From Promethearchaeota archaeon (GTDB lineage Archaea; Asgardarchaeota; Lokiarchaeia; Sigyniarchaeales; SOKP01), in contig JBHLNZ010000006.1 in assembly GCA_048941015.1 (NCBI GenBank), positions 18,431 to 82,430 of the forward strand: a stretch of DNA of 64,000 nt. Direction: 5' to 3'. Of the stretch, positions 1-64,000 are shown in pieces. The stretch's first letter is position 1, and each line of letters begins with the position of its first letter. A program made the translations under genes and the position numbers. The notes under the pieces were generated by a model. That model was given only the letters and a program-made list of their open reading frames with translations, made no database searches and was not told where the DNA came from.

Positions 1-3000
1 TTTGCTTCTCCATTTGTATCTGTGGATGCCATACCAAGATAGTAATTATTCTCAGAGTTAGAGATGTTAAAATAGAGGGTCTGATTCGATAAGCGTTTTT
101 CATCTGCCAAAAGAACAGCGCTAATATTTCCAATTTCATTGTATGGTATATTATTACTTACATAAACTAATTGGATGTTCATATATTTGCCTTTATTTTT
201 GAATAATTTCATTTCTTCTATTGGTTGGTATATATTATTTCCTTGAAAAGTCACGTTGAAAATATGTTGTCCTTTAGCTACGGAAACATTGTAATTAAAT
301 GTCGCATAACCATTGATATCAGTAACTGTAGTTCCTAAGGTTTGAGGGTTATCTCTGTCCCCCATTTCAAAGGTTAAGACTTGTCCAGGGATAGGTGTTT
401 TTGGCTCAATTTCTATAAGTTCATCTGATTCAGAGAGATATTTATCATTTTCAACTAATCGTGCTTTAACGTTAATCAAATGATTCGAATAAATATTATC
501 ATCTTCCATAATATCAATTTCCAGTTTTACAGATTCTTTCAAAACCTGTAAATTTAACTCCTTTGTTTCTTTAACAACAATTCCTAGCACATTTAACATA
601 AGTATTGTTATCAAGATTATATAATCTGAAGCTTTAAAGAATAAAGGATCTATTAAAATCTCTAAAGTATTCATTTTTTCTGTTGTTATAGAATCTGACA
701 TTTTGATTATAGTTTTATAGTTGAGATCTAATATTTTGAGATTGTACGTTCCATTAGCTATGGAAGTAAAACTTATATTGATATAATCGGTAAGTTCTGC
801 CTTCACATTTTCATATTCTGTTGGATCAACATCATATATTGGATTATTGACTATTCTTATCTCGACAGATGCTGTATTGTTGTTATTATTATTGTCAATT
901 GCTAAAGCATATATCACATATTCACCATCGACATAATCAGTTGTGCTCAAATTATAAATATAAAGATCAGAAATTGGGTCATAGTAGAAAAAATCTTCTT
1001 TCACTAAGGTTATTCCTTGATATAACAACTTAAACAAGACCTCGTGAACACCTGATTCTCTATCAAAAACTCCTAGTTTAATTGTCGTTTTTTCCCTTAA
1101 AATATCACCATTTGATATCTCAGAAAACCATAATCTAGGAGGATTCATATCCAATTCAGGAGGAATAATCGTAGAATTTTCTAACACTAAGTCATATGAT
1201 TCCGTGTCGTTCTCAAGGTTAGGAATCCATTCAGGGTTAATTTTTTCTAATGTTGAGCCCCCATAATCATACAAATCATTCATAGTATCTTGATTCTGTG
1301 TTAAAGGATCTTCTGGATAATAATTACTTATTGCTTTTAGATCCTTAATCAATCCTGTTCTTTCTGTTTGAGAACATATAAGCGCGATTCCGGAATATGA
1401 TGAAAATAAAATCGTTATAACTAAGAATATTACTAAAAAGATCTTCTTTCTTCTTTTCCCTTTTGAAGTTTTAATCTTAAAATTAAATGAAGGGGTGATC
1501 ATCAATGCAGGAACTAGTATGATAAAGAAAGTTTCCCAGAATGACAAACTAAAAGTGAATATACTTTGTGCTTTAAAATTAACTTTACATCCAAGATAAT
1601 CATCGGTTCCCTTATAAGTAGCTTTAATAATATACTCATCATATTCTGGGAAAATCCAATCGAAAGTGTTATTATCTCCAATGATAAGGTCAAGATAGAA
1701 ATATTCAGTTGATCCTGATTCATCGTGACATATAATTTGTATTGCTACAAGTTCTCCTATCAACAAACCTCCTGTTGAGTTAAATAGAATTACATTTATG
1801 CTATATAACTCTCCAGGCCTAATATACTCAGGTAAATTTGTTTGAATATTAGTTGGTTCTTTTTCTACGCATTTATGTTCTTCTGTCAATTGGCTTTCTT
1901 TGTATTCTTCTGTACCTGCGAAATATACTTTTATAATGTAATTACCAAGTTTAGTAGGGGTGAAATTGAAGAATGTGGTATCATTTGTAACAATTTCATA
2001 AGATTGAGTAATTTTTCCTTTAAAATAAATATCAACTGAGAGATTATACCCTTTCAATGCGATTAAAAACTCGTCGTATAATGTGATATTTATGTCATAA
2101 TTAATGTCAATTCGAAATTTGCTAGTAAATAATTCTAATTCTAATGATGTTTTGATTTTTCTGAGGTTGAAGTAAATTGGATTACTTTCTGCAGCATAAT
2201 TATATTCTGTTTCATCAATTTTCGCTAATATCGCGGTATTCTTCCACCAGTTTGTTGTTGTGTAATTAGAAGTGTCCCAGTTAAAAATCGCTATACCTTC
2301 TTTATTAGTAATATTTGAGCCGATTAGAATTGGTTCTTTATTCTTTTGGAGAAAAAAGAAAGATACTTCAGCATCTTCATAAGGTATATCATAATCTTTA
2401 ATCGTTACATTTGCAACTAATGTAAGATTGTTATTAAAATCTAAAATGCTATAATTCAAATACGTTCCTAAGAAATCAGTAGATTCAACAACGGAAAAGG
2501 CTTCAAGAATAGAAAGATCAATCTCAAGTTCAAATTTCTCAGAATAAATTTCTGTTTCATTACTACTTGGATAGTATCTATCAGTTCCTTCATATGAACC
2601 AATTATTTCAAATGCTCCATAATTTGGGATTAGAAATTCATAACTGTTATTAAATCCAATTTCAATTTTAAAAGATGTCAAAAACAAAGGATTTTCTATT
2701 TTAACATTAATAATTTGTCCTAAGAGTTCCCTTTCATAAATGTCGATCAAATCAAAATGAATAATAACTAGTTCACCAGGAAGAACCTGAAATTTTTCGG
2801 GAATTATTGAAATAGAGGTTTGTAATTTATCTATGCTTATTTCTTTAGTTAAGATAAACCCTCCATAATATTGATCATCATCAATTACATAAATCTCAAA
2901 TATTGCATTGTTAAATTCAAAGATATCCCTGTAGGGCGTCCAACTAAACTCTATAACTCCAAAATTATCTGTAAATCCATCTTTAATTATAATACGTGTT

Positions 3001-6000
3001 CCGTTAGGTAATAAGAGGGACAGTTGGATATGACAGTTTGAAGCTACATCAGATGGAATAATTAACTTAAAGACTTCAATGATAAATTGTTCTTCTAGGA
3101 ATGGTGATAAACTATCAGGAAATTCAACTAAGTTCAATTCAACATTATATTTTGAAATAAAAGTTGAGATTTTTGGAGTTGAACAATTATTATAATAGTC
3201 TGCATAGTCATAAACAGCAGAAATATTGACTTCTTGACCGATAAATTTAGGTTCAATATCCCATATACATGAGATTAATCCCTCATTATCAGTGATTCCT
3301 TCATAGATTAAATATTTAGAAGTGCTGTTAGTAATGAAAAATTTTACTATCTCATCTTTAATTGGCATGCCTGTTAAATTATTTTCTAATCTTGCTCTTA
3401 AAAATAGATGTTCATCTGAGTAAAGAATTTCGGGAATTTTTTCCGTAAATTCTAGAGAAGTTGGAATTGGAGATACTCCGTAATAAATTTGGGTATAAGT
3501 TGGTAAATAGAGACTAGATCCACTGTAACTAGCATTTATTCTATATAATCCTAACTCTGTAAAGTTGAATTGAATTGTTTGATTACAAGAAATTTGTAGA
3601 GTCAAGTAATTAGTTGGAGTCTCGATCTCTAAATATAACGTTTCTGTAATTAATAGATTATCAAAATAATCATATAGCTCAAATGTTATATTCAAGTTTT
3701 CGTCAATATAATATTGATAGGAATCTGTTAATGCGGCAAAATCAATATAGGTAGGTGATTCGGTTATAAGAAGTTCTACACTATTACTGGCACCTTCATT
3801 TAAAGTGGTTTGATTAGTTTCAGCAATGAAAATTATAGAACTCTCTGCATAGGCTTCTGGTAAACTTACTAAGAAATTAACTTTTCCATCTAAATCAGTA
3901 GTTAATGAGTTAAGAAAGATCTTAGTAGAAGTAGTGAAATCAATATAAAACAATTTTACTAAACTACCACTGATGGACTGTTGATTAAATGTGTCTATTA
4001 ATTGGTATATGAGATTGATTGTATCTTCTTCAGGATAAATATATTCTGGATAATCTATTAGGTTTAACTTACTAGGATATAGCTCTATAAAATAAACTAT
4101 TTCTTTTTCCGTTGGAGCATAGAGCTCTGAACCAAGATAATAAAATTTGTAGATATATTTACCAGCCTCTGAAAATGATTTAGTCAGTAATGATGTCTCA
4201 CTTAAATTAATAACCGAACTTTCATAATATGATAGATCTTCACATGTTATTTCATATGTAATCTCATCTTCGACTTTTTCTCCTCTAGTAGTTAAAAATT
4301 CTATTTCAATAATAATATCCTCATTTATATAGCTATGGGGATTAGGTGTGATTATGATATTGAAATAAGTTTTAAGCGGAGCAGTTGTAATCTTAATTTC
4401 ATTAAAATATGATTGGTAATAGTTAGATTCTTCAGTGATTATTAAAATCGTTAAATTTTTGTTAATTAAACTTGAGGGAATCTGCCATTCAAATTCTATT
4501 ATCCCCTCTTCATTAGTAGTGTGGTTTTGAGAGTAAATAATGTTTTCTCCATCAAGGATAAGATAATGGACTAGCAAACCAGGTATCGGATCAGAATTTG
4601 TAGTATTTAAATCAGTGAAAGTGGTATTAAACCGAACGAATTCATCGATTTTATAATCAAAGTTTTGAATAGAAGGTTCAATCAAAACTTGGCGTTTTGA
4701 TACATTTAATATTAAAGAATAGTATGAATCTTGATAGATATCATCATTTGATACAAAATGAAAAACAAATTCAAAATCTGCTTCTCTTAATGGTTTCCAG
4801 GAAAAAGTATTGGTTAATGGTATTAAGACATCAAAAAGAAATTTATCTTCTACTAAACTTCCATTATCATATATGTTTTCAAAAACTGAAATCCATTTAT
4901 TTTGAATCGATTCATTTGTAAATGCATCAAATAGATTTACTGTAATTGAAAAATTATTACCCGGAACTAAATCCATTTCCGTTACATCTATAGAGAAATA
5001 GGTGGGGCGTTTTAAGATTTCTATTGTATAATAATCATGACATTCTAAATAGAGACTGGATCCATAATAATCTATTTCTATATAATAAAGCCCTGCTGTT
5101 AGAAATTTTAAATTTAAAGAACTATTGTAAGAAGTAATAACCTCGAACTGCTCATAATACGTCTCATTAGATATTGTGATTATTAATTGTGCATTTTCGA
5201 TAAGCTTTTGAAGATCATCATTTAAAAGTTCAAAATTAAAAGTATAATTCTCATTTACATATAAATCAGTCTTATCTACACTAAATATAATGCGGGTATA
5301 TAAAGGTCTAATGGTTATTGAAGAAACATTAGTTTTTCGCTGCAAACAGAAACCAAGCTTAGGAGAATTATAAGCATAATATTTCACGGTTTTAGAAGCC
5401 CAATTCTCAGGGATATCAAATATAAATGTAGCTAATCCTTCTGAATTAGTAATTCCTGAAAGAAATTCCATAAATTCACCAGTTTGGTTGGTACATAGAA
5501 AAATATTGAGCCCTTCAATGGGCATATTCGTTGAAAGATCTTTTGCTAAAATGGTTATAGCTACTTCCTGATTTATATAATAAATACTCTCTGACGGAGA
5601 AATCTCTTTAATTGATAATTTTAATCGTGTAACATTAAAAACAATCGCTGTTTCACTACTTTCAAACAAATCTGAGACATTAAACCTGCAACGAATTAGA
5701 TGTTCTCCAGGCGTTGAAAAACTAATCAAAATTGGTGTTGAAGAATTATAAACTCCTATTGGAATAAAATTATCAGAAATGCTAATTGATTCAAAATAGA
5801 TTTCAAAACCAGTGTTTTCATTGATAAGTCTAGAGTAAATATAAAGATTTTGATTAACAATTACATCAAAACCTTCTGGAGCTAAAGAAAGTAATTCTAT
5901 GCTTGTAGGAGTTAAATCAATATGCAGAGAATACATTTCTGATTTTTTTTCAGCCCAGATATCGAAATAAAATGGTTCATCCCTAAATGGTTCAGATAAC

Positions 6001-9000
6001 TGTCCATAATTTTCTTCTACTTTAGCAAAAATGAAGTAGTCCCCCTGAAATAGATTTGTTACTGTTATAGAAGCTATCCCATGCGCATCTGTTAAAGATG
6101 TACCTAGCAAAGTAATATTTCCATAATAATCTGAATAGAAGTTAACTTTTGCTCTAATTGCTGGAGCTCCAGTAAAGAGATCTGTAACATTTGCGACGAT
6201 ATCTAAATTATCTGTAGTATATGCTTGAGTTGCCAAGCTAAGATTTAAATCCACAGGGCGTCTTTTAACCTCAATGGTAAAATTCCCATTAACACTTTTA
6301 TAGGTTGGATTTTCTATAACTTCAAAGAAAATCGTATAGTTTCCAGGGCACGTTGGACTATAAGTATATGTACTATCTGAATTAATCATTTTTGTATTAT
6401 TATAATATATTATTTTCGGTGTTTCTTCCCACCACACTACATCAAAACCAATATAATCTAACCATGTCCCTATAACTGCGTTCGATTCAAAATTTGAGAG
6501 ATATGAATTTTGTGCATCTTTTAAATACCCTTCAAAATAACTGAAAAATCGGAATGTAATCACATTATTAGGATCTACATATTGCGACAAATTATCAGCA
6601 GTAAAATCAAAACTATAATCTGGAATGTTTAATAAATTCAATGGATTATTTGGATTCCCTAATTCAAAGGTCTCTTCGAAAAGATAATCTAAATAAGTAA
6701 TATAACTATCTGTTTTATAGTTATAGACTTCTATTCTCCCAAATGACTCAATTATGTTGTTTATATTTATATAGGCTGATTCAAGAAAATGTGCCCCAAA
6801 TAATGTAGCATTAATATATGATATATCTTTTAATTCCAAATCATAAAGACTAAACAGATAATCTAAATCTAATTGAAAATAGATTTCGATTTTCTGACGA
6901 GAGTAATCTGTATTTGGGTCATATTCTAAAATCTCAGGAGCAACTATCAAGCTAGCGTTCGGATACAATGTAGAATTTAATAAATATATATCTTTTAGTG
7001 TTGCTAATGGTATTCCGGTTTCATTATGAAATACTATTCCTGAATAGTTAGTAAAGGAAGTAAAATGTGTTCTAACCCAACTATGAGCATCCCAATATGC
7101 CTTTTCTTCAATAATATCCAATGGTAAATTTACTTCCTTTCCAAAGAAATTGTCCAGTGTAAGTGCGATACTAAAATCAACATCATCCCCCATATAACAT
7201 TCTATGAAATTAGGAATGATCTCCATAGTAAGTTCGAGCTTATCTGAAAATATTGGATAATGATCTATTGTTTCTGCTGTTCCAGAAATAGTATATGGAT
7301 CATCTCCGATTCCATCATCGTCTAAATCCTCTCCAATATAATCATCATAAGAATTACCTATGGTTCCATTATCCCATTGATTATTTGATTGAACTGGTAT
7401 TGATGTATAGTATGAGATCTCAATATAATCTATATTCATCCAGATAATAGTAAGTACAGGTTCCCAGCAGTACATATATAGCGCCATCCATTCAATATAA
7501 CCCCCTTGTAGAACTCTATCATATACAGGACCAGAAGTTATAGTCCAGACATTATCATAATAATACGCATTCACAGGAGTAGAAGCGACTGTAATAGACT
7601 GATAATCACCATTGTCAGCAACTACAAAGAGGGTGAGATCACTTGCTTGATCTAATACGTTTGGTAACCAACCCCCTTCTGTCATCACTCGATAATCAAT
7701 TTCAATCTTTGACAAATATTGGTGAGTAATGCTGTCAAAATTATCATAATTTCCCCAATCTATATGAAGCCAATCGGGAGGTATATAATATGGATAATCT
7801 GCCTCTAAGAATAGATTATAATTATCTTTACTACTTAGAGCATTATCTATTAATGATGCATCAGCAACAACTCTTGGAAAAGCTGTTCCCCATAAAAGTC
7901 CTCGGAAATCCAATATTTGATAGGCGTAATTTTTATGATATGAGATTGGAACTAAATCGTAGCTATTATCCTCAGCATTTAATCCGTTTCCTATGAATTC
8001 ATTATCATGAATAAGGTTGAAATTAGAATATCCTTCAATAATTAAACCATTCTCATTTGAAGTAATACTATTATTCTTTATAGTATTATTATTACATCTA
8101 TGTTCAAGGTAAATTCCATAAACATTTTCGAATATTATATTATCAAATATATTGTTATGTTCTCCACCATAAGACCTAATACCATAACCATTAGTGATTA
8201 TCTGATTGTAATAGATATCATTATATTCTGATTCGGAAATATCTATAGCAAATTTCGATCGTTTTATAATATTACCAGAGATGTCATTACCATCTGAGTG
8301 ACTGATAATGATTCCATTTGCGTTATCATTTAAGTTATTATGCCAAACATAATGATATCCACCAGGCGATTCCAAACTTATTCCAAAATGGGTACTTCCA
8401 CTTATATTATTTCCAGATATTGTGTTATATTCGCCCCAGATAGTTCTTATTCCATTATAACTTTGTTTAATCTCGTTGCCCATAACCATATTATTATAAT
8501 TATTACCATGTACCAAGATACCTACGTAATTAGAATTTAATTTATTGTTTAATATTTCATTCTCATGTCCAATATGTAATTCTATTCCTTCTCGTCTATT
8601 GTTTTCTACTGTATTATTCTCAATAAATACATTAATAGCTTTTTCTACACATATACCTTCAAGAAAATTATCGTTTATGGTATTTCCTATAACTTTGGTT
8701 TGATTAGTATTATATAGATAAATCCCCCTAGCGTTATTTAATGAACAATTGTTTTCTGTTAAAATACCTCGAGTAGTATTAATTAAGGTAATTGCTGCCA
8801 TCATTGTGCCCGGACCGGAGTTAAATAAGTTACTATTTTTTATCTCAAATTTAACATACGAATTTTTGATTTCTATACAACTCTCTGTATTATTTCCATT
8901 TATGGTTACATTTTCAATCCTAAAACCATCACCAACATTACCTGAACACCAATCATAATTAGTGGCATAATGTTCCCAACTTTTCAATTGATCTGAATCA

Positions 9001-10001
9001 TCAATTAATAGTGGGGGCAGATCAAGCCAATGGAGATTATTATTTTCAATTATGTTACCGGATAAACTACCAGAAATACAGCTCTCATCTCCTATTATGG
9101 TGTTATAAAGAATGGAGTTATCATAGCTTGTACCTAATTTAATCCCGGTTTCTCCACAACGCTTCATATTATTAAATTTTATAGAGTTATTATGGCTAAC
9201 CCTTAGACCTATGCCATGGCAGTAGCTGATTGGAGAATAATCCATACCATCAATAATATTGTTAAGAATTGAATTATTACTTGAACTCAATTCAATAGCT
9301 CCAGAATAAAAACTAGTAAGCAAATTGTTAGAAATAGAGTTATATCTAGATCCAGAAAGGATATCTATTCCATATTGATTTCGTTCAAATTGGTTTTTAC
9401 ATATTATATTACTGCTACTTTTATAAACAAGGACTCCAATACCGTTATCATAACCCATGTTATTTGAAATAGTATTATTGTCACTATAATCTAATGTAAT
9501 GCTTCCAGATTCTCCAACATTATCATATAAGATATTATTACTAACGGTGTTATTTCTAGAGTTATATAAACGGATGCCAAAAATATTTGAATAACAAGTA
9601 TTATTTATCAAATAAGCATTTGTGACATTTTCCAAAAGAATTCCATCGTAATCAGTAGAATGACAAATACTATTATTAATAATAAAAGGTTGATTAGAAT
9701 TAACTATTTTAATGCAATACTGAGCGGTTCCATGACCGTCAATAATAATGTTGTCAATCAAATAGGGGTCTTCCCATGTTCCTGAACCTGAACACCAAGT
9801 ATAATTTTCTGCAAATTTGCTCCAACTTAAATTTGGATCAGTATCATTGATGAAGATGGGAAATAAAACAGGCATCTGACCATTAGATAACTTTATTTCA
9901 GTGTTCTCATTATTAACTTGAACATTATTGTTAGCAACTATTACTAATACGAAAACTAAGCCTAAAATGAATAGAATTAATAATTTATTATTTTTTTCCA
10001 T
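1..10001 (-). CDS. Giant (>3,333 aa, 3'-partial) cell-surface protein: signal peptide, NosD/CASH-type right-handed beta-helix repeats, many Ig-like repeats, internal transmembrane hairpin, further extracellular domains
   Basis: Manual translation from ATG at 10001 (MEKNNKLLILFILGLVFVLVIVA...) stays open in one frame towards the window edge. The ORF track lists no closed ORF in this frame, consistent with no stop. It contains WCSGSGTWEDPYLIDNIIIDG, many GI-x-L...NN-x-I-xx-N beta-helix repeats, a DLDDDGIGD Ca-binding-like motif and T(D/N)xxG Ig-like repeats. Confidence 0.88.
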   Translation of the reverse strand, partial: MEKNNKLLILFILGLVFVLVIVANNNVQVNNENTEIKLSNGQMPVLFPIFINDTDPNLSWSKFAENYTWCSGSGTWEDPYLIDNIIIDGHGTAQYCIKIVNSNQPFIINNSICHSTDYDGILLENVTNAYLINNTCYSNIFGIRLYNSRNNTVSNNILYDNVGESGSITLDYSDNNTISNNMGYDNGIGVLVYKSSSNIICKNQFERNQYGIDILSGSRYNSISNNLLTSFYSGAIELSSSNNSILNNIIDGMDYSPISYCHGIGLRVSHNNSIKFNNMKRCGETGIKLGTSYDNSILYNTIIGDESCISGSLSGNIIENNNLHWLDLPPLLIDDSDQLKSWEHYATNYDWCSGNVGDGFRIENVTINGNNTESCIEIKNSYVKFEIKNSNLFNSGPGTMMAAITLINTTRGILTENNCSLNNARGIYLYNTNQTKVIGNTINDNFLEGICVEKAINVFIENNTVENNRREGIELHIGHENEILNNKLNSNYVGILVHGNNYNNMVMGNEIKQSYNGIRTIWGEYNTISGNNISGSTHFGISLESPGGYHYVWHNNLNDNANGIIISHSDGNDISGNIIKRSKFAIDISESEYNDIYYNQIITNGYGIRSYGGEHNNIFDNIIFENVYGIYLEHRCNNNTIKNNSITSNENGLIIEGYSNFNLIHDNEFIGNGLNAEDNSYDLVPISYHKNYAYQILDFRGLLWGTAFPRVVADASLIDNALSSKDNYNLFLEADYPYYIPPDWLHIDWGNYDNFDSITHQYLSKIEIDYRVMTEGGWLPNVLDQASDLTLFVVADNGDYQSITVASTPVNAYYYDNVWTITSGPVYDRVLQGGYIEWMALYMYCWEPVLTIIWMNIDYIEISYYTSIPVQSNNQWDNGTIGNSYDDYIGEDLDDDGIGDDPYTISGTAETIDHYPIFSDKLELTMEIIPNFIECYMGDDVDFSIALTLDNFFGKEVNLPLDIIEEKAYWDAHSWVRTHFTSFTNYSGIVFHNETGIPLATLKDIYLLNSTLYPNASLIVAPEILEYDPNTDYSRQKIEIYFQLDLDYLFSLYDLELKDISYINATLFGAHFLESAYININNIIESFGRIEVYNYKTDSYITYLDYLFEETFELGNPNNPLNLLNIPDYSFDFTADNLSQYVDPNNVITFRFFSYFEGYLKDAQNSYLSNFESNAVIGTWLDYIGFDVVWWEETPKIIYYNNTKMINSDSTYTYSPTCPGNYTIFFEVIENPTYKSVNGNFTIEVKRRPVDLNLSLATQAYTTDNLDIVANVTDLFTGAPAIRAKVNFYSDYYGNITLLGTSLTDAHGIASITVTNLFQGDYFIFAKVEENYGQLSEPFRDEPFYFDIWAEKKSEMYSLHIDLTPTSIELLSLAPEGFDVIVNQNLYIYSRLINENTGFEIYFESISISDNFIPIGVYNSSTPILISFSTPGEHLIRCRFNVSDLFESSETAIVFNVTRLKLSIKEISPSESIYYINQEVAITILAKDLSTNMPIEGLNIFLCTNQTGEFMEFLSGITNSEGLATFIFDIPENWASKTVKYYAYNSPKLGFCLQRKTNVSSITIRPLYTRIIFSVDKTDLYVNENYTFNFELLNDDLQKLIENAQLIITISNETYYEQFEVITSYNSSLNLKFLTAGLYYIEIDYYGSSLYLECHDYYTIEILKRPTYFSIDVTEMDLVPGNNFSITVNLFDAFTNESIQNKWISVFENIYDNGSLVEDKFLFDVLIPLTNTFSWKPLREADFEFVFHFVSNDDIYQDSYYSLILNVSKRQVLIEPSIQNFDYKIDEFVRFNTTFTDLNTTNSDPIPGLLVHYLILDGENIIYSQNHTTNEEGIIEFEWQIPSSLINKNLTILIITEESNYYQSYFNEIKITTAPLKTYFNIIITPNPHSYINEDIIIEIEFLTTRGEKVEDEITYEITCEDLSYYESSVINLSETSLLTKSFSEAGKYIYKFYYLGSELYAPTEKEIVYFIELYPSKLNLIDYPEYIYPEEDTINLIYQLIDTFNQQSISGSLVKLFYIDFTTSTKIFLNSLTTDLDGKVNFLVSLPEAYAESSIIFIAETNQTTLNEGASNSVELLITESPTYIDFAALTDSYQYYIDENLNITFELYDYFDNLLITETLYLEIETPTNYLTLQISCNQTIQFNFTELGLYRINASYSGSSLYLPTYTQIYYGVSPIPTSLEFTEKIPEILYSDEHLFLRARLENNLTGMPIKDEIVKFFITNSTSKYLIYEGITDNEGLISCIWDIEPKFIGQEVNISAVYDYADYYNNCSTPKISTFISKYNVELNLVEFPDSLSPFLEEQFIIEVFKLIIPSDVASNCHIQLSLLLPNGTRIIIKDGFTDNFGVIEFSWTPYRDIFEFNNAIFEIYVIDDDQYYGGFILTKEISIDKLQTSISIIPEKFQVLPGELVIIHFDLIDIYERELLGQIINVKIENPLFLTSFKIEIGFNNSYEFLIPNYGAFEIIGSYEGTDRYYPSSNETEIYSEKFELEIDLSILEAFSVVESTDFLGTYLNYSILDFNNNLTLVANVTIKDYDIPYEDAEVSFFFLQKNKEPILIGSNITNKEGIAIFNWDTSNYTTTNWWKNTAILAKIDETEYNYAAESNPIYFNLRKIKTSLELELFTSKFRIDINYDINITLYDEFLIALKGYNLSVDIYFKGKITQSYEIVTNDTTFFNFTPTKLGNYIIKVYFAGTEEYKESQLTEEHKCVEKEPTNIQTNLPEYIRPGELYSINVILFNSTGGLLIGELVAIQIICHDESGSTEYFYLDLIIGDNNTFDWIFPEYDEYIIKATYKGTDDYLGCKVNFKAQSIFTFSLSFWETFFIILVPALMITPSFNFKIKTSKGKRRKKIFLVIFLVITILFSSYSGIALICSQTERTGLIKDLKAISNYYPEDPLTQNQDTMNDLYDYGGSTLEKINPEWIPNLENDTESYDLVLENSTIIPPELDMNPPRLWFSEISNGDILREKTTIKLGVFDRESGVHEVLFKLLYQGITLVKEDFFYYDPISDLYIYNLSTTDYVDGEYVIYALAIDNNNNNNTASVEIRIVNNPIYDVDPTEYENVKAELTDYINISFTSIANGTYNLKILDLNYKTIIKMSDSITTEKMNTLEILIDPLFFKASDYIILITILMLNVLGIVVKETKELNLQVLKESVKLEIDIMEDDNIYSNHLINVKARLVENDKYLSESDELIEIEPKTPIPGQVLTFEMGDRDNPQTLGTTVTDINGYATFNYNVSVAKGQHIFNVTFQGNNIYQPIEEMKLFKNKGKYMNIQLVYVSNNIPYNEIGNISAVLLADEKRLSNQTLYFNISNSENNYYLGMASTDTNGEA

Positions 10002-10226
10002 TAAATTTCGCCAAAATTTTTTTTATTTTAAAAATTTTATAAAAAAATTACGTAACTATATATGTCATGTTTTTATTTAACAATTTTGTGAAACAGTTAC
10101 GCTAAATAAAATAAGTGTCTTTGTTTTTATAAAAACCTATAAGGACCAAATTTTTACATAGTATGAAAGACTATTTCCTTAAAACCTGAAGTATAATTGA
10201 ATAGGCTATAAGAAAAAATTAAGGTA

Positions 10227-12587
10227 TTAATATCTTTTAATGAATTTATCAGCTGACTTCTGCTCGAGCTTTATAACTGCATCTTTAAAATCTTTAACAT
10301 GAGCACCAAACTCATTTATTAAATCCGGTGTTACTTCAAATGCTTTGTCAAAATTTTCGATTGCTGTGAAATACTCTTTCTTATCTAAATATGTATAAGC
10401 TATAAAAAGCCACGCATGAGCTAAGAAAGGATCTAATTCCGTTGCTTTTTTATAATTACTAATGGCTCTATCATATTCTTTTTTTGTTCTATATGCATTT
10501 CCCATATTGTAAAATGCTTCTGCATATAAAGGTTCAACCTCAACGGCTTGTTGGTAAGATTCGATAGCGTTGTCAGGCTCACCTTTCTTCTCATAAGCTA
10601 TTCCCATGTGGTTCCAAGATTTCGCATGATTTTTACTTAAATCAAGTGCTTTTTTAAAAGTATTAATCGCCGTATCAAAATCGCCCTTAAGCGTATTTGC
10701 AATTCCAATAGTGAAATATCCTTCAATATATGCACTATCTAATTTTAATGCGTCATTGCAATCGTTTATGGCGTCATCATATCTCTTATTTTTAATCGCA
10801 ATTTTAGCTTTGTTTATTAACTCATTTTTATATTTGGTTTTAATAGGAACTTTGTCTTTATATTCTGAACTTTCTATTAAATCATTTACGCTCATAGCTT
10901 TTTCAAAATATTCAAAAGATTCATTATAATTTTGTTCTTCGGATAATTGAATTGCTTGTTCAACTAAAAGTTTGATTTCAGAATGATGAACTTCATCAAT
11001 TGATAATTTAATTTTATTCATTTCTTCAAAGCGACGCTTAGGATCATCAATTGTTTTAGCATATTCCATCTTTTTATTTAATTTTTCGAGTTCTCTTTCA
11101 AATTTCTTTTGTTCATCAGTTAAATCGCCCCTGCCAACGAGATCCTTTAATTCAGCCTGATATATCAGACTTTTTATTTTATTCTCTTCCTTTTCCATAT
11201 CTTCAGTTAAATACATCTTATTAGTAATTGCCAAAGCCCTTTTGAAGATCTCAAGGGCTTCATCATATTCTTTTTCCTCTAATAAAGCTTTACCCTCTTT
11301 TAAAATCTCATCTATCTGAGAAGAATAAGCTTTATTAACGGAATTCTTCAATGCTTCGAGTTCTTCATTTTCATCTTCAGCTATAGTCATTTCTTTTGCC
11401 ATGCTAATTGCAGCATATAATTCATTTATCGCCTTTTCATAATTTTTCTGAGCAATCTGTCTTAAATAATTGTCTTTCAATAAATTGATTCGAGTAAGAC
11501 ATGTTTTATTTATTAATTCCTTGATATTTTTAATTTCAAGTTCTTTTTGTGAAGAGTTTGTCATTTCTTCAGCAATATTTAAAGCTTTCTTAAATAATTC
11601 GATTGCTTTGTTTACATTTGTTATATCTTGCTCATAATTTTCCTTAATAGTATACTTTTTAGCTTCATCAATAATTGGTTTAATTCTTTCAGCATAAATA
11701 GGGTTTAAAGCTTTCGATGCGATTGAAGTTATCTTATCGATTTCCATTTTTTTTTGTTCTGAATCAAACATTTTTTCTGCGATATTTAACGCTTTGTTAA
11801 ATTCTTTATTAGCTTCATTATAATTATTTTGTTCTAATAAGGAACTTCCTTTTTCTACGATAGGTTTTACATTATTAGAATAGATTTGATTAATCAAACT
11901 TTTTAGGTTGGCAACTTCTGTATTTTTTAGATCAGATTCAAAAAATTTTTCCGTCATTTCTAATGCATCTTTAAATATTTCAAGTGCTTCATTGGATTTA
12001 CCTGAGACTTTTAATTGATTCCCTTGTTCAATTAATAGATTAATTTCTGTTGCATAATTTTGATTAAGTACTGCTTTAATTTTAACAATTTGTTCATGAT
12101 TTGGATTTTCTTTATAAATTTCTTTAGCTTTATCTAGTGTGTCTTTAAGAATTTTAATCGAATTTTCATATCTTCCTTCTTTCCTCAATCTTTCTGCTTG
12201 ATATATTTCTTCATCTAAATTAATTATATTTAGCCAATCTTTTATTTCATCTATTTCATTTTGCCTTAAATCATGATCTTCAATTTTATCAGCAATTCTC
12301 CTTGCTTCATCAAAAACTTTTAATGCTTTTTTAAATTCATTTTGTTTCAATATTATCTTAGTAGCTTCAATGATATCAATAATTTTGACTGAATAAACTT
12401 GATCTATTTGTGTTTTTATGTTTTCTATTTCATCTAATCTATCATCAGGATCCTTAACTTTCTCTTCTACAAAATGCATTGCTTCAAGATACTTTTCAAC
12501 TGCTCTATTGTAATTTTTTTCGTTTTTAAACGAGTTTCCTTCCTGCATGATAGAATTAAGTTTCTTCAAGTCAGACTTTTTAACCAT
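10227..12587 (-). CDS. TPR/alpha-solenoid repeat protein
   Basis: 786 aa. Long helical repeats at the N-terminus and canonical TPRs at the C-terminus (AEAFYNMGNAY, AKSWNHMGIAY). Confidence 0.85.
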   Translation of the reverse strand: MVKKSDLKKLNSIMQEGNSFKNEKNYNRAVEKYLEAMHFVEEKVKDPDDRLDEIENIKTQIDQVYSVKIIDIIEATKIILKQNEFKKALKVFDEARRIADKIEDHDLRQNEIDEIKDWLNIINLDEEIYQAERLRKEGRYENSIKILKDTLDKAKEIYKENPNHEQIVKIKAVLNQNYATEINLLIEQGNQLKVSGKSNEALEIFKDALEMTEKFFESDLKNTEVANLKSLINQIYSNNVKPIVEKGSSLLEQNNYNEANKEFNKALNIAEKMFDSEQKKMEIDKITSIASKALNPIYAERIKPIIDEAKKYTIKENYEQDITNVNKAIELFKKALNIAEEMTNSSQKELEIKNIKELINKTCLTRINLLKDNYLRQIAQKNYEKAINELYAAISMAKEMTIAEDENEELEALKNSVNKAYSSQIDEILKEGKALLEEKEYDEALEIFKRALAITNKMYLTEDMEKEENKIKSLIYQAELKDLVGRGDLTDEQKKFERELEKLNKKMEYAKTIDDPKRRFEEMNKIKLSIDEVHHSEIKLLVEQAIQLSEEQNYNESFEYFEKAMSVNDLIESSEYKDKVPIKTKYKNELINKAKIAIKNKRYDDAINDCNDALKLDSAYIEGYFTIGIANTLKGDFDTAINTFKKALDLSKNHAKSWNHMGIAYEKKGEPDNAIESYQQAVEVEPLYAEAFYNMGNAYRTKKEYDRAISNYKKATELDPFLAHAWLFIAYTYLDKKEYFTAIENFDKAFEVTPDLINEFGAHVKDFKDAVIKLEQKSADKFIKRY

Positions 12588-12802
12588 TTTTCCTTCGCCA
12601 AATCAAATAATCAGAATTATTTCTTTTTAATATTAATCCTTAGAATTAATCTAAATTTTTTAAATTTTTCTTATAAACATCGATAAAATTCAAATTTTTA
12701 TAAAAAAACCACTTTCTATTTAAAAGATTAACTCATAAAAAAAGTTTTAATTTGTTTCTATACGAACTTAAACTAATGGAATGAATAATTTGAAATTATT
12801 TT

Positions 12803-14419
12803 ATGGGTACTGAAAATTTGGAACGGAAAATCTTTTACGGTGGACCCATAGTTACCATTAATGATAGAAAACCATTCGTTCAAGCTGTAGGAATAAGTGG
12901 AGAAAAAATTCTTTCCATAGGTAATTTGAAACAAGTAAAAAATGCTATGGGAGAGAGCTATACTCTAATTAATTTGAATGGTAATACTATGTTACCTGGA
13001 TTTATTGACAGTCATCTTCATCCAATAATTCATTCTTTCTTCCTATTAAATCCTGACTTAACTACCATAAATAGCCTGGATGGCCTAAAAAAATTATTTG
13101 AAAGAATATGCAAAACAAAAAAAGAAGATGAATTAATAATTGGATTTAATTTGAAAGAAGAGAATTTCGATAAACCTATTTTACCAACAAAATGGGATTT
13201 AGATGAAATCTGTAAAGATAAACCATTATTTATTATGCGTTATGATGGTCATATCGGTATTGCAAATAGCAAGGCATTAGAATTAGCAGGCATATCAGAA
13301 GATACCATTTCACCCGAAGGTGGAGAAATACGTAAAAATGAAGATGGTGAATTAACAGGGATTATCTCTGAAAAAGCATTAGATTTAATCTTATCAAAAA
13401 TTTCATTTCCTGGTCCCGAAGAAATTAAGGAAGCTGCTAAAGAGGCATTTAAAATATTAGCCCAAAAAGGAATAACATCACTTCATGGTATCCTTAGTAC
13501 TGATGCAAAAGGAGAATTTGGAGGTGCTGCTGCTGTTGAAATGCCCATATATAGAAGTATTCAAGATATAATACCTCAAAATTGGTATGCATTGATTAAT
13601 ACCGACAAACCAAAGAAATTAGTTCGATTAAAAAAACCACCCCTTGATAATGGCACTGAGTATAGTAAATTTAAGCTGAATTGTCTAAAGCTTTATTTAG
13701 ATGGCACATTTGGAGCAAAAACAGCTTGCATGTATGAACCTTTTACAGATGCACCTGGTCAATGTGGTTTTTGTGTAGTCGATGAAAATGAAATTTATGA
13801 AAAAATGAAGATTGCTCATAGAAATGGGTTTCAAATTGGCATTCATGCTATAGGTGATAAAGGAAATAGGATTGTTGTTGATCTATACAAAAAGCTTTTA
13901 AAAGAATTTCCAAGAGAAAATCATAGACACAGAATTGAACACGCGTCAATGCTTACTCCTGATGTAATACGAGATATGAGAGATTATGGGATAATCGCTT
14001 CTTGTCAGCCACCTTTTTTAAACTCCGAATATCATTGGTTAGAAAAAAGATTAGGTAAAGATCGTCTGAAATATACTTATCCATTCAAATCTATAATTAG
14101 TGCGGGGGTAATATTAGCATCTGGTTCTGATTGCCCAATAGAAGATCCCAGTCCAATTCTAGGATTACATGCGTTAATTAATCGAAATGGTATAGTAATC
14201 GAGGAATGTATCTCTATAGAAGAAGCTTTGAAAACATATACTATTAATGCTGCGTATGCTGCCTTTGAAGAAAATGTGAAAGGAAGTATAGAAGAAGGAA
14301 AATTGGCTGATTTTGTAATTTTAGACAAGAATCCTCTTGAAACCGAAAAAGACAGAATTAAAGATATTAAAGTCGTTGAGACAATAATACGGGGAAAATC
14401 AGTTTTTAGAATAGATTAA
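12803..14419 (+). CDS. Amidohydrolase 3 family (YtcJ-like) metal-dependent hydrolase
   Basis: PGFIDSHLH, KLYLDG, IHAIGD, RHRIEHAS, GSDCP and GSIEEGKLADFVIL motifs. Confidence 0.9.
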   Translation: MGTENLERKIFYGGPIVTINDRKPFVQAVGISGEKILSIGNLKQVKNAMGESYTLINLNGNTMLPGFIDSHLHPIIHSFFLLNPDLTTINSLDGLKKLFERICKTKKEDELIIGFNLKEENFDKPILPTKWDLDEICKDKPLFIMRYDGHIGIANSKALELAGISEDTISPEGGEIRKNEDGELTGIISEKALDLILSKISFPGPEEIKEAAKEAFKILAQKGITSLHGILSTDAKGEFGGAAAVEMPIYRSIQDIIPQNWYALINTDKPKKLVRLKKPPLDNGTEYSKFKLNCLKLYLDGTFGAKTACMYEPFTDAPGQCGFCVVDENEIYEKMKIAHRNGFQIGIHAIGDKGNRIVVDLYKKLLKEFPRENHRHRIEHASMLTPDVIRDMRDYGIIASCQPPFLNSEYHWLEKRLGKDRLKYTYPFKSIISAGVILASGSDCPIEDPSPILGLHALINRNGIVIEECISIEEALKTYTINAAYAAFEENVKGSIEEGKLADFVILDKNPLETEKDRIKDIKVVETIIRGKSVFRID

Positions 14420-14422
14420 AAA

Positions 14423-15601
14423 TTAATCAGTAAAATAGAGATGCTCATCAAACCCAGTTTCAGCAATTAAATCTTGTCCAAGTTTCTGTATCGCTCTTTT
14501 AGTAGGATTTTGTAAGATCCTTTTAGCTATTTTTACAACTTTGGTTAATTTTACATCAGGAAATTCCTTAATAATATTATCATATCGCGAAAAATCGATT
14601 CCAGCCGTATAAACGCCTGCATGTCCATGTGTTGCTGAACTAGAAACTGACCAATGCTCCACTTTCAATTCAATTCTTGAAAGAAGTAAACTAGAAGTAA
14701 ACCAATCTAAATATAATTCCATTCTTTTTGATTTTCTTTTTGTAGTTTTTAACATCTTGAAAGCTCGATTAAGCCTATCAGGATGCATTTCTTTAAAGAC
14801 TCTTTCTTGAGGTTCAGACATACTTTCTTTAACGTGAGATTTTATTTGATCAATTATTTCATTAACTTTTTGAGCTCTTTCTTCTGTGATTTCTTGATGA
14901 ATTGCTTGAACATGTTGAGCGATTGTTGCATCAAAGTCGTTGTCTTGTTCAGATGAAATCTCTTGGCCTTCTGAATTGCTTTGATTACTACCTAATGATT
15001 CATTTATTTGTTGAATTTCTGTTGGCATGTTATAAATTTCTTTTTGTTGTAGGGTAAATAATTCTGCTAATTTCTGGGGATTTTGTCTTACATCATTGAA
15101 TTTCTCTTGTATTTCGTGGCGAGAGTAGCCCATATTCATAAGATAAAATGCCGCGCTAGATAATTGGTTTTCTAGCGCTTCTTCGGCACTATAGTTTCCC
15201 ACAGTCCCAAATTGCTCCCGTAATTGATCATCAGCTATTAAACTAATCTTTTCTTCATTAATCTCTTCTAACTTTATATTATCCAACTTAGTTAGTATAT
15301 GATCAATCTGTTCACTTGCTAAGTAGTTCAAATTACCAATTGGACCCACCATATATGAAATCTTTTCCATCTTCTTTAAAAGCTCGGAAATATCCTTTCG
15401 ATTTCTTCCTTTTGAAATCTTTAAAAAGTGTTGTAATAAATTTTTATTAAAACCAGCAATAATTTCAAGTCCGCGATCATCATAACTTCCCAAATACTCA
15501 GATAATTTACTTTCTTGGAATTCAGAGGGAAGATTGATATTAAAAACCAATACATTATCAACAATCATATAAATGTAATCTAATTTGTCCATAATCATCA
15601 A
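14423..15601 (-). CDS. Hypothetical protein
   Basis: 392-aa ORF with a Q/S/N-rich linker; no family recognised. Confidence 0.7.
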   Translation of the reverse strand: MMIMDKLDYIYMIVDNVLVFNINLPSEFQESKLSEYLGSYDDRGLEIIAGFNKNLLQHFLKISKGRNRKDISELLKKMEKISYMVGPIGNLNYLASEQIDHILTKLDNIKLEEINEEKISLIADDQLREQFGTVGNYSAEEALENQLSSAAFYLMNMGYSRHEIQEKFNDVRQNPQKLAELFTLQQKEIYNMPTEIQQINESLGSNQSNSEGQEISSEQDNDFDATIAQHVQAIHQEITEERAQKVNEIIDQIKSHVKESMSEPQERVFKEMHPDRLNRAFKMLKTTKRKSKRMELYLDWFTSSLLLSRIELKVEHWSVSSSATHGHAGVYTAGIDFSRYDNIIKEFPDVKLTKVVKIAKRILQNPTKRAIQKLGQDLIAETGFDEHLYFTD

Positions 15602-15696
15602 AAGTCGTAAGCTTAATTTCCTTCAGATATTGTTATCCCTAGTAAAAAATTAAAAATCTAAATATCTTATAAAAATAATTACATTTATACTTTGCA

Positions 15697-16188
15697 TTAA
15701 CGATTTAATTGGTATTTTTTTTTGACTTTTCGAGCAAAATCCATCTGTTCTTTAGTTTCAAGACTACACGGACGGATTTTTCGAATCCATTTTACAGGAT
15801 CTATATCATTTGGAATATGTCCAGTATGTGCTGCCCATGCAACTATAAATTGAGCGGTTCTTCCACATCCAGCAACACAATGGACAACTATTGATTCATT
15901 TTTTCTATGATGTTCATTACAAATTTCAAGAAAAGTTTCAATTTGCTTATTTGTGGGTATACCATAATCAGGAACGTTAATATGGTAATAATTAAAACTA
16001 TTTGGAATATCCTTACGATTATTAAATTCAGAACAATTAATAATAACCGAAATTCCTCTTTCTTTATAAATTTTGAATAAATTTGAATCTGGCCACCAAC
16101 TTGCTGCCACTTTTCCTTTAATTATCCATGTAAAAGGTTCTGTTCTATGGGGTTGACCTTCTTTTGGCCAGTACCAAGGATAAGTCAT
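15697..16188 (-). CDS. Dual-specificity/tyrosine protein phosphatase
   Basis: VHCVAGCGRT CX5R loop and upstream VPDYGIP general-acid loop. Confidence 0.9.
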   Translation of the reverse strand: MTYPWYWPKEGQPHRTEPFTWIIKGKVAASWWPDSNLFKIYKERGISVIINCSEFNNRKDIPNSFNYYHINVPDYGIPTNKQIETFLEICNEHHRKNESIVVHCVAGCGRTAQFIVAWAAHTGHIPNDIDPVKWIRKIRPCSLETKEQMDFARKVKKKYQLNR

Positions 16189-16274
16189 AACTATTAAAAT
16201 TAGATAAATAATATTAACTTGTTCAATATATCTTTAAATTTAAAAAAAAATATTAAAATAGAATAAAAAAAAAA

Positions 16275-19200
16275 TTATAAATTATTTTTTAAATGATTTA
16301 TCCGCTTCTTTACAATAAAAATTGAAACAAGACTAACGATTGTAATGACGAAGATTAAGTTATATCCCGATATTCCCCCAGGTGTAGGAGGAGAGGGTAT
16401 AGAAACCACTACTTCTATACAATTTGAGAGTGTATCACCATATCTATTATGAGCAACGACTATATAGTAGTATGTACCATTTTCTAATCCAGATATCGAT
16501 AAAGGACTTATGCCTGTTTGATATGCTATATTACTAAGTTCACCATTAATCTCAGATATAAAACTAATACTTTGATACACTGAATAATTATCAGCATTCG
16601 TAGCTGAATTCCATAGCAAATCAAAATTACCATCATCGTCAGGTGTTCCAGCTAACGAAGATAATACAAAACTTCCAGGTGGAAATTGAGGTGAAAGTAA
16701 ATTAGAACTACTAAATTCTAATGAATAATTTGCTGTGATTGTAAAAATTGTAAACATGAAGGTACCATTTAGTAAAATACCTGTGGATTTTTCATACCAT
16801 GCAAATCCTCCCGGATAAAGCAAGTCTTCAAGTACCCACACATTATAATCTCCATATCCCGGTATATTAATTGCAAGCTCTCCAGTACAATTATAGATAT
16901 GATCACCACTATAATATGAAGCGATAGATATTAAATCTCCAATTGAAATGTCAGTAAATATCCAAAGTGGAGTGTGTTGATTAATTCCAAAAGTAAAATT
17001 ACCTTGATTATTGGTCATGATTCGGGTATACGCATCAACATCCCATGTTCCTTCAAAATAATACTCTAATGTGGCTGTGAATTTTACGTGGAATAAACGA
17101 TTATAAATATGATGTTCCGTCATAAGATAGCTATAATCTACACGTGCCGGTCCATTCAATTCTCCCGCAGACATTAGGTAGTTAATATATAGATTATCAA
17201 TAAGCTTTATTTCTTTGATTGGAACTATCTTAGTCACTTCATTGTTATCGATAAAGATCTCTCCACTTACAGGAGGAGTATTTGCAGTAAAATTGTAGTC
17301 ATCATACGATATTGGAGTAAAATTATAGGTTATAGACCTGTTCGCTCCTACATCTAAGTTAGATATTGAAGTATAATTAACTTGAACTTCATTAAGATAA
17401 AGATATAGCTCTACATCTGCTTCATCTAAAGTACCCTCGTTAAATACAGTTGCAGTAATAAGATATGTAGAATCTAGTTCGCAATATCCAGGGACTTCAA
17501 CAATCAGTTTTAATTCATGGTCAAAAATCACATAATTGAAATTTGCATTAGTATCATTGAACTCAAATTCATAAAAATTAGAACCACCATCAAAATAAAA
17601 TACCCCTTCTAAAAGAAATCCTGTAGATTTCTCATATATCGCTATTCCTCCGGTTTGTGTCAAATCAATAAGTTCCAAAGCTTCTACTATACTAGTATTA
17701 GGTAATTCATAATAGATCTGTCTTGATACATTAAAAATATGATCTCCTTCACCATCTACCGCAATTGGAACGGTATCATTTAGGTTCACATCATTAAATA
17801 TCCATATAGGAGTATGATAACTATTACCGAAATAAAAATCTCCACCTGAATTTAACATTATTCTATTCTCCCCATTTTCATCCCAATAACCGTGATATAA
17901 CATTCCAATATTAAGGAACCAATCAAGATGGAAGATATTGCCTGAAAACTCAGTATATTCAAAACCAGAAGGACCAATTGTTCCATCAAGATTAAGAGTG
18001 TGATTTAAATATAATCCATCAAAAAGTTTGATATCTATAATTCTTAAAATTTCAATTACTATGTTATTATAGATAATCGTTTCATTTTCAACGGGAGGAG
18101 CATAGGCAGTAAAATTGTAAGTTCCGTACTCCGTAGGCGTCCAATTATAATTGAGTATCTCACTGTTTCCCGGATCTAAACTTGAAATAATTTTATCATT
18201 TATGATAAGTTCATTAAGGTACAGTATAAATTCAAATGTATTTTCTGTGTTATTCCCTTTGTTCGTAATTACAGCATTTATAATATAACTATTGTTAATC
18301 TTAGGAGTACTTGGTAGATTTAAAGTTACTTCAAGATCATGTTCTGGTATCATACCACCAGTTCCTAAGATTTGAATATCATCTACTAGCCATCCACGAT
18401 AATCATTATATAAGGAATCATAGGTGTCAAAATAAAACATAAATTGAACAGAGGAATTACCACAATAATTTGAAATATTTATTGATTCCTTTTGCCAAGG
18501 AGAAATATTAGCATCAGAAATATATATCTCCTCCCAATTAAATCCATCGATTGAAATATAAACATAGGAAACATCATAATTTGTATTAGATTCTACTTCC
18601 TTCCAGTGATAAAATTCTAACATAGCAGAATCTAAATCTGATAGATCAATTGGTATTGAAGTAAAGTTACCAAACTCACGATATCCTGTATCAAAAGTTC
18701 CGGTTGTTTCATTTCCAAACCACATAGAATGAATGGGAGAGTAATATGGATTTGGCCACGCACTGCTACTATTTGTTAGATGCCATAGTCCATTAATGTT
18801 TTCCCATTTAGATAGATCACTTTCGAAATCTTCATAAAATAGAGATCCCATAATCTGTACCAATTTAATCTCTTTATTATTTATTAAAATTGTTTCGCCA
18901 GAAACTGGTTGGGCATAAGCAGTAAAATTGTATGTTTTATATTCTGTAGGGAACCAGGTATAATTAATTGTTTTACTAGAGCCTACAGAAAAATCTGGGA
19001 TGATTGCAGAATTTACAAGAATTTCATCCAAATATAAGTAGAAACTGACACTCGTCTCATCATTCTCACCATTATTATATACTGTAGCATTTACAACATA
19101 AGATTCAAGAACTTCTGGATTTGATGGAACTTCCACAGAAACCCCTAAATCATGATCCAAGGTAGGATATCTAATTGTTGCATTTCCTGTTCCTGATATC

Positions 19201-21518
19201 GCTTTAGCGATTAAATAATATTTTCCATTTTCTGTAGGTGTATAAGATATTACCTCATCTTCACCTAATGTGCTAGATGTGCTTGATTTAAGCATAATTG
19301 GTTCTCCTATTGAAGAGGGATTATTGGAATATAAATGCAAATCGAAATCTGCTCCGGTTGGAACATCTAAAGTAAATATATAATTATTTCCACTAAGTAA
19401 ATTAACATAACAACCTAGGCCATGTTTGGTAAAGGGATCTTGATCACTACTTGATATTAACGAACTCTTTAGGGATCCTAAAGTAAGTTGTTGAGTGTAT
19501 GCTTCTATTGCAATATCAAGATTAGTTCTTCCATACCCTTCATGTACATCTTTACCACCCCTATCTAACGTGGGTGAATATTCACTATATGGTGATTCTC
19601 TCTGCAATGGATAAGTTTCAGTGGCAGACATCAACATTAATGATTTAACTCTTTTTGCTTCTGTTCCTGTAAAACCCCAACTTTGCATACCACCCATAGC
19701 TTCAATTAACACATTTACTGCACCAGCTACAGCAGGGGTGGCCATTGAAGTACCTTGAGCTCCATATAAATCATCAATATAACCTTCAGTAGGATATCCT
19801 CCTTCAGCATCATTATCATTTGTATCTGCAGAATACATTTGAAGATTATAAAAACTTCCCCCTGGAGCAGTAATATCTGGTTTCATTGTACTGCCTGTAT
19901 AGGAATTACCACCTTGACTACTATAAGATGTTATTTGATCATCAATGCTCATCGAAGCTACTGTAATAACATTATCAGCATCTCCAGGAGAACCAATATG
20001 ATTGAATATTGGGCCACTATTACCAGCAGCAACAACAGTAACTATTCCATTTTCAACCGCATTATTTACTGCACTAATCATAGATGTTTGACCCGATGGA
20101 CCCCCTAAACTCATAGATATAGTTGTTATATTATAGTTATTTTTATTACTTATAACCCAATTAATACCATCAATTATATCAGATAGAGTTCCTGACCCAT
20201 ATTGGTCTAAAACCTTAACTCCTACTAAGTGAGCATCGGGGGCGATTCCAATCCATGGATCTCCTGATCCGTAAAGATTAGGACTGAAAGGCCAATGAAT
20301 TTCGCTTCTAAATTTAATATCCCAATCATATACATAGCCATCATCACCATCATCCAAAATTAAATCAAATCTAAAGGAATATAACCCTAAATCCGTACTT
20401 GGAACGGTATATGAGAGATTGTGCATCCAAGTATCCGAATCATTAATATAAGAAGCTACTAGTGTATCTTCAAAATATAAATAGCCATAAAAATCGACAT
20501 CATCCGGACTTGGAGTGGAATCTTCAAATTCAGTCGGAATTTCAATCACTCCTGGATTAGTTACATTAAACCTTGCCCAATTTACTTCATACGTACCCGG
20601 TGAGTCTAAACCTGTATTCCAAGAACTCAATTCATAGGATGCAGTTGATACGCTTCTATCTAAATAATCATAATTTGGAGTTCCTATTCCCGTAGCTATC
20701 CCTGAACAATGAGTACCATGAGAATTATCATCATATGGTGTGGATAAGCTATTAACCATATCTTGCCAACCAATTATTTTATAATTAGGATCCCCCTCTG
20801 AATATCCAAGACCAAAAAAATCATGAGAATCATCAATACCAGTGTCAATAACTGCTATTGAGCTAAAAAAATCACCATCATAGGATAGATTATTCCAAAC
20901 ATATGGACGAAGATTCATATTACGTGTAGTGTAATATAATTGAGCTTCATAGAGTGCATCTTCTTCAATTATATAAGGAATATTATTAATATTTAGTTCA
21001 TTACTGAATTCAAATAATGTATCATAATCAATCGATCCAGCAAAACCGTTAATAGCTTTTTCATAAGTTGATGTGACCAAGCCTCCCAATTTTTCAAAAA
21101 GCTCTTTTATCGAATTATAATTTCCTTCTGGAAAAGATATTACAACTGGAATGCTCTCTTTCTTAATAATTATTTCGTCTCTCTCCAAATGGACAATTGT
21201 TCCTTCTGTATACTCGGTTTCACTTCTTTCATTGTCGTTAGAATATGAAATAAAACCATATTCTGCGATAAGTTCTAAATTTTTTTCAAAGTGGTCATTT
21301 ATCCCATTTTTGTCCTTATCAACGGATTTAATTAAATCATTCCATTCTAATAACGAGTTCTGTTCAAAATTTAATAAATTTAGGTCAATTTCTTGAATCT
21401 CTTCTGAATTTCTATTAATTGATTTTGTAATTAAAGGATTGGTAAAAAACGGGTAAATAATATTTATACTTATTAAGCACAAAATTAAGCTAATTCTACT
21501 ATTATTTCTTATTTGCAT
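16275..21518 (-). CDS. Membrane-anchored multidomain S8 (subtilisin-like) serine protease with PPC/CARDB-like domains and C-terminal sorting signal
   Basis: Catalytic motifs VIDTG, HGTHCSG, AAGNSG and GTSMATP. N-terminal signal peptide, repeated HDL-x-V...NATV-x-N-x-G CARDB-like units, and C-terminal ISGY + transmembrane segment + KKR. Confidence 0.92.
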   Translation of the reverse strand: MQIRNNSRISLILCLISINIIYPFFTNPLITKSINRNSEEIQEIDLNLLNFEQNSLLEWNDLIKSVDKDKNGINDHFEKNLELIAEYGFISYSNDNERSETEYTEGTIVHLERDEIIIKKESIPVVISFPEGNYNSIKELFEKLGGLVTSTYEKAINGFAGSIDYDTLFEFSNELNINNIPYIIEEDALYEAQLYYTTRNMNLRPYVWNNLSYDGDFFSSIAVIDTGIDDSHDFFGLGYSEGDPNYKIIGWQDMVNSLSTPYDDNSHGTHCSGIATGIGTPNYDYLDRSVSTASYELSSWNTGLDSPGTYEVNWARFNVTNPGVIEIPTEFEDSTPSPDDVDFYGYLYFEDTLVASYINDSDTWMHNLSYTVPSTDLGLYSFRFDLILDDGDDGYVYDWDIKFRSEIHWPFSPNLYGSGDPWIGIAPDAHLVGVKVLDQYGSGTLSDIIDGINWVISNKNNYNITTISMSLGGPSGQTSMISAVNNAVENGIVTVVAAGNSGPIFNHIGSPGDADNVITVASMSIDDQITSYSSQGGNSYTGSTMKPDITAPGGSFYNLQMYSADTNDNDAEGGYPTEGYIDDLYGAQGTSMATPAVAGAVNVLIEAMGGMQSWGFTGTEAKRVKSLMLMSATETYPLQRESPYSEYSPTLDRGGKDVHEGYGRTNLDIAIEAYTQQLTLGSLKSSLISSSDQDPFTKHGLGCYVNLLSGNNYIFTLDVPTGADFDLHLYSNNPSSIGEPIMLKSSTSSTLGEDEVISYTPTENGKYYLIAKAISGTGNATIRYPTLDHDLGVSVEVPSNPEVLESYVVNATVYNNGENDETSVSFYLYLDEILVNSAIIPDFSVGSSKTINYTWFPTEYKTYNFTAYAQPVSGETILINNKEIKLVQIMGSLFYEDFESDLSKWENINGLWHLTNSSSAWPNPYYSPIHSMWFGNETTGTFDTGYREFGNFTSIPIDLSDLDSAMLEFYHWKEVESNTNYDVSYVYISIDGFNWEEIYISDANISPWQKESINISNYCGNSSVQFMFYFDTYDSLYNDYRGWLVDDIQILGTGGMIPEHDLEVTLNLPSTPKINNSYIINAVITNKGNNTENTFEFILYLNELIINDKIISSLDPGNSEILNYNWTPTEYGTYNFTAYAPPVENETIIYNNIVIEILRIIDIKLFDGLYLNHTLNLDGTIGPSGFEYTEFSGNIFHLDWFLNIGMLYHGYWDENGENRIMLNSGGDFYFGNSYHTPIWIFNDVNLNDTVPIAVDGEGDHIFNVSRQIYYELPNTSIVEALELIDLTQTGGIAIYEKSTGFLLEGVFYFDGGSNFYEFEFNDTNANFNYVIFDHELKLIVEVPGYCELDSTYLITATVFNEGTLDEADVELYLYLNEVQVNYTSISNLDVGANRSITYNFTPISYDDYNFTANTPPVSGEIFIDNNEVTKIVPIKEIKLIDNLYINYLMSAGELNGPARVDYSYLMTEHHIYNRLFHVKFTATLEYYFEGTWDVDAYTRIMTNNQGNFTFGINQHTPLWIFTDISIGDLISIASYYSGDHIYNCTGELAINIPGYGDYNVWVLEDLLYPGGFAWYEKSTGILLNGTFMFTIFTITANYSLEFSSSNLLSPQFPPGSFVLSSLAGTPDDDGNFDLLWNSATNADNYSVYQSISFISEINGELSNIAYQTGISPLSISGLENGTYYYIVVAHNRYGDTLSNCIEVVVSIPSPPTPGGISGYNLIFVITIVSLVSIFIVKKRINHLKNNL

Positions 21519-21739
21519 ATTTTCAATTTTTTATTAGTTTTTACAGAATTGTTATATTATTCAAAAAGAGTTTTGTATTTATTTCTATCTAAGTACTTTT
21601 ATTAAATTGTTAATTCAGATGTTCAAAACTTCTCGAATATTTTAATTAAAAAACTAATTAAATTAAAATCTAAATTTTTAACTAATATTCTTTATTTATA
21701 TTATTTAGTATTCGGTATAATCTTAATAATTCAATAACA

Positions 21740-22186
21740 ATGCATCCCAATACTCGCCATTATCCAAAATATCCACATATTGGTGTTGGAATTCTTCTAA
21801 TCAGGGAAAATAGTTTGCTTTTAGTTAAAAGGAAATTTAATCCTGATGCAGGTTATTGGTCTATACCAGGTGGTCATCTAGATCTTGGTGAAAAGGTGAA
21901 AAACGCTGCAGAAAGAGAAGGTTTCGAAGAAACCGGCTTTAGAGTGCGAATAACCAAATTAGCAGGTATTATTGATAAAATAATGTATGATTCTGAAGGG
22001 GAACTTGAATATCATTATGTTCTCATTAATTACTTTGTAGAACAAATCGAAGGAGATCATAATCAACAACCTGTGCCAGATACAGATGCTTTAGAAGCTA
22101 AATTTGTAAAGTTTGATGATTTAAAGAGCTATAAATTGACTGAATCATTAATAGAACTTCTTAAACAATTAAAAATAGGATATTAA
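21740..22186 (+). CDS. Nudix hydrolase (ADP-ribose pyrophosphatase-like)
   Basis: Nudix box GGHLDLGEKVKNAAEREGFEETG. Confidence 0.9.
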   Translation: MHPNTRHYPKYPHIGVGILLIRENSLLLVKRKFNPDAGYWSIPGGHLDLGEKVKNAAEREGFEETGFRVRITKLAGIIDKIMYDSEGELEYHYVLINYFVEQIEGDHNQQPVPDTDALEAKFVKFDDLKSYKLTESLIELLKQLKIGY

Positions 22187-22353
22187 GATTCTAAGATCTT
22201 TAATTCAATGAAATATAAAAAAAATATAGATTCAATAGTTATTGATTCCATTTTTATTATTTTTTATTAAACAAAAGAATTTAATGTTTCCATAATTATT
22301 TTGATATAGAATAATATCTACTAAGTTATAATTTAAGAGATGGTTAATTAGAA

Positions 22354-23667
22354 TTGTCTACCTTAATGAAATCTGCTAAAGCTAACATAATTACTAAAGA
22401 AATGGAAATAGTCGCCCAAAAGGAACAATTAGACGTTGATTTTATTCGAAAAGGTATTGCTAATGGACGAATTATAATCCCAAAATCTAATAGGCGTAAT
22501 ACGGATCCAATAGGAATAGGAGAAGGGTTGCTTGTAAAAATAAATGCAAATATTGGTTCAAGTAAAAAAGTCTGCAATATTAATGGTGAGCTTGAAAAAG
22601 CTAAGATTGCTGTTAAGTTTGGAGCAGATACTGTTATGGATCTCAGTACAGGGGTTACAGAACAAGATGTTATAACCATAAGGAACCAGATTCTAAAAGA
22701 AATTACAGTTCCACTTGGAACGGTACCTATCTACCAATCTGCATTAAGAGCTATTGAAAAGAAAGGAGCTATAATTAATTTTGATGAAGATGATCTTTTT
22801 AATGTAGTAGAAGAACAAGCAAAGGAAGGAGTAGATTTCTTTACGATTCATGTGGGAGTTACAAAAAATATTGTAGATTATCTAAAAGAACATCCAAGAA
22901 CGATGGGAGTTGTCTCACGTGGAGGAACTTTCCTAGCAGCATGGATTCTTGAAAATGAAGTGGAAAATCCATTTTATAGCAATTATGATTATCTTTTAGA
23001 GATGGCGAAAGAGTATGATTTTACACTCTCACTTGGAGATGGGATGAGACCCGGTTGTATTTTTGACTCAACAGATTATCCTCAAATTCAAGAATTGATG
23101 GAAATTTCTAATTTAGTAAAAAGAGCATGGAATATGGATGTTCAAGTAATGGTAGAAGGACCAGGACATATTCCCGCAGATGAAGTTGAGAGAAATGTAA
23201 AAATTATGAAATCTTTATGTAATGGTGCTCCATTCTATGTCTTAGGGCCATTAGTAACTGATATTGCTCCAGGATATGATCACATTGTTAGTGCTATTGG
23301 TGGAGTCATGGCTGGTTTAGCAGGTGCAGATTATCTCTGTTATGTTACCCCTTCTGAACATTTAGCATTACCAGATAAAGAAGAGGTTAAACAAGGAGTT
23401 ATTGCATCTAAAATTGCAGCACACGCAGTGAATATTGCAAAATACGGAAAAAAGGCTTCAAATTGGGATTATAAAATGGACATAGCCCGTAAAAATTTAG
23501 ACTGGGAAGGGATGATAAAGCAATCCATCGATCCACATTTATCTCGAGAAAAACATTATCGAAATGGGTCATTTGAAGATGATGTTTGCAGTATGTGTGG
23601 GGAATTTTGTGCTATTAAAATCCTGAAAGATGCGTTAGATAAAAAAAGGTCAAAAAATTTATTGTAA
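22354..23667 (+). CDS. thiC: Phosphomethylpyrimidine synthase ThiC
   Basis: KINANIG, DTVMDLSTG, VSRGG, SLGDGMRPG, EGPGH, YVTPSEHL and CSMCGEFC motifs; TTG start. Confidence 0.95.
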   Translation: MSTLMKSAKANIITKEMEIVAQKEQLDVDFIRKGIANGRIIIPKSNRRNTDPIGIGEGLLVKINANIGSSKKVCNINGELEKAKIAVKFGADTVMDLSTGVTEQDVITIRNQILKEITVPLGTVPIYQSALRAIEKKGAIINFDEDDLFNVVEEQAKEGVDFFTIHVGVTKNIVDYLKEHPRTMGVVSRGGTFLAAWILENEVENPFYSNYDYLLEMAKEYDFTLSLGDGMRPGCIFDSTDYPQIQELMEISNLVKRAWNMDVQVMVEGPGHIPADEVERNVKIMKSLCNGAPFYVLGPLVTDIAPGYDHIVSAIGGVMAGLAGADYLCYVTPSEHLALPDKEEVKQGVIASKIAAHAVNIAKYGKKASNWDYKMDIARKNLDWEGMIKQSIDPHLSREKHYRNGSFEDDVCSMCGEFCAIKILKDALDKKRSKNLL

Positions 23668-23698
23668 AATCCGCTTTTAATGGATTGAAAAGTGCTAA

Positions 23699-25096
23699 TC
23701 AATCGATTGTATCAATCAAATTAATGATCTTCTCTATTTTTTGAATCATCTCTTTGGAATTTTTTGCAAAAACTCTAATGATCGGTTCCTTTCCTACGGC
23801 ACCTTTATCCCATATGATATCTGGAATATTTCCAAATTTATCGATACTATCTTTAATTAACCATTGCATGGTAGAATGTTCTCTCATTCGTACTTTATCA
23901 GGTTGAGTTTCTCTTAAGAATTCATAAGAAATTAAATCAGTATATGTTTGAATTTCCTTGATATATTTTTCTTCATATCGAAGATTTACTACAAAATTAA
24001 TAGAATTATCATACTCTTTCGCTGAAAGAAGCAACCTGGCAGTATGATCTGAGGCTCCAAATTTAATGTCTCCTGACGCTTTGGGATAGCCATTAACAAT
24101 TGTAATTCTACCATCAATTCCTGCAATATCTTCCTTATTTATGGCGTTTGGAAGGGAACCTGAAATGTTAGTTCTCACCTCGGGTATCAATTTAACAAAC
24201 TTTTTTGAGCTAGAAAAAAAGTTATAGATCTCCTTTATCTGATTAATTACAAAAATTTCCTTTTCAGAATAAGATAAATCAATAATTTTACCATTATCTG
24301 GTAAGTTGACAAATTTTTGGAATTTTTCATCAAAAAAGTTCTCTGCTTTCTCAATTGCTTTTAAAATAGGATTTCCTTGAGCAAGGAATGCCGTAATTGC
24401 AGAAGAAAACACACAGCCAGTCCCGTGAATATTTTTTTTAAGATTTAATTTTCTTTTCTTAAAAAGTTTAAATTCTAGTTTGAGATTATTCCTATAGCAT
24501 AATAGATCATAAATATAGTTTTTATCAATTAAACCGCCTTTAATAATAACCGCTTTCTCGCCTTTCTCTTTTCCTTTTATCGTAAACATTTTTTCAATTA
24601 GGATTTCTGTTGCTTCTTTTAACTTATGTTCGTTTTCTAATCTCAAATTCCTTAAATTCGTACTAGAATAGAATTCTGCTTCAGAGAGGTTAGGTGTAAT
24701 AATTTTTAAATGAGGAAATAAACTTTTTTCTATTTCTAATTCTAAACCTTCACTTGAAAGTCTTTCTCCAGCACTAGAAATAGATACAGGATCATAAATT
24801 ACATGTAGATTCTCTCTTTTAATATAATCAACAATAATATCAAGAGCTTGAACATCTGGAATCATACCAATTTTCACATATTTTATTGGATAAACACTTA
24901 AAATTGCATCCAATTGTAAATCAAGAGTATCCGAGAGGGATTTGTATCCATGAAATTCTGTTGCCGATTGATATGTAATTGCTGTTATAACAGAAAAAGG
25001 ATGAACACCACATCTATCAAAAGTTCTAATATCTGCTTGAATTCCTGCACCAGATGTAGGATCAGCTCCTGCAATTGTTAAACAAAAATTTGTCAT
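23699..25096 (-). CDS. thiD: Bifunctional hydroxymethylpyrimidine/phosphomethylpyrimidine kinase fused to ThiN thiamine-phosphate synthase domain
   Basis: IAGADPTSGAGIQAD and HGTGCVFSSAI (ThiD). C-terminal LIPEVRTNI, FGASDHTAR and DKGAVGKEP (ThiN). Confidence 0.9.
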   Translation of the reverse strand: MTNFCLTIAGADPTSGAGIQADIRTFDRCGVHPFSVITAITYQSATEFHGYKSLSDTLDLQLDAILSVYPIKYVKIGMIPDVQALDIIVDYIKRENLHVIYDPVSISSAGERLSSEGLELEIEKSLFPHLKIITPNLSEAEFYSSTNLRNLRLENEHKLKEATEILIEKMFTIKGKEKGEKAVIIKGGLIDKNYIYDLLCYRNNLKLEFKLFKKRKLNLKKNIHGTGCVFSSAITAFLAQGNPILKAIEKAENFFDEKFQKFVNLPDNGKIIDLSYSEKEIFVINQIKEIYNFFSSSKKFVKLIPEVRTNISGSLPNAINKEDIAGIDGRITIVNGYPKASGDIKFGASDHTARLLLSAKEYDNSINFVVNLRYEEKYIKEIQTYTDLISYEFLRETQPDKVRMREHSTMQWLIKDSIDKFGNIPDIIWDKGAVGKEPIIRVFAKNSKEMIQKIEKIINLIDTID

Positions 25097-25159
25097 TATA
25101 CAATATAGTATATATTTTTTAAATAAGTTATATATTTTCTATTCGTTTGATATTATTAT

Positions 25160-26460
25160 TGGAGAGATCCAGTCTTTAGGACAACCAAATTTAGTTATTG
25201 GATACTCTGTTTAGTTTTAAATAGGAACAATTCTCGAATAATACTAAAATGAGATTAACTGAAATTATTCAAATTAACCATTTACGGGAATTATCAAACG
25301 TATGTCATTTAGCCAAAAATCTTTACAATATAGCTAACTGGTATATTAGGCAGGATTTTTTTAATCTCAATAATCTTTTATCCTATTATGATTTAAATTT
25401 CATCCTTAAAGACAAATATGCTTACCAAAACCTTCCTTCTCAGACAGCACAGCAAATATTAAAAATAATTATTAGAAATTGGAGATCTTATTTTAATGCT
25501 TTGAGGGAATATAAAAGAGATAGCAATAAATTCAAGAAAAAGCCGAATATTCCACGATATAAAAGAAAAAATGGAGAATTTGTCACAATTTTCACCAATC
25601 AGCAATGTAGAATAATACAAGGATATTTATATTTCCCAAAAAGAGTGAATATTCATCCAATTAAAACAAGAATTACAGAAAAGCTAAAAGAAGTAAGGTT
25701 AATCCCTTTAGGAGTAAAGTATAAAGTTGAAATAGTGTATGAAAAAGAAGAGAAGGATTTTGGATTAAAAAAAGATAGAATATTAAGTATTGATTTGGGA
25801 CTAAATAATCTCATAACTGCTGTAAATAATAATGGATGCAGACCATTTATTATTAAAGGTGGGATGATTAAGTCCATCAATCAATATTATAATAAACGAA
25901 TAGCATATTTTAGAAGTATTGAAAATAAAAAAGGCAATTATAAAGATACCAAAAGAATTCAAAAACTTCATATAACTAGAAACAATAAACTTATGACATT
26001 ATTTCATCGAGTCTCTAAGAATGTAATTGATTATTGTATTCAAAAAAACATTGGAACTATTGTAATCGGATATAATTTTGGTTGGAAACAGAACGTTAAA
26101 ATAGGAAAAAAGAATAATCAGAAATTTGTTCAACTTCCTTTTCTGAAGCTAATGAAACAAATCGAATATAAAGCTAAATTAAAAGGAATTCAAATAAAAC
26201 GAATTGAAGAATCATACACTTCCAAATGCTCTTTCTTGGATAATGAACCGATCGGAAGACATGAAAGATATGCCGGAAAAAGAATTTTTAGAGGATTGTA
26301 TAAAACTTCCAATGGTACTTTAATCAATGCAGATGTTAATGGGGCCTATAATATTATGAGAAAAGCATTCCCAAATGCCATTTCGGTTGATGGGATAGAG
26401 GCATTCGGACTAATGCCACAAATAATACAACATAATATTGTTGACACTATTATTTGAAAT
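25160..26460 (+). mobile_element. Solo-tnpB (IS1341-like) non-autonomous element; ends approximate
   Basis: tnpB with no adjacent tnpA. Imperfect hairpin upstream (25163-25208) and strong hairpins over the tnpB 3' end (26400-26456). Confidence 0.55.
25249..26457 (+). CDS. tnpB: IS200/IS605-family RNA-guided endonuclease TnpB
   Basis: N-terminal AKNLYNIANW, RuvC-I SIDLGLNNL, EESYTSKCS and RuvC-III INADVNGAYNI. Confidence 0.92.
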   Translation: MRLTEIIQINHLRELSNVCHLAKNLYNIANWYIRQDFFNLNNLLSYYDLNFILKDKYAYQNLPSQTAQQILKIIIRNWRSYFNALREYKRDSNKFKKKPNIPRYKRKNGEFVTIFTNQQCRIIQGYLYFPKRVNIHPIKTRITEKLKEVRLIPLGVKYKVEIVYEKEEKDFGLKKDRILSIDLGLNNLITAVNNNGCRPFIIKGGMIKSINQYYNKRIAYFRSIENKKGNYKDTKRIQKLHITRNNKLMTLFHRVSKNVIDYCIQKNIGTIVIGYNFGWKQNVKIGKKNNQKFVQLPFLKLMKQIEYKAKLKGIQIKRIEESYTSKCSFLDNEPIGRHERYAGKRIFRGLYKTSNGTLINADVNGAYNIMRKAFPNAISVDGIEAFGLMPQIIQHNIVDTII

Positions 26461-26480
26461 AAAATGAGTATAATCTTACT
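26360..26480 (+). ncRNA. Putative TnpB omega (re)RNA scaffold 3' part/right-end structure overlapping the tnpB stop
   Basis: Hairpins GCATT/AATGC (26365-26378), GGCATT-CGGACT-AATGCC (26400-26417) and CAAATAATA..CAACA/TGTTG..TATTATTTG (26419-26456). The location matches known TnpB omegaRNA placement; boundaries are inferred. Confidence 0.45.
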
Positions 26481-26484
26481 TATT

Positions 26485-27066
26485 TTAATGGTCTTTAACT
26501 CTATCATAAGCCCATTTAGCTTTATCCATCAATCCTAAAGCTTCATAAGATTTTGCTAAATAAAGAAAACCATCAGGATAATCATATTTCTCTTTAACTA
26601 ATTTGAATAATTGATTGATTGCTAAATCATATCGTCCTTGTAAGTAATTAATCTTTCCTCTTAAAAAGGTTATTCTTTGTCCTTTTTCGCTATTAATATT
26701 TTTATCATCATGAAAATCTAATCTTGATAATGCATAATCATACTCGTTTGCTTCAATTAATATATCAATAGACTCGGAAAATTTAAGAAAGGCTATATTA
26801 TCAGCAACTTTTCCAATTTTCTGAAGAATGTCTCTTTCTAATATCTTCTTGTATTCTTGTTGTTTCTCTTTTTCTTTTTTATCAATATAAGATTTAAAAT
26901 TCTTGATAATTTCCTGAGAATATGGTTCATTACATAAGGGACATCTTAAAGAATGCATTACCCATTCTTTTAAACAATTAAAATGAGTGGGATGACCATT
27001 CGGACATTCTTGATATGATTCATCTCCTTCATTAATACTCATGTGACAGATAATACATGAAGGCAT
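26485..27066 (-). CDS. RING-H2 zinc finger + TPR protein (putative E3 ligase-like)
   Basis: CIIC-x12-CPNGHPTHFNC-x10-CPLC, a coiled segment, then C-terminal TPR-like helices. Confidence 0.8.
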   Translation of the reverse strand: MPSCIICHMSINEGDESYQECPNGHPTHFNCLKEWVMHSLRCPLCNEPYSQEIIKNFKSYIDKKEKEKQQEYKKILERDILQKIGKVADNIAFLKFSESIDILIEANEYDYALSRLDFHDDKNINSEKGQRITFLRGKINYLQGRYDLAINQLFKLVKEKYDYPDGFLYLAKSYEALGLMDKAKWAYDRVKDH

Positions 27067-27168
27067 GATAATCAGAAAACTATTTAATAAATTATAAAAT
27101 TATCACTTTTAAGTCTATGTTATTACTAATAATATATTCTAGAATATTGGTTTAATAGGCGATCTTTT

Positions 27169-28737
27169 ATGTCACTTGCCAAAGAAGAATTATTTAATGA
27201 ACTTCTATCAAATTTTTTAAAATTGAATGATGATTTGGAAGCTGTTATCGTCTCTGACCATCAAGGCTTCGTAATCGCTGGTGAGAAGAAAAAGAGTGTA
27301 GATTTAGAATTAGTATCAGTTCTCACAGCTCTGATAAATCCTATCTTAGAAAGAATGAGGAGTGAGTTTGCTTTCAAGAGGTTTGGGAGTGCATCTTTTG
27401 ATACTGAAGAGCACCGTTTTTTATTTATTTCTATTGATGAAAATGTAACACTTAGTTTAGTCTTAAACACTTTGGCTTCAATAGATATAATTTCACCATA
27501 TGCTTTTTTTCTCGCTGAGAAAGTTGCTCAAATTATTTTCGCTCAAGAAGGAGATCAAATACAAATTACCATCCCAAATTTTGAAATAGAAGCCAATATT
27601 TCAGAGTCTTCAGATAGAGTTAAAGAACAAATTTATCAGCTTAGGCTAGAATCTGGAAATAAATATCGATTTAAATTTGTAATTATTGGGGACCATGAAG
27701 TTGGAAAAACCTCACTTATTCGCAGGTTTGTTGAAAATAAATTTTCTAATGATTATCGGTCAACTTTAGGCCTAAATGTAACCAGTCATTCTATTGAATT
27801 TTATGGAAATGAAGTAATCTTTGTTTTATTCGATATTGGGGCACAAGAATATTTTAAGAGGTTCAGAAAGACCTATTATCAAGGTGCTCAAGCAGCCTTT
27901 ATCGTTTTTGATTTAACTAATGAAGACTCTTTTAAAAATGTAAAAAAATGGTATAAGGAAATGCAATCTTTTATTGGAAATAGAGATATTCCAGTAGTAT
28001 TAGTAGGTAATAAATCCGATTTAATAAAAGAGAGACGAGTAGAATATCAAGATGGTACAAAGTTAGTAAATGAATTCATTGAAGAATTTTCTTCTAAGGA
28101 TTTTTCATATATTGAAACCAGTGCATTAACTGGTGAAAATGTTGAAGATGCTTTTAGCCTAATCGCTTATCATTATATAGTAAAAACAAAGGAACAAGAA
28201 GAAGAACGCCTTAAAAAAAATTTAATGAAAATTATTAACTCTATTCTTAATGAAAACAAAAAATTAATGCTTTCTTTTATAACAGAAAATCCGTATTGGA
28301 GTCCTGGCTTACAGATTTTGAATGAAATAAACAGTTTATATGAATGTGAAAAGATATATGATGATAAAGAGACAAAATACTATGAATATTCAAATGGCTT
28401 AGCAATCAAAAACTTCCTTTTTGAAAAATTCAATGTTTATGGCTCCGATGGAGTTCTCATCATTTTTGATGCGAGAAAAAGACAAAATATTGACCCTGAA
28501 TGGAAAGAAATTGTTTATAAAATTATCGATGAACTTGAAGAAAATAAGGTTGCTTTAATTGGGGTAAGAGTGCCAGAAGAAAGTAATTGGTCCAAAATTA
28601 TAGAACAGTTTAATGTAAATATACGTTTAGAGAAAAAGTTTATCTCACTTTTATTTTTTAAAATAGGGTTTGAATATCGATTAGAAATTTATGATCAGCT
28701 TGAAGTAATGTTAAATAACATTAAAGATTTAAGCTGA
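27169..28737 (+). CDS. Roadblock/LC7-like domain + Rab-like small GTPase + degenerate C-terminal GTPase-like domain (paralogue 1)
   Basis: N-terminal AVIVSDHQGFVIAG roadblock pattern; G1 GDHEVGKT, G3 DIGAQ, G4 NKSD, G5 ETSAL. Confidence 0.88.
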   Translation: MSLAKEELFNELLSNFLKLNDDLEAVIVSDHQGFVIAGEKKKSVDLELVSVLTALINPILERMRSEFAFKRFGSASFDTEEHRFLFISIDENVTLSLVLNTLASIDIISPYAFFLAEKVAQIIFAQEGDQIQITIPNFEIEANISESSDRVKEQIYQLRLESGNKYRFKFVIIGDHEVGKTSLIRRFVENKFSNDYRSTLGLNVTSHSIEFYGNEVIFVLFDIGAQEYFKRFRKTYYQGAQAAFIVFDLTNEDSFKNVKKWYKEMQSFIGNRDIPVVLVGNKSDLIKERRVEYQDGTKLVNEFIEEFSSKDFSYIETSALTGENVEDAFSLIAYHYIVKTKEQEEERLKKNLMKIINSILNENKKLMLSFITENPYWSPGLQILNEINSLYECEKIYDDKETKYYEYSNGLAIKNFLFEKFNVYGSDGVLIIFDARKRQNIDPEWKEIVYKIIDELEENKVALIGVRVPEESNWSKIIEQFNVNIRLEKKFISLLFFKIGFEYRLEIYDQLEVMLNNIKDLS

Positions 28738-28840
28738 TTAAGATTTTTATTAAAAAAAATTCAACAAATCTGCTTCTCTTTACCCTCTTTTAATCTTATT
28801 GAAGATAATTAATTCTTTATAAATAGCTATTTTTAATAAT

Positions 28841-30475
28841 ATGTTATGTTATTATATTGATAAGAAAATAATAGCTTCCCATTATTCAAAAAACGAGGAG
28901 ATTTTTATTTCAATAAACAGAAATCAATTATTCCATGATATATTAAATAGATTTCTTGAAAGATTTTATGAATTAGAAGCAGTGATCATCTCAGATTTTG
29001 AAGGATTAATTCTTGCTGGAGAGAAGCAAAAAGGTTATGAAGATAAACTTGAAATAATATCAGTCCTCACAACTTTAATAAATCCTGTTTTAGATAGAAT
29101 TAGAAATGAGTTTTCATTTAAGAATTTTGGCACTGCTTCGTTTGATACTGAGGAACATAGATTATTATTTATATCAATAGATGCTGAGAGAACATTAAGT
29201 TTTATTCTTAATAGTATGGCTTCCATTGAGAAAATAGCGCCTTATGGTCTTTTTTTAGCAGAAAAATCAGCACAAATTCTTAATGCTAAAGAAGATGATT
29301 TAATCCAAATTTCGATACCTGATTTTGAAAGTGAAGTTGATCGCCATCAGTCATTAAAGCAATCACTTATTCAATCGGAGCTTGAGGAGAAAGGTACATA
29401 TAGCTTTAAATTTGTAGTTGTTGGAGATCATGAAGTTGGCAAAACCTCAATTATTAGAAGATTCGTTGAAAGGAAATTTTCAGCAGATTATCGAGCCACA
29501 ATTGGATTAAACATTCTAGCACATAATTTTTTCTTGGAAGGTAATGAAATTGCATTGACTTTATGGGATTTAGGAGCTCAAGAATTCTTCAAAAGGTATA
29601 GAAAAATTTACTATACTGGTGCTGAAGCTGCTTTTATTGTTTATGATTTATCTAATAAGAACTCCTTTGAAAATGTTATAAATTGGTATAATGAATTAAC
29701 TGAATTTATTATAGACAAAGATATCCCTATTGTTATAGTTGCTAATAAGCTTGATTTAGCTGATAAAAGAGTTATAACTCGCGAGGAAGGATTAGAATTG
29801 ATTAATAAATTGTCAGATTCAGATTCAGGATTATCCTATATGGAAACAAGTGCTTTAAGTGGTGAGAACGTTCAAGATGCATTTAAATTAATTGCTTACC
29901 ATTATATTTTGAGGAGTAAACAAAAAGCGAAAGAAATCATAAAAGAGGATCTTTTCGAAGTAATAAAATCAACTTTAAAAGATTTAGTGATATTAGAATT
30001 AACCTTTATTTATGAAAATCTAAGCTGGAATCCTGGATTTCAAGTGATATTAGATATAGAAAAGTTAGGTGAATATTCTAAAATAAAGGATAATACCCTA
30101 GAAAAATTGTATGCCTATAAAAATGGTTTAATTCTAAATAATGCTACCTATGATAATTTTAACCTTAGTAATTCTGATGGAGTTTTTTGCATTTTTGATG
30201 CACGAGAAAGAGAACATATAGATCCTAAATGGAAAGATATTCTTGTCAACATTATCCAAAAAATCCGCAAAAAGCGGGCAATAGTAGTTGGTCTTCGTGT
30301 TTCTGAGGGCACTAATTGGTCCCAGTTGATGGAAGAGTTCGAAATTGAGCAAGATCTCGAAGAAAAATTGGTATCAGTTTTATTTCTTAAAATTGGTAAA
30401 GATTATCGAGAAAAAATTTATGAACATCTAAAAGTTTTGTTAAATGCAATAGTAAATACACGCAACTTGAAATAG
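28841..30475 (+). CDS. Roadblock/LC7-like domain + Rab-like small GTPase + degenerate C-terminal GTPase-like domain (paralogue 2); true start probably ATT at 28907
   Basis: Colinear with paralogue 1: GDHEVGKT, DLGAQ, NKLD, ETSAL. GAGGAG lies 6 nt before ATT 28907. Confidence 0.88.
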   Translation: MLCYYIDKKIIASHYSKNEEIFISINRNQLFHDILNRFLERFYELEAVIISDFEGLILAGEKQKGYEDKLEIISVLTTLINPVLDRIRNEFSFKNFGTASFDTEEHRLLFISIDAERTLSFILNSMASIEKIAPYGLFLAEKSAQILNAKEDDLIQISIPDFESEVDRHQSLKQSLIQSELEEKGTYSFKFVVVGDHEVGKTSIIRRFVERKFSADYRATIGLNILAHNFFLEGNEIALTLWDLGAQEFFKRYRKIYYTGAEAAFIVYDLSNKNSFENVINWYNELTEFIIDKDIPIVIVANKLDLADKRVITREEGLELINKLSDSDSGLSYMETSALSGENVQDAFKLIAYHYILRSKQKAKEIIKEDLFEVIKSTLKDLVILELTFIYENLSWNPGFQVILDIEKLGEYSKIKDNTLEKLYAYKNGLILNNATYDNFNLSNSDGVFCIFDAREREHIDPKWKDILVNIIQKIRKKRAIVVGLRVSEGTNWSQLMEEFEIEQDLEEKLVSVLFLKIGKDYREKIYEHLKVLLNAIVNTRNLK

Positions 30476-30477
30476 GA

Positions 30478-31551
30478 TTATTTTTTCAATCGTATTTTTA
30501 ATTTTTCTGTTATTAAATCTCCCATCTCTTTAGTTGATAAGGTCTTTATTGTAGGATTTCTTAAATCAACAGTTCTTCCTTCTTCAAGTGCTTCTTCTAC
30601 GGACTTTTCAATCTCTTTCGCTATTACCAAAGATTGAAATGACTCTTGTATCATTAACTTAACACTTAATATTGCCCCAATCGGATTTGCTATGTTTTTT
30701 CCTGCGATGTCTGGTGCTGAACCATGAATCGGTTCATACATTGAGATCTTACCGGGATTGATATTCCCACTAGCAGCCATCCCAAGACTTCCAATTAAAA
30801 ATGCCCCTTCATCAGAAATAATGTCGCCAAACATATTCCCAGTAACAACCGTTTGATAATTATATGGAGCTCTAATAAGCCATTGACAGAATGCATCGAT
30901 ATAAATATCTTCCATTTGTATCTCAGGATACTCGTGGCCAATTTCGTGAAATATCTTTCTCCATAACTTACTCGGATTTAGGAGGTTGGCTTTATCAACC
31001 GAAGTAATTTTGGAATGACCCCTTTTTTTAGCAAATTCAAAAGCAAATCGAATAATTCTCTCACAACCATTTCGAGTATATAACATAACATTATGTGCTT
31101 CGTTATCTGAATATTCTCCAACATTTTTATATAACCCTTCAGTATTTTCTCTTACGAAAGTAATATCAATTCCTTTCCCAATAAATTCTTCTTTAAGAGG
31201 ACATCTATCCCATAATGATTTATATAATTTTATTGGTCTGAGATTTACATATAAATCTAATTCTTGACGAATTTTTAGTAAAGCTGATTCAGCAACTCCA
31301 GGAGGTAAATCAGGAAGTCCAATCGCTCCAAACAATAAAGCATCAGATTTCCTTATAATATTAAACGATTTTTCAGGGAGACTGATTCCATACTTTTTTA
31401 AAACAGCTCCACCTGCAGGAGCTTCTTTAAAATCAAATTCAAATTCTGAATAATCCGAGATTAATTTAAGAGTTTTAATACCTTCCTCTACAACCTCAGG
31501 ACCGACACCATCTCCTTTACAAATAGAAATTATTTTTTTCATTAAAATCAA
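30478..31551 (-). CDS. leuB: 3-isopropylmalate dehydrogenase / beta-decarboxylating dehydrogenase family
   Basis: GDGVGPEV, RENTEGLY, VDKAN, NMFGDIISD and EPIHGSAPDIAG motifs. Confidence 0.85.
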   Translation of the reverse strand: MILMKKIISICKGDGVGPEVVEEGIKTLKLISDYSEFEFDFKEAPAGGAVLKKYGISLPEKSFNIIRKSDALLFGAIGLPDLPPGVAESALLKIRQELDLYVNLRPIKLYKSLWDRCPLKEEFIGKGIDITFVRENTEGLYKNVGEYSDNEAHNVMLYTRNGCERIIRFAFEFAKKRGHSKITSVDKANLLNPSKLWRKIFHEIGHEYPEIQMEDIYIDAFCQWLIRAPYNYQTVVTGNMFGDIISDEGAFLIGSLGMAASGNINPGKISMYEPIHGSAPDIAGKNIANPIGAILSVKLMIQESFQSLVIAKEIEKSVEEALEEGRTVDLRNPTIKTLSTKEMGDLITEKLKIRLKK

Positions 31552-32148
31552 CCTAAAATGATTAATTATATACTAATAACGCACTTAATAAATTAATTAA
31601 AGTTTAGTTCAAAATTAATATAAATTAAAATTACAAAAAATTATGAAGGATGAAGAGTCTATTAGAAAATTTTAAAGAGTTATTATTAATGGGATCTGAT
31701 CCTTCTTTTATTCATCCAAGTGCATATCAAGCTCCGTTAAAAATTACAAAAAGATCATGAAATCGAAATAGGCGGCTAACTTGAACCCTTAATTGGAAAA
31801 TGCTATCAAATATGTCTAATGGGATAATATCGTAAGAGTAAAGGATATAGAATACTTTCTGAATCCTCCTAAAGAATCATTAAAATAAATTTTTAGGAAG
31901 ATTAACAATTATTGATTACCTGAACTTCGTAATTAGGATTTAAGATAATAAGTTTTGAATATTTAACTTCCTCGCTTACCATCTTTAAAATTTAAAGAAA
32001 TCTCAGATCTAATAGCTCAGACCTACTACTATCGGTTCATTTTTAAAACTTCGTAATTTTGTCGATCGGATAAAATTATTAACCGAAACATATTCTATCG
32101 AAAATTTAACGCAATTTTTAAATATTTGAAATCATAAATATGATATAA

Positions 32149-32178
32149 TAAAGTTCATGTTAAAAAATGTGAACTTTA
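32149..32178 (+). promoter_or_regulatory. Hairpin/inverted repeat upstream of the histone gene
   Basis: TAAAGTTCA-TGT...ATG-TGAACTTTA: 9 Watson-Crick pairs extended by two G-U pairs and one U-A pair. Confidence 0.35.
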
Positions 32179-32213
32179 CGAAATTATAACAATAAAAAAG
32201 TGGAGGAATAAAA

Positions 32214-32426
32214 ATGGCTAAAAAAGTTTTTGCCTGGAGTCCAGTTCGTAAACTAATGAAAGATAACGGTGCTGAAATGGTGGCAAGAGATGCTGTAGAT
32301 GCATTAATCGATTATTTAGAGAAACAAGCAAAAGGCGTGACCAATAAAGCTCTTGAAATGACCCGACATGCTGGTAGAAAGAAACTTACATTAGAAGATA
32401 TGGACTTGGCAATGAAATTAATGTAA
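32214..32426 (+). CDS. Archaeal histone (histone-fold protein)
   Basis: 70 aa with SPVRKLMK...GAEMVARDA...RHAGRKKL histone fold; GGAGG ribosome-binding site upstream and T-rich tract downstream. Confidence 0.92.
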   Translation: MAKKVFAWSPVRKLMKDNGAEMVARDAVDALIDYLEKQAKGVTNKALEMTRHAGRKKLTLEDMDLAMKLM

Positions 32427-32444
32427 ATTTATATTTTCAAAAAT

Positions 32445-32475
32445 TATAATTATTTTTTTTTATTTTTAAATTTTT
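32445..32475 (+). terminator. Oligo-T archaeal terminator after the histone gene
   Basis: Long T runs directly 3' of the stop codon. Confidence 0.4.
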
Positions 32476-32627
32476 AATCTCAATTTAAACTTCAATCTTA
32501 GTTCAAATAGAGCTCTATTAATATTATAGAAATTTTTAATATTTGAATTCACTCAAGTTATAAATTATATTCAAATATTATAAAAATTAAATTTATTACT
32601 AAAAGAAAGAATATAAGATTAAAATAA

Positions 32628-33821
32628 ATGAGATCAGAAAGCAACAATAAAAAGTACAAATTAAACATTTACAAAGCATATCTTTATCACTTTATTTTGG
32701 GAATTCATACTGTTAGAGCCGTGTATTACACTTTTATGACAGAATGGGGGGGACTTGTATTTTCTCAACAGATGATTTTACAAGCTTACTTTATGTTTAT
32801 GATTTTCATTCTTGAAATTCCATCGGGTGGTATTGCTGATTATCTGGGAAGAAAAAAGGGATTAATATTATCAGCATTAACTGTAATTTTAGCTGCCTTT
32901 TTTTATAGTATTATTCCAAACATATTTTTATTTTATTTAGCAGAAACATTATGGGCTTTTAGTATTGCTTTAATATCCGGAACTGATGAAACATTTTTAT
33001 TTAATTCATTAAAAGTGATAGGAAAGGAAGATCATCTTCCAAAAGTAATGGGAAATATTCAGGTTATGAATTTAATTGCATTAACTATCTCAGCACCTCT
33101 TGGGTCAATTATAGCTGAATTTGTTTCTTTACAATTTACAATGACATGTTTAGGAATTATATATATTGGGGCATTTATTACTTCATTAACTTACCATGAA
33201 CCTAAATTAGTAAATGAACAGAAATCAGAGAGATTTTTAACCATAATCAAAGATGGGTTCAAAGAGTTAAAAAAAAATAAAATTTTAAGAACATTATGTT
33301 TTGATAGGTTATTCATTAATGTATTTATTTATCTCTTATTCTGGACTTATCAACCATATCTAACAGCAATTGGAGTTCCTTTATTCATGTGGGGTTTTAT
33401 TCTATCACTCATGAATCTAACGAATGCGGGTTTATCATACTTATTTCCGAAGATTCTTAAACAATTTAAGAGAAAAATAATATTTTTGATTTCTATAAAT
33501 ATTATTAATGGTTTAGCTTTTATTTTTCTAGCAATCACTTCAAATCCCATTATAGGGGCCATATTTCTCCTATTAATAGTGGGATTTGGCTATCCAAGAT
33601 CATTAATCTATGTACATGGAATAAATAAACAAATTGCATCTGAAAACAGAGCAACAGTTTTAAGCACAATTAATATGTTTCAAAGTCTTTCAATGGCGAT
33701 ACTTTATCTCTTTATAGGATTCGCAGTTGAAATATGGGGAATTTTTTGGTTCTTTATGATTAATGGAGCTATAATTTTAATATTAACATTATTCACAAGG
33801 GCTAAAAGTTCGTATCTTTAA
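32628..33821 (+). CDS. MFS transporter
   Basis: About 12 hydrophobic segments; EIPSGGIADYLGRK motif A variant; RATVLS. Confidence 0.9.
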   Translation: MRSESNNKKYKLNIYKAYLYHFILGIHTVRAVYYTFMTEWGGLVFSQQMILQAYFMFMIFILEIPSGGIADYLGRKKGLILSALTVILAAFFYSIIPNIFLFYLAETLWAFSIALISGTDETFLFNSLKVIGKEDHLPKVMGNIQVMNLIALTISAPLGSIIAEFVSLQFTMTCLGIIYIGAFITSLTYHEPKLVNEQKSERFLTIIKDGFKELKKNKILRTLCFDRLFINVFIYLLFWTYQPYLTAIGVPLFMWGFILSLMNLTNAGLSYLFPKILKQFKRKIIFLISINIINGLAFIFLAITSNPIIGAIFLLLIVGFGYPRSLIYVHGINKQIASENRATVLSTINMFQSLSMAILYLFIGFAVEIWGIFWFFMINGAIILILTLFTRAKSSYL

Positions 33822-33929
33822 TCATATGAAGATTAAATTGATAAATGATTTATCAACTATAGTTTAAAATTCAAATAAAATGAAATATTTACTCATTTGT
33901 AGTATTTTAAAACTCAAGTGGTAGAATAA

Positions 33930-34499
33930 ATGGAAAATGAAGAAATATTTACGTTTATTGAAGGAGAAAATGTAAATCTAGTTACTTCGAGTATTAAATA
34001 TGCAAACTTATATGCTAAATGGAAAAATAATCCAAAAGTACGGATATTTTCAAGAAATGCTATGCCTCGCTCATTAGAAGAAATAAAAAAGGATTATGAA
34101 CCTTCAGAAAAAGGACAAGTGAAAGATCATATAGAGTTCTCAATTTATCATAAAGCAGATAAAAAACTTATTGGAATTTGTGGTTTAAATAGAATAAACT
34201 GGTTTAATAGATCTGCCAATGCCTTCTTGATGATTGGAGAGACTGACTACTGGAATAAGAAAATTGCTACTGAAGCCGTAAAACTGCTTCTTAAGTATGC
34301 CTTTGAAGAAGTTAACCTCCACAGGGTTACTGGGGGTGCTGCTGTTGATAATATTTATTCATGGAAGGTAGCTGAAAAAGTTGGTTTCACTTTTGAAGGG
34401 ATTTCGAAAGAGGATTTTTATGTTGATGGCAAATATGTTGATAATAAAAAGTATTATTATTTAAAGCGAGATTGGTTGAAACGACAGGAGAATCAGTAG
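33930..34499 (+). CDS. GNAT N-acetyltransferase, RimJ/RimL family
   Basis: IGETDYWNKKIATEA and NIYSWKVAEKVGFTFEG motifs. Confidence 0.88.
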   Translation: MENEEIFTFIEGENVNLVTSSIKYANLYAKWKNNPKVRIFSRNAMPRSLEEIKKDYEPSEKGQVKDHIEFSIYHKADKKLIGICGLNRINWFNRSANAFLMIGETDYWNKKIATEAVKLLLKYAFEEVNLHRVTGGAAVDNIYSWKVAEKVGFTFEGISKEDFYVDGKYVDNKKYYYLKRDWLKRQENQ

Positions 34500-34504
34500 A
34501 AAAG

Positions 34505-35077
34505 ATGAATATGTTAGGAATAGCTCCATTTATTGAAGGTGAACATGTAGATTTATTACCATTAAATGAAGATAATTTTGCACTATATACTAAATGGGAA
34601 AATTTACCAGATGTTAGAAAATATTCGAGGAATGTTTTTCCACTTACTAAAGAAGATTATAAAAAACTTATTGGACCACCTAATGGTAAAATTAAGAAAT
34701 TCATACCTTTTGAAATATGGCACAAAAGAGATAAAAAACCAATTGGTACATGTGAAGTATCTGAAATTAATTGGATTAATCGTCATGCATATTTAGGGAT
34801 ATTAATTGGAGAACAAAGTTACTGGAATCAAAATCTATGCACAGAAGTAGCTAAATTACTGACTAAATACGCTTTTGAGGAGATGAACCTTAAGAAACTT
34901 TACTGGGGTGCTTTTAATCCAAACCTAGGATCTCAGCGCTGTTGTGAGAAAGCTGGATTTAAACTTGAAGCAACTCTAAAAAATGACATATATATTGACG
35001 GAAAATATTTTAATACATTAATTTATTCTCTTTTTAGAAAGGATTGGTTAAATGAAAAATCAGGTAGAATTAATTAA
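34505..35077 (+). CDS. GNAT N-acetyltransferase, RimJ/RimL family (tandem paralogue)
   Basis: Aligns with the upstream GNAT (FIEGEHVDL, INWINR, EKAGFKLE). ATG at 34505 preferred over the overlapping TTG at 34472. Confidence 0.85.
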   Translation: MNMLGIAPFIEGEHVDLLPLNEDNFALYTKWENLPDVRKYSRNVFPLTKEDYKKLIGPPNGKIKKFIPFEIWHKRDKKPIGTCEVSEINWINRHAYLGILIGEQSYWNQNLCTEVAKLLTKYAFEEMNLKKLYWGAFNPNLGSQRCCEKAGFKLEATLKNDIYIDGKYFNTLIYSLFRKDWLNEKSGRIN

Positions 35078-35130
35078 GGTTTTTCACAAATTTAGAGAAA
35101 TATTGTAATAATCAAGAATCAATGAAAATG

Positions 35131-36708
35131 TTAATTTAAGATTGGTAATAAAATAATGAATTTACTTCCTTGAGTATAATCTCCTTTAACTTTATCTTCA
35201 ACCCAGATTTTACCCTTATAGCTCTCAATAATTTTTTTTACTAAAGATAGCCCAAGCCCCATACCTTTAGTACCTTTTAATTCTCTTTTTCCACGCTCGA
35301 AAATAAGTTTCTTTCTTTCATCAGCTACTCCGATTCCATTATCAATGAATTCTAATTTATAATAATCTTTCTTATCATAATTTTGAGTTGAGATCTTGAT
35401 ATTAATTTCTACAGAAGGATTCTTGTTATATTTTATAGCATTAATTAATACATTCTCAAAAACTTCCTGTAAATATTCATTCGCATTAACTATAATTTCA
35501 TCACAAAATTGCTTTATTTTTATATTCAGAAGTCTTTCTGAATATGATTTTTTAATGAATTCTATTGAATTTTCCAGTTGTTCACGTACATCAATTGGAT
35601 TAATAGATATTTGGCTTTCCTCAAATTCAGAAAGAGTTTGAACGTTACTTACTAACTTTGACCCTCTTTGAATTTGTCTTTTTATAATATTTGCTATACT
35701 TTCAATTTCTTTAGATTCTACATTACCTCGTAGATTAAGGATTGTAAGTTCAGCCGAAGAATTAACAATTTGAAGTATATTGTTAATGTCATGAGCAAAA
35801 AGATCCTTATAAAAATTTGCTCTGTCATATGCTTCACGATACTTCTGTTCAGATATTTTTAATGTATTTTCCGCTATTTTCCTCTCAGTGATGTCTATTA
35901 CCATCGAACGTGACTCTACAACGTTTCCATCTTTATCAATTATAGGTTTTACAGATAAACTTATCCACACAGGTTCTCCATTCTTTCTCATCATTTGAAG
36001 TTCTTCATCTTGGCTTGTCTCTCCATTTAAAAATTTTTGAAACAACTTCTTTGCTTTTTGAGTGCCATGTTCAGAATCATAATAAAGCTCAAAAAATTTC
36101 TTATTTAATAACTCTTCTTTAGAATACCTTAATAATTTCTCAGCGGCAGCATTACAACCAACAATTAATCCATCTCGGTTAACAGAGAAATAAGCATTTG
36201 GAGCTTCCTCATAGAGATCTCGATATTTTTCTTCACTTTTCCTAATTTTTTCTGCTGCAACTTTTATTTTTAATTCAGCTTCTTTCTTTTCTGTTATATC
36301 TATAAATGTAGCAAATATAGAGGGTAAACTTTTATAATTTAGCATTTTAGAATGCAAATCAATCCATTTTATCATTCCAGACTTTGTAATTATTCTAATA
36401 GTATAATGAGAACTAATACTTTTCTCATCAATCAACTTCCTATTTAAATTTTCTACAACAATAGGTAGATCTTCAGGATGGATTTTTTCCATAAATTCAT
36501 TTTGAGACCAATTTCTTAATTCATTAAGAGAATATCCTGAAATATCAGATACTGCATTATTAGTATAATTAACATAGCCATTTTGTAAAATTATAATTCC
36601 CAATGAAGACTCTTCCACAAGAGTTCTAAAGATTTCTTCTGAGAGCCCTAAATTATTTATTTTACTACTAATAAGAGATTTTTGTTTTGATGTCACACAA
36701 ATAACCAT
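35131..36708 (-). CDS. Cytoplasmic PAS-PAS sensor histidine kinase
   Basis: Two PAS/PAC domains; H-box AHDINNIL, N-box NAIKY, DNGIG and GMGLGL. Confidence 0.92.
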   Translation of the reverse strand: MVICVTSKQKSLISSKINNLGLSEEIFRTLVEESSLGIIILQNGYVNYTNNAVSDISGYSLNELRNWSQNEFMEKIHPEDLPIVVENLNRKLIDEKSISSHYTIRIITKSGMIKWIDLHSKMLNYKSLPSIFATFIDITEKKEAELKIKVAAEKIRKSEEKYRDLYEEAPNAYFSVNRDGLIVGCNAAAEKLLRYSKEELLNKKFFELYYDSEHGTQKAKKLFQKFLNGETSQDEELQMMRKNGEPVWISLSVKPIIDKDGNVVESRSMVIDITERKIAENTLKISEQKYREAYDRANFYKDLFAHDINNILQIVNSSAELTILNLRGNVESKEIESIANIIKRQIQRGSKLVSNVQTLSEFEESQISINPIDVREQLENSIEFIKKSYSERLLNIKIKQFCDEIIVNANEYLQEVFENVLINAIKYNKNPSVEINIKISTQNYDKKDYYKLEFIDNGIGVADERKKLIFERGKRELKGTKGMGLGLSLVKKIIESYKGKIWVEDKVKGDYTQGSKFIILLPILN

Positions 36709-36896
36709 ACTTTTAATTCGCTTAAAATAGCTAATTTGTTAAAAATTTCACTATTAAAGCATATATAATATTATTAAAGTAAATCTTTTTTACTATATTA
36801 TCTTTATATTTTAAAAGTTTGTCGCCAACCGCACGAACTAAAAGATTTTATTAAAAAAAAATAAAAAATTTAAAAAAAAAGATTTGAAAAATTTGA

Positions 36897-37145
36897 TTAC
36901 CCACCTCCAATAGGGGGAAAAATGGCAATTATATCACCATCCTTAACTATATAATCTTCTTGAATATGAGGCCTACCGTTTACTAATATTATTAATTTTG
37001 TTTTTTGTTCAGAAATTTTATATTTATCTAGAATTGATTTAATAGTGCTGTTTTTTGGGAATCTTTCTTTTGATTTTGCAGGTCCATAATTTAATAAATC
37101 GGCAAAAAATTTAATCGTGACAATAATTTCGCGATTTTCACTCAT
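36897..37145 (-). CDS. moaD: MoaD/ThiS ubiquitin-like sulfur carrier
   Basis: Beta-grasp pattern ending DGDIIAIFPPIGGG; downstream of aor. Confidence 0.85.
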   Translation of the reverse strand: MSENREIIVTIKFFADLLNYGPAKSKERFPKNSTIKSILDKYKISEQKTKLIILVNGRPHIQEDYIVKDGDIIAIFPPIGGG

Positions 37146-37425
37146 CTTCAGCTCTCTTGAAATACCATTTATATAATAGGCTCATGTTCTTAGGAAAAAT
37201 ACCTACTCTATCTCCATCTTTCACTTTTTTACTGAATCCAGCATAAATACTATTTACGAATATGTGGCTAGTTTCATTCTTTTCAATCGAAAATTTCTCT
37301 AATATATCTGAAATAGTTTTCACTTCTGATGAATTAAGATCTAACGTTAAAGGTGCTGCACCTGGTTCTAGATTTTGTTGGATTTTTTTTCTTAAATCTC
37401 CAAATATTCTCAGATGGATCGTCAT
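37138..37425 (-). CDS. MoaD/ThiS-like protein lacking C-terminal Gly-Gly
   Basis: IFVN...VKDGDRVGIFP followed by KNMSLLYKWYFKRAEDE. Confidence 0.75.
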   Translation of the reverse strand: MTIHLRIFGDLRKKIQQNLEPGAAPLTLDLNSSEVKTISDILEKFSIEKNETSHIFVNSIYAGFSKKVKDGDRVGIFPKNMSLLYKWYFKRAEDE

Positions 37426-37442
37426 TTTTAATCCGTAGCAAA

Positions 37443-39185
37443 TTAAAATACACTATCTAAATCTTCATCAGTTACATTAAACACTTCATTGGTAGGTGGC
37501 AACTTTTCTTCTAAGAAAAATTCTGGAAGTCTATCATGCACCGATGTAAATCCTGCAGCTTTATTGAATGCCATCTCGGTATCTATTATTTGTTTACCAT
37601 AAGGTGCTACATCATTTACCGTCAATGATGCGCCTAATACACCGTTTAAGGATTCAACAACACCTTGTAATCCTTCAGGTATATCTAAAATGGCAAATGC
37701 AATAAATAGGCAATATCCCGTAGCATCTACAGCAGCTGTTGCTATTTGTAAAGTACGTGATATTTCCGCCTTTTTTGGGTCTCTGGGATCAGCCTGTCCA
37801 CCAACTCCGAGAATCTCTGGAGCGATAGCATAACCTGCGGTATGGTCGGCACCCATCGGAGTTGTTGCGTAAGTTACACCAATACCTTTAATTGCTCGGG
37901 GATCATATGCAGGAAAACCCTGACCTTTTACGGTTGGAATTCTTGTTACTCCTAATACTTTTCCGGTTATTTCGGTACCATTAGCAAGAATCTTACCCGT
38001 TGGTGTTTTTCTCCTTATTTCCTCCATGAGTTTGAGAGCACCTTTTCCATCTCCAAAATCAATTAAACCGCCTTCCATTGCTACAGCAAGGGTATCTCCC
38101 GCCTCGATTGTATCTAAACCTAAATCATTACAAGCTCTATTTAATTCTCCAACAGTATCTAAATCGTAAATCCCACAGTTTGCTCCTAATGCCCAAACGC
38201 TTTCATATTCTAAAACTCCAACAGGATCCTTTCCACCTGGTTTTGTCCAAACTTCTGAACATTGAATTATACAACCTGGATTGCAGAAATGTGGACGTAC
38301 TCCCCCTCTTTTCTTGATTTCCTCTGCTTTTTTTTCTCCCGAAATGTTCTGAGCTCTATCATCTTGCCCTGCTGAAAAATTTCTCTGTGGTAATCCACCA
38401 GCTTCATTAATAATATTGACTAACACACTTGTTCCATAACTATTTAAAGCACCTCCTGGTTTTGTAACATCGTGAGTTGTAAGTGCTTCTCTAAGCTTTC
38501 TAATTCCTTCCCTAAATACTTCCTCATTAGCAATTTCTACTCCTGGTGCACCCGTTTCATCAACAACAATAAACTTCAGACCTTTAGATGCCATTACTGC
38601 ACCTAGCCCACCTCTACCAGCATATCTACTAGATAATCCTTCAGGATCATTAAAACAAAGACCAGAGGCACTCCCTAAAATTTCCGCTGCAATACCCACT
38701 CCACAAATACTAACATTCTTATCACCAAACTCCTTAAATAAATCTTTATAAACTCCATATAATCCTTTTCCAGACCATTTATTAGCATTGATAATTTCAG
38801 CACCATCATTAGTGACCTTTAAAAGATAATAATCATTCCCTTTATGTTTACCTTCAACAATTATGGCACCAATTCTCATGCGAGCTACCCTTTGAGCAAA
38901 ATTAGTCCCTGCGTTTGCTTCTTTTATTCCACCTGTTAAAGGAGATTTCCCTCCAACAGATATCCTGCCTGAAGTTGGAGCAGCTGTTCCAGTCACTATA
39001 CCAGGAGCTAAAACTAACTTATTATGAACTCCTAAAGGATCACATGTTGGTGGAACTTCTTTAGAAACGATCGTCGAAGTCATTGCTCTACCGCCTAGTG
39101 CCGCATATTCACTAGGTAAGTCTTCAAATTTTGCTTGAAGATTTGTCATATCTACTCTTAATATTCTTTTTGGCAAAATTTTCAC
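37443..39185 (-). CDS. aor: Tungsten-dependent aldehyde:ferredoxin oxidoreductase family
   Basis: KSPLTGGIKEANAG, AGRGGLGAVM, EYES, DLGLDTI and YDPR motifs. Confidence 0.92.
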   Translation of the reverse strand: MKILPKRILRVDMTNLQAKFEDLPSEYAALGGRAMTSTIVSKEVPPTCDPLGVHNKLVLAPGIVTGTAAPTSGRISVGGKSPLTGGIKEANAGTNFAQRVARMRIGAIIVEGKHKGNDYYLLKVTNDGAEIINANKWSGKGLYGVYKDLFKEFGDKNVSICGVGIAAEILGSASGLCFNDPEGLSSRYAGRGGLGAVMASKGLKFIVVDETGAPGVEIANEEVFREGIRKLREALTTHDVTKPGGALNSYGTSVLVNIINEAGGLPQRNFSAGQDDRAQNISGEKKAEEIKKRGGVRPHFCNPGCIIQCSEVWTKPGGKDPVGVLEYESVWALGANCGIYDLDTVGELNRACNDLGLDTIEAGDTLAVAMEGGLIDFGDGKGALKLMEEIRRKTPTGKILANGTEITGKVLGVTRIPTVKGQGFPAYDPRAIKGIGVTYATTPMGADHTAGYAIAPEILGVGGQADPRDPKKAEISRTLQIATAAVDATGYCLFIAFAILDIPEGLQGVVESLNGVLGASLTVNDVAPYGKQIIDTEMAFNKAAGFTSVHDRLPEFFLEEKLPPTNEVFNVTDEDLDSVF

Positions 39186-39258
39186 CTCTAAATTTGTGAC
39201 AATTAAAGTTTTGTTAAGTTTTTATTTAAGTTTTCGTTATGTATGAAGGGAAAGAACG

Positions 39259-39278
39259 CAATGTTAAATATAACATTG
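39259..39278. promoter_or_regulatory. Palindromic putative operator upstream of aor
   Basis: Perfect 8-bp inverted repeat CAATGTTA-AATA-TAACATTG. Confidence 0.4.
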
Positions 39279-39322
39279 AATATTAACGTTCAAATAAAAT
39301 AGTAAAAAAAAGATTTTATAAA

Positions 39323-40534
39323 TTAAAAATCGATATCTCTACCTTCATAAGCATATTTAAATAATTTCTTAAACTCCTCACCGCCTACTTGCCTGGAACT
39401 TAATACACTAGATGAATCTTCAAAACATAAAGAGACTAACAAATCTAAATTTTTTTCAAAATCCTGTTTTGAAATACCTGTATCTTCATATTTAGTAGGA
39501 AAATCCACTTCTTTTTGCAAATTTTTAACTTTATCAATTACTATATAAGCTGCCTTCTTTGTTTCTTCTTCCCATTTAGCCCAACCTAATTGTTTGGCAA
39601 CTTTTGCTAAGAGATCTACGGTTTTATCTTCTGGATCATCATTGTTCATTATATATTGAGTGACATACGGAAGAGCAATACCAACGGCTCTACCATGAGG
39701 GACATGAAATAATGAACCAAATGTATGACCAAGTGTATGCCCTATATGTGCTTGCCCATTGCTAATGGCAAGACCAGCTAAAGATGCAGCTTGGTGCAAA
39801 AAATCTCTTGCTTTCATGTTATTACCGTCCTGATAAGCAACAGGTAAATATTCGAAAATCAGTTCTATTGCTTTTAGAGCCAAAGCATAGCTAAATTCAT
39901 TTCTCCATAATGATCCAATTGCTTCAAGAGCATGTGCTAAAGCGTCAAATCCAGTATCAGCAGTTAATTTAGGAGGCATACCCATTGGAAAAATGGGGTC
40001 AACAATGGCATAAGTTGGAACCATACCTCGATGTAGGAAGAAAAACTTTTTCCATATATCACTTTCAAATCTAGATACCACTGAAATAAACGTTGTTTCT
40101 GAACCTGTTCCAGAGGTTGTTGGTATTGCTACAAACTTTGCTTTCTTACCCAAATCATATAAATCATCCCGGAAAGCGTGTACATCATCCATTTCAAATT
40201 CTGGAAACTCATATAAAACCCACATTGTTTTAGCAGTATCAATTACAGATCCTCCGCCTAGAGCGATAATGATATCTGGTTTGTAAGCAATGCATTGTTC
40301 TTTTGCTTTTAAAATTCCTTCTTCTTTAGGATTTGGAACAACATCGTTAAAGGATTCATAAGCTTTTCCTAAATTATCAAGCTTATCGGTCAATATTTTT
40401 AGATATCCTAAATCCTCGATAACTTTATCAGTAACAATAAAACACTTATTACCACTGATTTTTTCTAAAAAATCAAGCGCTTCTTCCCCATATACTATAT
40501 GAGGACTATTAAAATACCACATTTTTTTAAACAC
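39323..40534 (-). CDS. Iron-containing alcohol dehydrogenase
   Basis: GGGSVID, PTTSGTGSE, DALAHALE, GHTLGH and HGRA motifs. Confidence 0.92.
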   Translation of the reverse strand: MFKKMWYFNSPHIVYGEEALDFLEKISGNKCFIVTDKVIEDLGYLKILTDKLDNLGKAYESFNDVVPNPKEEGILKAKEQCIAYKPDIIIALGGGSVIDTAKTMWVLYEFPEFEMDDVHAFRDDLYDLGKKAKFVAIPTTSGTGSETTFISVVSRFESDIWKKFFFLHRGMVPTYAIVDPIFPMGMPPKLTADTGFDALAHALEAIGSLWRNEFSYALALKAIELIFEYLPVAYQDGNNMKARDFLHQAASLAGLAISNGQAHIGHTLGHTFGSLFHVPHGRAVGIALPYVTQYIMNNDDPEDKTVDLLAKVAKQLGWAKWEEETKKAAYIVIDKVKNLQKEVDFPTKYEDTGISKQDFEKNLDLLVSLCFEDSSSVLSSRQVGGEEFKKLFKYAYEGRDIDF

Positions 40535-40654
40535 CCATTAAAAATTTTCAAGTTAATTAAAATTGGATTTGTAAAATAAGAAGGTATTAAGATTTAAATT
40601 TTTAATAGTTTAAATAATAAAAAAGTTAAACTTATTTCAAAATATAATTATAAA

Positions 40655-40777
40655 CAGGCTCGGGGGGATATATCCAAGAAATGTGAAGTACATATCATTT
40701 TGAACCCCCGCTCGTCAGCTTACTCCTTTGATTTAAGTTAGGAGGCTGCCGCGATATCCATGCTTCGCCACGAGCCT
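40655..40777 (-). tRNA. tRNA-Arg(CCT) with two introns (37/38: 40721-40738; T-loop about 58/59: 40670-40699)
   Basis: Spliced 75-nt cloverleaf AGGCTCG TG GCGA AGCATGGATA TCGC G GCAGC CTCCTAA GCTGA CGAGC GGGGG TTCAAAT CCCCC CGAGCCT G. Both inserts (18 and 30 nt) fold into BHB-like motifs. No encoded CCA. Confidence 0.88.
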
Positions 40778-40840
40778 TTAGCTAAAGTCTTGATAATATA
40801 TTAATATAAAAGTATGATATCATAAAAATTTAGATATAAA

Positions 40841-40990
40841 TCAAATATTCAATTTACTCCTATAATAATTGACTCCACATATTTCACAGAAATATTTTCC
40901 ATCTACAAAAATGGCTTTTTCTTTAGATATTTCTTTTTGACAATTTTTTACACAGCATATAACAGTTTCCTGTTTTTTATGATTATTCAT
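40841..40990 (-). CDS. 49-aa zinc-binding microprotein (treble-clef/LIM/TRASH-like)
   Basis: Manual translation MNNHKKQETVICCVKNCQKEISKEKAIFVDGKYFCEICGVNYYRSKLNI; below the ORF-track size cutoff. Confidence 0.6.
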   Translation of the reverse strand: MNNHKKQETVICCVKNCQKEISKEKAIFVDGKYFCEICGVNYYRSKLNI

Positions 40991-41116
40991 TTTTATTCAA
41001 AATTATGTGATCTTTAAAAGGATAAAAGAATACCTAAATCAAAAGGTTTTAATTCTGACATTTAATTTAATTATTATTACAAGATTTTTTAAATATTTTT
41101 TTTAGTGTTTTTAAAA

Positions 41117-41398
41117 ATGGAAAGAAGAACTCAACAAATGAATAGACCAAATCGGCCTATCGATTATTTGAAGAATTCGATGAATAAAGTAATTTTAATT
41201 AAGGTTAAACGGAATCGATTATTCAGAGGGCAACTATCTGGATTTGATGAACATCTAAATCTTTATTTGGAAGGCACAAGTCAGATTTTTGAATATCAAG
41301 ATGAAGATGGAAACATTCGTGAGGAGCACGAAGATCTCGGAAGTATTGTGGTCCGTGGCGATAATGTTATATTTGTGAATCTAGCCAATGAGGAATAA
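41117..41398 (+). CDS. Sm/Lsm (SmAP) RNA-binding protein
   Basis: Sm1 RPIDYL...GQLSGFDEHLNLYL and Sm2 IVVRGDNVIFV. Start could be 41105, 41117 or 41138. Confidence 0.92.
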   Translation: MERRTQQMNRPNRPIDYLKNSMNKVILIKVKRNRLFRGQLSGFDEHLNLYLEGTSQIFEYQDEDGNIREEHEDLGSIVVRGDNVIFVNLANEE

Positions 41399-41561
41399 AT
41401 CTTTTTAATCAAAAAGTATAAAATTTGTTTATAGTTTATTAGATATCTAATAGTTTTAGTCGATTTTAGATAAAAATTTTTAAATTTCGATTCTTTTCAA
41501 ATAAATAGGGAGAGAATTTGAATTTTTCTTATAAAATTAATTATTCAGCAATAAAATAAAG

Positions 41562-43667
41562 TTGATAACTATAAATGATGTAGAACCGGATGAAGCAGTT
41601 TTATTAAACCCTAATTTAGGGCATCCCCTATTCTTGGAACTAGATCGCAAGTTAAAGCAAAAAAATTTTCAAATTAATTTACTTTTTGTAAGCAATATTA
41701 AAACTAGCAATGAACTTGAGAAATTTTTAAAATATAAACTTGTTTTGGTCCCACTTCTTGAATACAAATGGAAAATGACATTATTGCTACGAAAACAAAA
41801 GAAGAAAAAGGAAATAGTAAAAGAAAAGGAAGTAAAAAAATCTTTTTGGAGAAGATTAATCAATAAATTATTTCGAAAAAAATCTAAACTGAAAGAAGAA
41901 AAAATCTCAGAAGAAGAATTATCTATTGATATCTCTAAAGAAAAGCTCAAGTATTTAAAGCCACGAATATTGAGAGGGGATCCTATTTCGGCAGTAATTT
42001 TGCATACTGAACCAACTTATATTACGGGAATTGAAAATACGAGCTATGATGATTATTGCAGTCCTCCAGAATATCTCATTAGACATAATATTATTGGAAA
42101 ATTAGACCATTTTTATAAAGTAACAATTGATTTCAACCTTTCAAATGAAGTAATCGAATTTTTGGATGTTCGAAATTTTGTTATGTTTGACATTAAACAT
42201 GAGAGAATAAAAGGAAAAGATAGTATTAATTATCATTCCTTTGTTCTTTCTAAAAATTTAAGTAAAGATTTAAATTGTATTCATGCTACGGATTTGCATT
42301 TAGCAGAAAGAAACGACCGAATTTATAGTATAATAAAAAAATGGTCACAAACGATTACTAAAGAAACACTTAAAGGAAATGAACAGTTACAGAAAGGCAA
42401 GGTTTCATTCTTTAAAAAAATCTTTAATATAATTCCTAAAAAAGAAACTTCTCCTATTAAACCACTTAAAAAACGACTAATTAATCCAAATAATAATTTT
42501 AGGAAATTTATTAAATTGATGAATGAAAAAGTTCTTGAAAATAATTTAGATTTTATTGTATTAACGGGAGATTTAATCGATTTTGCTATCCTTTCAAAAG
42601 TACCTAAAGATGTTAGGAAGGTTATTGACTTTGACTATAAACAGAGTAATTGGAGAGTATTTAAAGAAATTGTACTGAATTTTCCTCAGAAAAAAAGGAG
42701 GGGTGTAATTAATGGAGAAGAATTAATGTGCCCTATTTTCACATTACCCGGAAATCATGATTATCGTCCTTTTCATTATGATCTTAGATGGGGTGGTTTA
42801 TATAAAAAGATTGGATTAAGTGCAAATGAGGCTATTGCATTAAATGATAAATTACTAGCAAATCCCATAAGTTCTATTACAAAAAGCTTTCGAGCATTAA
42901 AAGCCTATTTAATGGAAATCAATTCTTCTTTAAATTATTCAATAAGATTTGGAAAAAATAATTTTATATTTTTAAATAGTGGTTCGGACTCTTTTAAAAA
43001 TTTACGAGATTTTATGATGGGTAAACCTTCAGTTACAGGAGTCTCAAGTAAACAAATAAAATATTTGGAAAACCTAATTAATTATAAAATAACTCAAGAT
43101 AGCAATATCTTTCTTTTTTTACATGGACCCCCAATAAATCCTAAGCGTTCAATAAATATATTTAAACGGTTTGAAAAATGGATATCTTCTACAGAGATTG
43201 GTTCGCAAATTGATGAACTCAAGGAATCTTTAGTTAAAAAGCTCGGTGAGGCTCTTTCTAAAGCTAGAATCGATCTTAAATTTGATGTTAAATTTGGTAC
43301 AATTTCAACAAACTGGGAAAAACTTATTAAATTTTGTAAGGATTATACGCTCTTAACTCTATGTGGACATACTCATGAACTAAAAGAATTCAGATTAGGA
43401 GATCCCGAAGCGACAAAGTCAACTGTTTTTCAAGCACCTCCTTTCAGTTTGAAGAAGATTGAAAACCCTGCTGCGATATATTACGATTTATATTCTGAAA
43501 TTTTTTCTAATCCTAAAGATATTGAAAAAAATGCCCCTTTCGTAGTTCAAACGCCTGCTTTAGGAATGGGAGGGTTTCATAATCCAAAATTGGTTGGCGC
43601 TTTTCGAGAAATAAAGATACATAAAGAAAGATTATCCTCTTTCAAAGTTGATTTTATAAATCGGTAA
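41562..43667 (+). CDS. Calcineurin-like metallophosphoesterase with N-terminal extension
   Basis: DLH, TGDLID, GNHD and GHTH motifs. Confidence 0.85.
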   Translation: MITINDVEPDEAVLLNPNLGHPLFLELDRKLKQKNFQINLLFVSNIKTSNELEKFLKYKLVLVPLLEYKWKMTLLLRKQKKKKEIVKEKEVKKSFWRRLINKLFRKKSKLKEEKISEEELSIDISKEKLKYLKPRILRGDPISAVILHTEPTYITGIENTSYDDYCSPPEYLIRHNIIGKLDHFYKVTIDFNLSNEVIEFLDVRNFVMFDIKHERIKGKDSINYHSFVLSKNLSKDLNCIHATDLHLAERNDRIYSIIKKWSQTITKETLKGNEQLQKGKVSFFKKIFNIIPKKETSPIKPLKKRLINPNNNFRKFIKLMNEKVLENNLDFIVLTGDLIDFAILSKVPKDVRKVIDFDYKQSNWRVFKEIVLNFPQKKRRGVINGEELMCPIFTLPGNHDYRPFHYDLRWGGLYKKIGLSANEAIALNDKLLANPISSITKSFRALKAYLMEINSSLNYSIRFGKNNFIFLNSGSDSFKNLRDFMMGKPSVTGVSSKQIKYLENLINYKITQDSNIFLFLHGPPINPKRSINIFKRFEKWISSTEIGSQIDELKESLVKKLGEALSKARIDLKFDVKFGTISTNWEKLIKFCKDYTLLTLCGHTHELKEFRLGDPEATKSTVFQAPPFSLKKIENPAAIYYDLYSEIFSNPKDIEKNAPFVVQTPALGMGGFHNPKLVGAFREIKIHKERLSSFKVDFINR

Positions 43668-43691
43668 ACTATTTCCATCAAAAGAAAAAAA

Positions 43692-44336
43692 TCATACTAA
43701 ATTATACCCTAGTTCAAATGCATTAATAGCTTCTGAACCTAACTTATTTGTCGTTGAGATTAATTCCCTAATTCTTTTCTCATTAAAAATTCCCATAAAT
43801 TCTTTTGCAATAACCCCTAATATGATATAATCTCCAAATTTAGTATCATTAAATTGAAATTGTGCTAAATCAGTAAAATTCATAGATATAATCCTTCTTG
43901 CTAATTGATCTAAAATATCTATTATTTCTCCTATCGATGGTTGAATATTTTTCTCATTCGTATTTTTATTATTATTCATTTTGAAATTTTGATTTATATT
44001 CATTATTACAACTGTTTTTTCAGAAATATAGTTTTTAGATTTATATGTTGCAAGTGGATCAAGTCCTATAATCAAATGTGCATCCTTCATAGGAATTAAC
44101 GGAGATATTAAATCTTCTTTGCTATAATTTTGTTCAAAAGAATAAATCCTATTATCTATTAAATATCTAATACCAATATATTTGACAATTCTGGAATTAG
44201 AATTGATTTCATCTATATTGTCAACCACTTTTTTAATGATAGGCGATTTTTTTGCAAAATCTCTTAGGATGGTTCCAATTAGAGCTAGTTTGTAACTATT
44301 CACTCCAACGATTAAGATATTAAAAATGTCTGCCAT
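43692..44336 (-). CDS. Divergent 2-oxoacid:ferredoxin oxidoreductase gamma / IorB-like protein
   Basis: FNILIVGV, SPLIP..DAHLIIGLDP and NAFELGY resemble IorB, but the GVGGQG loop is lost. Confidence 0.6.
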   Translation of the reverse strand: MADIFNILIVGVNSYKLALIGTILRDFAKKSPIIKKVVDNIDEINSNSRIVKYIGIRYLIDNRIYSFEQNYSKEDLISPLIPMKDAHLIIGLDPLATYKSKNYISEKTVVIMNINQNFKMNNNKNTNEKNIQPSIGEIIDILDQLARRIISMNFTDLAQFQFNDTKFGDYIILGVIAKEFMGIFNEKRIRELISTTNKLGSEAINAFELGYNLV

Positions 44337-44388
44337 CTAATTCAATTTAAAATAAATTATTAAAAAAATAGAAAAATTGTCTTTTTAT

Positions 44389-45879
44389 TTAATGAAATAC
44401 AGGTCTGCCTTTCCGATGAATTGCCATACCAAATACGTCCTCAGCAGCTTCTAAAACCATCTCTGAAATAGTTGGATGAGAATGTATTACTTCTGTTAAA
44501 TCATGAACTGTTAGATTGTGCTGCATAGCTACTGCGATTTCAGCAATTAGCTCTGATGCTTCCGCACCAATACAAGAAGCCCCAACAATCTTATGGGTAT
44601 CCTTATCTGCCAAAATCATTAAAAATCCATCATCCTCCGCCATACACTTCGCTTTTCCTAAAGATACATATGGAAACCGTCCCATCAATAGATCTATTCC
44701 CAAATCTTTCGCTTGTTTTCTTCTTAAACCGACAGAACCTATATTTGGACTGGTAAATATAGTTGCAGGAATTATATTATAATCTGTCTTCCTTTCTTCC
44801 ACAGGAAAACCGCCTATAGTTGCCAATGCATTCGCTACTGCAATATCACCCATATAACTTGCTACATGTGCTAACATTGGTGCTCCTGATGCTGAAACAT
44901 CTCCAATCGCATAAATTCCTTTTACAGGAGTCTCAGCGGTTTTGGTATCAATCTTTATCGCACCCCTCATCATTTCAATCCCAAGCTCTTCTAATCCTAG
45001 ATTACTTGATTCTCTAGCTCTGCCAATTGAAACTAAACAATAATCAGCTTCAAAGTAAGACTTTTCAGCACTATCTACTTGTTCCCTTGGAATATCCGCT
45101 GAGCATGTGGTAGCTTTTACTCCAGAACCTGTATTTTCTACTGATAATACATTTTGAGAAACTTTAATCTCTACGCCCATTGAATCTAATTTCTTTTGTA
45201 ATTCTTTAACAATCATAGGTTCTTCTGTAGCTATTGGTGAAGGTAAATACTCTAACATTACGACTTTACTTCCGAAGGTTGTGAATATATTTGCAAATTC
45301 ACAACCGATTACTCCCGCTCCAATAATTAATAGCTTTTTAGGTACAATTTTAAAATCAGGATGTAAAATATCATCACTCGTTAATACCCTATCATGATCG
45401 ATATTAAAAGCAGGAATCAATGCTGGAGAAGATCCTGTAGCAATAATAACTCGTTTTGCTTTGATTGTTTGAGTATCTTTACCTTCAATGGAAATATCAA
45501 ACCCATTAGTAGCATTTCCTCCAATAATTTTTCCGTGTCCAATATAAACATCATTTTTCCAAGCTTTCTCTAACGAAGCAATACCTTCAGTTAATTCTTT
45601 AACAACATTATTCTTCCGTTCAACAGCTTTGGCAAAGTTTAAATTCGGATCACATGATACACCAAATGCTTCACCATGTTCTCTTAATTTTTGTATCAAT
45701 TCTGCAGATGCATATAAAGCTTTAGTTGGAATACAACCCCAATTTAAACACGTACCGCCTAAATTCTTCTTCTCGATTAATGCTACCTTAGCGCCATATT
45801 GAGCAGCTCTAATCGCTGCGTGATACCCACCTGGACCCGCTCCGATAACTGCTAAATCATACAATCCTGTATCAGACAT
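44389..45879 (-). CDS. lpdA: Dihydrolipoamide dehydrogenase
   Basis: GAGPGGY, GGTCLNWGCIPTK, GAGVIGCE and HSHPTISE motifs. Confidence 0.95.
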   Translation of the reverse strand: MSDTGLYDLAVIGAGPGGYHAAIRAAQYGAKVALIEKKNLGGTCLNWGCIPTKALYASAELIQKLREHGEAFGVSCDPNLNFAKAVERKNNVVKELTEGIASLEKAWKNDVYIGHGKIIGGNATNGFDISIEGKDTQTIKAKRVIIATGSSPALIPAFNIDHDRVLTSDDILHPDFKIVPKKLLIIGAGVIGCEFANIFTTFGSKVVMLEYLPSPIATEEPMIVKELQKKLDSMGVEIKVSQNVLSVENTGSGVKATTCSADIPREQVDSAEKSYFEADYCLVSIGRARESSNLGLEELGIEMMRGAIKIDTKTAETPVKGIYAIGDVSASGAPMLAHVASYMGDIAVANALATIGGFPVEERKTDYNIIPATIFTSPNIGSVGLRRKQAKDLGIDLLMGRFPYVSLGKAKCMAEDDGFLMILADKDTHKIVGASCIGAEASELIAEIAVAMQHNLTVHDLTEVIHSHPTISEMVLEAAEDVFGMAIHRKGRPVFH

Positions 45880-45994
45880 CTTTTTATCTACTTCTTTGAT
45901 TTTTATGTGATGTAAAACTTATATTTTGTGATAGGGAATTGTTAATCAAATATTAAATTTAATAATTTTTTTTTTCAAATTAGTAGAGAAGTGT

Positions 45995-47413
45995 GTGAAT
46001 TTGTACATAAAAAACATATCACAATTGACTCCTGCCGATATAGGAAAGAAACATTTAGAGTTAAGACAAATTGGGTTGGAAGCCTTAGAATTGGCTATTG
46101 AATCTGTTAAACCAGATAAATTAATTAAGCAGAGTGTACGTTTGGATGATTTTTATTTAAAGATAAGTAATGATAAATACGATCTAAATACTTTTGATAC
46201 TATATATTTTATTGGTGGAGGGAAAGCTTCTGCTCAAATGGCTTTATCCTTTATAGACCTCTTTAAGAAATCTTCGATTACAAATTACGAAGGAATTATT
46301 AATATTCCTGAAGGTTTAGAAGTAAAGAACTCAGAAATTAATGATAGAATTATATTCAATTATGCTTCACATCCTATTCCAAATGAAAGTGGCCGCAATG
46401 GAACAAAAGGTATGTTCAAACTCATTGAAAAATCCACTAAAAATGATTTAATAATATGTCTAATTTCTGGTGGAGGTTCTGCCTTACTTCCCTTACCCAA
46501 AGGAGAGATTTCTTTAAAAGATCTGCAAAAGGTAAATTCATTATTATTATCATCAGGAGCTTCAATACATGAAGTTAATACTATTAGGAAACATATTTCA
46601 GAATTGAAAGGGGGGAATTTAGCAAGAAAAGTATATAATTCGAGTGGCGCTACTTTAATCTCCTTAATTATTTCTGACGTAGTAGGGAATAATTTGGATT
46701 CAATCGCATCAGGTCCTACTGTACCAGATATAACTACTTATTATGATGCAAAAGATATTTTAATAAAATATAATCTAATGCAAAAGATACCATCTTCAGT
46801 TAATGATCTCATTCTTAGCGGACAAAAAAATCCACAATTAGAAACTCCTAAAAAAGGGGATAAATGTTTTAATAATGTCTATAATTACTTAATTGGAAGT
46901 GTAGATTCCGCAGCTGAAGCTATTATTAACTTTTTAAATAATCATAATTTCAAGACAAAATATTTTTCTAATAAAATATTTGGAGAGGCAAAAGAATTTG
47001 GTAAATATTTATTTGAAAAGATTAAGGATGAAATAAGAATTAAAATGGATAATTCTAAATTAGCATTAATAGGCACGGGAGAATTGACTGTAACTATTAA
47101 GGGTAATGGAATTGGGGGAAGAAATCAAGAAATGCTTCTTAGTTTCCTCGATAAACTATTATATACCCCTTTAAGTCGAAACTATCTATTAATTGGAGCG
47201 AATCTCGATGGTATAGAAGGAAATAGTAAAGCTATGGGCGCAGTTATCGACAATTATGTTGTAGAACAGGTTTCAAATCAAAATATTGAATTAAAGAACT
47301 TCCTAAATAATAATGATTCGAATTCATTCTTTAAAAAAGTGAAAACAGAAATAATAACAGGTCCAACGGGCTGCAACGTAAATGATATTTTATTGATTTT
47401 AATTACTAGTTAA
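45995..47413 (+). CDS. Glycerate 2-kinase (MOFRL family)
   Basis: GGGKA, HPIP, LISGGGSAL, IASGPT, GGRNQE and TGPTGCNVND motifs. Confidence 0.9.
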   Translation: MNLYIKNISQLTPADIGKKHLELRQIGLEALELAIESVKPDKLIKQSVRLDDFYLKISNDKYDLNTFDTIYFIGGGKASAQMALSFIDLFKKSSITNYEGIINIPEGLEVKNSEINDRIIFNYASHPIPNESGRNGTKGMFKLIEKSTKNDLIICLISGGGSALLPLPKGEISLKDLQKVNSLLLSSGASIHEVNTIRKHISELKGGNLARKVYNSSGATLISLIISDVVGNNLDSIASGPTVPDITTYYDAKDILIKYNLMQKIPSSVNDLILSGQKNPQLETPKKGDKCFNNVYNYLIGSVDSAAEAIINFLNNHNFKTKYFSNKIFGEAKEFGKYLFEKIKDEIRIKMDNSKLALIGTGELTVTIKGNGIGGRNQEMLLSFLDKLLYTPLSRNYLLIGANLDGIEGNSKAMGAVIDNYVVEQVSNQNIELKNFLNNNDSNSFFKKVKTEIITGPTGCNVNDILLILITS

Positions 47414-47430
47414 AAATTTAATCAAAAATT

Positions 47431-47628
47431 ATGAAAGATGATAAAAAGATATTAAAAGTAAAAGGATTTGGAGGCCCACTCATAATTACATGCCCCATTT
47501 GTGGATACTCCTTTAAAGCTCTTGATCCAAAATCAAAGAAGAAAGTATGTCCAATGTGTGGTCATACCTTTTATGAGCCAAATATCTCGCCAAGAGAACC
47601 AAAACATTTCGATAATGATTTCTTTTGA
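47431..47628 (+). CDS. Small zinc-ribbon protein
   Basis: CPICG...CPMCG in 65 aa. Confidence 0.7.
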   Translation: MKDDKKILKVKGFGGPLIITCPICGYSFKALDPKSKKKVCPMCGHTFYEPNISPREPKHFDNDFF

Positions 47629-47847
47629 TATCTAACGATTAATTCAAGTTTAAGTTTAGCAGTATTTAATTTAATTTTAGATTATCCTAAATATTTCATT
47701 TCTTAGAATTTAATTATAATGAAAATAATCTTTTTTAATAACAGTACCTATATATATTAATACACCGACATTATTTTATCAATCCATAAATAATAATTTA
47801 AATTGAAATTTATAACACAAAATTGAAAAATAAGAAGGTGAATCAAT

Positions 47848-50028
47848 ATGGCACGAAAAAAGAAAGAGAAGAGACCTAGTTTTTCAGAAAAAATGGGTTG
47901 GGCCGCTGAAGAAGTAGAAGAAGCAAAGGTAGCAGAAGGACTTAAAAGAACTGAATTAGAAAGTGGAAAGGTTACTTTAATTGATAGAGATATATCTACT
48001 CCCGTAATTGAGACCTATGACAGAGATACAGGACAACTTGAAGGTTCTATTTTGTTAAAAGATGGAAATCGGGAAGGTTTAACATGCTTAGTTAAAATTA
48101 TTGAAGATGTTAATTCTGATCTTGATCATGATGGAGAAATAAATAAGATAAACTTTCAAGGAAAATTAAATGTTGAAAATCCAAGTAAGAAAGATAGATT
48201 ATGGGACATTGATATTAAACTTAAAAATATCGATCAAACAAACTTAAAATCTGATGAAATTAAAGTTAGGGAGTTGGGAACCGATGCTAAAACAAGTATT
48301 AACTCAAGGAATTTCTTACTAAAAGGAGAAGCAAAGAATCTACTTTTAGTCAAAGAATATGTAAATACTCTCACAAATGCCGATGATGTGTTAAATGTTA
48401 GAGATGTTGAAACTGATTTAATGAAATTAAAAGATAAAACAGCTAAAGCAGGTTCTAATGTAGTAAAAAAAGTTGAGGAAGAAGAAGAGGAGGAAGAGGA
48501 GGAAGAAGAGGAGGAAGAAGAAGAAGAGGAAGAAGAAGAGGATGAAGATGATGAATCTTTAGAAGATGGTGGAACAGTAGATCTTTCATTACAATCATTT
48601 GGTATCTCTATTGATAAAGAAAATACTGTTACCTTCGCTCTTGGTATGATAAACCTGTTTGAAAAATCAGTTTCTAATGTGAAGGTCGTAAAAAAAGTTC
48701 CAGATGACTTTACAAATATTTTAGTAAAAAAATCAAATGTAGGATCCGCTGATGTACAAAATAATAAAGTTATATGGACAATCGAAAAATTAGAACCAAA
48801 TAGAACAGCTTTATTAAAATTTACTTGTAGTATTTATGTAACTGATATTGAAAAGCGAAGAACTGGACCCGTAGAAGTTACATTTCAAGCAGCTTCTTCA
48901 TTTGCTGGAGGCCTTGATATAGATAAATATGATGCTTATACCAGAAATAAATTTTATGTAGACACAGTAGAAAGAGATGAAGAACCTGGAATTTGGGACT
49001 GTAAATTAGTTTTTGAAAATCCATCTGAATTCGTTATTCAATTGTTTAATGCTGATGTATATTCTCCTGATGATGAATCAGTAAAATATGTGGATATTGA
49101 CCCTGAAGATGTACCATTATTACCAGCCGGAGCTGAATGGCATTCTAAAAAATGGCGTTTTGAGTCTGAAGATTTACCTGCTTTCAGGAAAAAACTTGAG
49201 TTTCGGGTCATGCCTGACTTCCAGACAACAGTAAATGGAAACATAAGTATCTCAGATGTAATATTAGAAATTGCAAGTATCACTGGAGAAATGAGTTATG
49301 ATCTAACACAAGTTCCAACTTATAAAGAACAAGATGTTATAGCAAAGCTTAAAATGGTAAATAATGGATCTGCTCCATTAAATGAAATTCATGTTCTCCA
49401 GCAATATTTCACCAATGAATTCAAACCACCTAAAGCTGATGAAGTAAAGTTGATTTGGGATGGGGATGAGGTTGACTTAGATTCAAGAGCTGTTAGTTTT
49501 GAAGGAAGTGTATTCAAAGTCTCATTAACAGATCTACAAAATAGCGATACCGGTATGTTTAAACCTGAATCATCAATTGAATTCCAATATCCTATTCATA
49601 GTGTTAATCCTGTTCAAGAAGCAACATTTGAATCTGAAATAATATATTTGGCTAATACATTTCCAGTTTCACAGGAGTTAGAATTTAAACCTGAAGTACC
49701 AGTAATCGAGGCACTTCACCTAAGAAGAAGATTCAGAATCGGAAAGGAAGTTATCCCTATTGGAGCTCTTGGAAACTACAAGATTATTTTAACCGTAGAA
49801 AATATTGGAACAGCTCCTCTTCAGAACTTAATACTAATGGATAAAGTCCCAGACAATTTTGAATATGGTAGTTATTCTGGTGGAACTCCAGATATTACTG
49901 ATGAGGTAGGAAGTGATACACTTAAATGGACAATAGAATTATTAAGCGCTGAAGATAAAGTTGAAATCTCTTATGAAATTAGTGGTACTGGAGAATATAG
50001 TCCAAGTGATGCTCAACTAGCCTTATAA
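47848..50028 (+). CDS. Cytoplasmic beta-sandwich protein (DUF11-like/mu-homology-like segments) with poly-Glu tract
   Basis: No signal peptide; repeated N...NV...K-VPD-F...WTI units; AGGTGA ribosome-binding site upstream. Confidence 0.75.
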   Translation: MARKKKEKRPSFSEKMGWAAEEVEEAKVAEGLKRTELESGKVTLIDRDISTPVIETYDRDTGQLEGSILLKDGNREGLTCLVKIIEDVNSDLDHDGEINKINFQGKLNVENPSKKDRLWDIDIKLKNIDQTNLKSDEIKVRELGTDAKTSINSRNFLLKGEAKNLLLVKEYVNTLTNADDVLNVRDVETDLMKLKDKTAKAGSNVVKKVEEEEEEEEEEEEEEEEEEEEEEDEDDESLEDGGTVDLSLQSFGISIDKENTVTFALGMINLFEKSVSNVKVVKKVPDDFTNILVKKSNVGSADVQNNKVIWTIEKLEPNRTALLKFTCSIYVTDIEKRRTGPVEVTFQAASSFAGGLDIDKYDAYTRNKFYVDTVERDEEPGIWDCKLVFENPSEFVIQLFNADVYSPDDESVKYVDIDPEDVPLLPAGAEWHSKKWRFESEDLPAFRKKLEFRVMPDFQTTVNGNISISDVILEIASITGEMSYDLTQVPTYKEQDVIAKLKMVNNGSAPLNEIHVLQQYFTNEFKPPKADEVKLIWDGDEVDLDSRAVSFEGSVFKVSLTDLQNSDTGMFKPESSIEFQYPIHSVNPVQEATFESEIIYLANTFPVSQELEFKPEVPVIEALHLRRRFRIGKEVIPIGALGNYKIILTVENIGTAPLQNLILMDKVPDNFEYGSYSGGTPDITDEVGSDTLKWTIELLSAEDKVEISYEISGTGEYSPSDAQLAL
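48475..48555 (+). repeat. GAR trinucleotide tract encoding E22-DEDDE
   Basis: Mixed GAA/GAG codons read directly from the sequence. Confidence 0.9.
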
Positions 50029-50175
50029 CTAATACTCAATTTAATTTTTATTTTTTTAATTTCTAATAATTTTAAATTAAGAGAACAATTAAATAAATTT
50101 AATTTTACTTCTTAAATAGGTTAAAAATTATTTAGTAGTTGTAAGAGACTAATTATTAATTAGGAATTTAGGACA

Positions 50176-51831
50176 ATGATAAATAAACACTTCAACCTAA
50201 ATTGGATGTTTGAATGCCCAGATGCAATATTAACACTTTCAGTACTCAATTGTGGTGAAGAATCGTTTCTAGTGTTTGGAGGACATGACAAAACCTTATA
50301 TTTAATGGATAAAGATTTAAATATTCTTGACAGTATCACTTTTGACGGATGGTGTAGATGTACTTTTCCGGTTGATATAACGGGTGATGGTTGTGATGAA
50401 ATTCTTGTTGGAGCTGGTGATGGCAACTTCTTGGTAGTAAAATTTGTAAAAGGTTTAAATAAGTTAGCTGGCATCATGAATTATAAAACTTTTGGAAAGG
50501 TGCTTTGCGTAGCTGCAGGAGATTTTACACGTGACGGCAATATTGAATTAATTTTCGGTGGAGAAGATAAAACTCTTAAAATATTTGAGAATATAGATTC
50601 AAAAGAGCCCAAATTTGTATTTTATTATGATTCATGGGTCACTGCTTGTGCATTAGGATATCTAAAACTCTCAAAAGAAGATGATCCGATCTATGGATTA
50701 TTAGTAGGAACAAAAAGTGGGTTTTTACAATTAATTCGAGTAAAAGATGGGAAACCTGATATAGTATGGCAAAAAGATTTAGGTTCTCAAATTAACGTGA
50801 TTAATATCGGGGATGCTACTAATGATGGGTATCATGAAATAGTTTTAGGAACTGATGATTCTCAATTGAAGTTATTAAATCCAGAAGGTGAAGAGTTAAA
50901 AGTCATAAATTTTGAAGAAGGACGGCCTATTTCATTGAAAATGGAAGATATAGACGGAGATAATGCCAAGGAAATCATTGTAGGTTGTGCAGATGGGACT
51001 TTAAGAATTTATCATAATCCGAAATTGAATTCTAAAGATATAGACTTAAAATGGAAAACATCAACGTCTTCCTCTATTAAAATAGTATCGATGATGAAAG
51101 ATCCAAAGGAAGGATTAACCAATATTCTATACGGAGGGTATGATAGAAGTATCCGATGTATTTCAGATTTAGAATGTGGTGAGAAAGCAAAACTTGATAT
51201 TCCATATAGCATAATTGTTTCAGAAACTAATAAAGAAGAAGCCAAACCAAAAGTTGAGGAGTTAGTTGAAATTGAAACAGTACCAACAAATATTAGAGAG
51301 TATATATTTAAACTTCTTATCGAAAAAAGAGTTATAGAAGGGATTGCCAAAGATTTAGAAAAACGAGGTTATGTTCTTGAGACAATAGTAGAAGAATTTG
51401 AAAAAATGCTTTCCCAAAGGCCTGATTCATATGAAAAAGTAACCTATTCTATTTGGACCTTGCCTGAAGAAAAGATTGGAAAAGAAGGTGTGATAGGAGC
51501 TCCCGTATCAATGAAATCTAAAAAAATAAAACCATTAGTTATTGAAGAAGTTGGACGAGCAAAAGGAGCCTCATTAATCGATGCGTTACAAAAGGATACC
51601 CAACAAAAAGTAACTGAAGAGAATTCAGCGACAGAGAAAAATCTAAGAACGATCATTATTCATCATTTAGAGAAAAATAAACTAATTCCAACCAAGACTC
51701 AGCTAGTAGATGAGATAGTAATTTTAGGTTATAATGAAAAAACCGTTGAAGATTTAATCGAAAAGTTGAAAAATGAGGGTGTTTTAAAATATTCTCGCTC
51801 AGAACCCAAAGGATGGAGCTTAGCAGAGTAA
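50176..51831 (+). CDS. Beta-propeller protein (FG-GAP/BBS2-like D-x-x-G-D-G-x-x-E repeats) with C-terminal winged-helix-like domain
   Basis: Repeats DITGDGCDEILVG, DFTRDGNIELIFGGED, DATNDGYHEIVLG and DIDGDNAKEIIVG; no signal peptide. Confidence 0.78.
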   Translation: MINKHFNLNWMFECPDAILTLSVLNCGEESFLVFGGHDKTLYLMDKDLNILDSITFDGWCRCTFPVDITGDGCDEILVGAGDGNFLVVKFVKGLNKLAGIMNYKTFGKVLCVAAGDFTRDGNIELIFGGEDKTLKIFENIDSKEPKFVFYYDSWVTACALGYLKLSKEDDPIYGLLVGTKSGFLQLIRVKDGKPDIVWQKDLGSQINVINIGDATNDGYHEIVLGTDDSQLKLLNPEGEELKVINFEEGRPISLKMEDIDGDNAKEIIVGCADGTLRIYHNPKLNSKDIDLKWKTSTSSSIKIVSMMKDPKEGLTNILYGGYDRSIRCISDLECGEKAKLDIPYSIIVSETNKEEAKPKVEELVEIETVPTNIREYIFKLLIEKRVIEGIAKDLEKRGYVLETIVEEFEKMLSQRPDSYEKVTYSIWTLPEEKIGKEGVIGAPVSMKSKKIKPLVIEEVGRAKGASLIDALQKDTQQKVTEENSATEKNLRTIIIHHLEKNKLIPTKTQLVDEIVILGYNEKTVEDLIEKLKNEGVLKYSRSEPKGWSLAE

Positions 51832-51844
51832 TATAAAAATTTGA

Positions 51845-52306
51845 TTAAACAAAAAATTCAACAATTTCTTCTTTAAACGGTTCGAATTGAGTTATTTCTG
51901 AAAAATCTTTGTTATCATATCTTGTTACAAATAATTGTAAAATTGGTTCTACTTTATGTAAAAACTTTCTTACTATTTTATCAGGTTCTTTCTTCTTATT
52001 CTCTACTAATCCATATAAAATAACTGGTTCAATATCATCACAATCAGAAGTCCTAACTTCTGCAACTTTGAATATAAAAAGTATATTATTTGATTCTAAA
52101 TATTCTAAACATAAATTATTAAACGCATTTTTAGCAAAGGTATTAATTGCATCAATAAAAGCACCCCTTAAATCCTCATTTAACTGGGCATCACTACTAT
52201 CTGGGATCTCTTTGAAAATATGATTGACAAGTATAAAACCCCTGAATACAATACCAAACTCGTATAGTCCCTTCAAATCAAAATCAAATCTTAAAGTAAT
52301 AATCAA
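51845..52306 (-). CDS. Longin/roadblock-like small protein
   Basis: Beta-beta-alpha-beta pattern LYEFGIVFRGFILVN...DLRGAFIDAINTFAKNAF...YLESNNILFIF; start uncertain. Confidence 0.6.
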   Translation of the reverse strand: MIITLRFDFDLKGLYEFGIVFRGFILVNHIFKEIPDSSDAQLNEDLRGAFIDAINTFAKNAFNNLCLEYLESNNILFIFKVAEVRTSDCDDIEPVILYGLVENKKKEPDKIVRKFLHKVEPILQLFVTRYDNKDFSEITQFEPFKEEIVEFFV

Positions 52307-52380
52307 ATTAGAAATTATTCTTAAAAATGTAATAAAAATTTTCCTATTTATTTTTAGGTTAAAAATATCCTATTTTCATT

Positions 52381-53184
52381 TCAATACTTTTTTATTAACT
52401 TTATTGCTGTACTTGGACACTTTGAAACACAAATTCCACATCCAAAACATTTACTAGTATCGAAATATAATACATTATTTACTAATTTTCTCGCATTAAA
52501 ATAACACCATTCTTGACATGTACCACAATTTGTACATTTTTTTAAATTTGTATAAGCAATAAAGTCGCTTTTAATCATTTGAGGGGATCCACTCTTGAGA
52601 AATTTGTTTAGAACAACGCAACAACAAGGACAACAGTTACAGACAATATAGTAAAATTGAGGATTAGGATAATAGATAATTTGATGAACTAATCCCAATT
52701 CATCAAATCTTTCTAGATACTTTTTTACTTCTTGTTTTGAAATCTTTGTTAAGTTTTCTGATTTAAAGGGAATGTCATATAAGGATTTTCCAAAGCCAAA
52801 ATGAATACAACTTCTTATAGGATAGTCACAATTAGGTTTTTTTTGACTTTTACGTTGGGTCTCGCGACAATAACAATTTCCTATGCCTGTAACTTTAGAG
52901 CGGCTAAGAATATCTAATATTTCCTGTGTTGGCAAAAATCGAACTTCAGCAGAAATATTTTTATTTAAAGGAATTACCTTTCCTCCCCATCTTCCTCTAA
53001 ATAAGTACTTGTTTACGTAGTTTATTGTATTAATATTTAATTTTGTATCTAAAAATCTAAAAGTATCTAACATATATCCTTCGAAGAATCCGAATATAGA
53101 GGTTAAAATTTTTCCCAATACAGGAATTCTTTCTAAAAGCTTATCGAATTTTGATTGAAATTTCTTATAGTGTAACTTAGACAA
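52381..53184 (-). CDS. 4Fe-4S dicluster ferredoxin-domain protein
   Basis: CYCR, CNCCPCCC and two CxxCxxCxxxC motifs. Confidence 0.85.
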   Translation of the reverse strand: MSKLHYKKFQSKFDKLLERIPVLGKILTSIFGFFEGYMLDTFRFLDTKLNINTINYVNKYLFRGRWGGKVIPLNKNISAEVRFLPTQEILDILSRSKVTGIGNCYCRETQRKSQKKPNCDYPIRSCIHFGFGKSLYDIPFKSENLTKISKQEVKKYLERFDELGLVHQIIYYPNPQFYYIVCNCCPCCCVVLNKFLKSGSPQMIKSDFIAYTNLKKCTNCGTCQEWCYFNARKLVNNVLYFDTSKCFGCGICVSKCPSTAIKLIKKY

Positions 53185-53319
53185 TTTTGTTTAAAAAGAT
53201 AGGATTGAAATTAATTTAAAGAAGAATAAAAACAATTTAATAATTATTATTCGAAAAATTATTATCTATTATATCGCCTTCAGAATATATATTTAAAAAT
53301 TACATAATATCAATGAAAA

Positions 53320-53832
53320 ATGAATATAAATAAACAAAATATCTCGCGTAAAGCATTTGAACTTGGTCAGAAATATGAACGAGAGTGTACAGGATGTGCT
53401 CAAACCGTTATAGCTGCCATTTTTGATGCTCTTGGAATTTGGAATGATGATGTATTTAAATCTGCTAGTGGGTTAGCGGATGGATTGGGTTTAACAGGTG
53501 ATGGCGCTTGTGGGGCATTAGTAGGTGCATCAATGGTAATAGGATACTTATTTGGAAGAGAGAGAAATGATTTTAAAGATATGATGAAACCTATGAAATC
53601 TTATGCTTTAGTTAAGAAACTTCATGATATATATATAAAAGAGTATGGATCTTGTCGTTGTTACAATGTTCAAGAAAAATTATTAGGAAGAACTTATAAT
53701 CTTTGGGATGCTGATGAATTAAAAGAAGCATTTCATTCAGGAATGATGAATCATTGTTCTAAACTCGTTGGAAATGTTGCTAAACTCGCAACTGAAATAA
53801 TATTGGACCATGGATTTATACCTAATATATAG
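53320..53832 (+). CDS. C-GCAxxG-C-C family putative redox protein
   Basis: GCAQ, CGALVG, C..C pattern. Confidence 0.85.
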   Translation: MNINKQNISRKAFELGQKYERECTGCAQTVIAAIFDALGIWNDDVFKSASGLADGLGLTGDGACGALVGASMVIGYLFGRERNDFKDMMKPMKSYALVKKLHDIYIKEYGSCRCYNVQEKLLGRTYNLWDADELKEAFHSGMMNHCSKLVGNVAKLATEIILDHGFIPNI

Positions 53833-53847
53833 TAATAAGGGATTATA

Positions 53848-54366
53848 ATGCTCAATAAGAATATTATGTCTCGATTCGATGAGAAAATAAAAGAAATGGA
53901 AAAAAATCTCCCCAATCTTAAAAAAGGAGCCAATTGTGCAGAATTAACGTTAACTAATATTTTAGATGTACTGGAAATAGATTCCTATTTATTTCATAAT
54001 ATTGCTATGCCATTAGCAGGAGGATTTGGAGGTTATAAATCTAAGAAAGGCTGGCAAGGTGCTTGTGGTGCAGTAGCAGGAGGATGTGCTGCGATAGGAG
54101 CTATAATGGGTGGTCAAGAAAAAATGAATGTGGATAAAATGGCAATCGCATATTTAAAAGCTGCTAAATTTGCAACAGAATTTGAAAAAGAATTTGGAAC
54201 AGTTGTATGTTCCGAACTCTGTGGTTATGATTTCAGTGAACCAACCGGTTATATAGAATATTTAGAAAATAAAATTTGGGTAAAAAAGTGTTATAAATAT
54301 GTCGTATGGGCTGTTGATAAAGTAAGAAATTTAACCAAAAATGACCTTAAGAGGTATTGGGAATAA
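53848..54366 (+). CDS. C-GCAxxG-C-C family putative redox protein (tandem paralogue)
   Basis: NCAE, CGAVAGG, CSEL and KC motifs. Confidence 0.85.
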   Translation: MLNKNIMSRFDEKIKEMEKNLPNLKKGANCAELTLTNILDVLEIDSYLFHNIAMPLAGGFGGYKSKKGWQGACGAVAGGCAAIGAIMGGQEKMNVDKMAIAYLKAAKFATEFEKEFGTVVCSELCGYDFSEPTGYIEYLENKIWVKKCYKYVVWAVDKVRNLTKNDLKRYWE

Positions 54367-54523
54367 GGTTATTAGTCTTTAATCTAAGATTTACTCTTTC
54401 TTATATCAAAATAATAATAAATTTATATTGTAGAAATTAATAATTTTTTAAACAAATACTATTTTATTTAAATTATTCTTAAAATAATATTATTTTATAC
54501 ATAAATAAAAATTGGTTATTTTT

Positions 54524-54799
54524 ATGAGTCTTGAAGACGAATCACGATTTTGTCCTTACTGTGGTGTTAAATTACAGCATCCTTATTGGCAGCATGTGCA
54601 ATAATATTCTGAATTCCAGAATATTGGACAAAAAGAGCATCCCGATAAGTATGCGCAGAAGGAAACTTGGATAAAACTTTATCAAGATTATAGAAAATTA
54701 GGTATGGAACAAGATATTTCTCTCACTGTTATTTCAGAATTATTTAATGCTACTGAAGAAGAGATTAAATCTTTTCTTAAGAATGCCAACGTTCTGTAA
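54524..54799 (+). CDS. 81-aa C2H2 zinc-finger + helical (HTH-like) protein, join(54524..54601,54632..54799), interrupted by a putative BHB-type intron
   Basis: Spliced product MSLEDESRFCPYCGVKLQHPYWQHVQ^KEHPDKYAQKETWIKLYQDYRKLGMEQDISLTVISELFNATEEEIKSFLKNANVL. The unspliced frame has TAA at 54602. Confidence 0.7.
54602..54631 (+). other. Putative 30-nt archaeal bulge-helix-bulge/loop intron in an mRNA
   Basis: TAATATTCTGAATTCCAGAATATTGGACAA: 9-bp hairpin, central helix GTGC/GGAC, 3-nt bulges AA^T and AA^A. Confidence 0.62.
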
Positions 54800-54904
54800 T
54801 CTTAAATTATACTTATTTATTAAAGCCAAGAAAATAATATATTAAAAATAAATAGAAAAACAAATTTTTATAAAAAGAAATAACTCTTATTTACTTTAAT
54901 TAAA

Positions 54905-55198
54905 TTAGAATTCCTCTTCATCTTCTTCTAAAAGCCCTGCTTGTTTTAATAAATCCTCAACAGAATCTCGAGCTTTCATCACTTGTTCATTATCAGTTAA
55001 TTTAAGATTTTCTAAAACAGAATCAGAAAATTCCATGAATTTTTTAATTGAACTCATTGAAAAATCTTTTACTTTTTCTGATGTATCTTCGATAAATTCC
55101 TTTCCACTTTCACCAAAAGCATTTCCAACGAAATCAACGAAAGCACTATTTATTTTATCTAAAAGGTTTTCTTTCTTTTCTTCTCCTTCGTTATTCAT
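54905..55198 (-). CDS. Hypothetical acidic helical protein
   Basis: 97-aa ORF with AGGT ribosome-binding site; no family recognised. Confidence 0.65.
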   Translation of the reverse strand: MNNEGEEKKENLLDKINSAFVDFVGNAFGESGKEFIEDTSEKVKDFSMSSIKKFMEFSDSVLENLKLTDNEQVMKARDSVEDLLKQAGLLEEDEEEF

Positions 55199-55374
55199 TT
55201 TAGCTTACCTTTTTTATTTAATTTTTTTAAAATAAATATACATATTTTAAATAATTTTTTCAAACATTTGCTCGTATTTCTTATATTAATTTCATTGAAT
55301 TGAATTAGAAAAGCAGAATAATAGAAAAAATATTTAAATATAAAAAAAGAGCAAAATTAAGGTAAAACCGCCTT

Positions 55375-55941
55375 TTAATTTTTCATTAATTCAGCAAAAT
55401 TGTTAGCAAAATTTCTAATTTGTTCCCAATCTCGATAATCGTATAATTCACCTTCAGGATTCTCAATTCCTTCCTCCTCCTTCATAATGCTGATTACTAT
55501 CTTTCTTGTTATTCCAGTAATAGGGGATCCTTCAGTTAAATCATAAGCTCCTCCAAATGCATCAATCAAAACAGGTTCGATTCCAAATTTCTGAAGTTTT
55601 AACGTAATATAATTATCAATAGCCTTATTGATATTACTTTTTTTCGCAGCTTCTCCACAACACACATAGAATCCCAGTGTATTTTGCCTTTTCTTTAATT
55701 CCGATTTTCTTTTTTGAACAAATTGCTTAACTACTTTTGTCCACCTTTTTATTTTAATTCCCGTGCCTATTATTATTCCATCATATTCATCTAAGTGGGG
55801 AATTTGTTTTAGATTATGCTCTTTTAAATTAAAACTTTCAGTTATCATTCCTTTTTCTTGGATTATTCTTTCAATTTCGTCCGATATTCCTTTGGTAGTG
55901 CCAAATCTTGTTCCATATAAGATTAGAACTTTACTCATCAC
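55375..55941 (-). CDS. Flavodoxin-domain protein (HemG-like)
   Basis: ILYGTRFGTT, YDGIIIGT and DYRDWEQIRNFA motifs. Confidence 0.85.
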   Translation of the reverse strand: MMSKVLILYGTRFGTTKGISDEIERIIQEKGMITESFNLKEHNLKQIPHLDEYDGIIIGTGIKIKRWTKVVKQFVQKRKSELKKRQNTLGFYVCCGEAAKKSNINKAIDNYITLKLQKFGIEPVLIDAFGGAYDLTEGSPITGITRKIVISIMKEEEGIENPEGELYDYRDWEQIRNFANNFAELMKN

Positions 55942-56115
55942 TTTTCATCTTATTATTGCAATTTTATTTCAAGAATTTTTTGTCGTATTTAAACTAAATT
56001 AAGTCCATTTTTTATGATTTAAAAAAAGTATCGATGCTAATAATTAACAATAAACTTTAGAACAATATTAGAAGTTTTAAAATGATGCTTTATTTTAAAA
56101 ATTAAGTGAGAATAT

Positions 56116-57624
56116 ATGAGTGAGAGTCATTTTTTGCATGGATTTTTAAATCCAAAAAGCGTTGCTTTTTATGGTGCTAATAATAAAGGAGGTTCATTAG
56201 CAGCAATACAAATCATGAATCTCATAAAATCTAACTATGATGGTAAGATTTATCCGATACATCTTAATTTGGATTCAGTTATGGGTTTTAAAGCATATAA
56301 ATCTATTCAGGATATACCTGAAGTTCCAGATCTTGTCATTATTGTCTTACCAGCAGAAATAGTACCTAATATTTTTAGAGAATGCGGAGAAAAAGGTGTT
56401 AAGAGAATAATTTTAATATCTGGAGGTTTTCGTGAATTAATCGGTGATCGGGAAAATACAATAACCGAAGAAATTCTCAAAATCGCAAAAAGATATGGAA
56501 TTAGATTTATTGGACCGAATTGTTTAGGGGTTTTTAATAATTGGTATGGAAACAAAGAACAAAATAAAGCATTCAATATGGCAATATGGGAAATCCTAAA
56601 GAAAGGCAATTTTTCAATAGCGTCTCAAAGTGGAACATTATCAAGCCATATATGGTTTGATCCCGAAAATGTTGATTTTGGTTTAAGTAAATCTCTATCA
56701 GTTGGTAATGAAGCAGATATTGATATCGTAGATTGTTTAGAATATTATAAAGATGATAAACAAACGAGTATTATAGGATTATATATTGAAGAACTAAAGA
56801 GAGGCAAGAAATTTCTAAATTTAGCTAAAGAAATTACACCTAAAAAACCCATAATAGCGATCTATGTGGGTGGATCAGAAGCAGGAAATCGAGCATTAAA
56901 AAGCCATACAGGTGCTTTAGCAGGAGATGCAAAAATATATGACGCTGTTTTTAAAGAAACGGGGATAATAAGAACCGATTATGTCCAAGAATTTTTGGAT
57001 ATAGCATTGATATTGTCCAAAGGAATCCTACCTAAGGGAAAGAGACTTGGAATAATAACTAATTCTGGAGGTCCAGGAGCGATGATTGCTAACAATGCTG
57101 AAAAACATGGATTACTAATCCCTGAATTTTCAAATTCACTTCAAAAAACCCTAAAGGACAATTTGCCAAGTACAGCAAGTTTTAAAAACCCAGTAGATTG
57201 CACATTTGATATGGACTTACCTTACTTTTATATAACACTACCAGAAATCTTAATGAAATCTGGTGAAGTTGATGCTATTATTCAATATGGCGTTGTAGGC
57301 TTTCAAGATGTTATGGATGATTATCTTAAATATGATAAGATTGCAAAACATGCGGAATTTCAATCTCAACCAGATGCTGTAATGGATAAAATAGCGAAGC
57401 AACTGATAACACCTCCATTAGAAAATGCAAAAAAATATTCTATTCCAATGTTATATGTAAGTCCAATGCCATTTAATAGTCCCTGGTCTAAAAGATTGAG
57501 ACAAAATGGAGCGATACTTTTTAAACTATGGGATCGTCCTGTAAACGCCATAGCTAAAATTATTAACTATGTTGAAATATGTAAGAATAGAGGATTAGAT
57601 CCTTCTTCAATTTTAACTAACTAA
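56116..57624 (+). CDS. ADP-forming acyl-CoA synthetase alpha subunit (CoA-binding)
   Basis: NPKSVA, IGPNCLG, SQSG, SHTGALAG, TNSGGPG and NPVD motifs. Confidence 0.9.
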   Translation: MSESHFLHGFLNPKSVAFYGANNKGGSLAAIQIMNLIKSNYDGKIYPIHLNLDSVMGFKAYKSIQDIPEVPDLVIIVLPAEIVPNIFRECGEKGVKRIILISGGFRELIGDRENTITEEILKIAKRYGIRFIGPNCLGVFNNWYGNKEQNKAFNMAIWEILKKGNFSIASQSGTLSSHIWFDPENVDFGLSKSLSVGNEADIDIVDCLEYYKDDKQTSIIGLYIEELKRGKKFLNLAKEITPKKPIIAIYVGGSEAGNRALKSHTGALAGDAKIYDAVFKETGIIRTDYVQEFLDIALILSKGILPKGKRLGIITNSGGPGAMIANNAEKHGLLIPEFSNSLQKTLKDNLPSTASFKNPVDCTFDMDLPYFYITLPEILMKSGEVDAIIQYGVVGFQDVMDDYLKYDKIAKHAEFQSQPDAVMDKIAKQLITPPLENAKKYSIPMLYVSPMPFNSPWSKRLRQNGAILFKLWDRPVNAIAKIINYVEICKNRGLDPSSILTN

Positions 57625-57686
57625 ATAATTGAAAAGATAATTTAAAGAAAAACAAATAAAGAACTTAACATAATAAAATTATAATC

Positions 57687-58973
57687 ATGCTAAAAGAAAA
57701 AGCTAGAAATTTTAAAATCATTTTTAATAAGTTCTGGACTAAAAAGATCTTTAAATTTGCTTTTTTCATCCATTTTTTCTATTTTATATTTGGCCTCATT
57801 TTAACTTTGATTTTTTTTAGGGAATTTAATGATTTTTTAGTTTATCATAATGTAGGAAGAATATTCCTTGAAGATATAAAGAATTTATATGATCCTTCAA
57901 ATTATTTATGGCCATATAGATATTTTCCTCTAAGTGCACTATTATTTGTTCCTTTTTCTTTAATGCCTTTTGAACTCGCTTTTATTATGTTTAATGTATT
58001 AAATTTGGTAATAAATTTCTTTAACTGCTTGTTTATCTATAAGATTATCGGAATAATTACCCAAAACGAGAATGTTATTAAAAAAAGAATTTTCTATTTG
58101 AGTCTCTATTTAATAGCATTACCACATGCTTTTAATTATACAATGGGACAAACTAATCCCTTAGTTTCCTTATTCCTTTTAAGTGCTCTCTACTTCTTTC
58201 TAAAAAGTAATGAATTCAAGTGGAATTTATTAGGAGGTTTATTAGTTGGATTGAGCTTGAATATTAAACCAATTACGATCTTTGTAATTCCCTTTTTAAT
58301 TACTTTTAGTATTACATCAAAAAGTAAAATTAATAAAAAAGAATTAAAACATACTTTTTCAAGATTATTGGGAGCTTTTATTATGATTTTATTAAATGCA
58401 CCACTACTCTTAGCAATTCCAGAGTTGTTAAACGGTTTCTTAGAGATTAATTTTGTTGGAACAGAGACCTTAATAGTTAATAATTCATTTAGTATCACGA
58501 AATTGATAATAAATAGTTTATCTATGCTTAATATTGAAACTAATCTCTTACTAGATCTTCAAATTCTTATACTTATTATTATTTTAGTTTTAATCGGAGG
58601 AACTGGGTTTTTAATTTTTATGATTCGCAAAAAAGAGAAGAATTCTATACTGTATGGCTTCATTCTTGGAATTGTTATTATGCTATTAGTATACTTTGAC
58701 TCTTGGGATCTTCATTTAGTAATTTTAATTCCTCTTATTATCATTTCAATAATTTATATAGAAGATTTACCAAATGAGAATAATCAATACACTTTTATAC
58801 AAAATATTTCTAAAAAGAGTTTATATTTTTTTATTTTTATTGATCTTCCGATTTTTGGTTTAATTTATATACTTAAAGAAGTATTTCCTTATAATTTCAT
58901 CCCAACAATATTTTTGCTCTTGTTATTCGGAAGTGTAGGAAAATTTCTCTTAACAAAAGAAACACACTTATAG
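57687..58973 (+). CDS. GT-C membrane glycosyltransferase (GT87/DUF2029-like)
   Basis: DFLVY, YRYFPL, GQTN and IKP motifs; multiple transmembrane segments. Confidence 0.8.
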   Translation: MLKEKARNFKIIFNKFWTKKIFKFAFFIHFFYFIFGLILTLIFFREFNDFLVYHNVGRIFLEDIKNLYDPSNYLWPYRYFPLSALLFVPFSLMPFELAFIMFNVLNLVINFFNCLFIYKIIGIITQNENVIKKRIFYLSLYLIALPHAFNYTMGQTNPLVSLFLLSALYFFLKSNEFKWNLLGGLLVGLSLNIKPITIFVIPFLITFSITSKSKINKKELKHTFSRLLGAFIMILLNAPLLLAIPELLNGFLEINFVGTETLIVNNSFSITKLIINSLSMLNIETNLLLDLQILILIIILVLIGGTGFLIFMIRKKEKNSILYGFILGIVIMLLVYFDSWDLHLVILIPLIIISIIYIEDLPNENNQYTFIQNISKKSLYFFIFIDLPIFGLIYILKEVFPYNFIPTIFLLLLFGSVGKFLLTKETHL

Positions 58974-59049
58974 GAACATTAAAGTTATTTATTGAATACC
59001 TACTATCAGAAACTTATTTATAAATAATTTCGAAAGAGATGAATTTTTT

Positions 59050-59901
59050 ATGGAAGAAGTATATATTGGAAAAAGAAATGCTTTCATCTTTCTATTATTA
59101 ATTATAAGTGTTCAAATCATAGGGATAATTTTAAGTATTATTAATAATCACTTTGGTTCGGATTTTTCAATTTATTATACAAATACCAGAAATTTTTGGT
59201 TAAATCAGGAATCTTACCAAATGGGTGACTTTTTTTACTTAAATTATTTTTACTTTTTATACGTTTGGATGTTGCTATTACCTCAAATTATAGGATTGTT
59301 TTTGCATATTTTTCTTACAGATTTAATGTTTTATTACATAATAAAAAACATTAAAAGTAATTACGAGGTGTATTGGTTCTATGCAAACTTATTCTTAATA
59401 ATAATTTATTCAATTACATTTAATACGGATATTTGGATTGTATTTTCATTTTTGCTGTTTTTAAAATATAGGAGTCAATGGTATTCACCACTTTTTTTAC
59501 TACTAGGATTTTTCAAGATAACACCGATATTACCATTTGGAATAACGCTTTTGATTATTTTATTTTTTGAGAGAGAAACATTTATTAAAATATTGCCAAG
59601 TTTATGTCTTATTTCTCTTATTATTATAATTTCATTTCTAACTAGTTCTGGATTAATAAGTAGTGTTTCAGATTTTGGGGAAAATTTAATAGGAAACATG
59701 GGAATCATTGTATTTTTCCAACCTCCTCATTTCTGTTGGTGGTCTTTTCCTATAATGGTGTATACACAATTTAAAGGTATTAGTATTAAGTTCTCTAAAA
59801 AAATTTGGATTGTTTATACATTTATCACCCTTTGCTATGGCTTTTACATATTCATCATGAGTTCTTCTGTTCTCTCTAATTATTTGTTTGGTAGTTCTTG
59901 A
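59050..59901 (+). CDS. Polytopic membrane protein, GT-C/GT87-like
   Basis: DFSIYY, FFYLNYF, NTD and FK motifs parallel the upstream GT87. Confidence 0.6.
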   Translation: MEEVYIGKRNAFIFLLLIISVQIIGIILSIINNHFGSDFSIYYTNTRNFWLNQESYQMGDFFYLNYFYFLYVWMLLLPQIIGLFLHIFLTDLMFYYIIKNIKSNYEVYWFYANLFLIIIYSITFNTDIWIVFSFLLFLKYRSQWYSPLFLLLGFFKITPILPFGITLLIILFFERETFIKILPSLCLISLIIIISFLTSSGLISSVSDFGENLIGNMGIIVFFQPPHFCWWSFPIMVYTQFKGISIKFSKKIWIVYTFITLCYGFYIFIMSSSVLSNYLFGSS

Positions 59902-60006
59902 GAAGGAGTATTATAAAACTACTAAAAATCTTATAACAAAAATACTTATTTTATAATTACTGTTTACATTATCATATTAAACCAAAAATAATTTTCTCGA
60001 TTAACG

Positions 60007-60621
60007 ATGAATATCTTATCATTAGATATTTTAGCTTGTCCTATTGATAAAAATTTTCCATTTAAATTGTATATTTTCTCTTTTAGTACAAATCCAGAAG
60101 AAATAAAGAATTTTTTATCTCTATACCTAAACAAAAGAATTAAATTCATTAATAATAAAAAAATAATCAATTTCTATAAGAGAAATGGAAATCAATATGT
60201 AAAAGATATTATTATAAATAAACAGAGTTTACTTGAAGAATATTTAAAGGATATCTTATCTAAAATTGATCTTTTAGAATATGTAATTAACAAAGCGGAA
60301 AATGCTATTATTAATGATTGCATGGAAATAATAACATCAGAAGTAAAGAATCACATTGATGCCTTTTCTCTTAGTTTAAAAGATAATAAAATTGAAGAAT
60401 TATTACCTGATTTATTTCTAGTTAATACAATTCTCTCAGATTTAAAAATTGAGGCAGGAATTTTATTTTGCCAAAAGTGTAATCGTTGGTTTCCAATTTA
60501 TGAGGCGATTCCTCATCTTCTTCCAGATACACAAAGAGATATGAAAGAAGAAGCTAATAGATTTAGGAATTATGCGGATTTATTCAATCAGTTTTTAGAA
60601 GAAAATAACATTCTTATTTAA
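60007..60621 (+). CDS. Trm112-like methyltransferase activator with long internal insertion
   Basis: LDILACPIDK at the N-terminus and GILFCQKCNRWFPIYEAIPHLLP near the C-terminus. Confidence 0.8.
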   Translation: MNILSLDILACPIDKNFPFKLYIFSFSTNPEEIKNFLSLYLNKRIKFINNKKIINFYKRNGNQYVKDIIINKQSLLEEYLKDILSKIDLLEYVINKAENAIINDCMEIITSEVKNHIDAFSLSLKDNKIEELLPDLFLVNTILSDLKIEAGILFCQKCNRWFPIYEAIPHLLPDTQRDMKEEANRFRNYADLFNQFLEENNILI

Positions 60622-61375
60622 TTTTTTTACTTATTATGGTTATTGACCCTGCTTTTCTTAATAAGTCTAAATCTATTTCCGTTTTGATATTTTTTATTTT
60701 TTCTTTCACACCATTATAGTATCGATTAAAGAAATAAGTTTCTACAGCTCTTATAATTTTAGGGTTAACTTTTTCTATTAAATTGAAATATTTTAAAAAA
60801 AACCGTGAAATTCTATCTAAGAATTTAGGACTTAGAGGAATCTGTGAAAATGTATAATACTGTATCATTTTCAAATTATTTTCCCTTAGTAATTTAAATA
60901 CATCTCTTATATCGTATTTTCTATAATGTCCAAAGAATTCGTCATAATAATTAAAAAATTCAGGTCTTAAAGGAACAGATATAACAAATAATCCTCCGAC
61001 TTCTAATAGTGAAACAATCTGTTGAATCGCCTTAATATCATTCTCAATATGTTCCAAAACATCAAAACAAAAAACACAATCAAATACTAAATCTTTAAAA
61101 GGGAGAGCTGTTAAATCAGCAACAATACATTTATCTGAAAACTCTGTTAAAGATTTTAATGAAACTTCTGAAATATCGATGAAATAACCTGTTTTTAAAT
61201 CTATTTTCGGATAAGATCCGCATCCAATTTCTAAAAACTTTGAGCAATTGAAATTCTTTTTAATATAATCATAAAGTGAAGTCTCATTTTTCACTTCAAT
61301 ATGTGCCCAGAATAAATTATAAATATCCTTGTTATATTTCTGAATAAGATCGTCTTTTTCTTCAATCATTTTCAT
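60614..61375 (-). CDS. Class I SAM-dependent methyltransferase
   Basis: LEIGCG, ADLTALPF, DVLEHIEND, GGLFVISVP and GHYRKY motifs. Confidence 0.88.
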   Translation of the reverse strand: MKMIEEKDDLIQKYNKDIYNLFWAHIEVKNETSLYDYIKKNFNCSKFLEIGCGSYPKIDLKTGYFIDISEVSLKSLTEFSDKCIVADLTALPFKDLVFDCVFCFDVLEHIENDIKAIQQIVSLLEVGGLFVISVPLRPEFFNYYDEFFGHYRKYDIRDVFKLLRENNLKMIQYYTFSQIPLSPKFLDRISRFFLKYFNLIEKVNPKIIRAVETYFFNRYYNGVKEKIKNIKTEIDLDLLRKAGSITIISKKIK

Positions 61376-61582
61376 TATTAAAATGCTATTAGTAGCTTAT
61401 TATATTTAGAAAATTCTATGTCTATAAATGTAAATAGTTAGATTAAATTAACGGAAAATAAACATTAAATGCTAAATATATGAATATAAAATTTAAAAAG
61501 ATAAAATTAAAATATTTAATTTTAAAACTAATCCGAAATTAACACAATAAATATGCAATTTTATTAAAAAGAGGCGTTATTT

Positions 61583-63574
61583 ATTTCAGACGTAAGAAAA
61601 AAACTATGGAAGCCTTCCAAAGAATGGATAGAAAAAGCGGAAGTATCCAAATTTATTGAACTTGTAAATAAAAAGTATGACCAACACATTAAGGATGGAA
61701 AAGCCTTATATAAATGGTCAGTTCAAGACATAGAACATTTTTGGGCTGCAATGTGGGAATTCGGAGGAATCATTACTTCTAAAGATTATGATAGCGTAAT
61801 TGAAGATATTAATATATTTCCAGGGACAAAATGGTTTCCTGGAGCAGAATTGAACTTTGCAGAGAATCTATTAAAGTATAAAGACGATCAATTAGCTTTT
61901 ATTTTCCAAGGAGAAACAAAAAAGACGGTTAAAATAACTTATAAAGAGCTAAATAATACCGTTGCAAAATTAGCGAAATCACTACGTCAAATGGGCGTTA
62001 AAAAAGGTGATCGAATTGTATCATATATTCCAAATTTAATTGAAACACCCATTGCTATGTTAGCCACGACTAGCATTGGAGCAATATGGGCATCTTGCGG
62101 TGCTGAACTTCAATCAAACGCGGTAATTGACCGATTTGGTCAAATTGAACCCAAAGTTCTTTTTGCAGTTGATGGATATTATTATAGAGATAAAGTCTTC
62201 GATACCATTCCAAATACAAAAGCAGTTGTTGATGCAATTCCTTCAATTGAAAAGGTTGTAGTTGTCTCTTATGCATCAGATGGAAAACCTGATATAAGTG
62301 CTATACCAAAGGCAGTTCACTGGGAAGATTTTATTTCCAAAGAGGAAGCTCCAGAAATGCTTTTTGAGCAAGTGCCATTCGATCATCCCGTTTATGTTAT
62401 GTTCTCATCTGGTACCACGGGAAAACCAAAATGCATGGTTCAGAGTGGTGGAGGAGTGCTTATAAATCATTTAAAGGAATTAATTTTGTCTACAGATTTA
62501 AAACGTACTGATGTTATTAATTATATTACGGCTCCAAGTTGGATGATGTGGAATTGGTTGATATCCTCTCTAGCAGTAGGAGCAACTATCTTTCTTTATG
62601 ATGGAAATCCGCTCTATCCTCACAATTTAAGAATGTTTGAACTAATTGAGAAATATGGAATCTCAATATTTGGCGTTTCAGCTACTTATCTTCATTACCT
62701 CATGGGGCAAGGAGAAAAACCAAAAGAAAAATATAATTTATCATTATTACGTGAGATCTCACAAACTGCAAGTACCTTAAGCCCAGAAGGTTTTGAATGG
62801 GTTTATAAGTGGATTAAGAAGGATCTATACTTTAATTCTATTTCAGGGGGAACAGATATAAATGGATGTTTTGCTGGAGCACTTCCGATTCTTCCAGTTT
62901 ATTCTGGTGAATTGCAGGGAAAAGCATTAGGTATGAAAGTTCAAGCTTATGATGAAACGGGAAAGCCTGTACAAGATGTTCAAGCAGAACTTATTTGTGA
63001 AGCTCCTGCTCCTTCAATGCCTATTTACTTTTGGGGTGATGATGAGAATATGACAAAATACAAAGTTGCTTACTTTGAATTCTACAAGGATCAAGGAATA
63101 AACGTTTGGCGACATGGAGATTGGATCGTAGAACATAGTGATACAGGAGGGATAACATTTTGGGGTCGATCAGATGCAACATTAAAGCCATCAGGGGTTC
63201 GCATCGGTACATCAGAGATTTATAATGTTGTAGAACAGCTCCCAGAAGTAGCAGATAGTTTAGCTATTGGGCTTCCAGATGAACAAGGGAATGTTAATAT
63301 CATCTTATTTGTACAACTTATTGAAGGCAAAGAATTAACTGAAGATCTCAAAGATCAAATTAAAAAAACAATTAGATCAAAAACATCCCCTAGACATGTT
63401 CCTTCAAAGATTATACCCATTCCTGAGGAAGGTATTCCGTACACATTTTCGGGTAAAAAGGTGGAAATTGCAGTCACTAAAATTTTACGAGGAATATCAG
63501 TAGCTAATCGCGGAGCCCTTCGCAACCCAGAATCCCTAGATTTCTACATGGAAATGAAGGATAAGCTTCAATAA
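61583..63574 (+). CDS. Acetoacetate-CoA ligase (AMP-forming); start probably ATT at 61583, upstream of the track's 61751
   Basis: WFPGAELNFAENLL, FSSGTTGKPKC, SGGTD, WRHGD and GRSDATLKPSGVRIG. The in-frame upstream KKLWKPS...LYKWSV...FW is typical N-terminal sequence for the family. Confidence 0.9.
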   Translation: MSDVRKKLWKPSKEWIEKAEVSKFIELVNKKYDQHIKDGKALYKWSVQDIEHFWAAMWEFGGIITSKDYDSVIEDINIFPGTKWFPGAELNFAENLLKYKDDQLAFIFQGETKKTVKITYKELNNTVAKLAKSLRQMGVKKGDRIVSYIPNLIETPIAMLATTSIGAIWASCGAELQSNAVIDRFGQIEPKVLFAVDGYYYRDKVFDTIPNTKAVVDAIPSIEKVVVVSYASDGKPDISAIPKAVHWEDFISKEEAPEMLFEQVPFDHPVYVMFSSGTTGKPKCMVQSGGGVLINHLKELILSTDLKRTDVINYITAPSWMMWNWLISSLAVGATIFLYDGNPLYPHNLRMFELIEKYGISIFGVSATYLHYLMGQGEKPKEKYNLSLLREISQTASTLSPEGFEWVYKWIKKDLYFNSISGGTDINGCFAGALPILPVYSGELQGKALGMKVQAYDETGKPVQDVQAELICEAPAPSMPIYFWGDDENMTKYKVAYFEFYKDQGINVWRHGDWIVEHSDTGGITFWGRSDATLKPSGVRIGTSEIYNVVEQLPEVADSLAIGLPDEQGNVNIILFVQLIEGKELTEDLKDQIKKTIRSKTSPRHVPSKIIPIPEEGIPYTFSGKKVEIAVTKILRGISVANRGALRNPESLDFYMEMKDKLQ

Positions 63575-63609
63575 TTAAAAATTTTTTTTTATTTATTAAT
63601 TAGATTTAT

Positions 63610-63810
63610 TCAGACATAAAACAATAGCCATATACATAAGATAGTTTCAAATAAAATTGCTGATATACCGATACCTGCTAGGAAATTAAGTTATTTTGTT
63701 TTAGGTCTTACAAGTTTTAATCCATTAAAAAAGCCAACGGAAACGCTGGTAACAATTCCTAACCATCCAATAAAAGGAGATATTAATCTCCGAACACAGA
63801 ATAAAAATCA
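63610..63810 (-). pseudogene. Decayed fragment of a membrane-protein gene
   Basis: Reads ...ISPFIGWLGIVTSVSVGFFNGLKLVRPKTK*LNFLAGIGISAILFETILCIWLLFYV*, with an internal stop and no start. Confidence 0.45.
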
Positions 63811-63871
63811 TTCAGTTAAAAGACTATTGGGTCCAAAATAAATGCAATATTAATATTTCATTAAATCCTTT

Positions 63872-64000
63872 TTAGTCTGGAATGTTACAAAAATAGCAAG
63901 TATCCCATTTAAAAATTTTTAAAGAAGAATTGACATCAATTTTTTGTACGCCATCAAGCGTTTGAATATTCTCTCGAATAAAATTCCAAAGTTCCTTTTC
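63872..64000 (-). CDS. 3' end of a probable Lrp/AsnC-family regulator (5'-partial)
   Basis: EKELWNFIRENIQTLDGVQKIDVNSSLKIFK resembles the RAM-domain C-terminus. Confidence 0.55.
   Translation of the reverse strand, partial: EKELWNFIRENIQTLDGVQKIDVNSSLKIFKWDTCYFCNIPD

What the first reader, a model, noticed from the sequence alone, without database searches (positions are those of the whole stretch)
54524..54799. Candidate endonuclease-spliced (BHB-type) intron inside a protein-coding zinc-finger gene
Seen: an unannotated ORF starts at ATG 54524 (…FCPYCGVKLQHPYWQHVQ), hits TAA at 54602, and continues in frame to 54799. The 30 nt at 54602-54631 hold a perfect 9-bp hairpin (AATATTCTG/CAGAATATT). 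Around it sit a 4-bp central helix GTGC/GGAC (one G-G mismatch) and two 3-nt bulges (AAT, AAA), with an exon-exon helix CTTATTGG/CCGATAAG further out. Established: the archaeal splicing endonuclease EndA cuts after the second nucleotide of each bulge. Applying that rule removes exactly these 30 nt, deletes the stop and restores C-x2-C-x10-H-x4-H (HVQ^KEHP) in an 81-aa protein. Archaeal mRNA introns of this kind are rare; crenarchaeal cbf5 is the classic case. Inference: an Asgard archaeon may splice mRNA with its tRNA machinery, making expression of a likely DNA-binding protein splicing-dependent. Such genes would be invisible to standard ORF calling.
Basis: partly seen in the sequence, partly recalled or inferred. 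Interest (0 to 1): 0.92.

Follow-up and report, generated by a model that had tools for sequence, protein, structure and literature searches.

The report
Mini-intron splitting an Asgard zinc-finger gene
A conserved 30-base hairpin carrying a stop codon interrupts a small zinc-finger gene of an Asgard archaeon and has to be taken out for the protein to be made, most likely by the cell's tRNA-splicing enzymes, a form of messenger-RNA splicing that the papers I could search report for only one other archaeal protein gene (cbf5).

Summary
ORF 54524-54799 has an in-frame TAA at 54602-54604. That stop lies inside a 30-nt insert with a 9-bp hairpin.

Homologues of 80-82 aa occur in 38 other species of the genus, in related families and in about 117 protein clusters. 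None has the insert. All read HVQ|KEH across this point. Only two other lineages carry it (L039; L022/L023 plus three more contigs).

Between window and L022, dS is 0.85 but omega is 0.02 upstream and 0.07 downstream of the stop. The insert differs at 2 of 30 bases, and these are the two partners of one hairpin pair (A:U, A.C, G:C across the three alleles). The stop changes from TAA to TAG. A 12-bp exon-exon helix exists only in the insert-bearing alleles. So this is not a pseudogene.

The genome has EndA and RtcB. I verified four more coding-gene inserts that obey the BHB cutting rule: uL11, DnaG, PFK and a GTPase.

Best reading: a relaxed BHB-type mRNA intron, confidence about 0.7. Its weak point is a central helix with a conserved purine.G mismatch. 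A gene-60-like translational bypass (CAA, stop, hairpin, CAA) is not excluded. No RNA data were available.

This scan has noted similar mRNA mini-introns in other Asgard genomes. I found no paper reporting them.

The parts
54524..54601 (+). Exon 1: codons 1-26 (ATG to CAA). Carries C10, C13 and H24 of the zinc finger.
   Evidence: Omega is 0.019 against the L022 allele. C10, C13 and H24 are invariant in alignments A1 and A4.
54602..54631 (+). 30-nt insert, the proposed intron. It begins with the in-frame TAA at 54602-04. This is the register given by the BHB rule; 54599-54628, 54600-29 and 54601-30 give the same product.
   Evidence: Absent from all 38 other genus species with the gene and from about 117 protein clusters. 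Present with 1-2 changes in L039 and L022/L023. It differs at 2 of 30 sites, against 22 of 63 changed synonymous third positions in the exons (P = 3.6e-4).
54632..54799 (+). Exon 2: codons 27-81 (AAA onward) plus the stop TAA at 54797-99. Carries H29 and a three-helix C-terminal domain.
   Evidence: Omega is 0.074 and the test against neutrality gives P = 4.7e-7. There is no ATG, GTG or TTG between the TAA and M61 (54704), so translation of 54632-54703 must come from upstream. AF2 model.
54603..54625 (+). Intron hairpin (h'): arms 54603-11 and 54617-25, loop 54612-16.
   Evidence: Pair 54604:54624 is A:U in the window, A.C in L039 and G:C in L022. The other 8 pairs and the loop are invariant.
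54596..54599 (+). 5' strand of the proposed central helix H (GUGC). It pairs with 54626-29.
   Evidence: 3 of 4 pairs form. Position 54598 is G or A in the three insert-bearing alleles (mismatch with G54627) and T or C in all 19 insert-less relatives.
54626..54629 (+). 3' strand of the proposed central helix H (GGAC), inside the intron.
   Evidence: Invariant in the three alleles.
54600..54602 (+). Proposed 5' bulge AAU. Predicted cut between 54601 and 54602.
   Evidence: Geometry read. The cutting rule (between the 2nd and 3rd bulge residues) is stated in PMC2738675.
54630..54632 (+). Proposed 3' bulge AAA. Predicted cut between 54631 and 54632.
   Evidence: The 3' bulges of the four other coding-gene inserts I verified in this genome read AAA, AGA, AAA, AAA.
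54577..54589 (+). 5' strand of the distal exon-exon helix (within codons Q18-W22).
   Evidence: 12 of 13 positions pair with 54642-54 in all three insert-bearing alleles, against 5-9 of 13 in 19 insert-less relatives. The helix is predicted.
54642..54654 (+). 3' strand of the distal exon-exon helix (within the P-D-K-Y-A codons).
   Evidence: The only change is U.G to U-A at 54587:54644 in L022. None of the 7 synonymous third positions in the helix changed, against 22 of 63 outside it (P about 0.05).

Best explanation
Bases 54602-54631 are a tRNA-type (bulge-helix-bulge, relaxed HBh'-like) intron in the pre-mRNA of an 81-aa C2H2 zinc-finger protein of a Loki-type Asgard archaeon.

Shown:
- The gene is functional on both sides of the stop.
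- The insert is missing from every relative exactly at the junction the BHB rule predicts.
- The insert itself is conserved.
- It forms a hairpin that kept a base pair through A:U, A.C and G:C states.
- A long exon-exon helix exists only where the insert exists.
- The genome encodes EndA and RtcB.
- At least four other coding genes in the genome carry inserts that obey the same cutting rule.

Inferred:
- The distal exon helix and the intron hairpin present the two A-rich 3-nt bulges.
- EndA cuts after the second bulge base on each side (54601|54602 and 54631|54632).
- RtcB joins ...GUGCAA to AAAGAG...
- The 30-nt intron is released.
- Only the spliced mRNA encodes the finger, because the junction lies inside the helix that carries the two His ligands.
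For: (1) Homologues of 80-82 aa are contiguous at HVQ|KEH in 38 other species of the genus and in related families. G000 is the only species representative with a stop. The same holds in about 117 protein clusters. The empty site in relatives reads ...CAA|AAA....

(2) The insert is present in at least 7 independent assemblies forming 3 alleles.

(3) Nei-Gojobori comparison of window and L022: dS 0.85; omega 0.019 for exon 1 and 0.074 for exon 2, P = 4.7e-7.

(4) The insert differs at 2 of 30 sites, and those two sites are partners of one hairpin pair. The stop stays a stop, changing from TAA to TAG.

(5) The exon-exon helix is 12 of 13 paired only in insert-bearing alleles.

(6) The standard code applies. 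TAA ends 1667 long ORFs of G000, and TAG is the natural stop of the neighbouring gene in L023.

(7) Machinery: EndA scores 81.7 bits on TIGR00324. A second EndA-like fragment sits at a contig end. RtcB has E = 1e-168. Asgard EndA is reported to be (alpha-beta)2 with the loop that gives broad specificity (PMC5829648).

(8) Same-genome precedents in which the BHB cut restores the protein exactly:
- uL11: 29 nt; joins PF03946 positions 20|21.
- DnaG: 38 nt; joins NF003108 positions 26|27.
- PFK: 31 nt; restores GGDCPGLN.
- Rab-like GTPase: 33 nt; restores GxxxxGKT.

(9) cbf5 pre-mRNA introns mostly have unconventional BHBs and are cut between the 2nd and 3rd bulge residues (PMC2738675).
Against: - The central helix has only 3 of 4 pairs. 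Its mismatch (G or A at 54598 opposite G54627) is kept in all three alleles, although all 19 insert-less relatives have a pyrimidine there that would pair.
- RNAfold and RNAalifold do not predict that helix. RNAalifold prefers a competing exon-exon helix, 54594-97 with 54637-40.
- There is no exon helix next to the 3' bulge (1 bp only).
- A relaxed BHB with 3 of 4 central pairs arises by chance at many boundaries (bioRxiv 10.64898/2026.10.13.758758). My rough estimate for this fit alone is about 1 in 15.
- With three alleles, covariation is not significant (313 of 500 shuffles as good). One allele (L039) has an A.C mismatch in the hairpin.
- The four other coding-gene inserts all have 4 of 4 central pairs, so this one is the weakest of the set.
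- CAA, stop, hairpin and CAA fit a bypass element equally well at the sequence level.
- No RNA evidence of any kind is available.
Confidence: 0.7

Rival explanations
1. Programmed translational bypass, as in T4 gene 60 and the yeast mitochondrial byps elements. The mRNA is not spliced. The ribosome, with peptidyl-tRNA-Gln on CAA 54599-601, meets the stop inside a stem-loop, slides 30 nt, re-pairs on CAA 54629-31 and resumes at AAA 54632. The 81-aa product would be the same.
For: All sequence-level hallmarks listed in PMC7026636 are present and conserved in the three alleles:
- a stop codon directly after the take-off codon (TAA or TAG);
- a stem-loop that starts at that stop;
- a gap of 30 nt.

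Purifying selection on exon 2 and conservation of the insert fit this reading as well as they fit splicing.
Against: - I know of no bypass element in archaea (own knowledge).
- Three same-genome inserts (PFK, GTPase, DnaG) have no matching codons at their borders.
- In uL11, the matched AAA..AAA hop would add one residue, whereas the BHB cut joins profile positions 20|21 exactly.
- The 5' strand of the insert-specific exon-exon helix lies 10-22 nt upstream of the take-off codon. A ribosome at take-off would cover it, so the helix cannot act at that moment (inference).
- The nascent-peptide signal is untestable here.
Confidence: 0.1
2. Stop-codon readthrough. The TAA or TAG is decoded at some frequency, and a 91-aa protein with ten extra residues is made.
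For: The insert is a multiple of three with a single stop. A public protein record (P0003, 91 aa) reads it through.
Against: - P0003 is a gene call under a TAG=Q code. That code also runs through the natural TAG stop of the neighbouring gene.
- The ten residues would sit between the two His ligands, inside the finger helix. No member of the family has any insertion there.
- The two changes in the insert are RNA pairing partners, not synonymous changes.
- The stop lies inside the stem, not upstream of a stimulatory structure.
Confidence: 0.04
3. A gene broken by a palindromic insertion (pseudogene), or a sequencing or assembly artefact.
For: There is an in-frame stop early in a short gene. The CAA repeat at both borders could be a target duplication.
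Against: - Omega is 0.02-0.07 on both sides of the stop across dS 0.85.
- The insert is more conserved than synonymous sites.
- It was seen in at least 7 assemblies from different samples.
- No other copy of the element exists in the genome or the genus.
Confidence: 0.03
4. The element is a conserved RNA structure with another role, for example a regulatory hairpin that deliberately keeps the finger protein off, or one that is processed by a different nuclease. In that case the full-length protein is made rarely or by an unknown route.
For: The whole insert including its loop is invariant apart from one pair. That is more than a BHB needs. The central helix is kept mismatched.
Against: Strong purifying selection on exon 2, which has no start codon of its own before M61, requires regular translation from upstream. 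No known mechanism other than splicing or bypass gives that.
Confidence: 0.1

Closest known systems
cbf5 pre-mRNA intron of Crenarchaeota (Aeropyrum, Sulfolobales, Desulfurococcales; PMC2738675 and the references in it)
   Same: - A short intron inside an archaeal coding sequence.
- A BHB-like, mostly unconventional motif.
- Predicted cuts between the 2nd and 3rd bulge residues.
- A host with a hetero-oligomeric EndA of broad specificity.
- Patchy distribution, showing gain and loss.
   Different: - Different lineage (Asgard) and different gene (a small zinc-finger protein).
- Here the intron is 30 nt, in frame, and starts with a stop.
- The central helix carries a conserved purine.G mismatch.
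- The exon helix is distal (6- and 9-nt spacers) rather than adjacent.
- Splicing of cbf5 was shown by cDNA and in vitro cleavage; here nothing has been shown at the RNA level.
Non-canonical BHB / HBh' introns of Asgard and Thermoproteales tRNA genes (PMC11291895, PMC5829648, bioRxiv 10.64898/2026.10.13.758758)
   Same: - Same size class and hairpin-plus-bulge architecture.
- Same presumed enzymes.
- The same genome is intron-rich. aragorn finds only 19 tRNAs in a 95%-complete genome, several of them with BHB introns.
   Different: The host RNA is an mRNA, so there is no tRNA body to help recognition. The exon part of the motif has to be built from codons.
Other coding-gene mini-introns in this genome (uL11, DnaG, PFK, Rab-like GTPase) and in other Asgard genomes noted by this scan
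   Same: - 29-38 nt long.
- A-rich bulges.
- A stop soon after the 5' cut.
- The BHB rule restores the conserved protein exactly.
   Different: - Those four have 4 of 4 central pairs and three shift the frame. This one has 3 of 4 pairs and is in frame.
- This one is young: two lineages carry it, but none of the 41 other species representatives of the genus does.
- It comes with a co-varying exon helix.
T4 gene 60 and mitochondrial byps translational bypass elements (PMC7026636, PMC5462505)
   Same: Matching codons at both borders, a stop after the first one, a stem-loop at the stop, and a gap of tens of nt.
   Different: - Those occur on bacterial or mitochondrial ribosomes.
- They need a nascent-peptide signal, which is unknown here.
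- The genome context here points to endonuclease splicing.
HAC1/XBP1 unconventional mRNA splicing in eukaryotes (IRE1 cleavage, tRNA ligase or RtcB joining; own knowledge, and RtcB/HAC1 reference cited in PMC5829648)
   Same: Spliceosome-independent removal of a short intron from an mRNA at stem-loop sites, joined by the tRNA ligase. Production of a transcription-factor-like protein depends on it.
   Different: The nuclease is different (IRE1, not EndA/TSEN). Regulation by stress is shown there, and there is no evidence of regulation here.

Membership tests
BHB (EndA-type) archaeal intron | [quoted passage not shown] | tested here: inconclusive
   The geometry fits in one of the four possible registers. 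However, only 3 of 4 pairs form (R.G mismatch at 54598:54627 in all three alleles), and the helix is not predicted by RNAfold or RNAalifold.
BHB (EndA-type) archaeal intron | Cutting after the 2nd base of each bulge yields exactly the sequence of intron-less homologues | tested here: met
   Cuts at 54601|54602 and 54631|54632 give ...CAA|AAA..., identical in register to the empty sites of 19 relatives and to HVQ|KEH in about 117 clusters.
BHB (EndA-type) archaeal intron | At least one flanking helix of 2 or more pairs (intron h' or exon h) adjoining a bulge | tested here: met
   h' is a 9-bp perfect hairpin directly after the 5' bulge. The adjacent exon helix h is absent (1 bp). A distal 12-bp exon helix is present instead.
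BHB (EndA-type) archaeal intron | Host encodes the splicing endonuclease and the RtcB ligase | tested here: met
   EndA: C37:4776-5024, 70.6 bits on PF01974 and 81.7 bits on TIGR00324. RtcB: C58:70506-71813, E = 1e-168.
BHB (EndA-type) archaeal intron | For relaxed motifs: a hetero-oligomeric or epsilon-type EndA with the specificity loop | tested here: inconclusive
   There is one alpha-sized gene (205 aa; closest solved structure 1A79) plus an EndA-like C-terminal fragment cut off by the start of contig C26. The (alpha-beta)2 type with the L1 loop is reported for Asgard in PMC5829648. I did not map the loop.
BHB (EndA-type) archaeal intron | Excision and ligation seen in RNA (spliced junction, released or circular intron) | not testable with these tools
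   No transcript data were accessible. No exon-identical 81-aa protein from a transcript assembly appeared, which is not informative.
Gene-60-type translational bypass element | [quoted passage not shown] | tested here: met
   CAA 54599-601, TAA or TAG 54602-04, a hairpin from 54602/03, and CAA 54629-31, all conserved in three alleles.
Gene-60-type translational bypass element | Nascent-peptide signal and 5'/3' stem-loops that drive sliding; bypass shown in translation | not testable with these tools
   No assay was possible. The same-genome inserts argue against bypass as the general mechanism.
C2H2 zinc finger (beta-beta-alpha) | Cys-x2-Cys, a spacer, then His-x3-5-His with invariant ligands on a beta-hairpin plus helix | tested here: met
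   C10, C13, H24 and H29 are invariant in 35 sequences. The AF2 model (pLDDT 79) has a hairpin at residues 8-17 and a helix at 21-28. The spacer is 10 residues, shorter than the classical 12.
C2H2 zinc finger (beta-beta-alpha) | Match to a curated family model | tested here: not met
   No Pfam family reaches its cut-off. The best hits are Zn-ribbon models at 17-18 bits. No significant PDB fold match was found.

The most novel reading that the evidence does not exclude
The insert is not spliced at all. It would be the first programmed translational bypass element in an archaeon. The ribosome takes off from CAA in front of a stop buried in a hairpin and lands on the matching CAA 30 nt downstream. 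The three alleles keep every sequence-level hallmark of T4 gene 60.
Probability: 0.08. Interest if true: 0.9.

Novelty: new member of a known kind. Interest (0 to 1): 0.66.

Why it matters
Splicing of protein-coding RNA by the tRNA endonuclease is documented in the papers I could search only for cbf5 of Crenarchaeota. I found no paper reporting it in Asgard archaea, the closest archaeal relatives of eukaryotes.

This locus is a useful natural experiment. The intron is young: the 38 other species of the genus that carry the gene all lack it. It is held under selection across dS 0.85. The surrounding codons have been reshaped into an exon-exon helix. So it shows how an intron settles into a coding sequence and what the exons must supply.

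There is also a practical side. Such genes are invisible to ORF callers, or are mis-called under a wrong genetic code. The public 91-aa record P0003 is an example.

Tried and rejected
- **Structure-only genome scans** for BHB-shaped inserts that merge two open frames.
  - The first gave 7121 loci.
  - A second added a codon-usage filter, a bulge-size scan and a mirror-repeat decoy. It showed no enrichment at bulge size 3: 706 true against 933 decoy loci.
  - In this 29% GC genome the method is swamped by chance hits, and it missed uL11, PFK and DnaG. So I give no census.
  - The one other well-scoring hit in the window (37422-37447, minus strand) is just the gap between an aldehyde:ferredoxin oxidoreductase gene and a MoaD/ThiS-like gene.
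- **Covariation statistics** on three alleles were not significant.
- **Searches for more alleles or a donor copy.** A 19-mer scan of metagenome contigs gave one new allele (L039) and 15 chance hits. A scan of genome contigs gave 9 chance hits in unrelated organisms. No relative of the insert was found in the genome or the genus.
- **Alternative genetic code:** rejected.
- **Alternative cut registers or bulge placements** with 4 of 4 central pairs: none exists (worked out).
- **Function of the protein.** Pfam gave no family above cut-off. Foldseek against the PDB gave only weak three-helix, HTH-like resemblances at E > 1.
- **The C29 hit to PF01974** (E = 0.5, internal TAA) is spurious.
- The spliced 81-aa product could not be submitted to the search tools because it has no unaltered reference.

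Full report
**What is there.** The window reads ATG at 54524, 26 codons ending in CAA (54599-601), then TAA (54602-04). The same frame then stays open to TAA at 54797-99. The 30 nt at 54602-54631 contain a perfect 9-bp hairpin (54603-11/54617-25, 5-nt loop). GUGC (54596-99) faces GGAC (54626-29) with a G.G mismatch. AAU and AAA lie where the two bulges of a BHB motif would be. CUUAUUGG pairs with CCGAUAAG, and this helix continues with GCAU/AUGC, so 12 of 13 positions are paired (54577-89 with 54642-54). RNAfold gives -23.7 kcal/mol, z = -2.73. It predicts the hairpin and the outer helix, but not the central helix. The hairpin is unique in the window, in the 3.59-Mb genome and in the genus.

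**The organism.** It is an AT-rich (29% GC) Asgard archaeon. The genome is 95% complete in 144 contigs. Homologues carry NCBI labels such as Promethearchaeota, Hodarchaeota and Lokiarchaeota.

**Relatives.** I translated the ORF with the TAA read through and used that as the query.
- 52 of 61 related genomes have the gene, including 38 of 41 other species of the same genus. G000 is the only one with a stop inside it.
- A search of 5.8 billion proteins gave 118 clusters, nearly all of 80-82 aa. All are contiguous at HVQ|KEH.
- C10, C13, H24 and H29 are invariant, and the distance from C10 to the stop is 72 codons in every genus member.
- An AlphaFold model of the closest contiguous homologue (pLDDT 79) has a beta-hairpin carrying the two Cys. 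A helix at residues 21-28 carries H24, with H29 directly after it, and a three-helix domain follows. The insert would therefore sit inside the finger helix, between the two His.
- No Pfam family reaches its cut-off and no PDB fold match is significant. 'DNA-binding' remains a guess.

**Other alleles with the insert.**
- The one 91-aa hit (P0003) comes from five contigs in five samples. Its DNA (L022, L023) has the same insert with TAG in place of TAA. The protein record exists only because the caller used a TAG=Q code, and that code also ran through the natural TAG stop of the neighbouring gene.
- A 19-mer scan of metagenome contigs found a third allele, L039, which differs from the window at 7 nt.
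- In G000, TAA ends 1667 long ORFs, so the standard code applies.
- The three alleles are each other's closest relatives: 87% nt identity, against at most 82% to any insert-less gene. This fits a single gain.

**Selection.** Between window and L022:
- dS is 0.85, similar to the neighbouring gene at 0.98.
- Omega is 0.019 for exon 1 and 0.074 for exon 2. The test against neutrality for exon 2 gives P = 4.7e-7.
- No ATG, GTG or TTG lies between the stop and M61. Even so, codons 27-60 show 4 synonymous changes and 1 replacement. The part after the stop is therefore translated, and translation comes from upstream.
- The pseudogene reading is rejected.
- The insert differs at 2 of 30 positions, while 22 of 63 synonymous third positions differ in the exons (P = 3.6e-4; P = 0.011 even with a neutral rate of 0.25).
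- The two changes are the partners of pair 54604:54624. This pair is A:U in the window, A.C in L039 and G:C in L022. The simplest history is G:C, then A.C, then A:U.
- With three sequences this is not statistically significant on its own (313 of 500 shuffles as good).

**Exon helix.** The 13-position helix between the HPYW codons and the HPDKYA codons is 12 of 13 paired in all three insert-bearing alleles. It is only 5-9 of 13 paired in 19 insert-less relatives, and 8 of 13 in the closest one. Its only change between lineages is U.G to U-A. None of its 7 synonymous third positions changed (P about 0.05). The exons thus carry an RNA structure that goes with the insert.

- Because CAA occurs at both borders, four registers give the same product. 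Only 54602-54631 places the hairpin directly after a 3-nt bulge.
- The fit is incomplete. The central helix has 3 of 4 pairs and no exon helix adjoins the 3' bulge.
- Position 54598 is G or A in the three alleles, but T or C in all 19 relatives, and a pyrimidine there would pair.
- RNAalifold prefers a competing helix, 54594-97 with 54637-40, which is supported by a U.G to U-A change at 54637.
- A relaxed BHB is easy to obtain by chance. I estimate roughly 1 in 15 for this geometry alone.
- The shape by itself is therefore weak evidence.

**Genome context.**
- The genome encodes EndA (above the TIGR00324 cut-off), a second EndA-like fragment at a contig end, and RtcB.
- Asgard EndA is reported as (alpha-beta)2 with the loop that confers broad specificity (PMC5829648). 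cbf5 introns mostly use unconventional BHBs (PMC2738675).
- aragorn finds only 19 tRNAs, several of them with BHB introns.

Following leads from earlier notes of this scan, I checked four other genes myself:

| Gene | Place in G000 | Insert | What the BHB cut restores |
|---|---|---|---|
| uL11 | C119:398-426 | 29 nt | Joins PF03946 positions 20\|21 |
| DnaG | C115:14774-14811 | 38 nt | Joins NF003108 positions 26\|27 |
| PFK | C58:4416-4446 | 31 nt, 9-bp stem | GGDCPGLN |
| Rab-like GTPase | C3:37709-37741 | 33 nt | GxxxxGKT |

All four have 4 of 4 central pairs and A-rich bulges. Three of them shift the frame, so they cannot be readthrough.

**Rivals.**
- *Translational bypass.* The local sequence has every sequence-level hallmark of a gene-60-type element: CAA, a stop, a stem-loop starting at that stop, and CAA again 30 nt on (PMC7026636). 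Three points argue against it. PFK, the GTPase and DnaG have no matching border codons. In uL11 a matched AAA..AAA hop would add a residue, whereas the BHB cut is exact. The 5' strand of the insert-specific helix would lie under a ribosome sitting at the take-off codon. I put bypass at about 0.1.
- *Readthrough* would break the finger and has no support beyond an artefactual database record (about 0.04).
- *Pseudogene or artefact:* about 0.03.
- *Some other conserved RNA role:* about 0.1.

**Verdict.** The most likely reading is a young, relaxed BHB-type mRNA intron removed by EndA and RtcB (confidence 0.7). It is a new member of a known kind, whose precedent is the cbf5 intron. It lies in a lineage for which I found no published report. 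This scan has noted similar inserts in other Asgard genomes; those notes are unverified by me except for the four loci above. The decisive test is RNA: junction reads or RT-PCR, and EndA cleavage in vitro.

Noticed in passing
G000:C119:398-426 (L025:398-426, + strand): The ribosomal protein uL11 gene is interrupted by a 29-nt frameshifting insert with a full hBHBh' shape. The cut joins Pfam PF03946 positions 20 and 21 exactly (GPAV|GPTG).
   Followed up: yes
G000:C115:14774-14811, minus strand (L055:1775-1812): The archaeal DnaG primase gene is interrupted by a 38-nt frameshifting insert (central helix GGCC/GGCU, AAA bulges). The exons match NF003108 positions 1-26 and 27-278.
   Followed up: yes
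G000:C58:4416-4446, minus strand (within L026): The phosphofructokinase gene is interrupted by a 31-nt insert with a 4 of 4 central helix, a 9-bp stem and two in-frame TAG codons. Its removal restores the GGDCPGLN motif.
   Followed up: partly
G000:C3:37709-37741, + strand: A Rab-like small GTPase gene has a 33-nt in-frame insert ending in TAA inside the P-loop. The BHB cut restores GAKNVGKT.
   Followed up: partly
L022:1100-1375 and L023:86-361; L023:445-756 (minus strand): Public protein collections hold a 91-aa read-through product of the related allele (P0003), called with TAG=Q. The same call extends the neighbouring gene past its natural TAG stop. This is an annotation artefact caused by the insert.
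   Followed up: yes
G000, whole genome: aragorn finds only 19 tRNA genes in a 95%-complete genome, 7 of them with introns. Most tRNA genes are presumably hidden by non-canonical introns.
   Followed up: partly
G000:C26:1-129, + strand (L052): A C-terminal fragment of a second EndA-like protein is cut off by the contig start (PF01974, E = 0.0026). It may be the structural beta subunit.
   Followed up: partly
window 53320-53832 and 53848-54366, + strand: Two tandem C_GCAxxG_C_C family genes lie directly upstream of the zinc-finger gene. The same order is kept in the L022 lineage.
   Followed up: no
window 36897-39185, minus strand: An aldehyde:ferredoxin oxidoreductase-like gene (580 aa) is followed by two small MoaD/ThiS-like genes. 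My BHB scan flagged the 17-nt gap between them, but these are ordinary neighbouring genes.
   Followed up: yes
G000:C116:23778-23882, minus strand: The intron of tRNA-Ser(GGA) contains GGAAUUCCAG, which shares 9 nt with the loop region of the zinc-finger intron hairpin. This is probably chance in an AT-rich genome.
   Followed up: no
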